From: an uncultured delta proteobacterium
GTDB lineage: Bacteria; Desulfobacterota; BSN033; UBA1163
Length of the DNA stretch: 64,000 nucleotides
Direction: 5' to 3'
Assembly (NCBI GenBank): GCA_963708295.1
Contig: CAVPSJ010000013.1
Location: forward strand, 32,001 to 96,000
The translations under genes and the position numbers were made by a program. The notes under the pieces were generated by a model, which worked only from the letters and a program-made list of their open reading frames with translations, was not told where the DNA came from and searched no databases. Shown one piece after another: positions 1-64,000 of the stretch (the stretch's first letter is position 1; each line of letters starts with the position of its first letter).

Positions 1-1
1 C

Positions 2-172
2 GCTATGGTCAGCGAGATTGTTGGGGTAGAGAAGATTCTGTTTGGGACGGACTTCCCACTGATTTCACCACGACGATACTATAGGGAATTGGAAGAATCC
101 GGTCTCTCAAAACAGGACCGCGAAAAGATATTGGGGCTCAACTTTTCAAGACTGATTGAGAAACGGCCTTGA
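2..172 (+). CDS. Amidohydrolase family protein, C-terminal fragment (window edge)
   Basis: Frame 2 reads ...VGVEKILFGTDFPLISPRRYYRELEESGLSKQDREKILGLNFSRLIEKRP*; ILFGTDFP and KILGxN are typical amidohydrolase_2 C-terminal motifs. Confidence 0.8.
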   Translation, partial: AMVSEIVGVEKILFGTDFPLISPRRYYRELEESGLSKQDREKILGLNFSRLIEKRP

Positions 173-459
173 GAGATTATGTCGCAGCATGATAAAGGGT
201 GGACATGGGCGGGATCCACTCCTCAGCTTTAGAATGCGGTCGTTTATGATGGCCGGTAATTGAGCTTGTTGCGAATGCAGTTTTTTCAAGGGCTTGCAGC
301 CTGGTCGCTGATGGATAAGAGGTTTCCGCCCTGCCTTCGTCCCGCAAGGGGGGACTTTCGCGCAAGCAGGCCTAAAGCTTCGTTACCTGACCGCCTGTCC
401 CGCCGTAGCATGCAATTAAGTTTTTCGTTAAGAGTAGCCACAATTCCTGAATAGGAAGG

Positions 460-864
460 CTAGGTGAGGGAGTGTTTCAGGAGAGTGGAGTTCCCTGTGG
501 CAAGAATCGTCCCATCTTCCTTGGCCACGAAAGCCTTTGCCCTGATCAATCTCTTACTTACTTCCGTAATCTCTCCATAGACATGTAACGGTTCGAGGAT
601 CGGCGCCGGCCTCTTGAACTTAATCTCCAGGGAGGCCGTAACCGCTTCATAACCCAATTCGTAAACCAGTTTTGCCATTGCTTCATCCAATAACGTGCTG
701 AGAATCCCCCCATGGACGATTCCGTCCCAGCCTTGAAAAGTCGGACTAGCGCTGAACGTTGTTTTGAGGGTTTGTCTCTCTTTGTCGATCTCGAATCGCA
801 ACTGCAATCCGTTCGGATTGTTCTCCCCACAAACAAAACAGTTTCCGTAAGTTTCGAATTTCAT
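460..864 (-). CDS. PaaI family hotdog-fold thioesterase
   Basis: MKFETYGNCFVCGENNPNGL...QGWDGIVHGGILSTLLDEAM...TASLEIKFKRP; GAGG upstream of ATG at 864. Confidence 0.9.
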   Translation of the reverse strand: MKFETYGNCFVCGENNPNGLQLRFEIDKERQTLKTTFSASPTFQGWDGIVHGGILSTLLDEAMAKLVYELGYEAVTASLEIKFKRPAPILEPLHVYGEITEVSKRLIRAKAFVAKEDGTILATGNSTLLKHSLT

Positions 865-875
865 CTCTTTCCTCG

Positions 876-987
876 TTGACCCGTTCGACGGCACTCAGCC
901 TCGTCTTGCAAGGGGGGGACGGAAAGTGCCGCTCAGGGTCAATCCAGAGCAACCCCGGTAGTTATGCCTGGGAGCCGAAGGATTGAC
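876..987. repeat. Structured double-hairpin repeat, copy 1
   Basis: TTGACCC-GTTCGAC-[GGCACT..AGTGCC]-GCTCA-GGGTCAA-TCCAGAGC-[hairpin]-GCCGAA-GGATTGAC; same architecture at 18191 and 56730. Confidence 0.85.
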
Positions 988-1001
988 TTGATTTCATGGG
1001 T

Positions 1002-1031
1002 ATCATATAGTTTTGGTGATTGCACTGTCAA
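1002..1031 (-). promoter_or_regulatory. Putative sigma70 promoter for the PaaI gene
   Basis: Minus strand TTGACA-N18-TATGAT. Confidence 0.55.
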
Positions 1032-1147
1032 CTGTTAGAGAATTTCACTGACCATTAGAACCTCTCCGGTATCTTCCTGGAAAAAAGGGAACAAAAATCC
1101 TCCTTTAGAAAAGGGGGACGGAGAGAGATTTGAAGCACAGGAGAGAT

Positions 1148-1950
1148 ATGAAAGAGGATGCCCCCTATCTCCGGATAGCGATCGCTGCGGCCAAAGAGGC
1201 GGGCAGGATTCAGATGCTCCATTTTGGCCATTCCCATCCGGTGCAGTACAAAGAAGAATTCAACCCGGTGACGGAAGTGGACAAACTCTGTGAGCGGGCC
1301 ATCGTGAAAATGATTTCCGATGCTTTCCCGGACCATGATATTTTGACGGAAGAGAGCCCTTTCGAAGGAAGGGGATCTCGATGGAAGTGGATTGTCGATC
1401 CCTTGGATGGGACGACCAATTATCTTCACGGATTTCCCTGCTTCTGTGTCTCCGTCGGGCTTGAAGTGGAAGGCGAAGTTGAGATGGGAGTGGTTTATGT
1501 CCCGCCCCTCGACGAGCTCTTTCATGCGGAGAAGGGGAAAGGGGCCTTTCTTAACGGGGAGCGGATGACGAGTCTCCCGGGTTGATCGACTGCACCGAAG
1601 TCTGCTTTGCACCGGCTTTCCTTACGATGTTCATGAACACGCCGATTTCTACCTTCGTTATTTTCGTCAGTTTATCACCCGGAGTTTTGCGATTCGAAGA
1701 CCCGGCTCAGCTGCCGTCGATCTTTCATACTTGGCAGCAGGGCGTTTCGACGGATTCTGGGAGTTTAAACTTCATGCGTGGGATGTGGCGGCGGCCAGCT
1801 TGTTGATCACTGAAGCAGGGGGGAAAGTGACCGACCTTCAAGGCCGATCCTTTCAATATCTATTCTGAAGTCATCCTGGCTTCCAATGGGTTGGTCCATG
1901 AGGAGATGATTCAGACGATTCGAGAGATGGATGCAGGACAGGGGGAATAA
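1148..1950 (+). CDS. suhB: Inositol monophosphatase (two frameshifts, ~1580 and ~1850)
   Basis: [17 protein letters not shown], then in shifted frames [42 protein letters not shown]. Confidence 0.9.
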
Positions 1951-1991
1951 ACAGAGAACGCCGTATAGGTAACGGACGCGAACAAAGCGCC

Positions 1992-3340
1992 ATGAAAAAG
2001 CAGGCAGAACTTTTTGAAGAGAAAGGGAGAGAGTCGGGCAAGAGAGAGGCCCCTCTCGCTGGTCGGATGAGGCCTCAGACACTGGACGAATTTGTGGGCC
2101 AGGATCACCTCCTGGGTCGAGGAAAAGTTCTGCGCCAGGCGATCGAATCCGATCACCTTCCTTCCATGATTCTATGGGGACCCCCTGGATCTGGCAAGAC
2201 GACCTTAGCCATGATCATCGCCACGACCACAGGGGCTCGATTTCTCGCCTTCAGTGCCGTTCTCTCCGGGGTGAAAGAGATCAAGGAAGTCGATCCAGGA
2301 AGCCGAGGAGGAACGGAAATATAATCAAAGGCGAACGGTTCTCTTTGTGGATGAGATCCATCGGTTCAATAAAGCTCAGCAGGACGCTTTCCTTCCCCAT
2401 GTGGAAAAAGGAACGGTCATCCTCATTGGAGCCACCACAGAGAATCCATCCTTTGAGGTGATTTCCCCCTTACTCTCCCGCACAAAAGTCTTCACCCTTC
2501 GTTCTTTAACAGAAGAGGAGATTGAATTGATCTTGAAACGCGGGCTCACGGATAAAGAAAGGGGATTAGGCCAGTATGGCACGATGATCGAGCCGGAGGT
2601 CATCAAAAGCATTTGCCAGCTGGCGAACGGAGATGCAAGAGCGGCCCTGAATACATTAGAAATGCTCGTGTTGACAACTTCCCCGGATAAGGAAGGTATT
2701 CGTCAGATCAAGAAAGAGGATTTGACAGAGATTCTTCAAAGGAAGGCCTATCTTTACGACAAGTCCGGGGAGGAGCATTATAATCTCATTTCAGCTTTGC
2801 ATAAGAGTCTCAGAGGGAGCGATCCCGATGCCGCACTCTACTGGCTGGGCAGGATGCTGGAGGCCGGTGAAGATCCGCTCTATATTGCTCGCCGGATGAT
2901 CCGATTTGCCTCGGAAGATATTGGAATGGCAGATCCCCAGGCCTTGCAGGTCGCGGTCGCAGCCATGCAAGCCTTTCACTTTATCGGCCTTCCGGAAGGG
3001 AACTTGGCTCTTGCCCAGGCAGCCGTCTATCTGGCGACAGCACCCAAATCAAATGCTCTCTATACGGCATTTCAGGGAGTTCAGAGGGATGTTCGGGAAA
3101 TCGAGAATATGCCGGTCCCCCTTCATATTCGAAATGCTCCGACTGCATTGATGAAAGACTTAGGTTATGGAAAAGAATACAAATACCCGCACGATTATCC
3201 AGACCATTTCATCGAGGAGGAATATCTTCCTGAGAACCTGAGAGGAAAAACCTACTACCACCCGGCTGAACTGGGGGCTTGAGAAGGAAATCAAAAGAAG
3301 GCTGGAGTGCTGGAGGAGAAAGAAGAACGAGAAGAAGTGA
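1992..3340 (+). CDS. rarA: Replication-associated recombination protein A (MgsA/RarA AAA+ ATPase), frameshifted ~2290 and ~3280
   Basis: [73 protein letters not shown]. Confidence 0.95.
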
Positions 3341-3512
3341 TTCACCTTCGTATGACTGCTAAGGGTGAGAGGAGATGACTGGGGAGGCTCTGGAGGAAAT
3401 GGTTGAAGGGTTTAAAAAAGGCCAGGATGAGGAACTGGGAGGGTTTGTAAAGAGAATCGCTGATCAATTTCGCCTCATACTTCGGTAGTAAGATAAGAGA
3501 AAGGTACAGGGG

Positions 3513-4279
3513 TTACTTACCCTTTTCCAAAATCATTATAATATTTCGTGAAAACATTCTGGTAATGAATAGGAAAACTTTTCCACTGTCTGATAATAAT
3601 CCGTTTGACTCAAAAGGTGTTTGATGCCCTCTCTTGTATAACGCAAACGATATGCAATCCAGGGTAATCCAATCATCATCAAAGGAATATATAAGGGTAA
3701 CAATATTTTTCTTTTAATCTTATTGCCGCGTAAAGCGGTAAGAGCAAAACCATAATGCGTAAAATGGAAATAGATCGTTTGCCATGTGAGGGGAGTAATA
3801 TGTCCGTAATCAAAGATCTCTTCTCCCTTCAATATTCACGTACGCCTGCGATGGCCAAAATTGAAAAAGATTTCCTGTGCACATGAACATGAATCTTGAA
3901 TAGAAGCAGGAGATGTTGGGTGTTGTGAGGATGATGAAACCACCTTTCTTCGTAATCCTAGATAGTTCACTTATGAATCCTTGATAGTTGATAATATGCT
4001 CTATGCCTTCCATTGATACAACTGCGTCAAACTGTTCATCATCAAAAGGCAATAATTTATTCATATCAGCAAGAACGTAATCACTCCTGGCTTCATTGAT
4101 GTCAGCAGAAATAACTTTGAGCCCTTCCCCCGAAGTTTGTCACCTAACCGACCCCGCGCCAGCGGGTGTATCTTAATATGCTTGCAACTCCCTTCTTGAT
4201 ACGAAGGCGATTTACAACCTCCGAAAAGACAATGCCCATTGTTTGTGAAAACTTATCATGGTAGGCAAATGGACTCACG
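3513..4279 (-). CDS. Class I SAM-dependent methyltransferase (type 11-like), AT-rich, several frameshifts; possibly pseudogene
   Basis: Joined frames give ILDTPAGAG (motif I), LPFDDEQFDAVVSMEGIEHI, RITKKGGFIILTTPN, YGHITP; start uncertain. Confidence 0.7.
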
Positions 4280-4740
4280 ACTATCTTCCTTATCTATCTT
4301 TCAGATTTATGGGATGGCTTCTATTTGATATCTTCCAGGCTGCAGTCATAAAGGATATTATCTCTGGCAACACCATGAATTTTCCGCCTCAATAAATTAC
4401 CGTCTGGGATCATATTACTTAGAATTTGATTTAATGCAATAGTTCGTCCTTCTGTTTTCAGCGATACTCAACTTATTTTTCGAGCTGCTTCTATGTTTTT
4501 TTAAAATCCTAAACCCATGAGGGCTCTCTTCGTTCAAAAAGGTTCAGACTTCATCTATTTTTCGAGAAAGGTTCGTTTTAAACAGATAGGATACAGATTC
4601 GAGTAATTTGAGGATAAATTATCCACAGAGGTCGACGCATGTCTGCATTTTTCAGTTGCGGCTCTACGATACACTTTTCTGCGAAATAAGGGACAGAGAA
4701 TTCTTCAGGAAGGATTCGGCATGATCTTTCCATACGCCAA

Positions 4741-5479
4741 TTATTGTTTCCGTTTCACTCCTTCGCCGGTCATGGGGACGAAGAGGACAGGGATGACCGT
4801 CGAGGGTCTCCATTTTTCCAGACCTTTTGACAATTTTTTTTAACTCCTGGGTGTAGGTCCCGACTGGCACAACCATCCGGCCGCCCTCCTTCAATTGGTC
4901 GATGAGGGGTTTCGGGACATGGTCGGGGGCAGCGGTGACGATAATCGCGTCGAAGGGTGCTGCCTCAGGCCATCCCAAATATCCGTCCCCTGCCTTCACC
5001 TTGACGTTTTGGTATCCCAGCTCTGAAAGTCTTTCTTTTGCCATAAAGGCCAGGGGCTCGATGATTTCGACCGTATAAACCTCTTTGGCCAATTCCGCCA
5101 AGATGGCGGCCTGATAGCCAGAACCCGTTCCGATCTCTAAAACCTTCTCGTTCCCTTTGAGTTCTAAGAGTTCTGTCATCAAGGCGACGATATAGGGCTG
5201 GGAGATGGTTTGGCCCTCTCCGATGGGCAGCGGTTGGTCGGAGTATGCCGAGTCCAGGTATTTTTCAGGGACAAATCGGTGTCGCTCCACTTTGAGGAGC
5301 GCAGAAAGCACGCGAGGGTCTTTCACTCCTCTGGCTTTAATCTGGCTCTCCACCATCTTTTCACGCATGGCCTTGAAATCCCCTTTCGGGTTTGAATCGA
5401 ACCCTCTCTTTGCATCGGTGCATGGTGTCAGCACCAGAAGAATAAGAATGGTTGATATCGCGACGATCGCCTTTTTCAT
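4741..5479 (-). CDS. pcm: Protein-L-isoaspartate O-methyltransferase with N-terminal signal-like segment (frameshift near 4800)
   Basis: [55 protein letters not shown]; shifted tail [11 protein letters not shown]. Confidence 0.95.
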
Positions 5480-5489
5480 CACCGTCATC

Positions 5490-5550
5490 AACCTACCACA
5501 GTTATTAAAATCATGTCAATCCTTGACAATTTTCACATATGTTTGATACT
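5490..5550. promoter_or_regulatory. Back-to-back divergent sigma70-like promoters (pcm / TPR operon)
   Basis: TGTCAA-tcc-TTGACA at 5514-5528; plus strand TTGACA-N16-GATACT, minus strand TTGACA-N18-TAGGTT preceded by TG. Confidence 0.5.
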
Positions 5551-5739
5551 TTTCTAACAAAAGGTTTCGACTATATGTTTAACTTCATTCGGTAAAATCA
5601 TTGGAGCCTTTGTCTCCTGACTTCGATTACTTTCACTTTTCCCGTTCTCCAAAGCGAGGGACAATACCCGGATCCTGGCGGCCCCGCTGAGATCACCTTC
5701 TTCGGAAAAGAGGAGACAAAATGGGTCGAAAAAAGGGAA

Positions 5740-8616
5740 GTGGCTCTCCCTGCCAACCTGGTTCAAGGGACCAAGGAAGAGCCTCGTGTGGACTCCTTTG
5801 ATCTGAGGGAAGAATCCCTCGGTCCGACGAAGAAGATGAGCGCTTCCACGACACAGCCCGGTTGTGCCTATTCAAGTCGATTCACCTCGGGTCTGGCAAA
5901 AGCCTTCACGGGAGATAAAGCCCTTTATGAAAAGGGAAGATATCGATATCTCAAGGGGGCTTATGAAGATGCCGTCGCTTCTTTCGAGAAACTGATCCAA
6001 GATTACCCGAAGAGTGAATGGGCGGGGTCCTCCCACTATTGGATGGGAGAAACGAGATATCATCAAGGGAAGGATGAAGGGGCGTTTTCATATTTCCGTA
6101 AGGTGGTTGAGATCTATCCTGAGAGTGAGTTCTATATCTATGCCTTATATTCCTGCGGATGGATCCGGCTGAAACACGGTGTCTATGAGGAAGGACATCC
6201 ATTCTTTCACCGGGCCTATGAAAAAGCTCCGGCCCATCCCGTTGCGGAATCTTCCCTGTTTTGGTCCGGATACTGCCTCTATCAGGCTGGTCGATATGCC
6301 GAGACCCTTCAGGAACTGGAGACCCTTCTTCAAAAGTACCCTGCGGGGAAGTGGAGACCCGAAGCTGAATATTTGGCCGGCGCCAGCTACTTTCGGCTCA
6401 AAAGATTTAAGGAGGCCGCAGACCAATTCAAGAATTTCTGGAGACGTTATCCAAGACATCCGCTCGAAGAAAGCTCCCATTATGCGCTGTCTTGGAGCCT
6501 GGTCTCTCTGGGACAGTATCTCGAGGGAAGGAAAACCTTCGAGGACATCCTTCTCGCCCATCCCGGAACAAAGCTTTCCGACCCGATCTTCTGGGGCATT
6601 ATAAGGACCTATTTGGGGGCCGATGAGGCGGAAAAGGCCATCCTTCTCTATCAGCGGTTTCTTTCACAGTTCCTTTCTTCCCCCTGGGGGGAACAATGCC
6701 TGTTTGATATCGGGCAATATTATTTTGGGAAAAGAGAATATTCCAATACCGTAAATATCTTTCGTCAATTCCTCAGGACCTATCCTGAGAGTGAACTCCA
6801 CGAGTGGGTTCATTTTATGCTGGGAGAAAGCCTGTTTCATCAGAAGGACTACAAGGGGGCTATCGTCTCCTATCATCAAGCCCTGGAGGAAAGGGGAAGG
6901 GCGGGGCTGGAACCCTTCGTCATCTCAAAATTGGGTTACGCCCATTTTTACCTGAAAGACTATGGGGTGGCCATCCAATACTGGGAACGGCTCCTCGCGG
7001 ATTTTCCTGATTTAGTGGAGAAGAACGAAGTGCGTTACTGGCTCGCGGAGGCTTCGCTTTCGAAACAGGATTATCGGAAGGGGCTGGGATATGTCGATCA
7101 GTTGCGGGGAGATCCAACCTTGTATCCAAAGGCATTGAACAGCCTGGGATGGTATCATTTCCAAAAGCGAGAATGGAAGGAGGCCAACCATTATTTCTTG
7201 AAGATCCTCGTCGACTTTCCTGAATATCGGACCACCCCTTCTCTCTTCCTGATGGTGGGGGAGTGCTATTTGAATCAGAATGACTATCAGAGGGCCAAGA
7301 ACTATTTGATGCGATTGATCTCTTCGACGGAGGAGATCAAGGATCAAGACAAGGTTTACTATCTCCTTGGATGGGTAGCCTACCGGGAAGAACGGTTCGA
7401 TGAGGCCATGAGCCAATTTCGAGCCCTCTTGGAATCGAATCCCCTTAGCCCCTACGGAGATGAATCCCGGTACTGGATCGGATGGTCTCATTTCCGGAAA
7501 AAGGAATTCGCGGAGGCCATCGAAGAATTTCAACGTCTTACCCAAAGGTACCCGAAGAGCCCCTATGTGCCTCCCGCACTTCTGAAGATAGGAGATGGGT
7601 ACTATAACCTGAAACGATATGCGCAAGCCGTCCATTCCTATTCCCATGCCGTGAGAGCTTATCCTAAATCCAAGGAAGCACCCGAGGCCGATTTTGGAAT
7701 CCTCCTTTGCCTCCTTCAAGAGAGGAAATATGATTCTTTCATTTCGCAGGTAGAAACTTTTTTGAAACGATATCCGCACCATTCTCTTGCCGGCCAGGCC
7801 CTGATGCAACTGGGGGATACCTACCAGCAGGAGCGGATGAAAGAAAAGGCGGTGAAGACCTATCAAGAGCTCATCAGTCTTTATCCGGACAACGACTTGG
7901 CCGTGGAGGCCAGGTTCCGTATTGCCGTCTTGTATATGAAGGATGGAAAATGGGCCGAAGCCATTGAGGAAATGAATCAGGTCATTCATTCCCCCAGGGG
8001 TCATCTTGCGGTTGATGCGCGCATTGAACTGGGGGGTCTCTATCTCCTTCTCAAGAATTACTCCAAAGCCCTTGAACAGTATGAATGGGTGACGAAGAAT
8101 CACCCCCAGCATCCATCGGTCAAGAGGGCCTACCTGGGGATGGAGGAGGGGTATCGGAGTTTAGGGAAGACAGACCAGGCCGAGAAGATTTTGAAGGAGT
8201 TGTTAGGTAGTTTTCCTCAAGATGACATCCAATTTGAAGGACAGTTGAGGCTGGGAACCCTCTACTTCGCCCAGAAGAAATTTGGGGACGCCGTTGCCGC
8301 CTTTTCTGCGGCAGTCCGAAGTCCGGAAGAGAGAGTAGCCAGCCAGGCCCAGTTTAAACTGGGAGAGGCCTATTTAGAGGCCGGGAACAGGGAGTCGGCT
8401 TTGGCTCAATTTTCAAGAGTCGTTTACCTCTATCCTCAATACCCCGACTTGATGGAAGAAGCTCTTCTGAAGCTGGGGGCCCTCTATATACAAGAGAAGA
8501 AACTTTCTGAGGCCAGGCAGATCTACAACAAGTTGTTAGAGAAGAGCAAGAGGGGAGATCGAAGGGAGACCGCCAGAAAAATGCTCGACCAGATGGATCA
8601 GGGGGGGATTCCCTGA
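5740..8616 (+). CDS. Large multi-TPR protein (BamD/CpoB-like repeats); true start probably upstream near 5576 with a frameshift
   Basis: 958-aa ORF of repeated units such as AxxxFxxLIxxYPxSxxAxxAxYxxG through its whole length. Confidence 0.85.
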   Translation: MALPANLVQGTKEEPRVDSFDLREESLGPTKKMSASTTQPGCAYSSRFTSGLAKAFTGDKALYEKGRYRYLKGAYEDAVASFEKLIQDYPKSEWAGSSHYWMGETRYHQGKDEGAFSYFRKVVEIYPESEFYIYALYSCGWIRLKHGVYEEGHPFFHRAYEKAPAHPVAESSLFWSGYCLYQAGRYAETLQELETLLQKYPAGKWRPEAEYLAGASYFRLKRFKEAADQFKNFWRRYPRHPLEESSHYALSWSLVSLGQYLEGRKTFEDILLAHPGTKLSDPIFWGIIRTYLGADEAEKAILLYQRFLSQFLSSPWGEQCLFDIGQYYFGKREYSNTVNIFRQFLRTYPESELHEWVHFMLGESLFHQKDYKGAIVSYHQALEERGRAGLEPFVISKLGYAHFYLKDYGVAIQYWERLLADFPDLVEKNEVRYWLAEASLSKQDYRKGLGYVDQLRGDPTLYPKALNSLGWYHFQKREWKEANHYFLKILVDFPEYRTTPSLFLMVGECYLNQNDYQRAKNYLMRLISSTEEIKDQDKVYYLLGWVAYREERFDEAMSQFRALLESNPLSPYGDESRYWIGWSHFRKKEFAEAIEEFQRLTQRYPKSPYVPPALLKIGDGYYNLKRYAQAVHSYSHAVRAYPKSKEAPEADFGILLCLLQERKYDSFISQVETFLKRYPHHSLAGQALMQLGDTYQQERMKEKAVKTYQELISLYPDNDLAVEARFRIAVLYMKDGKWAEAIEEMNQVIHSPRGHLAVDARIELGGLYLLLKNYSKALEQYEWVTKNHPQHPSVKRAYLGMEEGYRSLGKTDQAEKILKELLGSFPQDDIQFEGQLRLGTLYFAQKKFGDAVAAFSAAVRSPEERVASQAQFKLGEAYLEAGNRESALAQFSRVVYLYPQYPDLMEEALLKLGALYIQEKKLSEARQIYNKLLEKSKRGDRRETARKMLDQMDQGGIP

Positions 8617-9441
8617 TGGAAAAACGATCAGCGAGGAGCCGGAAGCGTATTTTCTTTCTCTTCGCCCTTTTGGTTATCCTCATCGGGTTTCTCTCCTGGA
8701 TTTTCATTTTCGTCCCCACCTTCCCGATTCGCTTAAAGGACGGGTGGAGAGCTCTGACTCATGAAAGCAAGAGAATTCTGGGATGGGAAAAGGGCACATT
8801 TCCTCCGGAGGAGAAACGAGATCCGGGAGGAGGTGATTCTTAAGAAGATGGAGGAGGCCAGTGCTCGTGAAGATTGGAGGGCTCTTGCGCCGGAATATCC
8901 TCGACCGAGAAAGTTGGAAACTGCAAGCGCCGATGAGAAAGCGAAGGCCCTGAAGAATTCATCAGAGTTTAAGGAAATGGATGAGGAGTTGAAGCAATAT
9001 TTGAAAAAGAAGGAAGATCTTTTATATCCAGAAGCTCCCGTTCCTTCTCTCAGAGAGGCAATGGATTCAATCTCATCCAACGATAAAGGAGCGGCGAAGG
9101 TTGTCCGGAGACTCCTGAACGCCAAGGAAGGAAATGCTCTGGAAAAACCCCTGGAGGAAAACCTTCGACTGGGAATAAAGGGGGCACTTGCCAGTCGGAA
9201 GATTCTCGAAAGACCGGATCTCCCTCAAGTCAAATCGAAAGTTGAGGTGGAAATCGAGTTGACGCTCTGGGTATTGCCCAATGGGACGGTGGATCGGGTT
9301 GTTCCCTCAGTCAAGGGGGATACGGAGTTGGAGAGGATCGCCGTCCAATACTTGAGACAGTGGCGATTTGCCGCGTTGCCCAAAGATCAACCCCAGGCGG
9401 TGCAATGGGGGACCATTCCGATTAAATTTAGGCTACAATAG
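8616..9441 (+). CDS. Membrane-anchored protein with TonB/TolA C-terminal-like domain (frameshift ~8800)
   Basis: N-terminal TM IFFLFALLVILIGFLSWIFIFV; C-terminal LTLWVLPNGTVDRV..SVKGDTELERIAVQYLRQWRF...WGTIPIKFRL. Confidence 0.7.
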
Positions 9442-9676
9442 GCTTAGAATCCAACCTCATGTCTTCCGTGTCTAGGAGCATCAATTGACAAGCGCCCGCC
9501 TCCGCTGGGCGGGCAGGAATACCCAAGGTTCAGAACTCCTCAAAAACCGTTTTGGCCATTGGGTGCCGATGATTGGGATTTGTTTGGGATAGGTGGTTTG
9601 AAATTTGAAATGTTGAGATAGAACAAGCTCATTGGAAACGGTCGGTAGAAAGGGTCACTGAAGGTTCGATGTTTGA

Positions 9677-9979
9677 ATGAGAAAAAGACGCATTCTTATT
9701 TTAACGATGATCTTCTTGTTCATTCTTGGGAGTCTCACCTTTTTTGGGGAGAAAGGAATCCTTAATCTCCTTCGCCTCCGGAAGGAGGTCATCCGGATCA
9801 AGGGGATCAATTCAAGACTGGAGGAAGAGAATCAAAAATTGAGGGAAGAGGTCAAACGGTTGCAAAGTGACAAACGGTATATCGAAGAGATCGCCCGGAA
9901 GGAATTGGGGATGGTCAAGGAACGAGAGATCATTTATCGGTTCGATACTCCTTCCAAGGGAAAGGAGAATCCAAAATGA
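9677..9979 (+). CDS. ftsB: Septum formation initiator (FtsB/DivIC family)
   Basis: TM, FGEKG, coiled coil, YIEEIARKELGMVK.EIIY. Confidence 0.9.
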   Translation: MRKRRILILTMIFLFILGSLTFFGEKGILNLLRLRKEVIRIKGINSRLEEENQKLREEVKRLQSDKRYIEEIARKELGMVKEREIIYRFDTPSKGKENPK

Positions 9980-10845
9980 AATATGAGGGAATGATCTTCC
10001 GGCCTCCTAGCGAGGCAGACAGCCTGATTCTCCAAGTCACGGTAGGATGCTCTTATAATCGGTGTACTTTTTGCGCGGCTTATCAAGGGAAGCGTTTTCG
10101 GATCAAGAGTCTCGAAGAGATCAAAGAGGACGTCGATGAAGTGAGTTCTTACAAGATTCGAAGAGTGTTTCTGGCGGATGGGGATGCCCTGAGCATTCCC
10201 CAAAAAGGACTGATCCAAATCCTATCCTATCTCCACGCGAAATTGAAAGGGCTCGAAAGGGTAGGGATCTACGCGAATGCAAAGGATATCCTTCGAAAGG
10301 ATGTGGAGGAGCTCAAGGCCCTGAAAGACCTGGGTTTGGGAATTCTCTATCTGGGTCTGGAATCAGGTGACCCGGAGATATTGAAACGAATTAAGAAAAA
10401 TGCCACCGTGGACCAATTGATCCGTGCCGGGAAAAGGGTGAAGGAATCCGGGATGGCTCTTTCAGTCACTGTGATTCTGGGCATCGGGGGGGTCAACGGC
10501 AGTCAAGCGCATGCTGTGGAGACTGGAAAGGTTCTCTCCGAGATGGACCCGGACTATGTGGGCGCTCTTTCTCTCATGATCGTCCCCGGGACACCCATCG
10601 CGAAAGAGATTGAAACGGGAACGCTGGTTTTACCAACGCCTTTCGCTCTGATCCAAGAACTGGAGACAATGATTGCAAATTGCCAATTTACCCATTGTTT
10701 TTTTGCCTCCAATCACGCCTCAAACTACCTTCCTCTTCGGATTCAAATGCCGGAAGAGAAGGAAGAAGCCCTGATGCGAATTCGGGAAGTTCTCAGAAGG
10801 AAAGACCCGGATTTGCTTCGACCGGAATACTTGAGAGCTCTGTAA
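9976..10845 (+). CDS. Radical SAM protein
   Basis: CSYNRCTFC cluster motif, RPPSEA, FLADGDA, GLESG, HASNYL; start overlaps ftsB end. Confidence 0.9.
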   Translation: MKYEGMIFRPPSEADSLILQVTVGCSYNRCTFCAAYQGKRFRIKSLEEIKEDVDEVSSYKIRRVFLADGDALSIPQKGLIQILSYLHAKLKGLERVGIYANAKDILRKDVEELKALKDLGLGILYLGLESGDPEILKRIKKNATVDQLIRAGKRVKESGMALSVTVILGIGGVNGSQAHAVETGKVLSEMDPDYVGALSLMIVPGTPIAKEIETGTLVLPTPFALIQELETMIANCQFTHCFFASNHASNYLPLRIQMPEEKEEALMRIREVLRRKDPDLLRPEYLRAL

Positions 10846-10931
10846 CAAAAGCGAATGAAATATGGGGAAGAGGAGAGAGAAGATCCGAATTGGACTTCGG
10901 GTTAAGACTTTCCTCGGTTCTTCTTGAAAGT

Positions 10932-11160
10932 TTAAGGGAGAGGTTTCAAGAGATATTGAAGATGTCGTTCCACCAGTTCCAGAATGACAACTTGGGGCCT
11001 CTCTTTTTCGATGATGGATAAATTAACGTCCGAGGGTGTGTACCATACGTAAAGGCTATCCGAAAAACTCTCAGATAGGTATGGGAGTAAGAGATCGCCG
11101 AAGGAATCTTGAAACATCAACAATTTTGGATAGGTACATTTTTCGATATGATACCGTTCG
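10932..11160 (-). pseudogene. Orphan C-terminal fragment of an AlgJ/AlgX-like protein
   Basis: MFQDSFGDLLLPYLSESFS...IIEKERPQVVILELVERHL parallels the C-terminus at 12101-12337 (VFRDSFFELVRPFLSENF...HPNLVIEERIERL). Confidence 0.75.
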
Positions 11161-11338
11161 AATACTTAAGAGCGTTATGAGAAACGAGGAGGGGGAGAGA
11201 GGGAGATGGGGAGACGTAGGTTCACATAGATTTGAGACTTCGATTCCGAAGTCCGCAATCCGAATTCCGCATTTAAGGTCGATCGGGAAGTCTATAATGT
11301 ATCGTGATTGAAACTTGAAAGAACTGGAGAATCGATTG

Positions 11339-11743
11339 ATGAAGGACATCGTGGATGTGGATATTCGGGTGAGGTACGCGGAAACAGATCAGATGGGTGT
11401 GGCTTATTATGCCAATTACCTTGTATGGTTTGAAGTAGGGCGGTCTGAGTTTTGTCGAGAAAGAGGATTCCGCTATGTTGATTTGGAGGCATTCGGATAC
11501 AAGCTTGTGGTTACCGACGTTCATTGCCGGTATCGGAGTTCGGCGCGATATGACGAAACCGTTATCGTACGAACTCGGTTGAAGGATGTCAATAAACGAA
11601 TGATCACCTTCGGCTATCAGATCCTTCGTAAAGATCACGAGGAAGAAGTGATTGCCGAGGGAGAGACCCAGCACATCTGCGTCGACTCAAACGGTAAAAC
11701 GAAGTGCCTGCCGGGAAAATTCTTGGTTTGCCTCACCGGGTAG
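11339..11743 (+). CDS. Acyl-CoA thioesterase (YbgC/FadM family)
   Basis: RVRYAETDQMGVAYYANYLVWFEVGRSE, YRSSARYD. Confidence 0.9.
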   Translation: MKDIVDVDIRVRYAETDQMGVAYYANYLVWFEVGRSEFCRERGFRYVDLEAFGYKLVVTDVHCRYRSSARYDETVIVRTRLKDVNKRMITFGYQILRKDHEEEVIAEGETQHICVDSNGKTKCLPGKFLVCLTG

Positions 11744-11748
11744 TTTCC

Positions 11749-12104
11749 TTATCTTCTCATTTTCGGGAAGATGAATGAGTCGGCAACCGAAAATCTCTCA
11801 TCCGGCTCGAGGCGTAGGACCCTGAAGGCAAAGGCGTCATTACGGTATTCTAGTTCGCAGAAGTGGAAAAAGCGAAGTTCGGGGCCAGAAAAGAGGTCTT
11901 GATAACGTTGCTTTCGGGGATTGATATAAACCTTGTGTCTTGGCCCGCCTCCTCCCCCGGAGACGATGAAGACTTTATCCTTTTTCTGAAGCCGTTCGTA
12001 GGAATGGCTATGCCCGCTGAAAAACAATCGAGTTTTTTGGAATTGAAGAAAAGGACCGGCAAAGTCAACCCGGGTTTCGTGCTCAGGGAAACCATCCCTG
12101 TCAC
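11749..12104 (-). pseudogene. Metallophosphoesterase, C-terminal fragment only
   Basis: FFSGHSHSYERL..VFIVSGGGGGP...FFHFC motif; N-terminal metal-binding motifs absent, abuts algJ stop. Confidence 0.7.
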
Positions 12105-13238
12105 TCTTTGAGACCTCTGAAGCCCAACCGTTCTATTCTCTCTTCAATGACCAGATTTGGGTGAAAGTAATCAATCATAATCTCAGCATTTTTCTGATTG
12201 TAAATCTGCCATAGGTATACCACCTGTTGAAAATTTTCTGAGAGAAACGGACGTACTAGCTCGAAAAACGAGTCCCTAAAAACCAGGACCCGCAGGTTGG
12301 CGCCTTTGCATCCCTCCATAAGAGGTTCTCCTATCATCTCCTGAGTTCTCCATCTCTATGTTTAGCTTCAAGGGTTGGGAACAAAAATGTCTCTCTTTCA
12401 ATAGAGGCCACACCTCCTTGATTGTTTCGTGCAGGCCTAACATCCTTACAAGATCACCCCCGGGACGTTCTGTCACCCGATCCGGGTGAAAATAGAAATC
12501 AAATTTAAACTGTTCTTTTGGGAACCATTGAGAGATCCTATTCATCATCTCTTTGTACCCAACAAACGCTCCGTAATCGTTCCAGTGGGAGTCCGTTTTT
12601 TGATAAAGTCGTTTTTCTGATTTGGCATTCAAGAGGCTAGGTCTCAGGTCCAGTACTGTTACATCGCGGTCCTGTTTCAGGTATTCCATTAACTGTTCGA
12701 TGCGCGTTGTGCCTTTGGCTTTTCGAAAATAATCTGGCAAATACTCCGGATAAATGGTCTGCTTATCCGGAACTAATACGAGTAGATAGTGGATACCCTG
12801 TTTTGCCAGCCAGTTGCGCTTGCGCACGTGATCTTCTCTCCAGGAATTGAGCTGTTTTTCAGTTAAAGGCAGAAGCCCGCGGAAATCATCAAGCAGTTGA
12901 TCGGCGGCATAAAAATACCAACCCTCTTTGCCAGTGATCACCTCAGGGATGCCGGACTGTCCAAATCTTTTTTTCATCTCTCTATGATATCGGCGGGTGA
13001 GTACATCCCGGAAGCCAAAATGGTCATTGTAATAGTCTTCAAATCCTTTTGGAAATTGGAGTAGGGTTTTAGAATTGAATGGGATTTCAGGGAAAGACGC
13101 TAATGCTCTTTTCTCGGTATTTGACCACCACTTTTTGTGAGAAGATAAAATACAGCAGACGGGCGGGGCACAGATGATGGTAAGGAAAAGTACGATCACG
13201 ATTGTTTCGAAAATCGTTTGAACAAAAGTTTTGTTCAT
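12101..13238 (-). CDS. algJ: AlgJ/AlgX-like SGNH O-acetyltransferase (frameshift ~12335)
   Basis: TEKRALA, YYNDHFGFR, GKEGWYFY, VPDKQTIYPEYLP, KTDSHWNDYGA, GGDL, FRDSF. Confidence 0.85.
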
Positions 13239-13246
13239 GAAAACGC

Positions 13247-14703
13247 CTAAAACTTGGAATAGATGAATGGGTTATAAGCGCTTGCAGCCAGACTGATCAC
13301 AGAGGCGTAAACAACGAACGAAAGCAATACAAGACCAGCAACATGGAAGGCAACATTTAAAGCGGCCCTGCACGTGACCGGCCCTGTTTCAAGCATGGAT
13401 GATCCTATCCGCTTGACTTAAGGGGTAAAGAGGGGCCGATAATGATGATACCCATACCTATTTCCAGCTTCAGTTTATCGCGTCAGAAACATCGCTACAT
13501 TATGTTTCACTCCTGCTCCATGGGCAAACCCGGCCATGGCCGATAGGTAGGAAACGGTGTGAGTCATGGACTCGGTTCGGAAAATGACCCAACCCACCAC
13601 AACGACTAACAGAGTGTAAATGTGCCTGAATGGCCGCGGCAACGCGTCGAGCCCGCGTCCCAGAAATGTCCGCTCGGTCGCCAAAAATAGGCCATGGAAC
13701 AACCCCCAGATTACAAAATTCCAGCTTGCCCCATGCCACAGACCGCACAAAAGAAATACAATGAGTAAATTCGTATAGGTTCTTATGGAGCTCTGTTGGT
13801 TTCCACCCAATGGGATATAGAGATAGTCCCTGAACCAGGTGGACAATGAAATGTGCCATCTTCTCCAGAATTCCCGTATTGATCGGGAGATGTAAGGATA
13901 GTTGAAATTCTCCAGATAATGGAACCCGAAGCATTCGGGCAAGACCGATCGCCATATCCGAGTATCCCGAAAAGTCAAAGTATATCTGGAGCGTGTAACA
14001 AACCGCACCCAGCCATGCCAATCCGGCTGTCAGATCCCCTGCGGGGAGGGAAAAAACCTGATCTGCGACTTTGGCCACAGAATTAGCGATCAGCATTTTT
14101 TTGCCCAGTCCGAATAGAAATTGTCTCACGCCTTCTGCAAAATCTGTCCTTGATATGGTCCTGGCTCTCGATTTCTTTTGCGATATGAGCGAAGCGAACG
14201 ATGGGACCGGCCATCAGCTGGGGAAAGAGCGATACGTAGGCACCGAGGTTTATAATATTCCTTTGGGCGATTATCTTTTGGTTATAAACGTCGATGACGT
14301 ACGACAACGCCTGGAATGTAAAAAAAGATATTCCTATTGGAAGATGAACTCGGACCAGATAGTATGGTCCGATGCCAAAGATTGCAAGGAGCGAGTTCAG
14401 GTTGGTGACAACAAAATTGGCATACTTAAAAAAAGCTAACAAGCCGAGATTTAACACAATAGCAAGGATGAGATAAACTCTGGATGTATTTGACCTCCTA
14501 TGATTCTCGATCAGCAGCCCGCAGGAAAAGTTGATGAGAATGGATGCAACCAATATGAAGAGATGAAGTCCTTCTCCCCAGGCATAAAATAACAGGCTCG
14601 CAAGTAGTAGAAATAAGTTCCGATGTCTTTTGCTGGTGAGAAAATACAATCCGAGGACGATTGGCAAGAACAAAAACAGGAAAATTACAGAACTGAAAAC
14701 CAT
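13247..14703 (-). CDS. algI: MBOAT family O-acyltransferase AlgI (several frameshifts)
   Basis: MVFSSVIFLFLFLP, LPIGISFFTFQALSY, FPQLMAGPIVR, YFDFSGYSDMAIG, FWRRWHISLS, GLWHGASWNF, YNPFIY. Confidence 0.92.
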
Positions 14704-14796
14704 GGGGCACGTGGACCTAACTAACTCCAGATAGAGGTGTTAATCTCTTCGGACTAGGGTGATACGTAAGTTTGGCTGGTCGCTTGAGTTTATAAA

Positions 14797-14836
14797 AAAC
14801 GTTATGGCATCGGTCGGAATCTTAGCGACCGATGCC
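14797..14836 (-). terminator. Intrinsic-terminator-like hairpin in the algI leader
   Basis: Perfect 11-bp stem GGCATCGGTCG/CGACCGATGCC (14806-14836) followed on the minus strand by ATAACGTTTTTT. Confidence 0.6.
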
Positions 14837-14916
14837 TTCAATATTCATTTGGAAGCCGTAGCAAGCAACCCCAGCGCTCGATCACATCTATGCAAGGAAT
14901 CACTCTAGGCACGCTC

Positions 14917-14945
14917 AATATAAGAGATGGCAGCTTATGTGTCAA
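14917..14945 (-). promoter_or_regulatory. Near-consensus sigma70 promoter upstream of algI
   Basis: Minus strand TTGACA-N17-TATATT. Confidence 0.7.
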
Positions 14946-15224
14946 GAAGGAAGCCACGCTGAGGGACGAAAGTCATAAGGGTAGCTGTGGTCAATACTGG
15001 TAATCAACACGAAAGGGGCAGGGGGATTAGGCATGTTAGCTCGCAAACCCGTCAGGCGATGGCGTGGGACGGGGAAGATCGAGAAAGCTTGGATGACGCG
15101 GAGATTTAAACTCCATCAGAATTCTGATCATTTACTTTTGTGCTCAATTCTAATTTTAGTTACTATTTCGTGAAGTTCCTGTTTTCTATTGAAAATTGAG
15201 GGGTAATAGGCTAATGTTCCAAGC

Positions 15225-16289
15225 ATGGATGGTCAGAAATTTCTCATTCTGAGGTTAAGCGCGGTGGGGGATGTGATCCGAACGCTGCCCGCGGTCAAGA
15301 CTCTGAAAGAATATTTCCCTTCCTCGACGATCACCTGGGTGGTTGAAGAACCCTCGCGATCTTTCCTGGAAAGTCAGCACGAAATTGATGAGGTCATCCT
15401 GTTTCCCAGGAAGAAATGGGCACGAGGGATGAAATCGCTGACGCAAATATGGGGAACGGTCTGGGAGATGTGGAGGTTCATCGGGGGGCTTCGGGGGCGA
15501 AAATTCGATGCGGTGCTCGATTTTCATGGGATTCTTAAAAGCGGGATCCTTTCTTTTCTATCCGGTACTCCCAGGCGGATTGGATATGACCGGAGGTCGA
15601 CGAAGGAAGGAAATTTCTTATTTTCGAACGTGAAAGTAGAGCTTCCAAAAGAAAGGATCAGTCGATTTAGAAGGAACCTCGCCCTGTTAAGAGGATTGGC
15701 GTTGGAGGCGAAAGAGCTCAAATGTGGTCTCCACGTCCCTCTGGAAGATCGGGAGTACGTGGCGTCCTTTTTCAAGGCTTCATCGGCGTCCTTGGGGAGA
15801 CCGTTGATTGCAATCCATCCAGGAACGAGCGAAAAAGCACTGTTCAAGCGATGGATGCCGGATCAATATGCCCGGGTGGCGGATCGATTGGTCGAGGAAC
15901 TCCATGCGGCCGTTCTTTTTACGTGGGGAGATAGAGAACTCGATTGGGTAGAAGGCATTCGAAAAGAGATGAAGAACCCGTCTCTTTTGGGGCCAAGAAC
16001 AGAATCGTTAACACAACTTGGAGAGGTGTATCGACACTGCGACCTTTACATCGGAGGGGATACGGGGCCGATGCACGTTGCTTCCCTGATGGGAATTCCT
16101 GCAGTCGTCATTTATGGACCGACAGATCCCGTTGAAAACGAGCCGGTTGGGAGTCACATCAAAGTGAGAAAAGAAGTGGGGTGTAATCCGTGTCACGCAT
16201 ATTCGTGCAAAGAACTTTTCTGTATAAAAGCGATCTCAGCCGATGAGGTTTTTACGGCGACCCAAGAGATGCTGGGTCTCATTCGTTAA
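15225..16289 (+). CDS. GT9 LPS heptosyltransferase (WaaC-like)
   Basis: LILRLSAVGDVIRTLP, DFHGILKSG, IHPGTS, GGDTGPMH, YGPT. Confidence 0.85.
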   Translation: MDGQKFLILRLSAVGDVIRTLPAVKTLKEYFPSSTITWVVEEPSRSFLESQHEIDEVILFPRKKWARGMKSLTQIWGTVWEMWRFIGGLRGRKFDAVLDFHGILKSGILSFLSGTPRRIGYDRRSTKEGNFLFSNVKVELPKERISRFRRNLALLRGLALEAKELKCGLHVPLEDREYVASFFKASSASLGRPLIAIHPGTSEKALFKRWMPDQYARVADRLVEELHAAVLFTWGDRELDWVEGIRKEMKNPSLLGPRTESLTQLGEVYRHCDLYIGGDTGPMHVASLMGIPAVVIYGPTDPVENEPVGSHIKVRKEVGCNPCHAYSCKELFCIKAISADEVFTATQEMLGLIR

Positions 16290-16354
16290 AAAGGTTAAGG
16301 CGTGGGCAAGGGCTTGATGCGATACTCTTTCGAACTTAATCAAGGAATGATGTT

Positions 16355-17422
16355 TTGAAACGTGATCTGAGTCCCACCGGGGGCGGAATCCAGCGCATCT
16401 TAGTAAGAGGAGTAAACTGGGTAGGGGATACGGTACTCAGTTATCCGACGGTCCAACAACTGAAGGTTTTCTTCCCGAATTCCCATTTAGCGGTCCTCGT
16501 CCCAAGCTATCTCGTTGATCTATGGAAAACATTCCCCTACGTGGACGAGATCATCCCCTTCCAGAAGAAGGGAGGCATCGGATCGATTTGGGAAGATTTA
16601 AACCTCAGCCAGTCTTTGAAGGAGAGGAATTTTGATCTGGCCGTCATTCTTCCCCGTTCTTTCCGTTCGGCTCTCCATATTTTTCTCGCTCGAATTCCAA
16701 TCCGAATCGGTTATCGAGGTGAATGGCGCTCGCTCTTTCTGACCCATGGAATTCGTCGGACAAGGGAGGTCCTTCAGGGCCACCGGGTCTATTATTACCA
16801 GAAACTGATTGAGCCGTTTGGAACGATAGAAAATCCTCCCTCCCCTCGAATATTTCTCAGGGAAGAAGATCGAAAGTGGGGAGATCGAATGTTGCAGGAC
16901 TTAGGGATTCCGGAGGGGAAACCTTTGATCGGTATGAATCCTGGGGCCGCCTATGGTTTAGCCAAATGCTGGGACCCGGGTCGATTCGGAGAATTGGGAA
17001 AGAGGCTTGCCAGTCGTTGGGAAACGAAGATCCTTCTTTTTGGGAGGGAGGGAGAGCGCCCGATCGTCTACGAGATCCTGCGCCATTTAGGTACAAAAGG
17101 AATCGACTTGACCGGGAAAACCGGTTTGCTCCAACTGGCTGCGCTCCTGGAACGTTGTACCCTCCTGGTGACCAATGATACCGGAACCATGCATGTCGCC
17201 GCTGCTGTCGGTACCCCTGTCGTCGCTCTCTTTGGATCAACACTTCCTCTCACGACGGGTCCTTGGGGGGAGGGCCATGTGGTTGCAAAAAAGGATATTC
17301 CTTGCAGTCCTTGTTGGAAGAGGATTTGTCCGACAGATCATCAGTGCATGGAGCAGATTACGGTGGATGAAGTCGAGGAGATGGTCGATAGAAAATTGGG
17401 AGAACTGATTCATAAATCGTGA
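16355..17422 (+). CDS. waaF: LPS heptosyltransferase II
   Basis: ILVRGVNWVGDTVLSYP, LPRSFRSA, NPGAAYGLAKCW, TNDTGTMHVAAA, CSPCWKRICP. Confidence 0.9.
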   Translation: MKRDLSPTGGGIQRILVRGVNWVGDTVLSYPTVQQLKVFFPNSHLAVLVPSYLVDLWKTFPYVDEIIPFQKKGGIGSIWEDLNLSQSLKERNFDLAVILPRSFRSALHIFLARIPIRIGYRGEWRSLFLTHGIRRTREVLQGHRVYYYQKLIEPFGTIENPPSPRIFLREEDRKWGDRMLQDLGIPEGKPLIGMNPGAAYGLAKCWDPGRFGELGKRLASRWETKILLFGREGERPIVYEILRHLGTKGIDLTGKTGLLQLAALLERCTLLVTNDTGTMHVAAAVGTPVVALFGSTLPLTTGPWGEGHVVAKKDIPCSPCWKRICPTDHQCMEQITVDEVEEMVDRKLGELIHKS

Positions 17423-17449
17423 ACAAGAACAGTAACCCATGGACGATGA

Positions 17450-18364
17450 ATGATGGAAAAGATTCCAGTTTCTGTCTATGTGCTCACGACAAACAATCAT
17501 CGGACGATTGAGCGGTGCCTGAGGAGCCTCTCCTGGGCTCAGGAGCTGGTGGTGATCGACTCCTTCAGCCAGGACGGGACCTTCGATATCTGCAAACGAT
17601 ATGCGGATAAATTATTTCAGAGGACATGGACAGGACATCGCGATCAGTACCAGTATGCCGCCGATCTCACCACGCAGGACTGGATCATGTTTGTGGATGC
17701 CGATGAAGAAATTCCTCCAGAATTAGCGGAGGAGATTCGGAAGGAGCTGAATGGAAAGGGAAAGGATTTGGACGGATATTTTGCTTATCGGCGTACCTAT
17801 TATCTGGGAAGATGGATTCGATACGGAGGATGGTATCCCGATGGTGAGATTCGTCTCTATCGAAAGGAGAAGGGGAGATGGGAAGGGGGCCTTCACGCTA
17901 AATTGGTGGTGAAGGGGAGGGTCGGCGTTTTGAAAAACCAGTATCATCATTATACCTATGGAAACATTTCAGACCAGATTCAGACGATCGACCGGTATTC
18001 TAAAATCGCGGCAGAAGATCTTTTTGGAAGCGGGGAAAAGTTTAGCCTTTTCAACCTTCTCTTTCACCCTCCTTTTCGGTTCATCAAAGAATACCTTCTT
18101 AAGTCAGGATTCCGGGATGGGCTGCCGGGGTTCATCATCGGCGTCTCGACCATGTATTACGTTTTTGTCAAATATGCCAAATTGTGGGAGTTGACCCGTT
18201 CGACAGCGCCCAGCCCATCTTCTGAAGGAAGAGGAGAGACGCGCCACGCAGGGTCGACCCCGAGCCTTCAACCCGATCCCAAGCCGAGGGACAAGTCCCA
18301 GCCTTTAGGCAAGGGGGCCGAAGGGTTGACCATTTCTAAGAAGGAGAAAGAGAATGGCTCCTGA
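17450..18364 (+). CDS. GT2 LPS beta-glycosyltransferase (WaaE/KdtX-like) with repeat-derived C-terminal insertion
   Basis: IDSFSQDGT, FVDADEE, GGWYPD, FRDGLPG, KYAKLWEL followed by 45 residues encoded by repeat copy 2. Confidence 0.9.
   Translation: MMEKIPVSVYVLTTNNHRTIERCLRSLSWAQELVVIDSFSQDGTFDICKRYADKLFQRTWTGHRDQYQYAADLTTQDWIMFVDADEEIPPELAEEIRKELNGKGKDLDGYFAYRRTYYLGRWIRYGGWYPDGEIRLYRKEKGRWEGGLHAKLVVKGRVGVLKNQYHHYTYGNISDQIQTIDRYSKIAAEDLFGSGEKFSLFNLLFHPPFRFIKEYLLKSGFRDGLPGFIIGVSTMYYVFVKYAKLWELTRSTAPSPSSEGRGETRHAGSTPSLQPDPKPRDKSQPLGKGAEGLTISKKEKENGS
18191..18330. repeat. Structured double-hairpin repeat, copy 2 (inside GT2 CDS)
   Basis: TTGACCC-GTTCGAC-[AGCGC..GCGCC]-ACGCA-GGGTCGA-CCCCGAGC-[longer insert]-GCCGAA-GGGTTGAC. 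Confidence 0.85.
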
Positions 18365-19352
18365 TACAGAGGTGTTTAGGGGAAGGAAGGTCCTGGTGAC
18401 AGGGGGATTGGGTTTTATTGGGTCCAACCTGTCGGCCAAGCTGGTTGGGTTAGGGGCAAAAGTGACCGTTGTGGACAATATGATGCCCCGTCTGGGAGGA
18501 AATCTTTTCAACGTCAGAGATATTGTCGACCGCATCCAGGTCAACTTCAGTGATGTGAGGGATGGCCACTCGATGGATTACCTGGTGAAAGGACAGGAGG
18601 TCATTTTTCACCTCGCGGGACAGGTGAATCATGTCGACAGTATCCGAAATCCGATTCAAGACCTGGACGTCAACTGCCGAGGAACATTGGTCCTCCTCGA
18701 ATCCTGCCGGAAATACAATCGGGAGGTTAAGATCGTTTTTGCCGGGACACGGGGAGAATATGGAGCCAGTGTGACTCTGCCGGTAGGGGAGGATCACCCG
18801 ACGAACCCCAAGGGAATTTATGCTGTCACCAATTTATCGGCCGAGAAGATGGTTCTTGTCTATCACGATGTTCACAAAATTCAGGGGGCCTGCCTCCGGA
18901 TTACGAACACATACGGCCCCCGGCATCAGATGGCCCACGATGAATATGGGGTCGTCAATTGGTTCATCCGCAAAGCCGTCGATGATGAAGTCCTTCCTGT
19001 TTTTGGTGACGGCCGGATCTTAAGAGATTTTCTTTACGTGGATGATTTGGTCGATTGCTTTTTGCAGGTATCCGCCTGTCCTCAGGCTTATGGAGAGGTG
19101 TTCAATGTGGGAACCGGTATCCCCGTCAACTTCATCGACCTGGCGAAAAAGATCGTAGCGATTGCAGGGACCGGCAGGACGGCTTTTACCCAATTCACAC
19201 AGGAGCGAAAGGAAGTCGAGCCGGGGGATTATTATACCAATATCTCCAAAATCAAGCACATGGTGAGATGGGAGCCGAAGACCGATCTGGAGGAAGGGCT
19301 CCGAAGGACGATCGAATTTTACAGAAAATATAAGAAGGAATACTGGACGTAA
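18354..19352 (+). CDS. NAD-dependent epimerase/dehydratase (extended SDR)
   Basis: VTGGLGFIGS, FHLAGQ, YAVTN, NTYGPR, RDFLYVDD. Confidence 0.9.
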   Translation: MAPDTEVFRGRKVLVTGGLGFIGSNLSAKLVGLGAKVTVVDNMMPRLGGNLFNVRDIVDRIQVNFSDVRDGHSMDYLVKGQEVIFHLAGQVNHVDSIRNPIQDLDVNCRGTLVLLESCRKYNREVKIVFAGTRGEYGASVTLPVGEDHPTNPKGIYAVTNLSAEKMVLVYHDVHKIQGACLRITNTYGPRHQMAHDEYGVVNWFIRKAVDDEVLPVFGDGRILRDFLYVDDLVDCFLQVSACPQAYGEVFNVGTGIPVNFIDLAKKIVAIAGTGRTAFTQFTQERKEVEPGDYYTNISKIKHMVRWEPKTDLEEGLRRTIEFYRKYKKEYWT

Positions 19353-19356
19353 GGAC

Positions 19357-19459
19357 ATTGCAGATTGCAGATTTCAGATCGCAAATTGAATAAGATGCAA
19401 AAATTAGAGTCTCTATTTTGGGTTTTTCAAACTGAAATCTAAAATTTGAAATTTGAAAT
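19357..19459. repeat. Paired degenerate heptamer arrays
   Basis: ATTGCAG ATTGCAG ATTTCAG ATCGCAA ATTGAAT ... ACTGAAA TCTAAAA TTTGAAA TTTGAAA. Confidence 0.7.
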
Positions 19460-19462
19460 GGG

Positions 19463-20605
19463 ATGACGATGGTTCCTTTCTTAGACCTAACCAGGCAGTA
19501 TAAAAAGATCAAAGGCGAAATCCTTTCGGCGACCCAAAGGGTCTATGAAAAAGGCCACTTCATTCTCGGAGAGGAAGTTTCTGGTTTTGAGGAGGAATTT
19601 TCCGATTATTGTGGGGTTCGGTATGGGGTCGGAGTGGGTTCCGGGACCGATGCCCTTTATCTGGCCTTGAAAGCAGCCGGCATCGGAGAGGGAGATGAGG
19701 TTGTCACGGTGGCGAATTCTTTCGTGGCCACGGCCCTCGCCATCTCCTTTACGGGGGCAAAACCCCTTTTCGTCGAAATCGATCCAAAAACTTACAACAT
19801 GGACCCCGATCACCTGGAACTTCTCTTAAAACGTGAAAGGGCAAAAGGCAGCAGTCGAAAAATTAGGGCCATTCTTCCTGTTCACCTGTATGGCCACCCG
19901 GCGGAGATGGATTCGATCATGGAAATTGCAAACCGTTTTGATCTGGCGGTGATCGAAGATGCCTGCCAGGCCCACGGGGCAGAATACGGAAATAAGAAAG
20001 TCGGTTCCTTTGGGATCATGGGATGTTTCAGTTTCTATCCGACAAAGAATTTGGGAGGATACGGGGATGGTGGGATGGTGGTGACGGATCACAAGAAATA
20101 TGACCAGAACCTGAGACTTCTTCGATGTTATGGAGAGAGAAAAAAATATCAACATATCCTGAAGGGGCATAACAGCCGGTTGGATGAGATCCAGGCGGCA
20201 CTCCTTCGGGTCAAATTGAAATATTTGGATCAATGGAATGAGGAGAGGAGAAGGAAGGCCAGCATTTATACTGAGAGGCTGTCTCCTTTAGGGGTGGTCT
20301 GTTCTTCGGAAAAGGCCGGAGTTCGGCATGTCTATCACCTCTACGCGATCAAGGCAGAAAAGAGGGACCTTCTCCAAGCGTTTTTGAAGAAGAAGGGGAT
20401 CGAAACGCTCATTCATTATCCCATCCCGATACCTTTTCAGAAGGCTTATCAGGAATTGGAGTATGGGATAAAGGACCTTCCGTTAACAAGCCAGTGGTCT
20501 CGAAAGACTCTCTCCCTCCCTTTTTTCCCAGAGATAAAGAAACATGAGATGGAAGAAGTGATCGAAGGGATTCGTTCCTTTATGAAGAACAAATGTGACG
20601 AATGA
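19463..20605 (+). CDS. DegT/DnrJ/EryC1/StrS PLP aminotransferase
   Basis: GSGTDAL, PVHLYGH, IEDACQAHGA, SFYPTKNLG, NSRLDEIQAA. Confidence 0.93.
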   Translation: MTMVPFLDLTRQYKKIKGEILSATQRVYEKGHFILGEEVSGFEEEFSDYCGVRYGVGVGSGTDALYLALKAAGIGEGDEVVTVANSFVATALAISFTGAKPLFVEIDPKTYNMDPDHLELLLKRERAKGSSRKIRAILPVHLYGHPAEMDSIMEIANRFDLAVIEDACQAHGAEYGNKKVGSFGIMGCFSFYPTKNLGGYGDGGMVVTDHKKYDQNLRLLRCYGERKKYQHILKGHNSRLDEIQAALLRVKLKYLDQWNEERRRKASIYTERLSPLGVVCSSEKAGVRHVYHLYAIKAEKRDLLQAFLKKKGIETLIHYPIPIPFQKAYQELEYGIKDLPLTSQWSRKTLSLPFFPEIKKHEMEEVIEGIRSFMKNKCDE

Positions 20606-21008
20606 CAGCAAATGGCACGAATATGAGAACGAATGACACGAATATTGTATACCCGGATTTATCTTATCAAATCATGGGGGCAATCTTTGAAGTCCACAAG
20701 AAACTAGGGCCTGGATTTCTTGAATCCGTTTATCAAAAAGCGTTAATCGAAGAACTTTCAGAAAGAGGAATGAACGTTGAAACCGAAAAGGTTGTTGATT
20801 TAACATGCAAGGAAAAGAGGATTGGAATTCATCGTCTTGATTTGGTCGTCGGAAATAAAGTTGTTGTAGAGTTAAAGACAGTAGAAGGTTTCTCTATTCA
20901 TCATAAGGCACAACTAACATCTACTTAAAGGCAAGTGGCTACAAGCTTGGGATTCTGGTCAATTTCTCAAAAGCAAAGGTTGAATATAGGCGTGTTCTTA
21001 TTCGCTAA
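20602..21008 (+). CDS. GxxExxY family protein (PD-(D/E)XK-like), frameshift ~20920
   Basis: EVHKKLGPGFLESVYQKAL, RLDLVV, VELK, AQL; shifted tail YLKASGYKLGILVNF. Confidence 0.9.
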
Positions 21009-21076
21009 ATTTGGTGCCATTCGAATAATCAGGTAGTAATATTCGTTAGATTCGCCATCATTCGCGTAATTGGGTT

Positions 21077-22237
21077 ATGAGAAAAATAAGGGTAGCATTA
21101 GGTCTTCGCGACTTCTCTAAAAAAAAAGGAGGAGCCGAAAGTTATTTAGTTGACTTGTGCACCCGAATGACCGCGGAGGGTCATGAGGTCCACATCTATA
21201 CGGAGCATCACGACGAAGGAGGTCCCGGTTTCCATTTCCATCCGGTCAAAACGATCCCGTTCCCAAGAAGCATGCAACTTTTCTCTTTCGCGACCAGAGC
21301 GACGAGAGAGATGGAAAATGGAAATTACGACATCATCTTCGGGGTGGGAAATACGCTCAAGGCGGATATTCTTCAACCTCACGGGGGGGTGCATTGGGCG
21401 TGGTTTTGGCGGAGCCTGAGGGCTTATGAGAATCCCATTCTGTGGATGATAAAATTATTAGGAAGGGTCTTGAGCCCGAAGCAATGGGTGAGCGGTTGGG
21501 TTGAGGGCGCGCCTTATCAAGCGAAGCGCCTCCGAGCGATCATTGCCATCTCTGAGATGGTGAAGCAGGATATGATGCGCTGGTATCGGATCCCTGAGGA
21601 ACGAATCCATGTCGTCCATAATGGGGTTGACATTGAGCGGTTTCACCCTCGGAATCGCCGATTTCGGGAGGAGATCAGGAGAAAGCATGGTATTGGAGAT
21701 GAATTCGTTGTACTCTTCGTTTCAAATAACTTTCGGATGAAAGGGCTGGCTTTCTTGATCAAGGCATTGGCTGAAATGAAGAAAGAGAATTCTCCCCCTT
21801 TGAGACTCCTCGTTCTTGGGAGGGATCGTCAAGAATCTTATTTAGGCTTGGCCAAGGATATGGGGATTTTCGAAGAAGTGATCTTCGCGGGGTCTACGCA
21901 AGAACCCGAAAGATATTATGGGGCATCGGACCTTCTCGTTCACCCGGCGTTTTACGATGCCTATTCCCTAACGGTGTTAGAGGCCCTGGCCAGTGGCCTT
22001 CCGGTCGTTACCACGGCTTCAACTGGCGCAAGTGAGGTTCTTTGCCATGGAGAAGAGGGTTGGGTGGTGGGTGATCTAAAGGATGGGGAGGAACTCAAAA
22101 GAGGGATTGTGTATTTTTTTGACGAGAAGAGGAGACGTCAGGCATCCTCCCAGGCGAGAGAGAAAGCAGAGATCTATTCAGAAAAGGCAAATTTTGATCG
22201 TGTGATTGCAATCTTCAATGAGGCGCTTCAACGGTGA
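21077..22237 (+). CDS. GT4 glycosyltransferase (WaaG-like)
   Basis: KGGAESY, HNGVDIERF, NFRMKGL, YDAYSLTVLEALASGLPVV. Confidence 0.88.
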   Translation: MRKIRVALGLRDFSKKKGGAESYLVDLCTRMTAEGHEVHIYTEHHDEGGPGFHFHPVKTIPFPRSMQLFSFATRATREMENGNYDIIFGVGNTLKADILQPHGGVHWAWFWRSLRAYENPILWMIKLLGRVLSPKQWVSGWVEGAPYQAKRLRAIIAISEMVKQDMMRWYRIPEERIHVVHNGVDIERFHPRNRRFREEIRRKHGIGDEFVVLFVSNNFRMKGLAFLIKALAEMKKENSPPLRLLVLGRDRQESYLGLAKDMGIFEEVIFAGSTQEPERYYGASDLLVHPAFYDAYSLTVLEALASGLPVVTTASTGASEVLCHGEEGWVVGDLKDGEELKRGIVYFFDEKRRRQASSQAREKAEIYSEKANFDRVIAIFNEALQR

Positions 22238-22470
22238 CCATGGGAGGGATACTGGCTCGAGGAGAGACTTATGACTGGAGCGTCGACGCCCGTGCGCTGG
22301 GGTGAGGATTGGCCCGATGAGAAGGTTAAGGAGAATGTCCATTTGATCTGCAATGATTCCATTCATGTATTGATAGAAAAAGTTGGGTGACCTCTTTCAC
22401 TGACTCACGCGGCGGGAAGAGATCATCTCCATCGGGCATTTTAATGGATTGGGAAGGATATCAAAATAGG

Positions 22471-23424
22471 GTGGATTTATCCATCATCATCGTCAATTGG
22501 AATACGAAAGAATTTCTGCTTCCCTGTGTGAAATCGGTTTTAGAAATCGGACAGGGGATTTCCAGTGAGTTGATTGTCGTCGATAACGGTTCCTGGGATG
22601 GAAGTAGAGATGAAGTGAAGAAAACATTTCCTTTCATCCACCTCGTCGAAAATGAGAAAAACCTGGGGTTTGCAAAGGCGGTCGATCAAGGGCTTCAAAA
22701 GGCATCCGGGAAATATGTCCTTCTTCTGAATCCGGACACTCGGGTGAAGCATGGAGCGATCGTGCAACTTCTTTCATTCATGGACTCCCACTTAGAGGCG
22801 GGGGTGGCGGGGGCACAACTTTTGAATTCAGATGGAACGAAGCAGAACTCCATCGCCAATTTTCCCTCCCTGGCCACGGAGCTTCTCAACAAGAGGGTAT
22901 TAAGATGGCTGTTTCCAAAACGGTTTCCGGGGAAGGAGAAATATTATTCTGAACCGATTGAGGTAGATTCGGTGATCGGTGCCTGTATGATGGTGAGGCG
23001 GGAGGCTTTGGATCAGGTGGGCTTCTTAGATGAGGATTACTTTCTTTTTCTCGAGGAGACGGATTGGTGTTATCGAATGAAGAAGGCAGAGTGGAAGATT
23101 TACCATATTCCTCAAGTCAAGGTTTATCACTTTCAAGGGAAAAGCGCTGAGGCGGAAAGAAAAAGAGCCAAGGTTGAGTATTATCGCTCACGCTACCATT
23201 TTTTTAAAAAGAACAAGGGGAATTTACAATGGGTCATCCTCCTCATTGGATTGCTGATAAGATTGGGATTCGAATTACTCTCTATGGCGGTGGCTTCTTC
23301 GGTTACCTTCTTTGCCATCAAGGGCTGGAGGAAAAAACTTGCAATTTATACCTACCTCTTTTGGTGGCATCTGAAATTATGTCCGGAGGACATGGGCCTG
23401 AGGAAACAAACCAATGTCCAGTGA
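22471..23424 (+). CDS. GT2 glycosyltransferase (rhamnosyltransferase-like)
   Basis: DLSIIIVNWNT, VVDNGS, LLNPDT, DEDYFLFLEETDWC. Confidence 0.9.
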   Translation: MDLSIIIVNWNTKEFLLPCVKSVLEIGQGISSELIVVDNGSWDGSRDEVKKTFPFIHLVENEKNLGFAKAVDQGLQKASGKYVLLLNPDTRVKHGAIVQLLSFMDSHLEAGVAGAQLLNSDGTKQNSIANFPSLATELLNKRVLRWLFPKRFPGKEKYYSEPIEVDSVIGACMMVRREALDQVGFLDEDYFLFLEETDWCYRMKKAEWKIYHIPQVKVYHFQGKSAEAERKRAKVEYYRSRYHFFKKNKGNLQWVILLIGLLIRLGFELLSMAVASSVTFFAIKGWRKKLAIYTYLFWWHLKLCPEDMGLRKQTNVQ

Positions 23425-23508
23425 TAGAGCTCAAATTTCAAAAGGGAATTGCAGGGTTTTAACGGTCACGGGAAACGGTAACGAAACACGATTTAAAGGG
23501 GAGGTTCT

Positions 23509-24520
23509 ATGATTACGATTGCCGTCGTGGGAGCTGGGGCATGGGGGAAGAATCACATCAGGGTATTCTCCGAGACTTCCCAATGTCCGATTGAAATATG
23601 TCTGTGATCAGGATCCTTCCAAGTTGCGCTCAATACAGAAGACCTACCCCCAAACGAGAATGACTGAGGATTTGAAACCTATACTGCAAGACCCGGAGGT
23701 GAAAGGGGTCGTCGTGGCCTCTTCCGCGATCTCTCATTACTCCTTGTCAAAAGAAATCATGCTGGCGGATAAGGATGTGTTGGTAGAGAAGCCAATGTCC
23801 TTAAGCACCCGAGATGCCGAGGAGATGTTAAAGATAGCGGAGATGAGTAAAAGAATCCTCATGGTGGGTCATCTTCTGATCTATCATCCTGTCGTGGACC
23901 GGCTGAAGGAAATGGTTACTTCCGGAGAATTGGGGAAGCTCTACTATATTTATACTCAACGGGTTAACCTCGGGGTCATCCGTCAGGATGAAAATGCTCT
24001 GCTTTCATTTGCTCCCCACGATCTCTCCGTCATCCTATACCTCCTTGAAGAAGAACCGGTTGCGGTGACGGCTCATGGAGAAGGTTACATTCAAGAAGGG
24101 ATTGAAGATATCGCGTTTCTCAGTCTTCGATTCTCTGATGGAAAGATGGCCAATATCCATCTCAGTTGGCTGGATCCGCATAAGTTGAGAAGGATTACAA
24201 TTGTGGGATCAAAGAAGATGGTGGTTTTTGATGACATGGAAGCCTCTGAGAAATTGAAGGTTTATGATAAAGGCGTAAAGAATCTTTCCTATGATACGTA
24301 TGGAGAATATCTCAGCCTAAGGTTTGGAGACATTACGATCCCGAGCATTAAGATGTCTGAGCCGCTCCGGGCGGAAGCGGAACATTTTATTCGAAGCGTC
24401 GAGTCGAGAAAAGAACCTAAAACGAGCGGCCGGGATGGACTCAAAGTGGTAAAGATTCTGATGGCGGCTCAGGAGTCTTTAAAGAAAAAAGGGTTTCCAG
24501 TTGACCTCGAAGGAGAATAA
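23509..24520 (+). CDS. Gfo/Idh/MocA oxidoreductase (WbpB/WlbA-like), frameshift ~23570
   Basis: [18 protein letters not shown] then [29 protein letters not shown]. Confidence 0.88.
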
Positions 24521-24524
24521 AGAG

Positions 24525-25097
24525 ATGGGAAGAGAATACTTTATCCACGCCACGGCTGTTGTGGATGAGCCCGTGGAGATTGGGGAAGGGACGAAGATCT
24601 GGCATTTCACCCACATCATGTCAGGTGCCAGGATTGGGGAGAATTGCATCATCGGCCAAAATGTTTTTATCGGGTCCGGAGCTGTTTTAGGGAATAGTAT
24701 CAAAGTTCAAAACAATGTTTCTATCTTTGACGGAGTGATCTTAGAAGATGGTGTCTTCTGTGGGCCCTCCATGGTCTTTACCAACGTTTTTAACCCAAGG
24801 AGTTTCATATCGAGAAAGAAAGAGTTTCGGAAGACCTTGGTGAGAAAAGGAGCCACCATTGGCGCCAACGTGACGATCGTGTGCGGGAATACCATTGGTC
24901 AATATGCCTTCATCGGAGCCGGTTCTGTAGTGACCAAGGATATCCCGGATTATGCCTTGGTTTACGGTAATCCAGGAAAACTGAAGGGATGGGTGTGTCA
25001 ATGTGCTGAAGAGATCCGTTTTCGATCCGGGAGAGCCGTCTGTAAGGCCTGCGGGAAAAAATATAGAAAAGATTCCTCAGGGGTTCAGCCAACCTGA
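24525..25097 (+). CDS. Hexapeptide N-acetyltransferase (WbpD/WlbB-like)
   Basis: [43 protein letters not shown]. Confidence 0.9.
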
Positions 25098-25169
25098 AAA
25101 GGGAAAAGGGGACAGGCTACTTTATGGATGCCAAGAATTTCAAGGGGTTTCGTTGACAGAGGCAAAGGA

Positions 25170-26342
25170 ATGAAGATTGTGACGGTTGTGGGCGCAAGGC
25201 CCCAATTCATAAAGGCTGCAGCGGTCAGTCGAGCCATTCGAGGATTGAATAGAAGAAGGAATCGAATTCAGGAAGTTTTGGTTCATACGGGACAACATTA
25301 CGACTACTTGATGGATAAAGTCTTTTTTGAAGAGCTCGATCTTCCAAAGCCGGATTACCATCTCGGCGTGGGTTCTGGTTCTCATGGCGGACAGACTGGA
25401 ATAATGCTTGAGAGAATTGAGGCTGTTTTAAAAAAGGAAAAACCGAAATGGGTTCTCCTTTATGGGGATACCAATTCAACCCTCGCCGGAGCTTTGGCCG
25501 CCGCCAAACTGAATATTCCGATTGCCCATGTAGAAGCGGGATTGAGGAGTTATAACCGCAGAATGCCCGAAGAGATCAACCGCCTTCTGACAGATCATCT
25601 TTCGACCCTTCTTTTTTGTCCAACGAATCAAGCGATTAAAAACTTGGCAAGAGAGGGCATAAGGGATAGTCCCAGAAAAGCCGTTAGAAAAGTCGGCGAT
25701 GTCATGTACGATTCGATCCTCTATTATTCTAAAATAGCTGAAAAGAAATCAACTATTCTGAGAGATCTGAATCTTTTATCCACTAAAACTCCGAACTCCG
25801 TACGGGCGATTCATAAATCGTCCGTACACCGAACGCGGGATTATTATCTTGCCACTCTCCATCGCGCTGAAAATACGGATGATCCCAAAAGGCTCAGGTC
25901 TATTTTAAAGGCTTTGAATGAAATCGGGAGAAAGGTTTCTGTCATCCTTCCGCTTCATCCGAGGACGAAGAAGATCATGAAAGCTTATCATCTCTTTCCG
26001 AAGAGCCGATGGATCAAATGGATTGAGCCGGTATCCTATCTCGACATGCTTTATTTGGAGAAGCATGCGAAAGCCATCCTGACCGATTCGGGCGGAGTCC
26101 AGAAGGAGGCTTACTGGTTCAGGATTCCCTGTTTTACCTTAAGGGATGAAACGGAATGGGTCGAAACAGTCAAAAGCGGATGGAACGTACTGGTGGGGAC
26201 CGAGCTAAAAAGGATTGTAAAAGAAGTAGGTCAATGGGGAAAGCGAGGGAGAGTTTTAAAAGGGAATGGGGCATTTGGCGATGGGAGAGCCAGTCAGAAA
26301 ATTCTTCAACTATTAACAAGACGTTTGGTTGATCTGGGTTGA
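25170..26342 (+). CDS. wecB: Non-hydrolysing UDP-GlcNAc-type 2-epimerase (WecB/WbpI-like)
   Basis: VGARPQFIK, HTGQHYD, GDTNST, HVEAGLRS, MPEEINR, TDSGGVQKEA, RDETEW. Confidence 0.92.
   Translation: MKIVTVVGARPQFIKAAAVSRAIRGLNRRRNRIQEVLVHTGQHYDYLMDKVFFEELDLPKPDYHLGVGSGSHGGQTGIMLERIEAVLKKEKPKWVLLYGDTNSTLAGALAAAKLNIPIAHVEAGLRSYNRRMPEEINRLLTDHLSTLLFCPTNQAIKNLAREGIRDSPRKAVRKVGDVMYDSILYYSKIAEKKSTILRDLNLLSTKTPNSVRAIHKSSVHRTRDYYLATLHRAENTDDPKRLRSILKALNEIGRKVSVILPLHPRTKKIMKAYHLFPKSRWIKWIEPVSYLDMLYLEKHAKAILTDSGGVQKEAYWFRIPCFTLRDETEWVETVKSGWNVLVGTELKRIVKEVGQWGKRGRVLKGNGAFGDGRASQKILQLLTRRLVDLG
25800..25827. repeat. REP-like palindrome inside wecB
   Basis: GTACGGGCGATT-CATA-AATCGTCCGTAC, preceded by ACTCCGA ACTCC. 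Confidence 0.7.
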
Positions 26343-26381
26343 TGTGAAAAATGGGAAAGAGGAAAATAAATCTATAAATCA

Positions 26382-27910
26382 ATGATCAGTAAGTTCATCG
26401 ACACCCTAAAAAGCCTTAATGAAAAACAGATCCTTCTGCTTCTCATCGGAGTGGCCTTTGCATTGAGGCTCTATGCTGTGCTGATGGCCCAGGGGATTGC
26501 CAATGATAGTGCCGTCTACGGTTTCATAGCAAGGGATTTTTTGAAGGGCGATTTTATAAAAGGGTTATCTTCGCCTGCTCCTCCTTTTTACCCTTTCTTG
26601 ATTTTCTTGTTTTCTCCGGATACCACACACGTTGAAATGGCGGGGAGATTGATCTCCCTCTTCTTCGGGACCCTTACCCTCGTTCCACTATTCTATTTAG
26701 TCAAGGAAGCCATCGGTCAAAAAGAAGCAATTCTTTCAGGGCTTCTCTATGTTTTCCATCCCTATCTCGTTACTTATTCAGGAATGTTGCTCACCGAAGC
26801 CACGTATTGGGGGTTGTTGGTTTCATCGGTCTATTTTTTCTGGACGGGGTTGAAAGAAGAGAAAGTTTGGAAGATGTCTTTTTCAGGGATTCTTCTTGAG
26901 CTGTCCTATCTCACAAGACCGGAGGGGATTGGTTACGTTTTGATTTATCTGGGTTGGGTGGTCCTGGAGGGGGTTCTTAGAAAGAAATGGTTTAAGAAAT
27001 TGATTCTCCTCGGGGTCCTCATCCTGAGCCTTTTCATTTTTGTTATTCCTTACGTCATTTATATCCATCAAGAAACCGGCCAATGGTTGATCAGTAAAAA
27101 GGCGTTGGAGGCACAGGCTCAATTTTTGAAAAAAGGGGAAGAGAAGGTCGATTTTTCAAAAGCCCTTGAACAAGATAAGCCCACTGGAAAGAATTCTAAA
27201 ATTCTAACGATCGTCCGAAACATCGTTCAATTTTTCCCCTTTGTCCTCTACCGCTATTTGAGGGCTTACCACTTCTCGCTGTGGCTATTGCTGTTTTTTG
27301 GATTAATCCGGGTGAGGCAAAAGGTCATCGGCTATGAAGTGTTCGTCGCTTCTCTGGTTCTCTTCCATCTATTGTCGTTGTCCACTTTTGTTCCGTCCGC
27401 AATCCGCTTTTCAATTCCAGTGGTTCCCCTTTCTCTTTTTTGGGCGGGGGCCGGTATTTTGGAGATCAAAAGATATTTGGAAAAAGTAGAAATATCCAAT
27501 CCAGAGAAAGCAGCTTTCTTCTTGATCCTCGTTATCATTTTGATCCAGCTGCCACAGGAGTTTGAAACCAGAGAGGAGCGCATCGCGCAGATCAGAAAAA
27601 GGTTGGCCAGTGGTTGCAGCAGAATACCCCTCCGGATGCAATCATCATGAGTAATAGCCCTCAGGAAGCATTCTATGCCGATCGGGAATTCATCATGTTA
27701 CGGCCAGAAATTTCTCGTCGGGGGATTCCGGGCAGTTCTTATAAGGAGATTGTCCATTATGCCAAAACAAGAGGCATTCGATATATTCTCGTCGATAAGA
27801 ATACGCATGAAACAAACCCAGATTTTTTTGAGTCCATTGAATCAAAGGATTTAAAAGAGATTTTTAGAAAAGCGGATCAAGGATTGATCATCTATGAGGT
27901 AGTCTATTGA
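26382..27910 (+). CDS. GT-C fold membrane glycosyltransferase (ArnT/PMT-like), frameshift ~27565
   Basis: Many TMs, DSAVY, PPFYP, LLTE, YLTRPEG; shifted tail WLQQNTPPDAIIMS..FYADRE. Confidence 0.8.
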
Positions 27911-28122
27911 AATTCTCGAGAGTTGAAGGTGAGTTCTAATTCGTACAGACTTGATGTTTGCCGGCAGCAGCCTCTTCAGCCTGTTCAATCTCATCTTCCA
28001 TGTATTTGTCGTGCCGTCTTTATGCGAATGGGGGGAAGAACAGTTTGTTTGGGATGGATTAAGGAATATTCGGACATGGAAAATCGTTTGTCCATAATAG
28101 AGTAGGGAGACCGACTGATAAA

Positions 28123-29185
28123 ATGAATCATTGGAAAGTTCGAGATGGAAGTGAAAAGGATATGGAGGAGATTTTATCCCTTCGAAAATTGGTGTTTGGA
28201 GAAGAAGAAAAAGACAAACTTAGACCCTCGATTCTGGCAGTGGGAGTTTATGAAGGGGCCGGATGGAAGAGGGTTGGTCTATATCGTGGACCATGAGAAT
28301 AAAATCGTTGGTCACTTTGCGGATCTTCCAAGGCACTTTTCTGTCGATAAGGAAGTGGCTCTCGGAACTGTTTCAATCGACTTGATGGTTCATCCAGATT
28401 ACCGGAGAAGGGGCATCTTTGCAGCCATGGGGAGATATGGAGCTCAACGAGTTCAACAGGAGAAAGGACTTTTCATGACGTCCTTCCCCATTCGTTCAGA
28501 AACCATTCTCGGATTCAAAAAAATTGGCTGGAAAGAGGTGGCAAAACTTCCGGTCTTGGCCTACCCCATAAGGTTTAGAGGCATTTTGAACCGTTACCTT
28601 CATTTTTTACCTCTGAGTCTTCTCATGGGAGGTTTCATAAGGGTCTTCTATTTTCTTCTCTATGGTTTAAGGTGGGGGCGAAAAGGGGAGAGGAGTCGCA
28701 ATCGAAAAGGTTGATTCTTTTGATGAGCTATTTGATCGTTTCTGGCAAAAGGCATTATCCCTTCATCCCCTGATCGGGAGCCGTAATCGGCAATATTTAA
28801 CCTGGCGCTATCTTCAACACCCCACGCGTCACTATACCATTTATCGAGCCCGAAGAAGTGGAGAAATGATGGGGTATATTGTCTTAAGAAAGGTAGAGCT
28901 TCTTAACTTCAACAGTGCTGTGATCGTGGATTTATTGGCACTCGACGAGGAATCCATTTCAGCGTTAGTGAAAAGAGGGATTCAGCACAGCCGGCAAGAG
29001 GGGGCTGACCTTTTGGGCTTTATGGTCTCCCAAGGGCCATTCTTATTATAAGAGGCTGAGGAAGATGGGATTTCTTCCGAGTTTTAAGACATTTTTATTT
29101 ATGGTCTATCCCCATTCTGAAAGGAGAAGGTATCCTTTCTTCGGAGAAATGGTATGTAAATTGGGGGGACACGGACGTCATCTGA
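28123..29185 (+). CDS. GNAT family N-acyltransferase, double domain, several frameshifts
   Basis: FWQWEF, DLMVHPDYRRRGIF, YLTWRY, GYIVLR, IVDLLA, terminal WGDTD. Confidence 0.75.
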
Positions 29186-29254
29186 GGATTGGCCTATCCC
29201 GATCGTGGGTGTGTGATGGGGAACATGGATAAATGGATAAAGGGATCAAACAAA

Positions 29255-29989
29255 ATGAAGGATGCCGACAAATTAAGGATAAGAAATCAAAGATTTTTTG
29301 ACAACGCGTCCTTGGAGTACCATGATTTCATCGAAAAGAGCAAAGGTCAGAATCGGATCAATAATAAGGATGATAGCAAGAATATTATCGAGGCTCGAAT
29401 AGGCGAGAGAGTGTTGGACGTAGGGAACGGCGGCGTGAGAGGATTGTATCCGCCACAAACTTCCTTTTATGTTGGTGTTGATTTCAGTTTACAAATGTTG
29501 AGGGGAGGAAAGAACGGAACTTACGATAAGGTTTGCGGGGAGGCATTGAACCTCCCGTTCAAGGAGAAAAGCTTTAATACCATTCTATATTCCTACTTGT
29601 TGCACCATTTGGCCAAAGAAAGTATTGGGACAACCCTTGAATCCGTGAAGAAGGCCTTAAGAGGAGGCGGGAACTGTCTGAAGACGGGGGGCAACGTCAT
29701 TATTACCGAGACCTGCCTGCCCTCTTTTCTCGAAAAGGTGGAGAGAGCTTTCTTTTCCATTCTTAGAATCCTCTTGTTTTTTACGAGGCAATCAGAGGTC
29801 TTTCTCTTCTCCGCTGAGACGCTCACTCGAATTCTAACGGAATGCGGCTACAGAGAAATTACGGTTTGGAAAGTCTATCGAGGAGAAAGTCCATGGAAGT
29901 GGGTTCGTATTTCCATTGGTTTTCCCAGGCTCAAGATTCCGAGGTGGATGAATCCTTCGAGAATCATCATCTTCGAGGCAAAGCACTGA
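29255..29989 (+). CDS. Class I SAM-dependent methyltransferase (start uncertain)
   Basis: VLDVGNGG, GVDFS, GEALNLPF, LLHH, LKTGG. Confidence 0.8.
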   Translation: MKDADKLRIRNQRFFDNASLEYHDFIEKSKGQNRINNKDDSKNIIEARIGERVLDVGNGGVRGLYPPQTSFYVGVDFSLQMLRGGKNGTYDKVCGEALNLPFKEKSFNTILYSYLLHHLAKESIGTTLESVKKALRGGGNCLKTGGNVIITETCLPSFLEKVERAFFSILRILLFFTRQSEVFLFSAETLTRILTECGYREITVWKVYRGESPWKWVRISIGFPRLKIPRWMNPSRIIIFEAKH

Positions 29990-30010
29990 AGCGGTCAGGG
30001 AGGAACATGA

Positions 30011-30863
30011 ATGGTGGTCGATCAATGCCTTGTCGATTGATTTAGAGGAATGGTATCACTCCGAACTGGTGGAGGGAAGAAGATCTCCTTTCTCTCAGGC
30101 CGAAGAGGCGACGAAACCCATTCTTGACCTGTTGGATCGGTATCAAACGAAGGCCTCGTTCTTTGTCGTCGGGGAGGTAGCGGAGCAGAATCCCGATCTC
30201 ATCCGATCCATCTTCCGGAAAGGACATGAAATCGGGTGTCATACATTTTCTCACAAACTTGTATGGAATTTGGATGAGAGCCTCTTCCGGCAGGAGCTGG
30301 AACGTTTTCATTCCGTCATGGAAAGAATTCTGGGAAAGGTTAAGATCAAAGGGTTTCGTGCCCCTTGTTTTTCTATTGATAACCGTAACAAATGGGCCCT
30401 CAAGGTTCTTTTGGATTTTGGGTACCAATATGATGCGAGCATCTTTCCTTTGAAAATAAACCCTCTTTACGGAATAAGTGGAGCGCCCACTCGACCTTAC
30501 CGTATCTCTTTTGAAGATGTAAGAAAGGAGGATCCCCAAAGTCCCCTCATGGAGTTTCCTTTGTGCCCATTGAAGATCGGAAGACTGAAGATTCCCATCT
30601 CGGGAGGATTCTACCTGAGGGTTTTGCCACGGTTATTCCTTCACTGGGGATTGAGGAGAATCAATCGATCACAACCTTTCCTGGTCTATTTTCATCCCTG
30701 GGAAGGTTACGAAAAGACGCCCAGATTTAAACTCCCTCTTTTCAATCGCGTGATTTCATACTACGGCATCTCTTCCGCATTGAAAAAATTCGAATTTCTT
30801 TTAAAACATTTCAAATTTGCCAGAGTGGATCAAGTGCTCGGCCTGAGGATAGAGCGAAGATGA
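30011..30863 (+). CDS. Polysaccharide deacetylase (CE4, DUF3473-type C-terminus)
   Basis: NALSIDLEEWY, KASFFVVG, GHEIGCH, GFRAP, YDASIFP, GGFYLR, YFHPWE. Confidence 0.9.
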
Positions 30864-31890
30864 GACCTCAACCCTTACTATCCGTGATCATCCCCAACTG
30901 GAATGGACGAAGATTTCTTGAAGAGTGTATCGATTCTCTCAAGGGACAGACTTTCCAAGATTTCGAGACCCTCCTGGTGGATAACGGATCGACGGATGGT
31001 TCGGCTGACTTTGCTGAAGCGCAATACGGGGAGTTCATTCGGGTCCTTCGGAATAAGAAGAATCTCGGTTTCGCCGGGAGGGAATAATATCGGAATCCAA
31101 GCGGCGAGAGGGGAGTATATCGTCCTTTTAAATAATGATACCTGGGCCGACCCTCGCTGGCTTGAGGAGCTGGCCAAGGCGACCCGGTCCGATCCACCGA
31201 TCGGGATGTGGGCTTCTAAAGTTTGTTCCTACTCTCGAAGAGATCGAATCGAGGGGGTGGGAGAGCTCATCTACTGGGATGGATTGTGTCCGGGCCCGGG
31301 GACAGTATGAGCAGGATCACGGCCAGTACGACGTGATGGAAGAAATCCTTTTTCCGCCGGGATGCGGAGCCATGTACCGGAAAAGCCTGTTCGATGGGAT
31401 CGGTCTTTTTGACGAAGATTTCTTTGCCTATGCCGATGATAGCGAAATCGGGATTCGGGCACGACTGGCAGGCTGGAAATGTCTCTTTGTTCCCTCGGCC
31501 ATCGTCTATCATAAAAACTCTGGAACAGCCGGGCAATATTCTCCTCTGAAAGCCTTTTATGTCGAGAGAAACCGTTTCTGGATTACCATCAAATACTTCC
31601 CTTTTCCGCTGCTCCTTCTCAGTATCTTTTTTACATTCTATCGGTTTGCTTTCCAGGCTTATGGAGCCCTCACTCATCGAGGAGCTGCCGGAAGGTTTAC
31701 AGAAATCTATTCTCCGTTAAAATTAATCCTCATTCTATTAAAAGCCTACGGCTCAGGGATTCGTCTTCTCCCTCGGATGTGGAAGAAGAGGAGGATGTTA
31801 AGATCACTAAGAAAAGTCTCCTATGGTGAGATCTTTAGTTGGTTCCGACGATTCGGGATTACCGCTCAAAAAATCTCCCTTCGAAATTAA
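30860..31890 (+). CDS. GT2 glycosyltransferase (two frameshifts)
   Basis: SVIIPNWNG, VDNGSTDGS, LLNNDT, GLFDEDFFAYADD, VERNR. Confidence 0.88.
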
Positions 31891-32195
31891 CAAAAGATTC
31901 GAAGAAACAGGTGTAAACAAGATATCGCTTCATAAGGAATAAATCGAATTTTCAGGACGGAGGAAGTCCAAGAAAGAATGCAGAAACAAAAAATCACGAA
32001 AAAGAATGGTATGACAACCCACCCCCAGCCAGGGGGCGGGATATTATCCAAGTGGCTACAAGGGTTCACATCGGACAACTCAAGCGCCAGTTTCCAACCC
32101 ACAAGGCCATTCTGAGCCTTTTTTGGGGTACTGTTATATCTCAGGAAGAAAAGTATAACTCTCGAATAGCATAGATCGGTTGACGTCCGCGTGGG

Positions 32196-32248
32196 GTCAT
32201 TGCGAACGAAACAATCTCATGAGGTTGTCGCGTCTTCTCGCTAATGCA
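32196..32248. repeat. Degenerate GTCATTGCGA...GAAGCAATCTC-type palindromic repeat
   Basis: GTCATTGCGAACGAAACAATCTC-AT-GAGGTTGTCG..CTCGCTAATG; related copy at 33274. Confidence 0.55.
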
Positions 32249-32279
32249 GGACGACGCGCAGCTGGCCGGAGAATTTGTT

Positions 32280-32742
32280 ATGCGTACGAAAAAGGGTCAG
32301 AAAATTGGAATCATTTGTTCGCATGGAGGCCATTTCACGGAGCTCCTTCAAGTGCAGGAAGCCTTCAGGGGCTATCCTACTTTTTTGTTGACTTATAGGG
32401 AAGTGTCTACATCGAATCAAAAAAATACATATTACATTGCGAACATTGGTAAAAGTCCTGTGGGTTTCATTTTCGGACTCTTCAAAATATTTCTCATCTT
32501 CTTGAAAGAGAGGCCGACGATCCTCTTTTCGACAGGATCGGAAATTGCCATCCCTCCCTTCTATTTCGGAAAATTCCTTTTTGGCACCAAACTTATCTAT
32601 CTCGAATGCAGTGCCCAGGTGTACCGTCCTTCGATGACAGGAAAGGGTTGTATCCCGATTACCGATCTATTTCTTGTCCAGTGGGAACCTTTACTCCAAG
32701 AAGTATGGTCCGAAGGCAAAATATGTAGGTGGGCTGATATGA
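32280..32742 (+). CDS. pssD: Alg14/PssD/Cps14F-like glycosyltransferase subunit (frameshifts)
   Basis: ICSHGGHFTEL, FSTGSEIAIP, IYLECSA, FLVQW, KYVGGLI. Confidence 0.85.
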
Positions 32743-33231
32743 TCTTTGTGACGGTAGGAAATCATTTTCAGGAATTTGATCGTCTTTTAAAGAAAGTGGA
32801 TGAAATTGCGCCCAGGATCCCCCATGAAATTGTGATCCAGAAAGGGTTATTCAAAGTATGTTCCACAGAAATACGAAGTATTTTGATTTTGTACCTATGG
32901 AGCGGCCATGGAATATATTCAGAAATCTGATTTAGTCATTTCTCACGCAGGGATTGGAACGATTATTCTTTGCAAAGAGAATGGGATACCCCTGATCATC
33001 TTTCCCAGGAGGAAAAAGTATGGAGAGCATGGGACTGACCATCAAATGGAGATCGCACAGGTTTTAGAAGAGCGGGGGGACAAAAATATCTATATTGTCT
33101 ATGAAGAAAATCAGTTGGAAGAAAAAATCATGGAGGTCGTGGGCAAGAAAGAAATGGTTCAGGTGGAGAACAGAGGAAGAGAAAATCTCATCAGAACGAT
33201 TAAAGAGTTCATTGAAACCTGCCGGGAATGA
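32739..33231 (+). CDS. pssE: Alg13/PssE/Cps14G-like glycosyltransferase subunit (frameshifts)
   Basis: MIFVTVGNHFQEFDRLL, VISHAGIGT, PRRKKYGEHGTDHQME; ATGA overlap with pssD. Confidence 0.85.
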
Positions 33232-33273
33232 AAAAAACGTGTCTCTGCAATTCCGAATTCGCGATAGACGGTA

Positions 33274-33314
33274 GCATTGCGAATGAAATGAAGCGATCTC
33301 GCAGTGAGATTGCC
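33274..33314. repeat. Degenerate CATTGCGA...GAAGCGATCTC-type palindromic repeat
   Basis: GCATTGCGAATGAAATGAAGCGATCTC-GCAGT-GAGATTGCC. Confidence 0.55.
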
Positions 33315-33495
33315 GGCCCATTCAGGTGCTAGCACAACAGATTTGGAAAGACGGTTTTCCGCAAATCAGAATTTGATTTTTCTCCGAATTATCGAATTTA
33401 AGCCTCTCATTTGCTAAAATCCTTCTCAGTTTTTCGAAAGAATATACTGAGAAAGTGGTTTTTATCGCGCTTATTGTGTTACACAATGTCGATAG

Positions 33496-35488
<1,993 letters not shown>

Positions 35489-35521
35489 AGGGAAAATGCG
35501 AAGAAGTCGTTGGGAGCGAAG

Positions 35522-36379
35522 ATGGCGGAAAATGAAGCCATTCGATTCAAAGTTGAAGCTCTTCCTAAGGTGATCATCAAACCTTCACGAGGCTGGTTTA
35601 CCCTTCGCTTGAATGACCTATGGCAGTATCGTGAGCTATTGTACTTCCTGACCTGGCGGGATATCAAGGTCCGGTATAAGCAGACTGTCCTGGGAGCAGC
35701 CTGGGCGATTATCCAGCCCTTTTTCACCATGGTGGTATTTACCCTGTTCTTTGGGAAGTTGGCAAAGATCCCTTCGGAAGGGGTGCCTTATCCTATCTTC
35801 AGTTACGCCGGACTTCTGCCCTGGACATTCTTTGCCCAGGCGATGAATCAATCGTCCGATAGTTTGGTTGGGAACGCTAATTTAATTACCAAGGTCTATT
35901 TCCCTCGCTTGGTCATTCCTCTTTCCGCGGGTCTTGCTCCTTTGGTAGATTTTTGCATTGCTTTTGTTGTGCTGATCGGGATGATGTTCTATTACCAGAT
36001 ATTTCCGACAGGCACTTTAATCTGGCTGCCGGTCTTTTTATTGCTTGCCTTTGCCACATCTCTTGGCGTTGGGCTATGGCTTTCGGCACTGAATGTGCAA
36101 TATCGAGATGTGCGTTACACCGTACCCTTTCTAACTCAATTATGGCTTTTTGCTACGCCGGTGATTTACCCGAGCAGCGGGGTACATGGTCCCTGGCGGA
36201 TCGTTCTTGGATTGAATCCGATGACCGGAGTGGTGGAGGGGTTTCGTTGGGCGCTTTTGGGAATTGGAGCGGCTCCCGGAGCCATGATCTACACGTCGAT
36301 GGGGGTCGCCCTCCTACTCGTTTTTACAGGGCTAATATACTTTAAACGAATGGAAAAGACGTTCGCGGATATCGTTTAA
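35522..36379 (+). CDS. wzm: Polysaccharide ABC transporter permease
   Basis: RDIKVRYKQTVLG, KVYFPR, YRDV, TPVIYP, NPM, FADIV. Confidence 0.95.
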   Translation: MAENEAIRFKVEALPKVIIKPSRGWFTLRLNDLWQYRELLYFLTWRDIKVRYKQTVLGAAWAIIQPFFTMVVFTLFFGKLAKIPSEGVPYPIFSYAGLLPWTFFAQAMNQSSDSLVGNANLITKVYFPRLVIPLSAGLAPLVDFCIAFVVLIGMMFYYQIFPTGTLIWLPVFLLLAFATSLGVGLWLSALNVQYRDVRYTVPFLTQLWLFATPVIYPSSGVHGPWRIVLGLNPMTGVVEGFRWALLGIGAAPGAMIYTSMGVALLLVFTGLIYFKRMEKTFADIV

Positions 36380-36483
36380 GAAGAGACGGAAGATGGGAGT
36401 CGTCAGACGAGGTGCAATAAGCGGAAGACGCACGAGGGAGGCTTCCGTCCGCGGTCCTCGATCCTCTGTCAGAGGTATCCTTC

Positions 36484-37771
36484 ATGAGTGATATTACAAT
36501 TCGCGTTGAGAATCTAGGCAAGCGCTATCGCATCGGACAGCGGGAACCCTACAAGACTCTGCGCGATGCCGTGACAGATGCTATTTACCGTGCGTTTCCG
36601 AAAGGGGAGAAAAAAAAATCTTCCAATCCAGCAATCTGATTTCCGAGATCCAAAATCAGATTACATCTGGGCATTAAAGGATGTTTCCTTTGAGATCGAG
36701 CAAGGTGAGGTAGTAGGCGTGATCGGCCGAAACGGAGCAGGCAAAACCACTCTGCTTAAAATCCTTTCTCGTACGACTGAGCCGACCGAAGGCTACGCCG
36801 AGATCAACGGTCGGGTAGGTTCTCTTCTGGAAGTAGGTACTGGTTTCCATCCCGAACTCACCGGCAGGGAAAACATTTACTTGAATGCAGCCATCTTGGG
36901 AATGAAGAGGCGGGAAATCGACCGGAAGTTCGATGAAATTGTGGACTTTGCGGAGGTAGAGAAATTCTTAGACACACCGGTGAAGCATTACTCAAGTGGC
37001 ATGTACGTCCGCCTTGCTTTTGCCGTAGCAGCCCATCTGGAGCCAGAGATATTGATAGTGGACGAGGTCCTGGCAGTGGGTGATACCCAATTTCAGAAAA
37101 AGTGTTTGGGAAAAATGGGGGATGTAGCCAAAGGGGGTCGAACGGTCTTGTTTGTGAGTCATCAAATGGGGGCTATCGCTCAATTGTGTAGCAAGGCCCT
37201 TCTCTTAAGCAAAGGGAATGTTGCGAAGGCAGGAGATGCACAGCGGGTCATTGACTATTATCTAAGCGATACATTATCGGCAAGCAAGAATGAATTTACT
37301 GCGGGTGCAAACTGTGAGAAAGATATGTTTGTTGCTAAGGTGCAAGCGTTAAATTCCGGAGGAGGAGTAACGTCCCATTTTTCTCATCAAGAAAAAATAA
37401 CTATTGCCATCTCTTATAAAATAAATAAATGGATATCTGATGTGAATATTGGTTTTTTTGTAAGGGACACAAGAGGCAGAAGAGTATTTACGACTGAAAA
37501 TAGGGAATGGGATAATGTGAAGGTGGAAGAACAGGAATTATACGTAACCGTTACAATACCCTCTAACTTTTTAGTTCCGGGACAGTATTTGTTCACATTT
37601 TTTGTAAGTGTTCCTAGGATAAGATTTGTTGATTGGGTAGAAGATGTCCTATCGATTACTATCGTTGATACCGGCTCAAGGTTTTTAATGTATGAAGGCG
37701 GTGACTACGGTTGTGTTTTTGCTGATTGTAAGTGGAATGTTGGGATTGGAAAACGCTTGTCTGAAAGCTGA
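36484..37771 (+). CDS. wzt: Polysaccharide ABC transporter ATPase with Wzt C-terminal domain (frameshift ~36590)
   Basis: MSDITIRVENLGKRY, GRNGAGKTT, YSSGMYVRLAF, DEVLAVGD; C-terminal beta domain (IPSNFLVPGQY). Confidence 0.95.
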
Positions 37772-37825
37772 TGATTGAAACATAGCAACCGAGTACCGGA
37801 AGAACGTTTTAGGGCGGATGAGTTA

Positions 37826-38858
37826 ATGGCTCATAGAATGGAAAATGGCCAGGGCTTAAATTTATTGGGATTATTTTACAAAAGGGTTAGAACAATATTC
37901 ATGAATATACTTTCGCGGCAGGCGACGTCGTCGTTCAAATGACAAAGACATTTACTCTCTTTACCAACGGTTACTCGAGCGGCAACCTGATCCGGATGAG
38001 TTGCTTCATTGGAAGACTACGGGGGCCAAGATTGATGATATTACGAATGCGCTTTTATTAAGCTACGAATATGAGCAGAAGAGAGTCAATCAACAAAGGG
38101 TTCTGGTTGATATTAAAAAATTCAAAATCTACGCGATGAAAAGTGACTCCGAAGTTGGGCGGGGCATTATTCAGTCACAGGTTTATGAGCCTCATGTCAC
38201 AAATATTTTAGCTGAAATCTTAAATCCAGGGGACGTTTTTCTGGATTTGGGAGCGAATATAGGCTATTTCTCGCTACTGGCAGCAAGCATTGTGCAGGCC
38301 TCTGGAAAAGTAATTTCATTTGAACCAAACACACAAAACCTGCAACTGTTCTATGCAAGTATTCTTGAAAATAAGTTGAAGAATATTATCGTTTATCCTT
38401 TGGCAGCCTCGGACAATGCTCGAATTATGAAACTTACGTCTTTCGGATCGAATGGGTTTCTAGAGATACCGCAGTCTGGTGTGGCAAATGCCCAGTATTT
38501 ACAATCGGTTACAGTTGATGAATTGCTTCGGAATGAAGGAAGGTTTAACGTAGTAAAAATGGACATCGAGGGCTATGAACCTCTTGCACTGAAGGGCATG
38601 GATAAAATCATAAAGAAGCACAAACCTATTATTCTTACGGAATTCAGTCCGTGGCACATTAAACACCGAACTCAAATCGAACCACAAGAGTATCTGAAAC
38701 AACTAACCCGGTATGGTTATGACCTTTATATTATTGAACCATCGGGATGTTCCACATTGGCTTCTGATACTGATTTTGTGATGGACTTCTGGGGAAAATT
38801 GGGCAACGATAAACAACATCTTGACCTGATCGCTCAACCCTTTGGACGGTCGACGTAA
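37826..38858 (+). CDS. FkbM family methyltransferase with N-terminal helical (DUF4214-like) segment; start uncertain
   Basis: YEP, FLDLGANIGYFS, FEPN, KMDIEGYE; upstream YQRLLERQPDPDELLHW. Confidence 0.85.
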
Positions 38859-39050
38859 TTTCACCAACCGTCAGTTCCTCTAAAGCTGTAAACGAAATCG
38901 TTGTTTCGAATCGATTTTAGGGAAAAACGAAATAAGGTTATGAAGGTTGATCTCATACTCCCCTGAAGGTTGTATGAAGATTCAAAGGTAGTCTATGGCC
39001 TATGTTATTTTATTGTGGCAAACATAAAATGTTATACCTGGGACAAACCG

Positions 39051-39509
39051 ATGGCTGAAACGCTTGGTTCCCTGTGCGATAAGCTGATAATAGTAAAACT
39101 TAAACAATGGCACTCCGAAGATCCAGTTCGTCTTGAGAGCCTGGCTGCCCAGGAAATACAACTCCAGACTGAGATTAGTGAATTCGTTGCTGACGCCATT
39201 TCTGGAAAAATTTGTCTCGATCGCCTGACCTTTGCTGCTAATAAAGTATACGAGGAAGAAAAACATATTGTTCCCGATGTCACGGGAAACATCGGAACGG
39301 TTTTTTCGAAGCTTGCCGATGTCAATTGTGCGTTATGGCACGAACAGGAAAAAGTTTACGAATTTGAAAAGGTGCCCTTGGATGAGAAAGACGAGGTTGT
39401 CAAGAAGCTTGCCCTTCTTAATCTCCAACGTAACAAATGTATCGATCGGATTAATAGGCAGTTTCATTCATATATTGAAAAGATACGAAGAGGTGACGAA
39501 AATGAGTAG
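39051..39509 (+). CDS. Small helical protein, DUF6165/DUF4254-like
   Basis: MAETLGSLCDKLIIVKLKQWH and VNCALWHEQEKVY..LNLQRNKCIDRIN; family assignment by remembered motif only. Confidence 0.6.
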   Translation: MAETLGSLCDKLIIVKLKQWHSEDPVRLESLAAQEIQLQTEISEFVADAISGKICLDRLTFAANKVYEEEKHIVPDVTGNIGTVFSKLADVNCALWHEQEKVYEFEKVPLDEKDEVVKKLALLNLQRNKCIDRINRQFHSYIEKIRRGDENE

Positions 39510-39521
39510 GGGACAGAAAAA

Positions 39522-40783
39522 ATGCATTTAATCCATAGAAAAACATGTCGTGTTTGTGGCTCGTCGGCACTTACCCGGGTCATTGATCTTGGCGAACAAT
39601 ATTTGCAGGGTTCGTTTGTAAAGCCTGGTAAGGAACTGCCACCCATGCGTAAAATTCCTACTTCATTAGTACGGTGCGATCCGATGAAAGATGAGGAGGC
39701 CTGTGGACTGCTGCAAATGGAGCAGACAGTCCCGCCAGAGGTTCTTTATTCGGCGTATTGGTACCGTTCTGGCACTAACAATACCATGCGGCAGCATCTG
39801 CGCGGCATCGTGGAGGAGGCGGTCGTCATTTTAAACAAGCCCACTGCTCGTGTTCTCGACATCGGCTGCAATGACGGGACGCTCCTTAGTTATTATCCGA
39901 ATAAGTTTGAGAAATACGGCGTGGACCCTTCAGACGTTGCCCAGGAGATAAAGAACGATGTTACGGTCGTGCAGGACATTTTTCCTTCTGATGAATTGAA
40001 CGAGTTGTTTGCAGGGCAAGAAGCTTGATATCATCACTTCCATTGCCATGTTCTACGACCTTGAACATCCGATTGAGTTCACGAAAGCGAATCAAAGACA
40101 GTCTTGCGCCTGAAGGGATCTGGATCTTTGAGATGTCCTACATGCCGACCATGCTCAAGATGACGTCGTATGATACTATTTGTCATGAACATTTGGAATA
40201 TTACAGTCTGGCGGTCATTGAATATATCCTGAAACAGGCGGGCATGAAGATCTTTGACGTTTCGCTTAATGCCATCAACGGTGGTAGTATCCGCTGCTTC
40301 GCTACCCATGCAGACAACTTCGCCTACAAAAGGGATGCGTTTACGCAGCACATCAAGGCGCTGCACCAGGAGGAATTCGACCTGGAATTGGATACGGACA
40401 AACCCTACAAGAATTTCCAGAGGCGTGTCAACAAGCACAAGGTGGAACTCATCTCCCTGCTTAAAAAGCTGAAGAAGAATGGCAAACGGATCCATATTTA
40501 TGGCGCGTCGACGAAGGGCAACACTATTCTACAATGGTGTGGTATTGACAAGAGAATGATTGACGTCGCCGCAGAAAGAAATCCCGACAAATATGGAGCT
40601 CGAACCCTGGGTACGGATATTCCCATCGTCAGTGAGGCTGAATCACGGGCTATGAATCCCGATTATTATCTGGTTTTACCCTGGCACTTCAAAGAAGAAT
40701 TCATTGAGCGAGAAAAAGGGACACTGGAAAGAGGGATTGCTCTGATTTTCCCGTTGCCGACCATCGAAATAATAAAGAAATAG
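39522..40783 (+). CDS. NDP-sugar C-methyltransferase (TcaB9/NovU-like, Zn-binding), frameshifted
   Basis: CRVCGS, YWYRSG, VLDIGCNDGTLL, DTICHEHLEYYS, NGGS, YGASTKGN, LPWHF, FPLP. Confidence 0.9.
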
Positions 40784-40798
40784 AGGGCGGAACTTAAC

Positions 40799-41674
40799 AT
40801 GGGGTGCGCTTCGAATAACAAATTAACAAATAAGATTAGCACTTTTTTTCATAGTCTCTTGACTTCTAACAAGAAAGTTGATCGGGACCGCGGCGTTTCT
40901 CCTTACAAGAGGAAGTATGATGATCCGGTGCTTGAATATTTTGAAACGCCTCTCGGAAACTACTACTTGCCAAATAATGCTCCCCGAGACATCGTCATCA
41001 ACAGCATGAAATTTGGCGAAATTTTTGAGCCTGAAGTCGTGGATTTAGCGAGTCATTTCATCAAAAGCGGGACAGCCGTTCTGGACGTAGGCGCAAACTT
41101 TGGGCAGATGTCTCTTTTGTTTTCGCGGCGAGTCGGCCCTGGAGGGATTGTTTATGCTTTTGAAGCTGATGATTTCATCTGTGAGGTCCTTAAAAAAAAT
41201 ATCGCTGCCAACAAATGTACAAACATCAAGCCAATCTGCAAGGCCGTCTATAATAAAAATGACGCTGTGATGTTATATCCAGTTCAAGATTTCAAGAGGT
41301 TCGATTCATATGGGTCGTACGGTTTGGATCCTAAGGCTAAAGAAGGCAGGGAAGTCAGAACCATTACAATTGACAGTCTCGATATACAGGAACCCATCAG
41401 TTTTATGAAGGTTGATGTCCAAGGGAGCGACTTATTCGTCTTAGAAGGTGCTGTTGAAACCATCAAAAGGCATAAGATGCCAATTTTATTTGAATATGAG
41501 GAGCAGTTTGGCGATGAGTTCAACGCAAAATGGCCAGATTATAAGGGCTTTATCGAATCCATATCGTACAGAATAGAAAAAACAATCTATAACATTAACT
41601 ATTTAATTGTACCAAAGAAAAGAAATGAGTCACGGCGGTGTTCTGGTGGACTGACATGGTTTACCAGCTTCTAG
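40799..41674 (+). CDS. FkbM family methyltransferase
   Basis: FEPE, LDVGANFGQ, FEAD, TITIDSL, MKVDVQGSD. Confidence 0.88.
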   Translation: MGCASNNKLTNKISTFFHSLLTSNKKVDRDRGVSPYKRKYDDPVLEYFETPLGNYYLPNNAPRDIVINSMKFGEIFEPEVVDLASHFIKSGTAVLDVGANFGQMSLLFSRRVGPGGIVYAFEADDFICEVLKKNIAANKCTNIKPICKAVYNKNDAVMLYPVQDFKRFDSYGSYGLDPKAKEGREVRTITIDSLDIQEPISFMKVDVQGSDLFVLEGAVETIKRHKMPILFEYEEQFGDEFNAKWPDYKGFIESISYRIEKTIYNINYLIVPKKRNESRRCSGGLTWFTSF

Positions 41675-41765
41675 CATTTTGAAAAGTCAGGGAGATACCG
41701 GTATTTTATTCTAAACCGCTTTCTCACCCCAAAAAACTGAATATAAATAACAAAGTGCTCTACCT

Positions 41766-43547
41766 ATGCAATCAGCATTAAACACCAGAAATTCAGCCAC
41801 TAAGAGTATCCTGATCATATCGCACAAGGAACAACGCTGTGGTGTGTACCAATATGGGCGGAACATTGCTGACGCGCTTAGAAAATCAAAGAAATATTCT
41901 TTTAGATATGCTGAGTGTTCAGGGGTAAATGAGTTTTCATCAATAGTAGACAGTGTCGGGCCCGCGGCGATCATTTACAATTATTACCCATCGACGCTCC
42001 CGTGGTTAAAAAGGAAAAATATCCGAAAGATTAAGGTTCCGCACATTGGTATTATTCATGAAGTGACGCAACAAGCAGCGGATTCGGCAGATGGGTCTTT
42101 TTTTCAGTATCATATAGCGGCAGACCCGACCTTATTGCTAAAGAACCCCGTGGTTTATAAAACAGGTAGACTTATACCGAAATATTCAAATATTTATGAT
42201 TTGCCCGGAATACCCACGATTGGCAGTTTTGGGTTTGGAACTGCAGGCAAAGGGTTTGAGACGCTGATCTCAACTGTACAAAAAGAATTTGATAAAGCCA
42301 TCATCAGATTGCATATTCCTTTTGCTGCCTTCGGAGATTCGGATGGGAGTGAAGCGCGCGCGATTGCGAAGCGATGTAAAGAACTCATTCTCAAGCCCGG
42401 TATTGAATTATTGCTGAGCCACGATTTTCTTAGTCAGGAGCAATTGTTAGATTTTCTCGCGAAGAATTCGATGAATGCGTTTTTCTACGAAAAAAACAAG
42501 GGACGTGGGATTTCCAGCGTGATAGATTATGCGCTCGCCGTGCAAAGGCCTATCGCAATCACAAAGAGCAATATGTTCCGTCATATCTATTCAACGTTTC
42601 CTTCAATATGTATTGAAGACGCAAGTTTGAAAGAAATAATGAATCACGGGATTGAGCCGCTGCTGAAATATTGTCGGGATTGGAATGAGGAAAACCTTAT
42701 TTGGGATTACGAGAGAATTGTCGGCAAAGTGCTCCTTACAAAGCGGATATCCGCTCCTGTCCAATTTATGAATAGGGTGAAGAAAGCCCTTCGAGGTTTT
42801 GAAACAGAGAGAATGAGGGAGTTTTGGATCCCGGCGATAAACGAGGTAGATGCTGGAATAAGGACAGTTGAGAGCGGTCGATATTCAGTCTCTTCCATTC
42901 CTGATGTCATTTCATTTAACCGTATACTAGACAAGGCTGCACGGGAGCAGTACAAACCCGTCATCGACGACTTGTTTGACGTTCTTCCTGAGATGATGGC
43001 GCACAAGATACCCGAAGCAAATATCCAGCAGGCATTTGTCCTTGATTCAGTGCTTAAGTTTGCCCTCGGCTCTGCATCTCCCAAAATACTATGTGTCGGC
43101 AGCTATGGGGACACTGCCGCCGCGGCCTTAAAAAGACTTGGTCACAAGATGGACGAGGTTGATCCAGTGCTTAATTATGACCTAGGGACGTTTATGCACA
43201 AACCGTCTACGATCAAAGGGAGTTATGATATCATCTTTTCAACCTCCGTCATTGAGCATGTGGAAAAGGATGAATTGTTTATTACCCAGATTGCCTCGCT
43301 GCTCGCTCCAGGTGGAGTTGCAATCCTTACCGTTGACTTCAACGACCAATACAAACCAGGAGCCCCCATTCCTCACGAAGATTTTCGTCTGTATACTCAG
43401 AAAGATTTCAAGGAAAGACTGCTGCCCCTTTTGAAAGATTGTTCGCTTGTCGACGCGCCCCAGTGGGATTGTCCGAACCCTGATTTTACCTATGCTGGGT
43501 GTCGGTATACTTTTGCGACGCTTGTTTTTAGAAAAAATATGGCATGA
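41766..43547 (+). CDS. Glycosyltransferase-like (GT-B) plus class I methyltransferase fusion
   Basis: N-terminal CGVYQYG, IGSFGF, KGFE, GISSVIDYALAVQRPIA; C-terminal CVGS, YDIIFSTSVIEHV, LLAPGG. Confidence 0.7.
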   Translation: MQSALNTRNSATKSILIISHKEQRCGVYQYGRNIADALRKSKKYSFRYAECSGVNEFSSIVDSVGPAAIIYNYYPSTLPWLKRKNIRKIKVPHIGIIHEVTQQAADSADGSFFQYHIAADPTLLLKNPVVYKTGRLIPKYSNIYDLPGIPTIGSFGFGTAGKGFETLISTVQKEFDKAIIRLHIPFAAFGDSDGSEARAIAKRCKELILKPGIELLLSHDFLSQEQLLDFLAKNSMNAFFYEKNKGRGISSVIDYALAVQRPIAITKSNMFRHIYSTFPSICIEDASLKEIMNHGIEPLLKYCRDWNEENLIWDYERIVGKVLLTKRISAPVQFMNRVKKALRGFETERMREFWIPAINEVDAGIRTVESGRYSVSSIPDVISFNRILDKAAREQYKPVIDDLFDVLPEMMAHKIPEANIQQAFVLDSVLKFALGSASPKILCVGSYGDTAAAALKRLGHKMDEVDPVLNYDLGTFMHKPSTIKGSYDIIFSTSVIEHVEKDELFITQIASLLAPGGVAILTVDFNDQYKPGAPIPHEDFRLYTQKDFKERLLPLLKDCSLVDAPQWDCPNPDFTYAGCRYTFATLVFRKNMA

Positions 43548-44416
43548 AAGCGATAATTTTCGGTGCAAACGGCCAGGACGGACATTATTTGAGTGAACTA
43601 TGCAAGCTCAAAACAATAGAGCCGATAGGGGTTTCGCGCTGTGGCAATTGGGTGCGAGGTGATGTATCGAATTATAAGCAGGTTGAACAATTAATCAAAG
43701 AGCATAAACCGACCTATATTTTTCATGTCGCTGCAAAGTCAACAACACGTCATGACGCACTTTTTGAAAATCACGAAACAATTTCCACAGGCACGCTTAA
43801 CATCCTCGAGGCCGTTAGACTTCATAGCCCAACAGCGAAAATATTTATTACAGGGAGCGGCGTTCAGTTTGAAAATAAAGGGGCCCCGATTTCAGAAGTC
43901 GATAAATTTGATGCGAATAGCCCATACGCTGTCGCACGTATTCAGTCGGTATATGCAGCTCGATATTATCGTTCGCTCGGATTAAGGGTGTACGTCGGTT
44001 ATTTATTTCATCATGAAAGTCCGCTTCGTAAAGCCCATCACGTCAGTAAAATAGTTGCGCTTGCCGCCCGTCGAATTGCTGATGGCGGCAAGGAAATCAT
44101 CGAACTCGGTGATATTTCCGTTAAAAAGGAATGGACATTTGCGGGTGATGTAGCCGGGGGCATTTTTACGCTCATTGATCAGGATGATGTGTTTGAAGCC
44201 GTTATCGGCTCTGGTGTTGCATATACGATTGAAAATTGGCTTGAACAATGTTTTGGTATGATAGGGAAAGATTGGCATGATCACGTACGAATCCGAGAAG
44301 GATTTACACCTGAGTACAAATGCCTTGTTTCAAATCCTGGAACCATAAATTCCCTCGGTTGGTTCCCGGCTGTAGGGTTCCAAGAATTGACAAGAATGAT
44401 GATCGCTGCAATATGA
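43544..44416 (+). CDS. GMD-like short-chain dehydrogenase with altered catalytic motifs
   Basis: FGANGQDG, FHHESP, KEWTFAGD; but TGSGVQF and SPYAVAR replace SSSEMF and SPYAAAK. Confidence 0.8.
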   Translation: MKAIIFGANGQDGHYLSELCKLKTIEPIGVSRCGNWVRGDVSNYKQVEQLIKEHKPTYIFHVAAKSTTRHDALFENHETISTGTLNILEAVRLHSPTAKIFITGSGVQFENKGAPISEVDKFDANSPYAVARIQSVYAARYYRSLGLRVYVGYLFHHESPLRKAHHVSKIVALAARRIADGGKEIIELGDISVKKEWTFAGDVAGGIFTLIDQDDVFEAVIGSGVAYTIENWLEQCFGMIGKDWHDHVRIREGFTPEYKCLVSNPGTINSLGWFPAVGFQELTRMMIAAI

Positions 44417-45765
44417 GCAAGACGAGTGATACCATTTTCCTTGGAACGAAGACTAAATCGAAAGTGCGTGATAATAACAAAAAAGAGCATAAGAGAATTC
44501 TATTAGGGCATCTTGGCAGAAGAGGTGATTGTCTGTTTGCGACTGCCATTGCTCGGCAAATCAAGGAAGATTTTCCTGAATGCCATTTGACGTGGGCAAT
44601 CAGTTCGATGTGTCGTTCGGTGATTGAAGGAAATCCTTACGTTGACGGGATTTGGGAACTTCCATTAAGAACGAATGAGGAAATCGTCGGGGCCTGGAAT
44701 GGGTTCGAAAGTGATGCCATAAGAAAGAAAAGCCTGGGGGAATACGATGAAATTTACCTGACACAGGTTCATCCCGGTAATCTTCAAAATTACGACGGCA
44801 CGAGCAGATCCTCAATATTCCGTGGTTATTCAAAGCCAATCACGGTACCTGTTCAACCCATCGTGCGATTATCCGACCAGGAAGTAGAGAATGTTCGCCG
44901 GTTTGCTGATGACCATCAACTTGCTGATCAGGGGAAAGTTATTTTGTTCGAATGTGCTTCTTCGAGCGGTCAATCGTTTGTAACTCCTGATTTCGCCGTT
45001 AAGGTCGCGCAAAATGTGCTCAAGACTATGACGGACGTTTATTTTGTTCTATCGTCGGATATTCCAATTCAATGTGCTGATCGCCATATCATAGATGGAA
45101 GCGTATTGTCGTTTAAGGAAAATGCAGAATTAACAAAATATTGTTGTTTATTGGTAGGATGTTCAAGTGGCATATCGTGGCTTGCGACATCAGACTGGGC
45201 GAAGCCGTTACCTAAAATTCAGCTATTAAGCTCTGATACGGTTATGTATGCATCGATGATTTATGATGCCATGTATTTTGGATTGCCAACTGACCAGATA
45301 CTGGAAACGCAGGACTGCACACCTGATCTTGTTGCATCCTGTATCCAAACGGTATTTGACAATGGGTTTGCAGCGGCAAGGGAAAAGTATCATCGAGACG
45401 TCCCCCTTGATTTAGGGTTTTACTTTGGACAACTCTATTGGGAACTGTTACGGAAAAACGAATTGGGTAAAGCAATGGGGGCACTGTCGGTAACCAGGGA
45501 GAGATTTGGCAATCACCCACAATTGGCCTATTTTTTGGATAATCTTGTTTTCCCCTATGCTGAATTAGCCTGGGCAGATCTTTCAAAAGATGAACGTGAA
45601 CAGTTAGTTAATCTTTTTAGTTACAAGCGGCCTGAGGGTGTCATCCTTTTTGGAAAGAACATGATGAGCTTCTTTAAGCTCATTAAGGCGTTGTTTAGAA
45701 CGGATACTCATAACGTCAGTATAGGGCTGATGACAAATGTACTCACAAGGTGGTTTCATGCATAG
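44413..45765 (+). CDS. GT9-like glycosyltransferase with C-terminal extension
   Basis: HLGRRGDCLFATAIARQIK..HLTWAI..NPYVD, VGCSSGISWL. Confidence 0.65.
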   Translation: MSKTSDTIFLGTKTKSKVRDNNKKEHKRILLGHLGRRGDCLFATAIARQIKEDFPECHLTWAISSMCRSVIEGNPYVDGIWELPLRTNEEIVGAWNGFESDAIRKKSLGEYDEIYLTQVHPGNLQNYDGTSRSSIFRGYSKPITVPVQPIVRLSDQEVENVRRFADDHQLADQGKVILFECASSSGQSFVTPDFAVKVAQNVLKTMTDVYFVLSSDIPIQCADRHIIDGSVLSFKENAELTKYCCLLVGCSSGISWLATSDWAKPLPKIQLLSSDTVMYASMIYDAMYFGLPTDQILETQDCTPDLVASCIQTVFDNGFAAAREKYHRDVPLDLGFYFGQLYWELLRKNELGKAMGALSVTRERFGNHPQLAYFLDNLVFPYAELAWADLSKDEREQLVNLFSYKRPEGVILFGKNMMSFFKLIKALFRTDTHNVSIGLMTNVLTRWFHA

Positions 45766-47029
45766 TACCGCACTTTTTACCACGTCCTCTAATAATTATT
45801 TTGCTTTTGCCAAAACGATGTTGCGGTCTGTTAGAGATTTTCACGATGACATCGACCTGTATTTTCTTCTCGTAGACGAAACAGCCGATGAACAGATACT
45901 AGATCAAAAGGATTTGTTTCATCTATGCTTTGTTAGGGATATAGGGATAGGGGATTACAAAAAAATGGCGTTTGCCTATGATATTGTTGAATTTAATACG
46001 GCGGTAAAGCCTTTTTTTATCAATTATCTTTTTAGGCAGGGATACAAGAAAGTAATTTATCTAGATCCGGACATTCTCGTATGTGATCGCCTGGATGGGG
46101 CGCTGGATAAATTGGAGGACCACTCCATTGTCGTGACCCCCCATCAACTGTCGCCGGTCACCAATGTAGACCACTTTATTCCTTATCTACAATGGGAACA
46201 ATCCGCTCTTCTGACCGGGATATTCAACCTTGGCTTCATTGGTGTTGCGAATTCCGAAGAAGGCAGAGCGTTCGTGGACTGGTGGAGCAACCGGTGTAAA
46301 TATATGTGTTTTGTTGATCCGGGAGCAGGACTTTTTGTAGATCAGAAATGGGTCAATCTGGCAATGTGCTTTTATCCATCAACGTATATTTTGAGACACA
46401 AGGGCTACAATATGTGTGTATGGAACCTTCATGACCGGGTGCTGATTAAGGATCGAGTGAATGGAGCGGAGCCGCTCGTTTTTTATCATTTCAGCGCAAT
46501 CGATATGAATGATCCCGAGATCATTTCCAAGCATGATAAAACATTGAAATTGACGGATCGCCCCGATCTCATCGATTTAGTACGGTCCTATCGTGAAAAG
46601 CTTAAACACAACGGCTACGATCATTTCCATGGGCTACCCTATACGTATGATTATTTTAGCGATGGCCGAAGGATCGACTCGCTTGAAAGGCGATTGTATT
46701 CTGCTGTCTCGGATAATTATCCCGATCCGTTCAGTACTCCAAGTAATGAATTTTATGCAGAACTGAAGAAAGAAAAGACGGTCAGGAACGGTAGCGAATT
46801 GCGTGCGCAATCAGATTCTTATCGAACGGAATAGCAAAACTTGCCATCAAGGCTATTTTCAAGATTATTGGTGCCAGGCGGTATGCCAGAATCATTCAGT
46901 GGTTTAATGTGGCTGGAAGGTTGCGCAGTCATACATTTCTTTTCGATTAGGCGTATATTGCTTCGGCTGACCAGGCGAAGCAGCAGTGCACCTCTTAGGT
47001 TTGCGAGAAGGAATACCGGGGAGCAATGA
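45758..47029 (+). CDS. GT-A (GT8-like) glycosyltransferase, 3' end frameshifted
   Basis: [40 protein letters not shown]. Confidence 0.8.
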
Positions 47030-48010
47030 AGAAAGCATTGATAACAGGAGTTACCGGTCAGGACGGCGGCTATCTTTCGAGGGTCCTTTTGGAGAAGGGG
47101 TATAAGGTTTATGGCACGATAAGAGATTCCATCGCTCCTCACTCAAGAAATTTAATGATCCTCGGAATTGAGAAGAGCATCGAGTTGATCCCTGCGTGAC
47201 CTCCTGGATTTATCAAATGTGATCAGGCTTCTCGAGAGAATCAAACCCGACGAGATTTATAACTTGGCCTCTCAAAGCTCTGTAGGCCTTTCATTCGAAC
47301 AACCTATTGGAACGGTTGAATTCAACATCATGAGCACGATGAATTTGCTCGAGGCGATTAGGATCCTACCTATTAAAGCGAAGTTTTACCAGGCGTCTTC
47401 GAGCGAGATGTACGGGAAGGCGAACGAGTTACCTATCACAGAAAAAACAGCGCTGCACCCTGTCAGTCCTTACGCCGTCTCTAAGGCCGCGTCTCACTGG
47501 ATGACCGTCAACTATCGCGAAGCCTACGGCGTTTTTTGCTGTTGCGGAATTCTCTTCAACCATGAGTCTGTTCTGAGAGGAGAACAATTTGTCACCAAAA
47601 AGATCATCTCCACGGCAGTGAGGATAAGTAGAGGATCAAAAGAGAAGCTCAAGTTAGGCAATATAGAGATCAAGAGGGATTGGGGCTTTGCACCCGAATA
47701 CGTCAAGGCCATGTGGCTGATGTTGCAGCAAGATGAGCCGGATGACTATGTCATTGCTACAGGCGAAGCTCACAGTCTCCGGGAGTTCGTCGAACTCGCT
47801 TTCTCCTACGCGGGGTTGGACTGGAAGGAACATGTGGCCATCGATGAGGCCCTCTACAGGCCATCCGAAATTGATGTCATATACGGCAACCCCGCTAAGG
47901 CGAAAGCAAAAATCGGATGGGAATATAACCTTCCTTTTGAGAATTTGATCAAGTGGCTGGTCGAGGAGGAGTTGAAACACGGGGCAGAGGTTAATCCGGC
48001 TGAACGATGA
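47026..48010 (+). CDS. gmd: Second canonical GDP-mannose 4,6-dehydratase (5' frameshifts)
   Basis: [45 protein letters not shown]. Confidence 0.88.
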
Positions 48011-49169
48011 GAATAGCATTTGAGATAGCAGGGGGAGATACATGGCAGGCCGGCATTTCCTATTTTAAGACCTTTGTCCACGCCCTGAAACAGACTTATG
48101 GTGAAGACGTGGCCCTCTATTTCATGTTGCCAGGCACTGGTATACCCTGAAGACATAGGTGAGGCAGCAGGAAGTTCTCGAAATGGCCGACTATCGCAAA
48201 TGGACCGCCCTCTGGGTGGTAGAGCAGGCGATGAAATGTTTGTTCACTTGCGACCTGGGAAAAACTCGGGTCCTGAAACGTCACAAAATAGACGTTCTAT
48301 TTGGTTTTCTCCTCTTGGACCGATATGGGCGGATACCCATCTTATCTTGGATACCTGATTTTCAGCATATCCACCTGCCAGAGATGTTTAGCGCTTCGGA
48401 GCGACGCCAGCGAGATCGGATATTTCTCCGCACGACTAAGATATCTCGCCGAGTTATCTTGATGAGCCAATCCGTTAAGAAAGACTTCGAAACTTTTGCT
48501 CCCGCAGTATGCCGGCAAAGCAAGAGTGCTTCGAGCGTGTAAACGAGATTCCTGAATCAATCTATGAAGCTGATTCGAAGTCGGTCTTGAATCTTTACCA
48601 TTTGCCCGAGAAATTTGTCTACATTCCTAATCGGTTCTGGAAGCATAAGAACCATGAGATGGTCTTTCGGGCTCGTCAAGATCCTGAAAGAAAGTGGCGT
48701 GAAAGTCTTCGTTGTCTGCAGCGGTTATCCCGGGGATTATCGTCATCCCGGTTATTTCGCCGATTTGTTACGGAAGATGAGCCAGCTGGGGTATTCGAGA
48801 TCAGGTAGCGTTACTCGGGCATGATTCCTCGAGATCATGTATTCGCTGCTGATGCGACAGGCCATCTGTGTTTTGAACCCTTCTCTGTTTGAGGGGTTCG
48901 GCTTGACGGTGGACGAAGCACGATCTCTGGGAAAGCGGGCTCTTCTTTCGGATATTCCGGCCCATCGAGAGCAGGATCCACCGAAGGCGAACTATTTCGA
49001 TCCTTATAACTCCGAGGATCTTGCGGAAAAGTTAAGAATGATCTGGCGTGATGCTGAACCCGGTCCGGATATCGAACTCGAACTTGAAGCACGTCAGAGC
49101 CTTGTAGGAAGGATTCATGCGTGTGCTGAATCGTTCATGTCAGTTGTCAGCGAAGTTAGCAAAGGGTAA
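48007..49169 (+). CDS. GT4 glycosyltransferase, several frameshifts
   Basis: WIPDFQH.HLP, PNRFWKHKNH, PSLFEGFG, LSDIPAHREQ. Confidence 0.8.
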
Positions 49170-49199
49170 AAAGCGACGGGAAAATACGGTGAGTATTTA

Positions 49200-49672
49200 G
49201 GACAGTCGAACGACGTTGAACACTGGGGTGGTTCGCCGGGACGTTTATCATGCAGGAAGCAACGTTCTGGAGAAGATCCTCTGGGAACGGGCTGGAGGCT
49301 ACGTGGATAGTTCCCTAGGATTTGCAGGTGACTTTGAGCTATGGACGCGATTTTTCCAGCACGCGGACCTGTATGCAGTAGGGGTTCCGCGAGGGAGGTT
49401 CCGACGACACGGAAATCAGAAGACAGAAGAACTATTTGAAAGAGTATCTGGAAGAGGCAGAATATGTTTTTTTGCGTAGATGGCGGAGCGCCCCTACGGA
49501 AAGCCTGAAAGCCTAATGCGTCGAATTCTACATTACGGAATTGGAGATCGTCGCTTTGCATGGCACTCGCTCCCTTGGCTCTGTACTTACGCATTTGCAC
49601 AACCTTTATCCGGTTAAAGTCATCATTTGGACCGAGGGTAAATGGAAAGTCGCTAAGGACGATGTGGTGTGA
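49200..49672 (+). pseudogene. GT2 glycosyltransferase, C-terminal half only
   Basis: IMQEATFW, LWERAGG, FAGDFELW, FRRHGNQKT mirror the next gene (IQQESTVW, LAGDFYMW); no N-terminal domain. Confidence 0.7.
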
Positions 49673-49719
49673 CTTTCTCTAACATTCCTGTGTCTTTTAC
49701 CCATATGAGGAGATCCTGA

Positions 49720-50574
49720 GTGAGAATATCCGTAATCACACCATGTTTTAATTCTGAAATGTATATAGAAGAAACTATCGAAAGCGTTTTGAGTCAGCGT
49801 GGAAGTTTCGAAATCGAGTACATCATTGTCGATGGAGGATCCACGGACAGCACGATATCTATCATAAAGAAATACAAAGAATCGGTGGAATTTGGGAAAT
49901 TGCCCGTTAGATGTAATAAAATGAGTGTTATGTGTCTTTCGGAAAGTGACAATGGTATGTACGATGCTCTAACGAAGGGATTCAAATTAGCAACGGGAGA
50001 TATTGTTGCCTTTATCAACTCCGATGACGTTTACCTGCCGAATGCTTTTTCAATGTTAGTCGATATTTTCGAGAAGTATCCAGAAGTAGATTGGGTTACC
50101 GGGATGCAGATTGAGTATAATGAGATGGGCCAAATCGTAGAATGCATATTACCTTTTAAATATAATAGGAAACTCATTAGCAAAGGCCTGTACGGCTCAA
50201 TTCTACCGTTTATCCAACAGGAATCAACCGTATGGAGAAGAAAGCTGTTCAATGGACTGGATTTTGGCTTGCTTAAGGAATATAAATTGGCCGGTGACTT
50301 TTATATGTGGTGCATGTTTTCGAAACAGGCAGAACTATATATCGTCCAAGGTGGTTTAGGAGGATTTAGGAACCGTGTTGATCAAGCTTCAAAACAGAAG
50401 AATGAATATTACAAAGAATTTTACAGCATTGCCGAAAAAAGAAAATTGAGAGATGTCATTGTGGCCTTCCTGTACGTTGTACCGACTTTCTTTTTTCCGA
50501 ATGGATACAAAAGAAGATTGGACAGTAAAATCATCTATTCCGATCGGGGCCAATGGATAAAAAGGAGTGGCTAA
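49720..50574 (+). CDS. GT2 glycosyltransferase (WfgS-like)
   Basis: ISVITPCFN, VDGGSTD, ESDNGMYDAL, INSDD. Confidence 0.9.
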   Translation: MRISVITPCFNSEMYIEETIESVLSQRGSFEIEYIIVDGGSTDSTISIIKKYKESVEFGKLPVRCNKMSVMCLSESDNGMYDALTKGFKLATGDIVAFINSDDVYLPNAFSMLVDIFEKYPEVDWVTGMQIEYNEMGQIVECILPFKYNRKLISKGLYGSILPFIQQESTVWRRKLFNGLDFGLLKEYKLAGDFYMWCMFSKQAELYIVQGGLGGFRNRVDQASKQKNEYYKEFYSIAEKRKLRDVIVAFLYVVPTFFFPNGYKRRLDSKIIYSDRGQWIKRSG

Positions 50575-50638
50575 TTTGTAACCAAAACTATTTCGACAAA
50601 GGACTTAAGTAGAAGTGGTTTGGAAGAATAGGTAGATT

Positions 50639-51537
50639 ATGCTTACTCTTTTTTCTTGTCCGAAACGCTTTCAGGGGATAGTAGCTCTTATCCAGAGGAA
50701 TGCTATTCAAAGCTGGATAAATCTGGATCAAAATATAGAGATCATCCTTATGGGCGATGATGAAGGAATTCGGGAGGCGGCTTCTTTTTTTGGTGTGCGT
50801 CATATTCCGCAAGTGGCACGAAATGAATATGGAACCCCACTGTTGGACGACGTATTTTCAAAGGCGGAAACAGCTGCGAGCTATGATATCATGGGCTATA
50901 TCAACGCCGACATTATTTTGTTGTCTGACATCATCAAAGCAGTGGAGTTTGTTGAAAGAAAGAGAAAAGCTTTCTTAATGGTCGGCAGACGATGGAACAT
51001 TGACTTGGAACAGCAATTGGATTTTTCGGGGTCTGACTGGGAGGAACAGCTCCGTCTCATGTGCTCCGATCGGGAAACCCAACTCCGCCGGAGTGGATTG
51101 ATTACTTCGTATTTCCCCGGGGTTTCTATCGTGGTCTTCTTCCGTTTGCTTTAGGGAGGGCTGCCTTTGATAATTGGCTTCTCTGGAAAGCCCGTTCCCT
51201 GGGCGCTCCGATCATAGATGCTTCTGAAGTTGTTACGGTTATTCATCAGAATCACGATTACTCACATCACCCCCAAGGGAAGAAAGGCGTGTGGTTAGGA
51301 CTAGAAGCGGAGCGCAATCGTGAGCTGATGGGGGGAGGGCACCATTGCTTCACTTTGGCCGATGCCACCCATAGGCTGACGCCGGTCGGTTTGAAGCCAA
51401 ATCTAAGTGCTGAACGCATGATCCGGATAATATGGACGCGCGGAAAGGCTCGATTCTTGCATTGGGTGTTGGCGAAAACATTTCCGCTCTGGCGTCGATT
51501 GGGATTGTATAAATCGAGAAATGCTCTCGGGGAATGA
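50639..51537 (+). CDS. Putative GT-A glycosyltransferase, paralog A (frameshift ~51065)
   Basis: MLTLFSCPK, QRNAIQSW, YINADI, GRRW, IDYFVF, GRAAFDNW, HQNHDYSH. Confidence 0.7.
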
Positions 51538-51721
51538 TGCGAGGATCAGAAGAGGGGTTAATGAGTCACTTGTATTTCATGGTACAGAAGGATCGGTGTG
51601 TTCTTACCCTCCTCGCATTGCAAAACAGATGCGGAGGGAAAACCTGTGGGTTACACCCATTGAATCCATTAGAGGATGGCGACAGAATACGGTGAGTGTT
51701 TAGGACAGTTGGGGTCAATAG

Positions 51722-52632
51722 TTGAAAACTCCGGTAGCCTTCATTATTTTTAACCGGCCGGAGACAACGCAGCGCGTATTCGAGGAAATCCGGAAGGCCC
51801 GACCTCCTCTGCTTTTGTTGGTTGCCGATGGCCCACGGCCTGGCCATTCGAGTGATGTAGAGCAAGTGTGCACGAAACAAGGGCCATTGTCGATCAGGTA
51901 GACTGGGACTGTGAAATTCGGAAGAATTACTCAGACGTCAATCTCGGTTGAGGAAAGAGGGTGTCGAGCGGTCTCGACTGGGTTTTCAGCGAGGTGGAGG
52001 AAGCCATTATTCTCGAAGACGACTGCCTGCCCCATCCCACTTTTTTCCAATTCTGCGAGGAGTTGTTGGAAAAATATAGAGACAACGACCGGATCGGGCA
52101 TATCGGTGGAGTCGATTTCCAGTTTGGAAGAAAGAGGGGGCCTTACAGTTATTATTTTTCTCGATATACCCACATCTGGGGGTGGGCCTCCTGGCGGCGC
52201 GCCTGGAAGGGATATGACCCGAACCTGGCGTTATGGCCGAAACTTAAGAAAGAGAAGTGGCTGCGACACTTTCTGGGCCATCTCTCTCTCGTCGGCTATT
52301 GGACGAACATCTTTGATAGGGTCTATCAGCGCGGCATCGATACGTGGGATTATCAGTGGACGTTTCACTGTTGGACTCAGAACCGGTTAGCCATTATCCC
52401 TAATGTCAATTTGATATCAAACATAGGTTTTGATACGAATGCCACTCATACGATGGGCCAGAGTAAGTTTAACAGCATGGAGACAGAGGCTATGGAGTTT
52501 CCTCTATCCCATCCTCTGGTCATTATGCGAGATCCCGCAGCAGATGAGTACACGGAAAAACATCACTACTTTATCAGGTTTTCCGCGTATCAACTATTGC
52601 ATCGACTGATGAGATCCTTTCATGGAATGTAA
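51722..52632 (+). CDS. Nucleotide-diphospho-sugar transferase (HlpA-like), 5' frameshifts
   Basis: [50 protein letters not shown]. Confidence 0.82.
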
Positions 52633-53443
52633 GATCTGTTCGTCCAAGACATCGCTTTTCGGATCTGCGGTCTTGTTGAATAAACACAGGGTGCAGTACT
52701 TTCGGTGCGACGCGTGTGGATTCCTTCAGACGGAAGAACCTTACTGGTTTCAAGAGGCATATTGCGAGGTGATCGCACGTACCGATGTGGGCTTAGTTTC
52801 GAGAAACCTCGCCTTTTCACAGGTTACCCAGACCCTTATCTCTGTCTTCTTTGATTCGGACGGGAAGTTTCTGGATTACGGGGGAGGATATGGTCTACTC
52901 GTTCGAATGATGAGAGATCAGGGGTTTGATTTTTATTGGCATGACAAATGGTGCGACAACCTTTTCGCAAAGGCCTTTGAAGCCTCCGAGGCTGGCGCGG
53001 AGACCTTTGAATTACTCACCGCATTTGAAGTGTTCGAGCACCTGAGTGATCCCTTGGATGAGCTGACGGAGATGTTACGATTCTCGAAGAACATTCTCTT
53101 CAGTACGGAATTGCTTCCAGTGCATGCTCCGCCACTGGGGCAGTGGCCCTACTATTGCCTCGAACATGGGCAGCACGTTTCTTTTTACACGGTTTCTTCT
53201 CTATCGGCTCTGGCAAAGAGATTGGATGTCAATCTGTACTCGAACGGAAGGTCGCTTCATCTCTTTACGGAGAAGAAGCTCTCCTCACTTTTCTTCAGAC
53301 TCCTCGCGCTCTATCCGATGGCACGGTTTCTCAACTGCTTCCAGTGGAGGAAAAGCTTGCTCAAACGAGATTATGAGGAAGCGATTAAGTCGTTGACTGT
53401 GAGGTCCGATGCAGTGGAGGAGAGGGGCCACCAGCGAGTCTAA
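52622..53443 (+). CDS. Class I SAM-dependent methyltransferase with N-terminal Cys motifs
   Basis: CKIC, CDACG, LDYGGGYG, FEVFEHL, GQHVSFY. Confidence 0.88.
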   Translation: MECKICSSKTSLFGSAVLLNKHRVQYFRCDACGFLQTEEPYWFQEAYCEVIARTDVGLVSRNLAFSQVTQTLISVFFDSDGKFLDYGGGYGLLVRMMRDQGFDFYWHDKWCDNLFAKAFEASEAGAETFELLTAFEVFEHLSDPLDELTEMLRFSKNILFSTELLPVHAPPLGQWPYYCLEHGQHVSFYTVSSLSALAKRLDVNLYSNGRSLHLFTEKKLSSLFFRLLALYPMARFLNCFQWRKSLLKRDYEEAIKSLTVRSDAVEERGHQRV

Positions 53444-53463
53444 GGCCATCAGAGGGCGACGGC

Positions 53464-54576
53464 GTGAGAATCGTTTACAGTCATGATATCTTTTCGTTTC
53501 AGTCCTATGGCGGGATATCGAGATACTTCGTTGAAATTGCTAAACGGATCCCGACCAACGAGGCCCAGGTCCAGGTCTTTGCGGGACTTCACATTAACGA
53601 ATATTTGAAGGGGGTTCCGGGACTGATTGGTTTTAAGCTCCCTGCCCTTAAGAATAGAGGAGTGGCCGCGAGAATCATCAATGCCTCGATGTACATTGTG
53701 CGCAAGAGCATTAATAATTTGGTGCAGCGAGCCCTTATCAGGTCGGATCCTCAGACGATTTTGCATCTCAGTTACTACACTCGCCCACCTGCTAAAAGGA
53801 AGCTGAAACTCGTTGTGACTGTTTACGATATGATCCCGGAACTCTTTGGCCAATACTTCCCCCGTCATGATCGAACCACCCATCTCAAGAGGCTCTGCTG
53901 TGAGCAGGCCGACAAGATTATCGCAATTTCGAACTGTACCAAGAAAGATTTGACGGACTTGTTCGGCGTGACCGATGAAAAGATCGCCGTGATTCATCTC
54001 GGAAATCCTCTCGAAAAAGTTGTGCCGGGAGAATGGAAGGAGGCCATTCAGGCCCCCTACGTCTTCTACGTAGGAGCAAGAGGAGGCTATAAGAACTTCG
54101 ATCGTCTTCTCCAGACATTTGCTCAGTCATCGTTGCTCCGCAAAAATTTCGCCTTGATCTGTTTCGGAGATCGATTCAGTCGGGCTGAGCAGGAAAGGTT
54201 GAAAGACTTAGGACTTGACCATCGGGTCCATCAGATCAGCGGAAGCGATTCCCTTCTGGCGAGCTATTACAAACATGCACGGGCTTTTGTGTTCCCGTCG
54301 CTGTATGAAGGGTTTGGTATTCCCCTGCTTGAGGCCATGGGCTTGGGATGTCCTGTCCTCTGTTCAAACCGAGGGCCCTTCCCGGAGATCGTAGCAGATG
54401 CGGGAATCTATTTTGATCCGGATGATGTGAATCATATGCAGTATATTCTTGAAAAAAAGCTATTTGATGACGCCTTATTGGAAGAGATGGTCAAACGGGG
54501 CTTTCAAAGGTCATCCGCGTTCAGTTGGGATCGGACAGCTCGTCAGACCCTTGCACTCTATCAGTCATTGTTATAA
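53464..54576 (+). CDS. GT4 glycosyltransferase (MtfB/WbpY-like)
   Basis: YGGISRY, TVYDMIPE, RGGYKNF, PSLYEGFGIPLLEAM, FSW. Confidence 0.9.
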   Translation: MRIVYSHDIFSFQSYGGISRYFVEIAKRIPTNEAQVQVFAGLHINEYLKGVPGLIGFKLPALKNRGVAARIINASMYIVRKSINNLVQRALIRSDPQTILHLSYYTRPPAKRKLKLVVTVYDMIPELFGQYFPRHDRTTHLKRLCCEQADKIIAISNCTKKDLTDLFGVTDEKIAVIHLGNPLEKVVPGEWKEAIQAPYVFYVGARGGYKNFDRLLQTFAQSSLLRKNFALICFGDRFSRAEQERLKDLGLDHRVHQISGSDSLLASYYKHARAFVFPSLYEGFGIPLLEAMGLGCPVLCSNRGPFPEIVADAGIYFDPDDVNHMQYILEKKLFDDALLEEMVKRGFQRSSAFSWDRTARQTLALYQSLL

Positions 54577-54597
54577 GTTGAGAATAAGGAACGGTTG

Positions 54598-55491
54598 ATG
54601 CTCACCATCTTTTCTTGTCCGAAGCCTTTTCTGGGGCTCTTTAATATCATACAAAGGAATGCTGTCCAAAGTTGGCGAAGGCTTCGGCCAGAGGTAGAAG
54701 TTATTCTTATGGGTGACGACGAAGGCACGTCACAAGTGGCAAAGGAATTCGGCGTTCACCACATTTCCGATGTGGCACGGAATGCCTCCGGCACGCCATT
54801 GATTAGCTCACTCTTTGAGAAAGCCCAGGAAGAAGCGACGTGCGAAAGAATGTGTTATGTAAACGCGGATATTATATTGATGAGTGATTTCTTACAAGCA
54901 ATAAAACGAGTAGCTGCGGAGATGCCCCGATCTCTCATGGTGGGTCGAAGATGGAATTTGGATTTAAAGGAACCTGTAGATTTCAACGCGAATTGGGAAG
55001 AATGGCTTCTCACCCAAGTCGCACATCGGGGGAAACTTTATTACCATTTCGCAATCGATTACTTTGTGTTCCCTAAGGGAATGTTGGGTGAAATTCCTCC
55101 TTTCGCCGTAGGTCGTCCTGCTTGGGATAACTGGGTACTTTATCGGGCTTGCAGTGAGAATATTCCTGTTGTTGAATTGACCAGAGCGGTCACGGTGGTT
55201 CATCAGAGCCACGATTACTCTCATCATCCGAGTGGATGGGCCGGGGCAATGAAAGGGGAGGAGTCAAAACAGAATATTAAGCTTGCCGGTCAAGTTGGAC
55301 ATGCGTACAGTCTTCTGGATGCCCAGTATTGTCTCACGCAGAAGGGGGTGAAACTGAAAGCCACCCCCTTTTATTCGCCGTACTATTTTTATCAGCTCTT
55401 TGTGAGGTTTTCAGAGTCCCATCGGTTCTTGAAACCGTTGGTACAGTTTATCAAGATGATCGGAGACCGTTTCTCGTCCCGTCCCTGCTAA
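54598..55491 (+). CDS. Putative GT-A glycosyltransferase, paralog B
   Basis: MLTIFSCPK, QRNAVQSW, YVNADI, GRRW, IDYFVF, GRPAWDNW, HQSHDYSH. Confidence 0.72.
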   Translation: MLTIFSCPKPFLGLFNIIQRNAVQSWRRLRPEVEVILMGDDEGTSQVAKEFGVHHISDVARNASGTPLISSLFEKAQEEATCERMCYVNADIILMSDFLQAIKRVAAEMPRSLMVGRRWNLDLKEPVDFNANWEEWLLTQVAHRGKLYYHFAIDYFVFPKGMLGEIPPFAVGRPAWDNWVLYRACSENIPVVELTRAVTVVHQSHDYSHHPSGWAGAMKGEESKQNIKLAGQVGHAYSLLDAQYCLTQKGVKLKATPFYSPYYFYQLFVRFSESHRFLKPLVQFIKMIGDRFSSRPC

Positions 55492-55553
55492 TTTTCAGTG
55501 AGTGGCTTGATCGGTGGAAGTAACCGTGATAAAGATAGGCCAGGCCGACCCGT

Positions 55554-56286
55554 ATGGAATCTGAGAAAAAAACATTGGTGGTCATTCCCGCGTTTAATGA
55601 AGAAGCTTCTATAAAGAGGGTGATCGAGGGGGTGAGGAGCACTCTTCCACAATCGACGATCCTTGTCGTGAATGATGGGTCCAAGGATCTCACATCAAAA
55701 AAGGCCAGAGGCTATGAGGCAACTGTTCTGGATCTCCCCTTCAACCTCGGAATCGGTGGAGCCATGCAAGCCGGATATAAATATGCCAATGAGAAAGGTT
55801 ACGACATCGCGATTCAGGTGGATGCAGATGGACAGCACGATCCAAGAGAAATACCAAAGCTTCTTCACGCATTAAGTGAGAAAAAGGTGGATATGGTGAT
55901 TGGTTCACGTTTCCTCGGCGATTCGGAATTTAAGTCATCCCTGATGAGGAGGATAGGAATTTCCATCTTCTCCCGGGTGATTTCAACGATTGCCAAGCAG
56001 AAGATTACAGACCCCACCTCCGGATTTAGAGCGGCGAATCGAAAGGCGATTCAATTATTTGCCTCGAATTATCCGCAGGATTATCCGGAGCCGGAAGCCG
56101 TGGTCTTACTCCATCAATGTCGTCTTAAGATGGGAGAAGTCCCGGTTGGGATGAGTCAGAGATATTCCGGGGAGTCTTCGATCACGAAGATCAGGTCTGT
56201 CTATTATGTGGTAAAGGTTCTGCTGGCGATTATTGTAGATTGTTTTAAAAAGCCGCCTTTTTTAGAGGGAGGAGGAGCGATGTTGA
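55554..56286 (+). CDS. GT2 polyprenol-phosphate glycosyltransferase (DPM synthase-like); end inferred
   Basis: IPAFNEE, NDGSKD, NLGIGGA, QVDADGQH, GSRF, DPTSGFRA, YPEPE. Confidence 0.85.
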
Positions 56287-56660
56287 TCAAGGTTCAGATC
56301 GTTGTCGGATTGCTCAGTATTTTTCTGCTCTGGACTACCTTTGAACTGGTCCGGAAGAATCGGTTACGGGAGGAGTATGCGATCCTCTGGCTTTTTACGG
56401 GGATCGTGGTTTTAGTCTTGAGTCTATGGCCTGAGTTTCTTCTCTCGCAGTTTTTTGCAAGAATTACTGGCATTTTCTATTTGTCTGCAGTCGTAGTTAT
56501 CGCCTTTCTCTTCCTTCTCCTCATCGTCCTCCATTTCTCAGTGGTGATTTCTAGGTTAACTAATCAAAATAAAGAACTGGCCCAACGCCATGCCCTTCTT
56601 GAATTGGAGTTCAAAGAGCTCAGAAGGCATTACCTCCCACTGGATAAGCCTTCTTCATGA
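56280..56660 (+). CDS. DUF2304-like small membrane protein
   Basis: RLREEYAILW, three TMs, ISRL..QNKELAQ; GGAGG RBS directly before ATG. Confidence 0.8.
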   Translation: MLIKVQIVVGLLSIFLLWTTFELVRKNRLREEYAILWLFTGIVVLVLSLWPEFLLSQFFARITGIFYLSAVVVIAFLFLLLIVLHFSVVISRLTNQNKELAQRHALLELEFKELRRHYLPLDKPSS

Positions 56661-56729
56661 AAGGATGGAGTCTTTACAACAATCAAAAACAGGAAGAAAG
56701 ATCTCATTCCGTTTAGCTCTATGGCCTTT

Positions 56730-56837
56730 TTGATACTTCGACGGCGCCAAACCCCATCCTTTGGGACGGGGTCAAAAGCGCCGCTCAGTATCAACCCAAA
56801 CGCCTGGCTTTAGACCGGGGAAAGTCGAAGGGCTGAT
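56730..56837. repeat. Structured double-hairpin repeat, copy 3
   Basis: TTGATAC-TTCGAC-[GGCGC..GCGCC]-GCTCA-GTATCAA-CCCAAAC-[hairpin]-GTCGAA-GGGCTGAT. Confidence 0.85.
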
Positions 56838-57299
56838 TTTTCTACGGTCGTGTGTGTTGGTTACTTCGCCATCCCACACCATTTCAGAAGAGGGGACACC
56901 GCGTGGAAAGGCTTTCAGCCGAGCCCACTTTTGTGAGATAGATGGTCTGTGATGGAATGATCTTGGGGATTCTCCTATTGAGGCAATTTAATTCAGAACG
57001 ATTTATTTCTTTTCAATTTTAACCGAGAGAACAGTTAGGCGTTGAGGTCGTGTGCACCCAGGCGGCCTTTGATAAGGCCTTTGAAAAAAAATCCATCCTG
57101 CTTTATCAAAAAGATGACACCCATTGGAATGCAACTGCGGTTAGAATTGCTGTAGATTGGCTTACAAAAGTGATTCAGAACAAAGATGAAGCTGTCCCCC
57201 ATTCTTAAAAAGACTCGTAGATGGAGGCCGAGACACCCATTGGGACGGAGATGGCGTCCGATGGATGGCGGATTTGATTGTGAAGGCCATTGAGGAGAG

Positions 57300-57600
57300 G
57301 GAATAACCGTTATTCCGCTGCGGAATGATTCCGCCGGCCACGGGTCTTCCATCCTTTCCTAATACAAACCTTCCCATCTCAGGGATTTCATTAAGAAGAT
57401 CTACCACCGTCTTTCCATCAAGCTGAATCAGGACGTCTGCCACCTCTGCGTTCTGGATGGATAAAGCATCTTCCTCCGTTAATTTGATAGAGGTAGGGTC
57501 AAATTTCTCATAAATCTTTTCAATTCAGCAAGGGATCTCCTACGTCACGCATTTGAAAAGAAGCGGGTCTCCCTTCTGATGGACGGCCTGCCTCCTCCAA
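57300..57600 (-). pseudogene. C-terminal fragment of a CysN/EF-Tu-like GTPase (sulfate adenylyltransferase subunit 1-like)
   Basis: FKCVT*EIPC*IEK, IYEKFDP, IQNAEVADV, EIPEMGRFVL, PVAGGII; in-frame stops present. Confidence 0.6.
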
Positions 57601-57676
57601 AAGATGTTTTCCCTTGATAAAGGGAAATGGTTTTGTTAAAAAAAGAGTTAAAAAAGAAGGGATGGAGAGAAAGAAG

Positions 57677-58624
57677 ATGTCAAAGGTATTAGTCACCGGA
57701 GGTGCGGGGTTTATCGGGTCAAACCTGACGGAGGCCGTGCTCCAGAGAGGCCATTCCGTTCGAGTTCTAGACGATTTTTCGACGGGCAAAAGAGAGAACC
57801 TGATTTTTGAGAAAGCCTATCCTTCTCTCGAGATCATCGAAGGAGACCTCCGGGACCTCAGCTCCTGCCGGAAGGCGGTCCAAGGAATGGAATATGTATT
57901 CCATCAAGGTGCCCTGCCGTCGGTTCAACGTTCCGTCGAGGATCCGGAAACCTCCCATGCAGTCAATGTGGGAGGGACCTTGAATATCCTCCTTGCCGCC
58001 AGGGAAAAAGGGGTGAAAAGAGTCATGTATGCCGCCTCTTCCTCCGTCTACGGAGATACCCCCACGTTGCCGAAGCATGAAGAAATGCCCCCCAATCCTC
58101 TCTCACCCTATGCCCTACAAAAATATATTGGCGAGCAATATTGCCGGCTTTTTTACCAACTCTACGGCCTCGAAACCGTTTCTCTCAGGTATTTCAATAT
58201 CTTTGGCCCAAAACAGGATCCGAACTCGCTTTACTCTGCCGTCATCCCCAAATTCATCGATGCCCTGCTTCAGGGGAGTCCCCCGACCATTTACGGAGAC
58301 GGAGAGCAGTCTCGAGATTTTACATTTATTGAAAATGTGGTCCAGGCCAATCTTCTCGCCATGTCTGCGGCCCGCCTCCACGGAGAAGCCATTAATATTG
58401 CCTGTGGAAAAAGAATCTCGCTGAACCAATTATTGAGTGTCCTGAAAGAGATCCTTGGATCGAAGCAATCCCCGCGTTATCAAGAGATGCGGAAAGGAGA
58501 CGTAAAGCACTCTCTGGCAGATATCCGCAGGGGGAAGGAAATTATAAATTATGAACCAACCGTGGGGATTGAGGCCGGATTGAGAAAGACGGTCGATTTT
58601 TTCAAGGGCCAGAAGAAATCTTGA
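57677..58624 (+). CDS. UDP-GlcNAc/UDP-glucose 4-epimerase (WbpP-like SDR)
   Basis: VTGGAGFIGS, GALPSVQRS, ASSSVYG, SPYALQK, YFNIFGPKQDP, YSAVIPKF. Confidence 0.9.
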   Translation: MSKVLVTGGAGFIGSNLTEAVLQRGHSVRVLDDFSTGKRENLIFEKAYPSLEIIEGDLRDLSSCRKAVQGMEYVFHQGALPSVQRSVEDPETSHAVNVGGTLNILLAAREKGVKRVMYAASSSVYGDTPTLPKHEEMPPNPLSPYALQKYIGEQYCRLFYQLYGLETVSLRYFNIFGPKQDPNSLYSAVIPKFIDALLQGSPPTIYGDGEQSRDFTFIENVVQANLLAMSAARLHGEAINIACGKRISLNQLLSVLKEILGSKQSPRYQEMRKGDVKHSLADIRRGKEIINYEPTVGIEAGLRKTVDFFKGQKKS

Positions 58625-58637
58625 AGGAATAGAACAA

Positions 58638-59648
58638 ATGATCAGGATGAAAGAACGAAAAAAACTGGAATCGATATTGAAAAGTTTTCCTAGAGTCAAA
58701 CTCTTGGTGGTCGGCGACATTATGATGGATCGTTCCATCCTGGGCAAGGTGTCTCGGATATCGCCGGAAGCCCCTGTTCCGGTCATCATTGCAGAGACAG
58801 AGGATTTCAATCTCGGAGGGGCTGCCAATGTCGCTCATAATATTCGCTCCCTCGGGGGAACCGTGTCGCTCTGCGGAATTATCGGGGATGACGAAAACGG
58901 GCGAAAGCTATATCGAAGGATCGTTGAAAGGGGAATCCAAGGGCAGGGGATATTTTTCGAGCAAGGGAGACAGACGACGGTCAAGACAAGAATTATTGCT
59001 CACCACCCTCATTATCAGCAGTTGGTTCGGGTCGATCGGGAGACGACCGACCGTCCCAAGGGGGCGACTTTCAGAAATCTATCAAGGTTTCTGACGGAAA
59101 AAATGGAGGAATTCGACGGGATCGTTATTTCCGATTACGGGAAAGGTTTATTGACGAGAAAACTCATTCAAACCGTGATTAAGAAAGCGAAGAAGTCGAA
59201 GAAGTTGATCATGGTTGACCCCAAATTGAAGAATTTCTTCGCTTATAAGGGAATTACCGTCATTACGCCAAATACCAATGAAGCCAGCGAAGCATCCAGA
59301 ATCCCTGTCACCGATCAATTCTCCGTCGATAAAATGGGAAGGACTCTGTTGAGGAGGTTGAAATGCAGTGCCTTGGTCATCACCCAGGGAGAAAAGGGGA
59401 TGACCATTTTTGAGCCCAATCAGAAACCCTATCGTGTCCCCACGGTCGCGAAAGAGGTTTACGATGTGACGGGTGCGGGAGACACAGTGATCGGAACGAT
59501 GGCCCTTGCCCTAGGAACAGGACCCGCAGTAAGCTATAAAGATGCAGCAAGCTTAGCGAACTATGCAGCGGGGATTGTGGTCGGAAAGGTGGGAACCGCG
59601 ATTGTAAACAAAGAAGAATTGTTGAACGTGATCCAGGAGAAAAACTGA
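58638..59648 (+). CDS. hldA: D-glycero-D-manno-heptose-7-phosphate kinase (RfaE domain I)
   Basis: RISPEAPVP, GGAANVA, KTR, SDYGKG, TPN, DVTGAGDT, VVGKVGT. Confidence 0.92.
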   Translation: MIRMKERKKLESILKSFPRVKLLVVGDIMMDRSILGKVSRISPEAPVPVIIAETEDFNLGGAANVAHNIRSLGGTVSLCGIIGDDENGRKLYRRIVERGIQGQGIFFEQGRQTTVKTRIIAHHPHYQQLVRVDRETTDRPKGATFRNLSRFLTEKMEEFDGIVISDYGKGLLTRKLIQTVIKKAKKSKKLIMVDPKLKNFFAYKGITVITPNTNEASEASRIPVTDQFSVDKMGRTLLRRLKCSALVITQGEKGMTIFEPNQKPYRVPTVAKEVYDVTGAGDTVIGTMALALGTGPAVSYKDAASLANYAAGIVVGKVGTAIVNKEELLNVIQEKN

Positions 59649-59704
59649 GCCTTGGTGGCTCCGGGTTTTTCTTACCATCCGCCGGAGAAAAGCGACTGAA
59701 AACA

Positions 59705-59747
59705 GAAAGACCCTGCCTCAGCACCGAGGATAGGGTCTTTCATTTTT
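59705..59747. terminator. Likely bidirectional terminator between convergent hldA and dodecin
   Basis: GAAAGACCCT-GCCTC..GAGGA-TAGGGTCTTTC with T-rich runs following on both strands. Confidence 0.65.
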
Positions 59748-59801
59748 GTCCCTTTTGGTCGCGGCCGAGCCTGCCTGCCGACAGGCTGGTTTGTCAATAA
59801 A

Positions 59802-59910
59802 AGTGACCGGCAAGTGCCCCGCAGGCCCTGCCTTGTAGGCGGGGTTAAGGGGCACAATCAAAAAGATATTTCTTTTCCGGGAAGCCCCGGCCTGTGGCCG
59901 AGGAGCTTCA
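59802..59910 (+). mobile_element. Miniature IS200/IS605-like palindromic element (non-autonomous)
   Basis: Two GC hairpins (GTGCCCC..CCCTGCC-TTGTA-GGCGGGG..GGGGCAC; GAAGCCCCGGCC-TGT-GGCCGAGGAGCTTCA); degenerate inverted copy at 60260. Confidence 0.55.
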
Positions 59911-60123
59911 TTATGTTTCGAGAACGAAAATGATTTCCAACCTCACCCTGTATTCAATGATCTTTGAGTTTTCCACTGCCACCCGCATTTCAGCAACACG
60001 CATTCCGGTGATACCTCTTAAGGTTTTTGTCGCTCTTGCGAAGCCAACCTTGATGGCATCCTCAAAATTCTTTGAGGACCCTGCGATGATTTCAGTCACC
60101 CTCGCGATCCTTGGTTCTCCCAT
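59911..60123 (-). CDS. Dodecin family flavin-binding protein
   Basis: ARVTEIIAGSSKNFEDAI, RATKTLRGI, EYRVRLEIIF; AGGAGGT RBS. Confidence 0.9.
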   Translation of the reverse strand: MGEPRIARVTEIIAGSSKNFEDAIKVGFARATKTLRGITGMRVAEMRVAVENSKIIEYRVRLEIIFVLET

Positions 60124-60163
60124 GCCGATCACCTCCTTTTGTTAAAATGGGTGTCAATACCGA

Positions 60164-60193
60164 AGTCTATACAGAAAACCTGAAGGATGTCAA
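60164..60193 (-). promoter_or_regulatory. Putative sigma70 promoter for dodecin
   Basis: Minus strand TTGACA-N18-TAGACT. Confidence 0.5.
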
Positions 60194-60259
60194 TGAGAAA
60201 AATTGCCCACCTTGAGTTTATTTTTCTACGAATAGTTGTCGACACCAGGAGGCGAGTTA

Positions 60260-60335
60260 TGAAGCTCCCCGCCGCAGGATGGCGCTCCTACCCGGGGGCA
60301 ACGTACTATGATTTGTAGGGTGCCCCTTGGCTCCG
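60260..60335 (-). mobile_element. Degenerate second copy of the miniature palindromic element
   Basis: TGAAGCTCCCCGCC...CCCGG...GTGCCCCTT matches the reverse complement of 59802-59910 (TGAAGCTCCTCGGCC...CCCGG...GTGCCCCTT). Confidence 0.5.
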
Positions 60336-60499
60336 ACCCGAGCTTTTAAGGTGCGAGCGAGATCGGATGTTGCGGAGAACCTCATCGGTATCAAAGACCA
60401 AAGCTTGATAAGGGTCCGGGACTCAATCCCTAAGGGTTTACCCTGGTCGTGGATAAGGAAAAACTGGAGGTGTGTAAGAGAAAATTGTTGAGAAAGATA

Positions 60500-60529
60500 T
60501 TGATAAATTTTAAGATTGTGTTATAAAAT
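60500..60529 (+). promoter_or_regulatory. Putative sigma70 promoter for xerC-hslVU
   Basis: TTGATA then TGTTATAAAAT in an AT-rich patch ~60 nt before xerC. Confidence 0.45.
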
Positions 60530-60590
60530 GAAATTTCAATAATATTTAATAACTTACACGTTGTCTGAAGAATGATAGATGAGGGAATGA

Positions 60591-61571
60591 ATGGTTTCTC
60601 GGTCTTTTGAGAAGCTCGGCCTCATTCAGCAGTTTATCCGTTATCTTTCTTTAGAGAAGAATGCTTCTCCTCATACCTGCCGGTGCTATAGGAAGGATTT
60701 GGAGGGGTTTGAGGATTTCTTAAGGAGTTCAGGGATGTATCTCAACCCTGCGGGAGATGTTGAGATAGAAAAAGTGGATCGGATGGCGATTCGAAAATAC
60801 ATGAGCTTCCTTCACCGGAAGAATAAGAAGAGTTCTATTGCCAGGAAGATTTCAACGCTGCGGTCTTTTTTTAGATATTTGATCCGAGAGCAGGTGATTC
60901 CTTCTAACCCGGCCAAGAGTGTTTCATCTCCGAAGGTGGAAAAGGCCCTTCCCACCGCTCTGACGGTCGATGAGGCCTTCCGGCTGATGGAATCACCCAA
61001 GAATATTCCCGAGAAGTCTTCAGAAGTGTCAAAGGAGGGTCGCTCAAGAGATCGAGCCATTCTGGAACTTCTTTATTCAAGCGGATTACGGGTGAGTGAA
61101 TTGGTCGGGCTGAATTTGGACCAGTTGAACCCAGATTTGGGCATTGTGAGAGTGATGGGAAAGGGGAGGAAGGAGCGCATTGTTCCTGTTGGGGGGAAGG
61201 CGCTGGAGGCACTGAAGGTTTATTTGGAAGAAAGAGGTGGATCGAGGGGAGAAGACCCCATTTTTAGGAACTCCTTGGGTGGAAGGTTAACGACACGTTC
61301 CGTGGGAAGGTTGATTAAGAAGTACACGAGGCATTCTGGCATTTCCCGGAGAGTCAGCCCCCATAGTCTCCGGCACACGTTTGCAACGCATCTCTTGGAT
61401 GCGGGAGCGGATATTCGAGAGATTCAAGAGATGTTAGGGCACTCGAGTCTCTCGACGACCCAAAGATACACCCACGTAAGCGTGGGAAGATTGATGGAGG
61501 TCTACGACAAAGCTCATCCCCGCAGTTTCAAAAACCAACACCGGCAAGGTAAGGGGGGAGAGGGTGGATGA
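60591..61571 (+). CDS. xerC: Tyrosine recombinase XerC
   Basis: RDRAILELLYSSGLRVSE, GKGRKER, SPHSLRHTFATHLL, LGH, TTQRYTH; upstream of hslVU. Confidence 0.92.
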   Translation: MVSRSFEKLGLIQQFIRYLSLEKNASPHTCRCYRKDLEGFEDFLRSSGMYLNPAGDVEIEKVDRMAIRKYMSFLHRKNKKSSIARKISTLRSFFRYLIREQVIPSNPAKSVSSPKVEKALPTALTVDEAFRLMESPKNIPEKSSEVSKEGRSRDRAILELLYSSGLRVSELVGLNLDQLNPDLGIVRVMGKGRKERIVPVGGKALEALKVYLEERGGSRGEDPIFRNSLGGRLTTRSVGRLIKKYTRHSGISRRVSPHSLRHTFATHLLDAGADIREIQEMLGHSSLSTTQRYTHVSVGRLMEVYDKAHPRSFKNQHRQGKGGEGG

Positions 61572-61766
61572 GCACCTTCTGGAATTGGGGTAGTCCAGAA
61601 AACAAGAACTTCATCTTACGGCAAGGGTTAAGATGCCCGTTTCGTCACTCGGTTACGTCTTTGGTCTTAAGAATTTCACGTAACCTTTCAACATTAGACC
61701 AAACAGGCTTCGTCGCCGTAACCTTAACCTAAAGAACAGATGATTTTCATGGTTCACGGAGAGAGT

Positions 61767-62303
61767 ATGATGCATCAGATGCATGCCACTACGGTTTTGG
61801 GAGTTCGGCACAAGGGGAAGGTGGTCATGGCGGGAGATGGCCAGGTGTCTCTTGAACATACCATCATGAAACATACCGCCCGGAAGGTTCGAAGGATTTA
61901 CCATGATAAGGTTCTGGCCGGTTTTGCGGGGGCCACGGCGGATGCCTTCACTCTTTTTGCAAAGTTTGAAGAAAAATTGGATCAATTCAGCGGGAATCTA
62001 CTCAGGGCAGCCGTCGAGTTGGCCAAGGATTGGAGGACCGACCGGATCCTCCGGAGGCTGGAAGCTTTGCTCATCGTCGCTGACTTTGAGCACACGCTCG
62101 TGATCTCTGGAAATGGAGATGTCATTGAACCCGACGATGGGGTGACCGCCATTGGAAGTGGTGGGCCTTATGCCCATGCGGCTGCCAAGGCACTGACGGA
62201 ATTTTCAAACCTTGACGCCAAGGCCATTGCGGTAGAGGCGATGAAGATTGCCGCCTCCATCTGCATTTATACCAACGATCAAATTATCGTAGAGGAATTG
62301 TGA
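61767..62303 (+). CDS. hslV: ATP-dependent protease peptidase subunit HslV
   Basis: [38 protein letters not shown]. Confidence 0.97.
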
Positions 62304-63631
62304 TGAAGACCTTCACTCCCCGCGAGATTGTTTCTGAACTGGATAAGTACATTGTCGGCCAAAGGGATGCGAAGCGGGCGGTTGCGATTGCATTGAGAAA
62401 CCGTTGGAGACGTCAACAGGTTCCCGAACCTCTTCGGGATGAAATTGCCCCCAAGAACATCATCATGATTGGTCCCACAGGGGTGGGCAAGACGGAAATC
62501 GCTCGAAGGCTGGCGAAATTGGCCCAAGCTCCTTTCCTGAAGATTGAGGCCTCCAAATTTACGGAGGTCGGCTACGTCGGCAGGGATGTGGAGTCGATGA
62601 TCCGCGACCTCACAGAGCTGGCGGTCAATATGATGAAATCTGAGGAGTCACGTAAAGTCCAACAGAGAGCGGACGAGGTGGCTGAAGAGAGGCTCCTGGA
62701 TTTGCTCCTTCCCTCCCCGGGGAAAGGGGCGCCGAAGGAAGGCGAAGATCAGCGGCCCACCCGTGAAAAGCTTCGAAAGTTGCTGAAGGCCGGAAAATTG
62801 AATGATAAGTTTGTGGAAGTGGAGATTGTCGACCGAAACCTTCCCGTCGTGGAGATCTTTTCTGCTTCTGGATTGGAAGAAATGGATATCAACATTAAAG
62901 ACATGTTTGGAAGCCTCTTTCCGAAGAAGAAAAAGCAGAGAAAGGTCAAGGTCCCGGAGGCCCTCACGATTCTCTCCCAGGAAGAGGCGTATAAGCTGAT
63001 CGATATGGATTCGGTGATCAAACAAGCCGTTGAGCGGGTCGAACAATCAGGGATTATTTTTCTCGATGAAATCGACAAGATCGCCGGGAGAGAAAGCACG
63101 TTGGGTCCGGACGTGTCCCGGGAGGGCGTCCAAAGAGACATCCTCCCCATCGTGGAAGGGACCACCGTGACGACGAAATATGGGATGGTCAAGACAGACC
63201 ATATTCTATTTATCGCTGCCGGAGCCTTCCATGTTTCCAAGCCCTCGGATCTCATTCCTGAACTCCAAGGCCGTTTCCCGATCCGGGTGGAATTGGATTC
63301 TTTGGGGAAGACGGATCTCGTACGAATCCTCACCGAACCGGAAAACGCCTTGATCAAACAGTACAGCGCTCTGTTGGACACCGAGTCGGTCAAGGTGAAG
63401 TTTACGGAAAATGGTATCGCAGAGATCGCCGAAATGGCGGCTTTGATTAATGAAAGGACGGAGAACATTGGAGCCAGGCGGCTTTACACGATGATGGAGA
63501 AATTACTGGATGAGATTTCATTCGACGCCCCTGAGATGTCGGGAAAAGACATAGTGATCGATGTCCAGTATGTTCAAACGAAGCTAAGGGATTTCGTACA
63601 GGACGAAGACCTGAGCCGGTATATCTTATAA
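62303..63631 (+). CDS. hslU: ATP-dependent protease ATPase subunit HslU
   Basis: [47 protein letters not shown]. Confidence 0.98.
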
Positions 63632-63632
63632 T

Positions 63633-64000
<368 letters not shown>

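Follow-up and report, generated by a model that had tools for sequence, protein, structure and literature searches.

We find that three stretches of the window, the name used here for the whole 64-kb piece of DNA analyzed, are copies of mobile DNA that inserts precisely into its target. As read from sequence comparisons, the repeat generated at the insertion site is the five bases RTCAA, and this target matches the element's own center. We are somewhat inclined to believe that the three stretches represent a non-autonomous mobile DNA element that would move as single-stranded DNA, use its center as a guide, and depend on a GIY-YIG nuclease as its partner. Inspection of the sequence bears out the first-pass annotation, which had proposed a three-copy repeat at 876-987, 18191-18330 and 56730-56837. 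The copies, and the main parts of copy 1, are listed below with their scores from R1, a covariance model for which 34 copies found in other organisms were used.

876-987, minus strand: copy 1, the whole element with both flanking TTGAC words, 107 nt inserted, 85.8 bits with R1 (sequence)
876-880, plus strand: left TTGAC of copy 1, the target five-mer, single in the empty site (filled versus empty comparison)
983-987, plus strand: right TTGAC of copy 1, the second five-mer (sequence and filled versus empty comparison)
884-935, plus strand: first half of copy 1, with TTCGAC at 884-889, hairpin GGCACT..AGTGCC at 890-930 and GCTCA at 931-935 (sequence and fold)
939-942, plus strand: central TCAA of copy 1, present in both basal stems and complementary to the flanking TTGA (sequence)
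946-979, plus strand: second half of copy 1, an inverted first half, with AGAGC at 946-950, a variable hairpin at 951-973 and GCCGAA at 974-979 (sequence and fold)
18191-18330, minus strand: copy 2, a 135-nt insertion between TTGAC at 18191-18195 and TTGAC at 18326-18330, 58.1 bits with R1
56730-56837, minus strand: copy 3, of the TTGAT/ATCAA subfamily, 77.2 bits with R1

Read on the minus strand, the three window copies have a common plan, TCAA-CCC-TTCGAC-[hairpin]-GCTCA-GGG-TTGA-NNN-TGAGC-[hairpin]-GYCGAA-N'N'N'-TCAA, or, divided more finely, TCAA-CCC-T-TCGAC-[hairpin 1]-GCTC-A-GGG-TTGA-NNN-T-GAGC-[hairpin 2]-GYCGA-A-(N)-N'N'N'-TCAA. On the plus strand, each of them reads TTGA(C/T)-NN-(G)TTCGAC-[hairpin]-GCTCA-N'N'-(G/A)TC(A/G)A-NNN-(A/G/A)(G/A)(A/C)GC-[hairpin]-G(C/T)CGAA-N'N'N'-(T/C)TGA. 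The first half forms a hairpin: its 8-bp basal stem is TCAACCCT/AGGGTTGA, and TCGAC/GCTC makes up its internal loop. An inverted version of the same unit (GAGC/GYCGA loop, 8-bp basal stem) forms the second half, and the central TTGA is common to both; in copy 1, sequence and fold alike agree with the earlier view that the halves are inverted versions of one motif sharing a central TCAA. The ends, CCCTTCGAC..GTCGAA(N)GGG with the five-mer RTCAA on each flank, provide terminal inverted repeats and a repeated target, and the feet of all aligned copies consist of TCAA/TTGA plus CCC, TAC and similar triplets. Element size ranges from about 87 to 175 nt. Both distal hairpins are capped by U(G/A)AA-type loops, and both are variable and dispensable: hairpin 2 is absent from some copies, and hairpin 1 is very short in some. 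In one element, the hairpin 1 slot is filled by an extra module, a 20-nt CCTGCC..GGCAGG palindrome, which is also found beside other elements; its sites are at L002:1501-1600, L006, L181 (near 1010) and several copies in the window's own genome.

Differences in the stems among the window copies are compensated (TTGACCC/GGGTCAA, TTGACCC/GGGTCGA and TTGATAC/GTATCAA for one stem, TCAATCC/GGATTGA and related pairs for the other), which confirms the shared architecture with covarying stems reported at first pass; copy 1 contributes the pair TCAATCC/GGATTGA, and copy 3 the pair TTGATAC/GTATCAA. Copy 2 has an extra nested module and a degenerate center, TCGA at 18254-18257, and lies in frame within the 3' end of a family-2 glycosyltransferase (GT2) ORF (17450-18364), which stays open. 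Copy 3 lies downstream of a GT2/DUF2304 gene and is made up of a left TTGAT (56730-56734), a central ATCAA (56790-56794) and a right CTGAT (56833-56837) in which one base has decayed. A copy in the same place in genome G011 has its hairpin tip compensated.

Several other features are evident in and around the window. At 983-1011, the right TTGAC of copy 1 begins the string TTGACT-N17-TATAGT, which resembles by eye a sigma-70 promoter; the same promoter-like words occur in the empty site of G005, and the target word itself resembles a -35 box. Just upstream of copy 1, at 218-404 (L191:5719-5905), is an unrelated repeat of about 185 nt. G003, G006 and G009 have look-alikes of it elsewhere, on other contigs, at about 77-79% identity. 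Metagenome contig depth is highest over positions 300-433. A third repeat family, of about 150 nt, is represented just outside the window (L191:467-620, or G000:C13:26966-27119) and has at least 19 further copies in the same genome at 82-90% identity, as well as copies in most genomes of the genus.

Evidence of movement comes from sites at which the element is missing. In the window's genome (G000, 4.95 Mb), the copy 1 site reads TTGAC + 107 nt + TTGAC, and in G005 it is empty, cctcgTTGACttgattt. One contig from a public wetland metagenome joins window position 875 to 983, skipping the 107 inserted bases with five shared letters; because it aligns at 85% likeness, this contig probably comes from a relative. 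Another joint, linking 898 to 953, is probably due to a copy located elsewhere. None of the public sequencing runs contained more than a quarter of the sampled words, and the sole RNA run, in which contigs cover the region thinly and in patches, is uninformative about transcription. The copy 2 site is filled in G000 and G003, with TTGAC on both sides; it is empty in G011, G006, G008 and G014, where gggagTTGACgat has one TTGAC and no insert, and in G001, which reads gggagcTGACgat (cTGAC), while G012 has cTGAA. Relatives likewise have empty sites for two neighboring copies, situated just beyond the window. One of these copies lies in frame in a zf-HC2 ORF, giving, with copy 2 in its GT2 ORF, two copies in frame inside genes. 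The first-pass annotation had called the element actively spread and suggested a search for empty orthologous sites. Such sites are indeed found in related species for copies 1 and 2, and together with the equally precise sites of the two neighbors and the metagenome contig lacking exactly the 107 bases, they show that the element has spread.

The target is TTGAC/GTCAA, more generally RTCAA (TTGAY on the other strand), and is found on both sides after insertion. The 5' TCAA and the 3' TCAA are preceded by the same base, whose complement follows the central TTGA. Among the loci listed, which span phyla, this fifth-base rule holds in 83 of 93 cases, a center TTGA-C going with flank G in 52 of 58 and a center TTGA-T with flank A in 31 of 35. 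It is on account of this complementarity across phyla that we take the five-base repeat to be tied to the center. The flank before the site is A-rich, with A at position -2 in 66 of 93 of the loci listed. In three other genomes (G010, G004 and G012; loci L217, L218 and L219), the copy 1 site holds a different insert, of 116 nt, with ends CCCTGTACC..GGTACAGGG and the same TTGAC on both sides. The CCCTGTACC ends do not form a repeat family in the window's genome, where 25 exact 9-mer matches look random.

The family is much larger than the window suggests. The 13-mer TCAACCCTTCGAC (box-1) has 20 exact occurrences in the window's genome, compared with about 0.15 expected arithmetically for a random 13-mer, and 50 matches at one mismatch or fewer, compared with 7 in the shuffled genome. 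R1 detects 27 distinct copies there at E <= 0.01 (28 rows, one locus being matched on both strands), with no further full copy in the window beyond the three. From the excess of the 13-mer over both expectation and shuffle, and from the covariance-model scores, we conclude that the three-copy pattern is far beyond chance. Each of the other 14 genomes in the genus has the 13-mer as well, and so do 6 of the 10 further genera searched within the family. It is all but lacking in 16 relatives at a greater distance, where there are single matches at most. Farther afield, copies of the R1 type number 14 in G043, 24 in G044, 2 in G042 and 7 in G041, a 0.6-Mb assembly labeled Sungbacteria in which all seven are exactly 112 nt long; G041 and G042 are Patescibacteria assemblies, both incomplete. 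An exact 24-base pattern occurs at 116 loci or more in the species-genome collection, in about ten phyla by label. According to the depositors' titles, these include Thermodesulfobacteriota/Syntrophaceae, Omnitrophota, Parcubacteria, Sungbacteria and Planctomycetota (Scalindua, Brocadiaceae), along with Nitrospira, Pseudomonadota, Elusimicrobiales, Myxococcales and Neomarinimicrobiota assemblies. Mis-binning was considered as the cause of this spread and rejected, because the hairpin sequences are lineage-specific and some host contigs are 0.5-3 Mb long. In six Nitrospira-labeled assemblies (L074, L075, L113, L120, L132 and L138), a copy sits at the same conserved locus, behind ..tcgtaagagatgc(c/t)(t/c)cgc; hairpin 1 differs among the assemblies with its pairing intact, and this conservation suggests long retention or host use at that site.

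Base pairing is conserved throughout the family. At 93 of 116 loci among the matches listed, the exact complement of the three bases that come after the central TTGA, joined to TCAA, appears within the next 140 nt; eight different triplets occur. In an alignment fitted to R1 itself (109 rows, 106 distinct sequences), paired cells make up 90.7%, versus 81.0% in shuffles and 24-50% in slid controls. Double-sided changes, counted over the 106 distinct sequences of this model-fitted alignment, number 311, versus 93.5 in shuffles, and the observed value was reached by none of 500 shuffles. Seven of the rows are opposite-strand matches of loci already included, and these are the source of the "compensatory" cells in the first helix. 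The compensatory changes in the larger alignment lend support to the proposal that the element is selected for structure. Among mismatched cells, G·T (165) and A·C (124) are nearly equal, and copies face either way with respect to genes, some of them lying inside ORFs, others behind genes or between divergent ones. These two observations favor a DNA element over a functional RNA, as do the in-frame insertions in the GT2 and zf-HC2 ORFs. Of the "ssDNA/RNA element" originally envisaged, DNA is the favored form. The canonical strand is opposite the G-rich strand in 19 of the 27 copies of the window's genome, six of the 19 being on one contig, a weak hint of strand preference relative to GC skew.

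It might still be argued that the conserved object is a structured RNA, be it regulatory, a terminator or self-cleaving, and that its dispersal is secondary. A secondary structure conserved with covariation, U(G/A)AA-type loops on both distal hairpins, and the six Nitrospira-labeled copies at one locus, whose hairpins have changed yet still pair, would all be in line with such an RNA. We nevertheless deem it highly improbable. Copies occur in every context, and G·T mismatches barely outnumber A·C, as described above. The two halves are reverse complements of each other, an arrangement that conserves DNA sequence and not RNA loop geometry. The folding z-scores of the three window copies are modest (-0.9 to -3.5). 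Moreover, Rfam has no family that matches (the first-pass annotation had named such a match as one that would remove novelty): the 64-kb window gives no match at gathering score, and five loci with consensus-like copies, searched at E up to 10, give a best score of 19.6 bits against a threshold of 49.5. Compared by eye with hammerhead and hairpin-ribozyme cores and integron attC R boxes, the loop letters do not fit.

Smaller relatives of the element are also seen. The window's genome contains stand-alone 19-nt units, N3-TTCGAC-AA-GCTCA-N3', and 38-nt forward-plus-inverted doublets; small units with complementary three-base feet number 78, versus 16 in the shuffled genome. The 38-nt doublet is also seen as an insertion in full elements, where it splits the conserved box between CTG and AGC; the G003 copy has it, and the G000 copy at the same site lacks it. 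The likeness noted earlier between the core and short CTTCGAC..GCTCAG palindromes is borne out by these 19-nt and 38-nt genomic forms; it does not extend to separate units in the window, where the pattern has 2 matches versus 1.43 expected, one of them inside copy 1. At G000:C15:148780-150480, an MFS-type transporter ORF of 380 aa has on either side a copy of a larger repeat (about 200 nt), and both copies include a 38-nt motif doublet.

How the element moves can be considered in light of the genes that do, and do not, accompany it. When the three conserved boxes are chained across the window's genome, no longer copy enclosing a gene is found: spans from box-1 to box-3 are all 87-238 nt or come from two separate elements, and the sole gene enclosed by a forward/inverted motif pair is the above MFS-type ORF, between copies of a different repeat. 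The description of the element as non-autonomous is correct in that no copy carries a gene. We regard a small GIY-YIG nuclease as the best candidate; less probable alternatives are movement by a Y1 enzyme, movement by a DDE transposase, and template switching in which no dedicated enzyme takes part. In the first of these alternatives, the element would be of the IS200/IS605 or REP/RAYT type, one strand being excised and inserted by a Y1 HUH transposase, with RTCAA as cleavage and target sites (the flanking RTCAA as left cleavage/target site, the terminal one as right cleavage site) and TTGAY as guide. Several features are reminiscent of such systems, namely a specific target five-mer found again at the element end, with its complement inside the element, an inverted-doublet layout that recalls REPINs, and the weak strand bias (19/27). 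IS608 selects sites by just such complementarity, according to the available text of two reports (PMC3201880, PMC5934647). The window's genome, in addition, encodes one IS200-type TnpA and seven longer Y1 proteins (313-335 aa). However, these long Y1 genes have different inverted repeats of their own (GGGGACGT..), and fit TIRYT/subclass 2.1, which is described with such repeats in the accessible portion of PMC6006769. The seven (L010-L016) are of four kinds, and matching inverted repeats, GGGGACGTTGGTT or GGGGACGTCCATAAAA for example, bracket most of them. All 50 box-1 matches are more than 5 kb away from the Y1 genes of the window's genome (9 Y1 matches); one weak central-box match, with 3 mismatches, lies about 300 bp upstream of Y1 gene L014. 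Homologues of the long Y1 proteins are found in 38 of 41 relatives, element-free genomes among them, whereas no Y1_Tnp is found in G041 or G042, two incomplete assemblies with 7 and 2 copies, and G044, with 24 copies, has only weak, long Y1 matches. The element also has no GT[AG]G foot, and its two hairpins are mutually inverted, not alike on one strand. We have set aside a Y1/RAYT partner because of its own repeats, the distance to box-1, the homologues in element-free genomes and the absence from G041 and G042, and we judge this type of movement unlikely overall; the HUH transposase gene flanked by copies that was suggested earlier is not found in the window's genome.

An ordinary MITE would have 9-bp terminal inverted repeats (CCCTTCGAC/GTCGAAGGG), move as double-stranded DNA by means of a DDE transposase, and generate a 5-bp target duplication at RTCAA. 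Terminal inverted repeats and a 5-bp direct repeat fit this description, as does the fact that in G010, G004 and G012 the TTGAC site of copy 1 is occupied by another insert, the 116-nt one with CCCTGTACC ends. Left unexplained, though, are the complementarity of the duplicated base to the element's center, the compensatory upkeep of internal stems, and the spread and nesting of 19-nt and 38-nt versions devoid of TCAA ends; nor was a longer, gene-bearing copy with the same ends found in the window's genome. We consider a MITE of this sort quite improbable, and we would say the same of spread by no enzyme at all, in which a polymerase stalled at the hairpins would switch templates between RTCAA microhomologies, the loop letters serving a host protein. 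Copy choice of that kind requires shared letters, five of which are present at each junction, and the match between flanking and terminal five-mers would follow automatically; the window's lineage, furthermore, has yielded no partner gene. Against template switching are loop letters identical across many phyla, which point to one conserved, specific recognition partner, and near-identical subfamilies specific to a genome, such as the seven 112-nt copies in a 0.6-Mb assembly, which point to efficient, directed amplification.

Returning to the GIY-YIG nuclease, we infer that a small single-domain protein of the Ssn/UPF0213 kind is the most likely trans-acting protein, because its gene is bracketed by miniature forward and inverted motifs ("minis") in Patescibacteria and in one Planctomycetales assembly. 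In G042 (L181), a tRNA is followed by a forward motif, a 107-aa GIY-YIG gene, an inverted motif and a 13-nt duplicate of the tRNA 3' end. In G041 (L177), 4 of the 23 minis of the genome are within 1.2 kb of its only small GIY-YIG gene. More broadly, minis occur at 13 of 30 GIY-YIG loci sampled from 121 Patescibacteria genomes (32 matches in 89 kb), the 13 including all six of the closest homologues, and the reversed-sequence control gives none; 20 of 26 motif matches are within 200 nt of the GIY-YIG ORF. In the Planctomycetales-labeled G166, a 400-bp cassette occurs twice with 100% identity; both begin with a two-hairpin element, immediately upstream of the GIY-YIG gene, and one of them has a full TCAA-type copy 60 nt downstream. 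The bracketing motifs range from 19 nt to roughly 100 nt in these Patescibacteria and the one Planctomycetales assembly. At L181 and L240, their forward-then-inverted order is that of the gene-less element; across all loci, orientation is mixed. The proteins are assigned to Pfam GIY-YIG (PF01541), their nearest structures being the UPF0213 entries 1zg2 and 1ywl; a true Ssn enzyme would also be expected to fall in CDD family cd10448. The association is not seen closer to the window. In the window's genome, none of 8 GIY-YIG loci has a model match or mini within 1.5 kb; in its genus, none of 15 has a stem-flanked motif; and in its lineage, 22 GIY-YIG loci give no model match below E 0.3. The element-rich, Syntrophaceae-labeled G167 has one GIY-YIG match with nothing beside it, and among 41 relatives the broad occurrence of GIY-YIG does not follow that of the element. 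We know of no GIY-YIG nuclease that integrates DNA. The earlier suggestion that copies might flank a nuclease gene accordingly holds for Patescibacteria (13/30 loci) and G166, and fails for the window's genome (0/8) and genus (0/15). Similarly, the idea of an unknown trans-acting enzyme is apt for the genus, where no partner is seen, and gives way to a candidate class, GIY-YIG, once other phyla are included.

A possible mechanism is as follows. The element would move as single-stranded DNA, and its central TTGAY would pair with the target RTCAA, acting as a guide or splint, or as microhomology. In the folded form, target RTCAA and the first bases of the element could lie on one continuous stem, so that the junction would look like a nick in a duplex. 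The invariant loop letters TCGAC/GCTC may constitute the recognition site of the trans-acting protein that makes the cuts, and the gene-less two-hairpin element may be the two ends of a GIY-YIG cassette minus the gene. A bolder possibility, which we put forward tentatively and think rather doubtful, is that mobile DNA of a new class is at work here, a single-stranded hairpin element that occurs in many phyla and guides itself: its central five-mer would pair with the target to select, and perhaps splint, the place of insertion, versions of 19 nt to 110 nt would nest in one another, and a single-strand GIY-YIG nuclease of 85-110 residues would drive it in place of a transposase. If that were true, the element would be among the smallest programmable mobile systems known, and Ssn-type nucleases would gain a role in moving DNA; if the center guides insertion, the system could be reprogrammed.

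Small hairpin repeats fill the intergenic space of bacteria, and the insertion rule and enzyme are known for few of them. Here, natural filled and empty sites reveal the exact boundaries, the five-base target and its complementarity to the center, and the same conserved letters recur from Patescibacteria to Planctomycetota and to Nitrospira-labeled and Thermodesulfobacteriota-labeled assemblies. The spread of REP-like elements in the absence of a transposase is a long-standing question that this element makes testable. There are consequences for annotation as well, since copies lengthen ORFs in frame (the glycosyltransferase ORF at 17450-18364 is one example) and some lie directly upstream of gene starts.

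Finally, we compare the element with known systems. Correia/NEMIS, RUP and Rickettsia palindromic elements are about 100-150 nt long, with inverted ends, a preference for intergenic sites and occasional in-frame insertion in genes, and in these respects our element is similar. It differs from such hairpin MITEs in that no matching insertion sequence is found in the window's genome, and in its fixed five-base target tied to the center, its modular nested build and its presence in many phyla. With IS200/IS605 elements and PATEs, it shares hairpin ends and a specific target word of 4-5 bases, repeated at the element end and complementary to sequence inside. Unlike theirs, its hairpins are mutually inverted around one common central putative guide, and its putative cleavage word is inside a stem, not at a distance; TnpA, moreover, does not co-occur with it, as judged from the incomplete assemblies G041 and G042, where none is found. 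REPs and REPINs are likewise dispersed non-coding hairpin repeats, with inverted doublets in both cases. REP families are lineage-specific, whereas the conserved letters of our element recur unchanged in many phyla. In the window's genome the element flanks no RAYT gene, and no Y1 gene is found in G041 or G042. Some REPs are inserted in frame in genes, and a GT[AG]G is present at the 5' foot of the REP hairpin, according to the text at hand of PMC6006769; this foot is lacking in all aligned copies of our element.

Another parallel is offered by the Ssn nucleases, enzymes that cut single-stranded DNA next to a hairpin and whose gene is flanked by hairpin repeats (NTS/SRM), as described in the available text of Chenal et al. 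2025 (PMC11893778). Both kinds of repeat, to go by that text, are short hairpins in tens to hundreds of copies, mostly intergenic, and in some lineages the motifs of our element bracket a single-domain GIY-YIG gene of about 85-110 aa in the order repeat-gene-repeat. The NTS motif given there, CGTCATTCCCGCG..GCGGGAATC (PMC11893778), is unlike that of the element; the published SRM consensus matches none of 109 elements and has 41 matches in the whole window's genome, versus 28 when shuffled. Our element is, in addition, a fused forward-plus-inverted doublet with optional extra hairpins, and its link to GIY-YIG genes is not seen in the window's genus (0/15 loci with a stem-flanked motif). Searches of the literature outside subscription journals and supplements, by motif strings in 8.4 million papers and preprints (unrelated primers only) and by topic, gave no description of the element, and preprint 10.64898/2026.09.22.753630, as far as its available text goes, treats other repeats. 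For our element, the insertion site and five-base repeat are defined; for NTS, none is given in the portion available of PMC11893778. This is, then, a real and apparently undescribed family of dispersed hairpin repeats, possibly of the Ssn type, with an unusually well-defined insertion rule.
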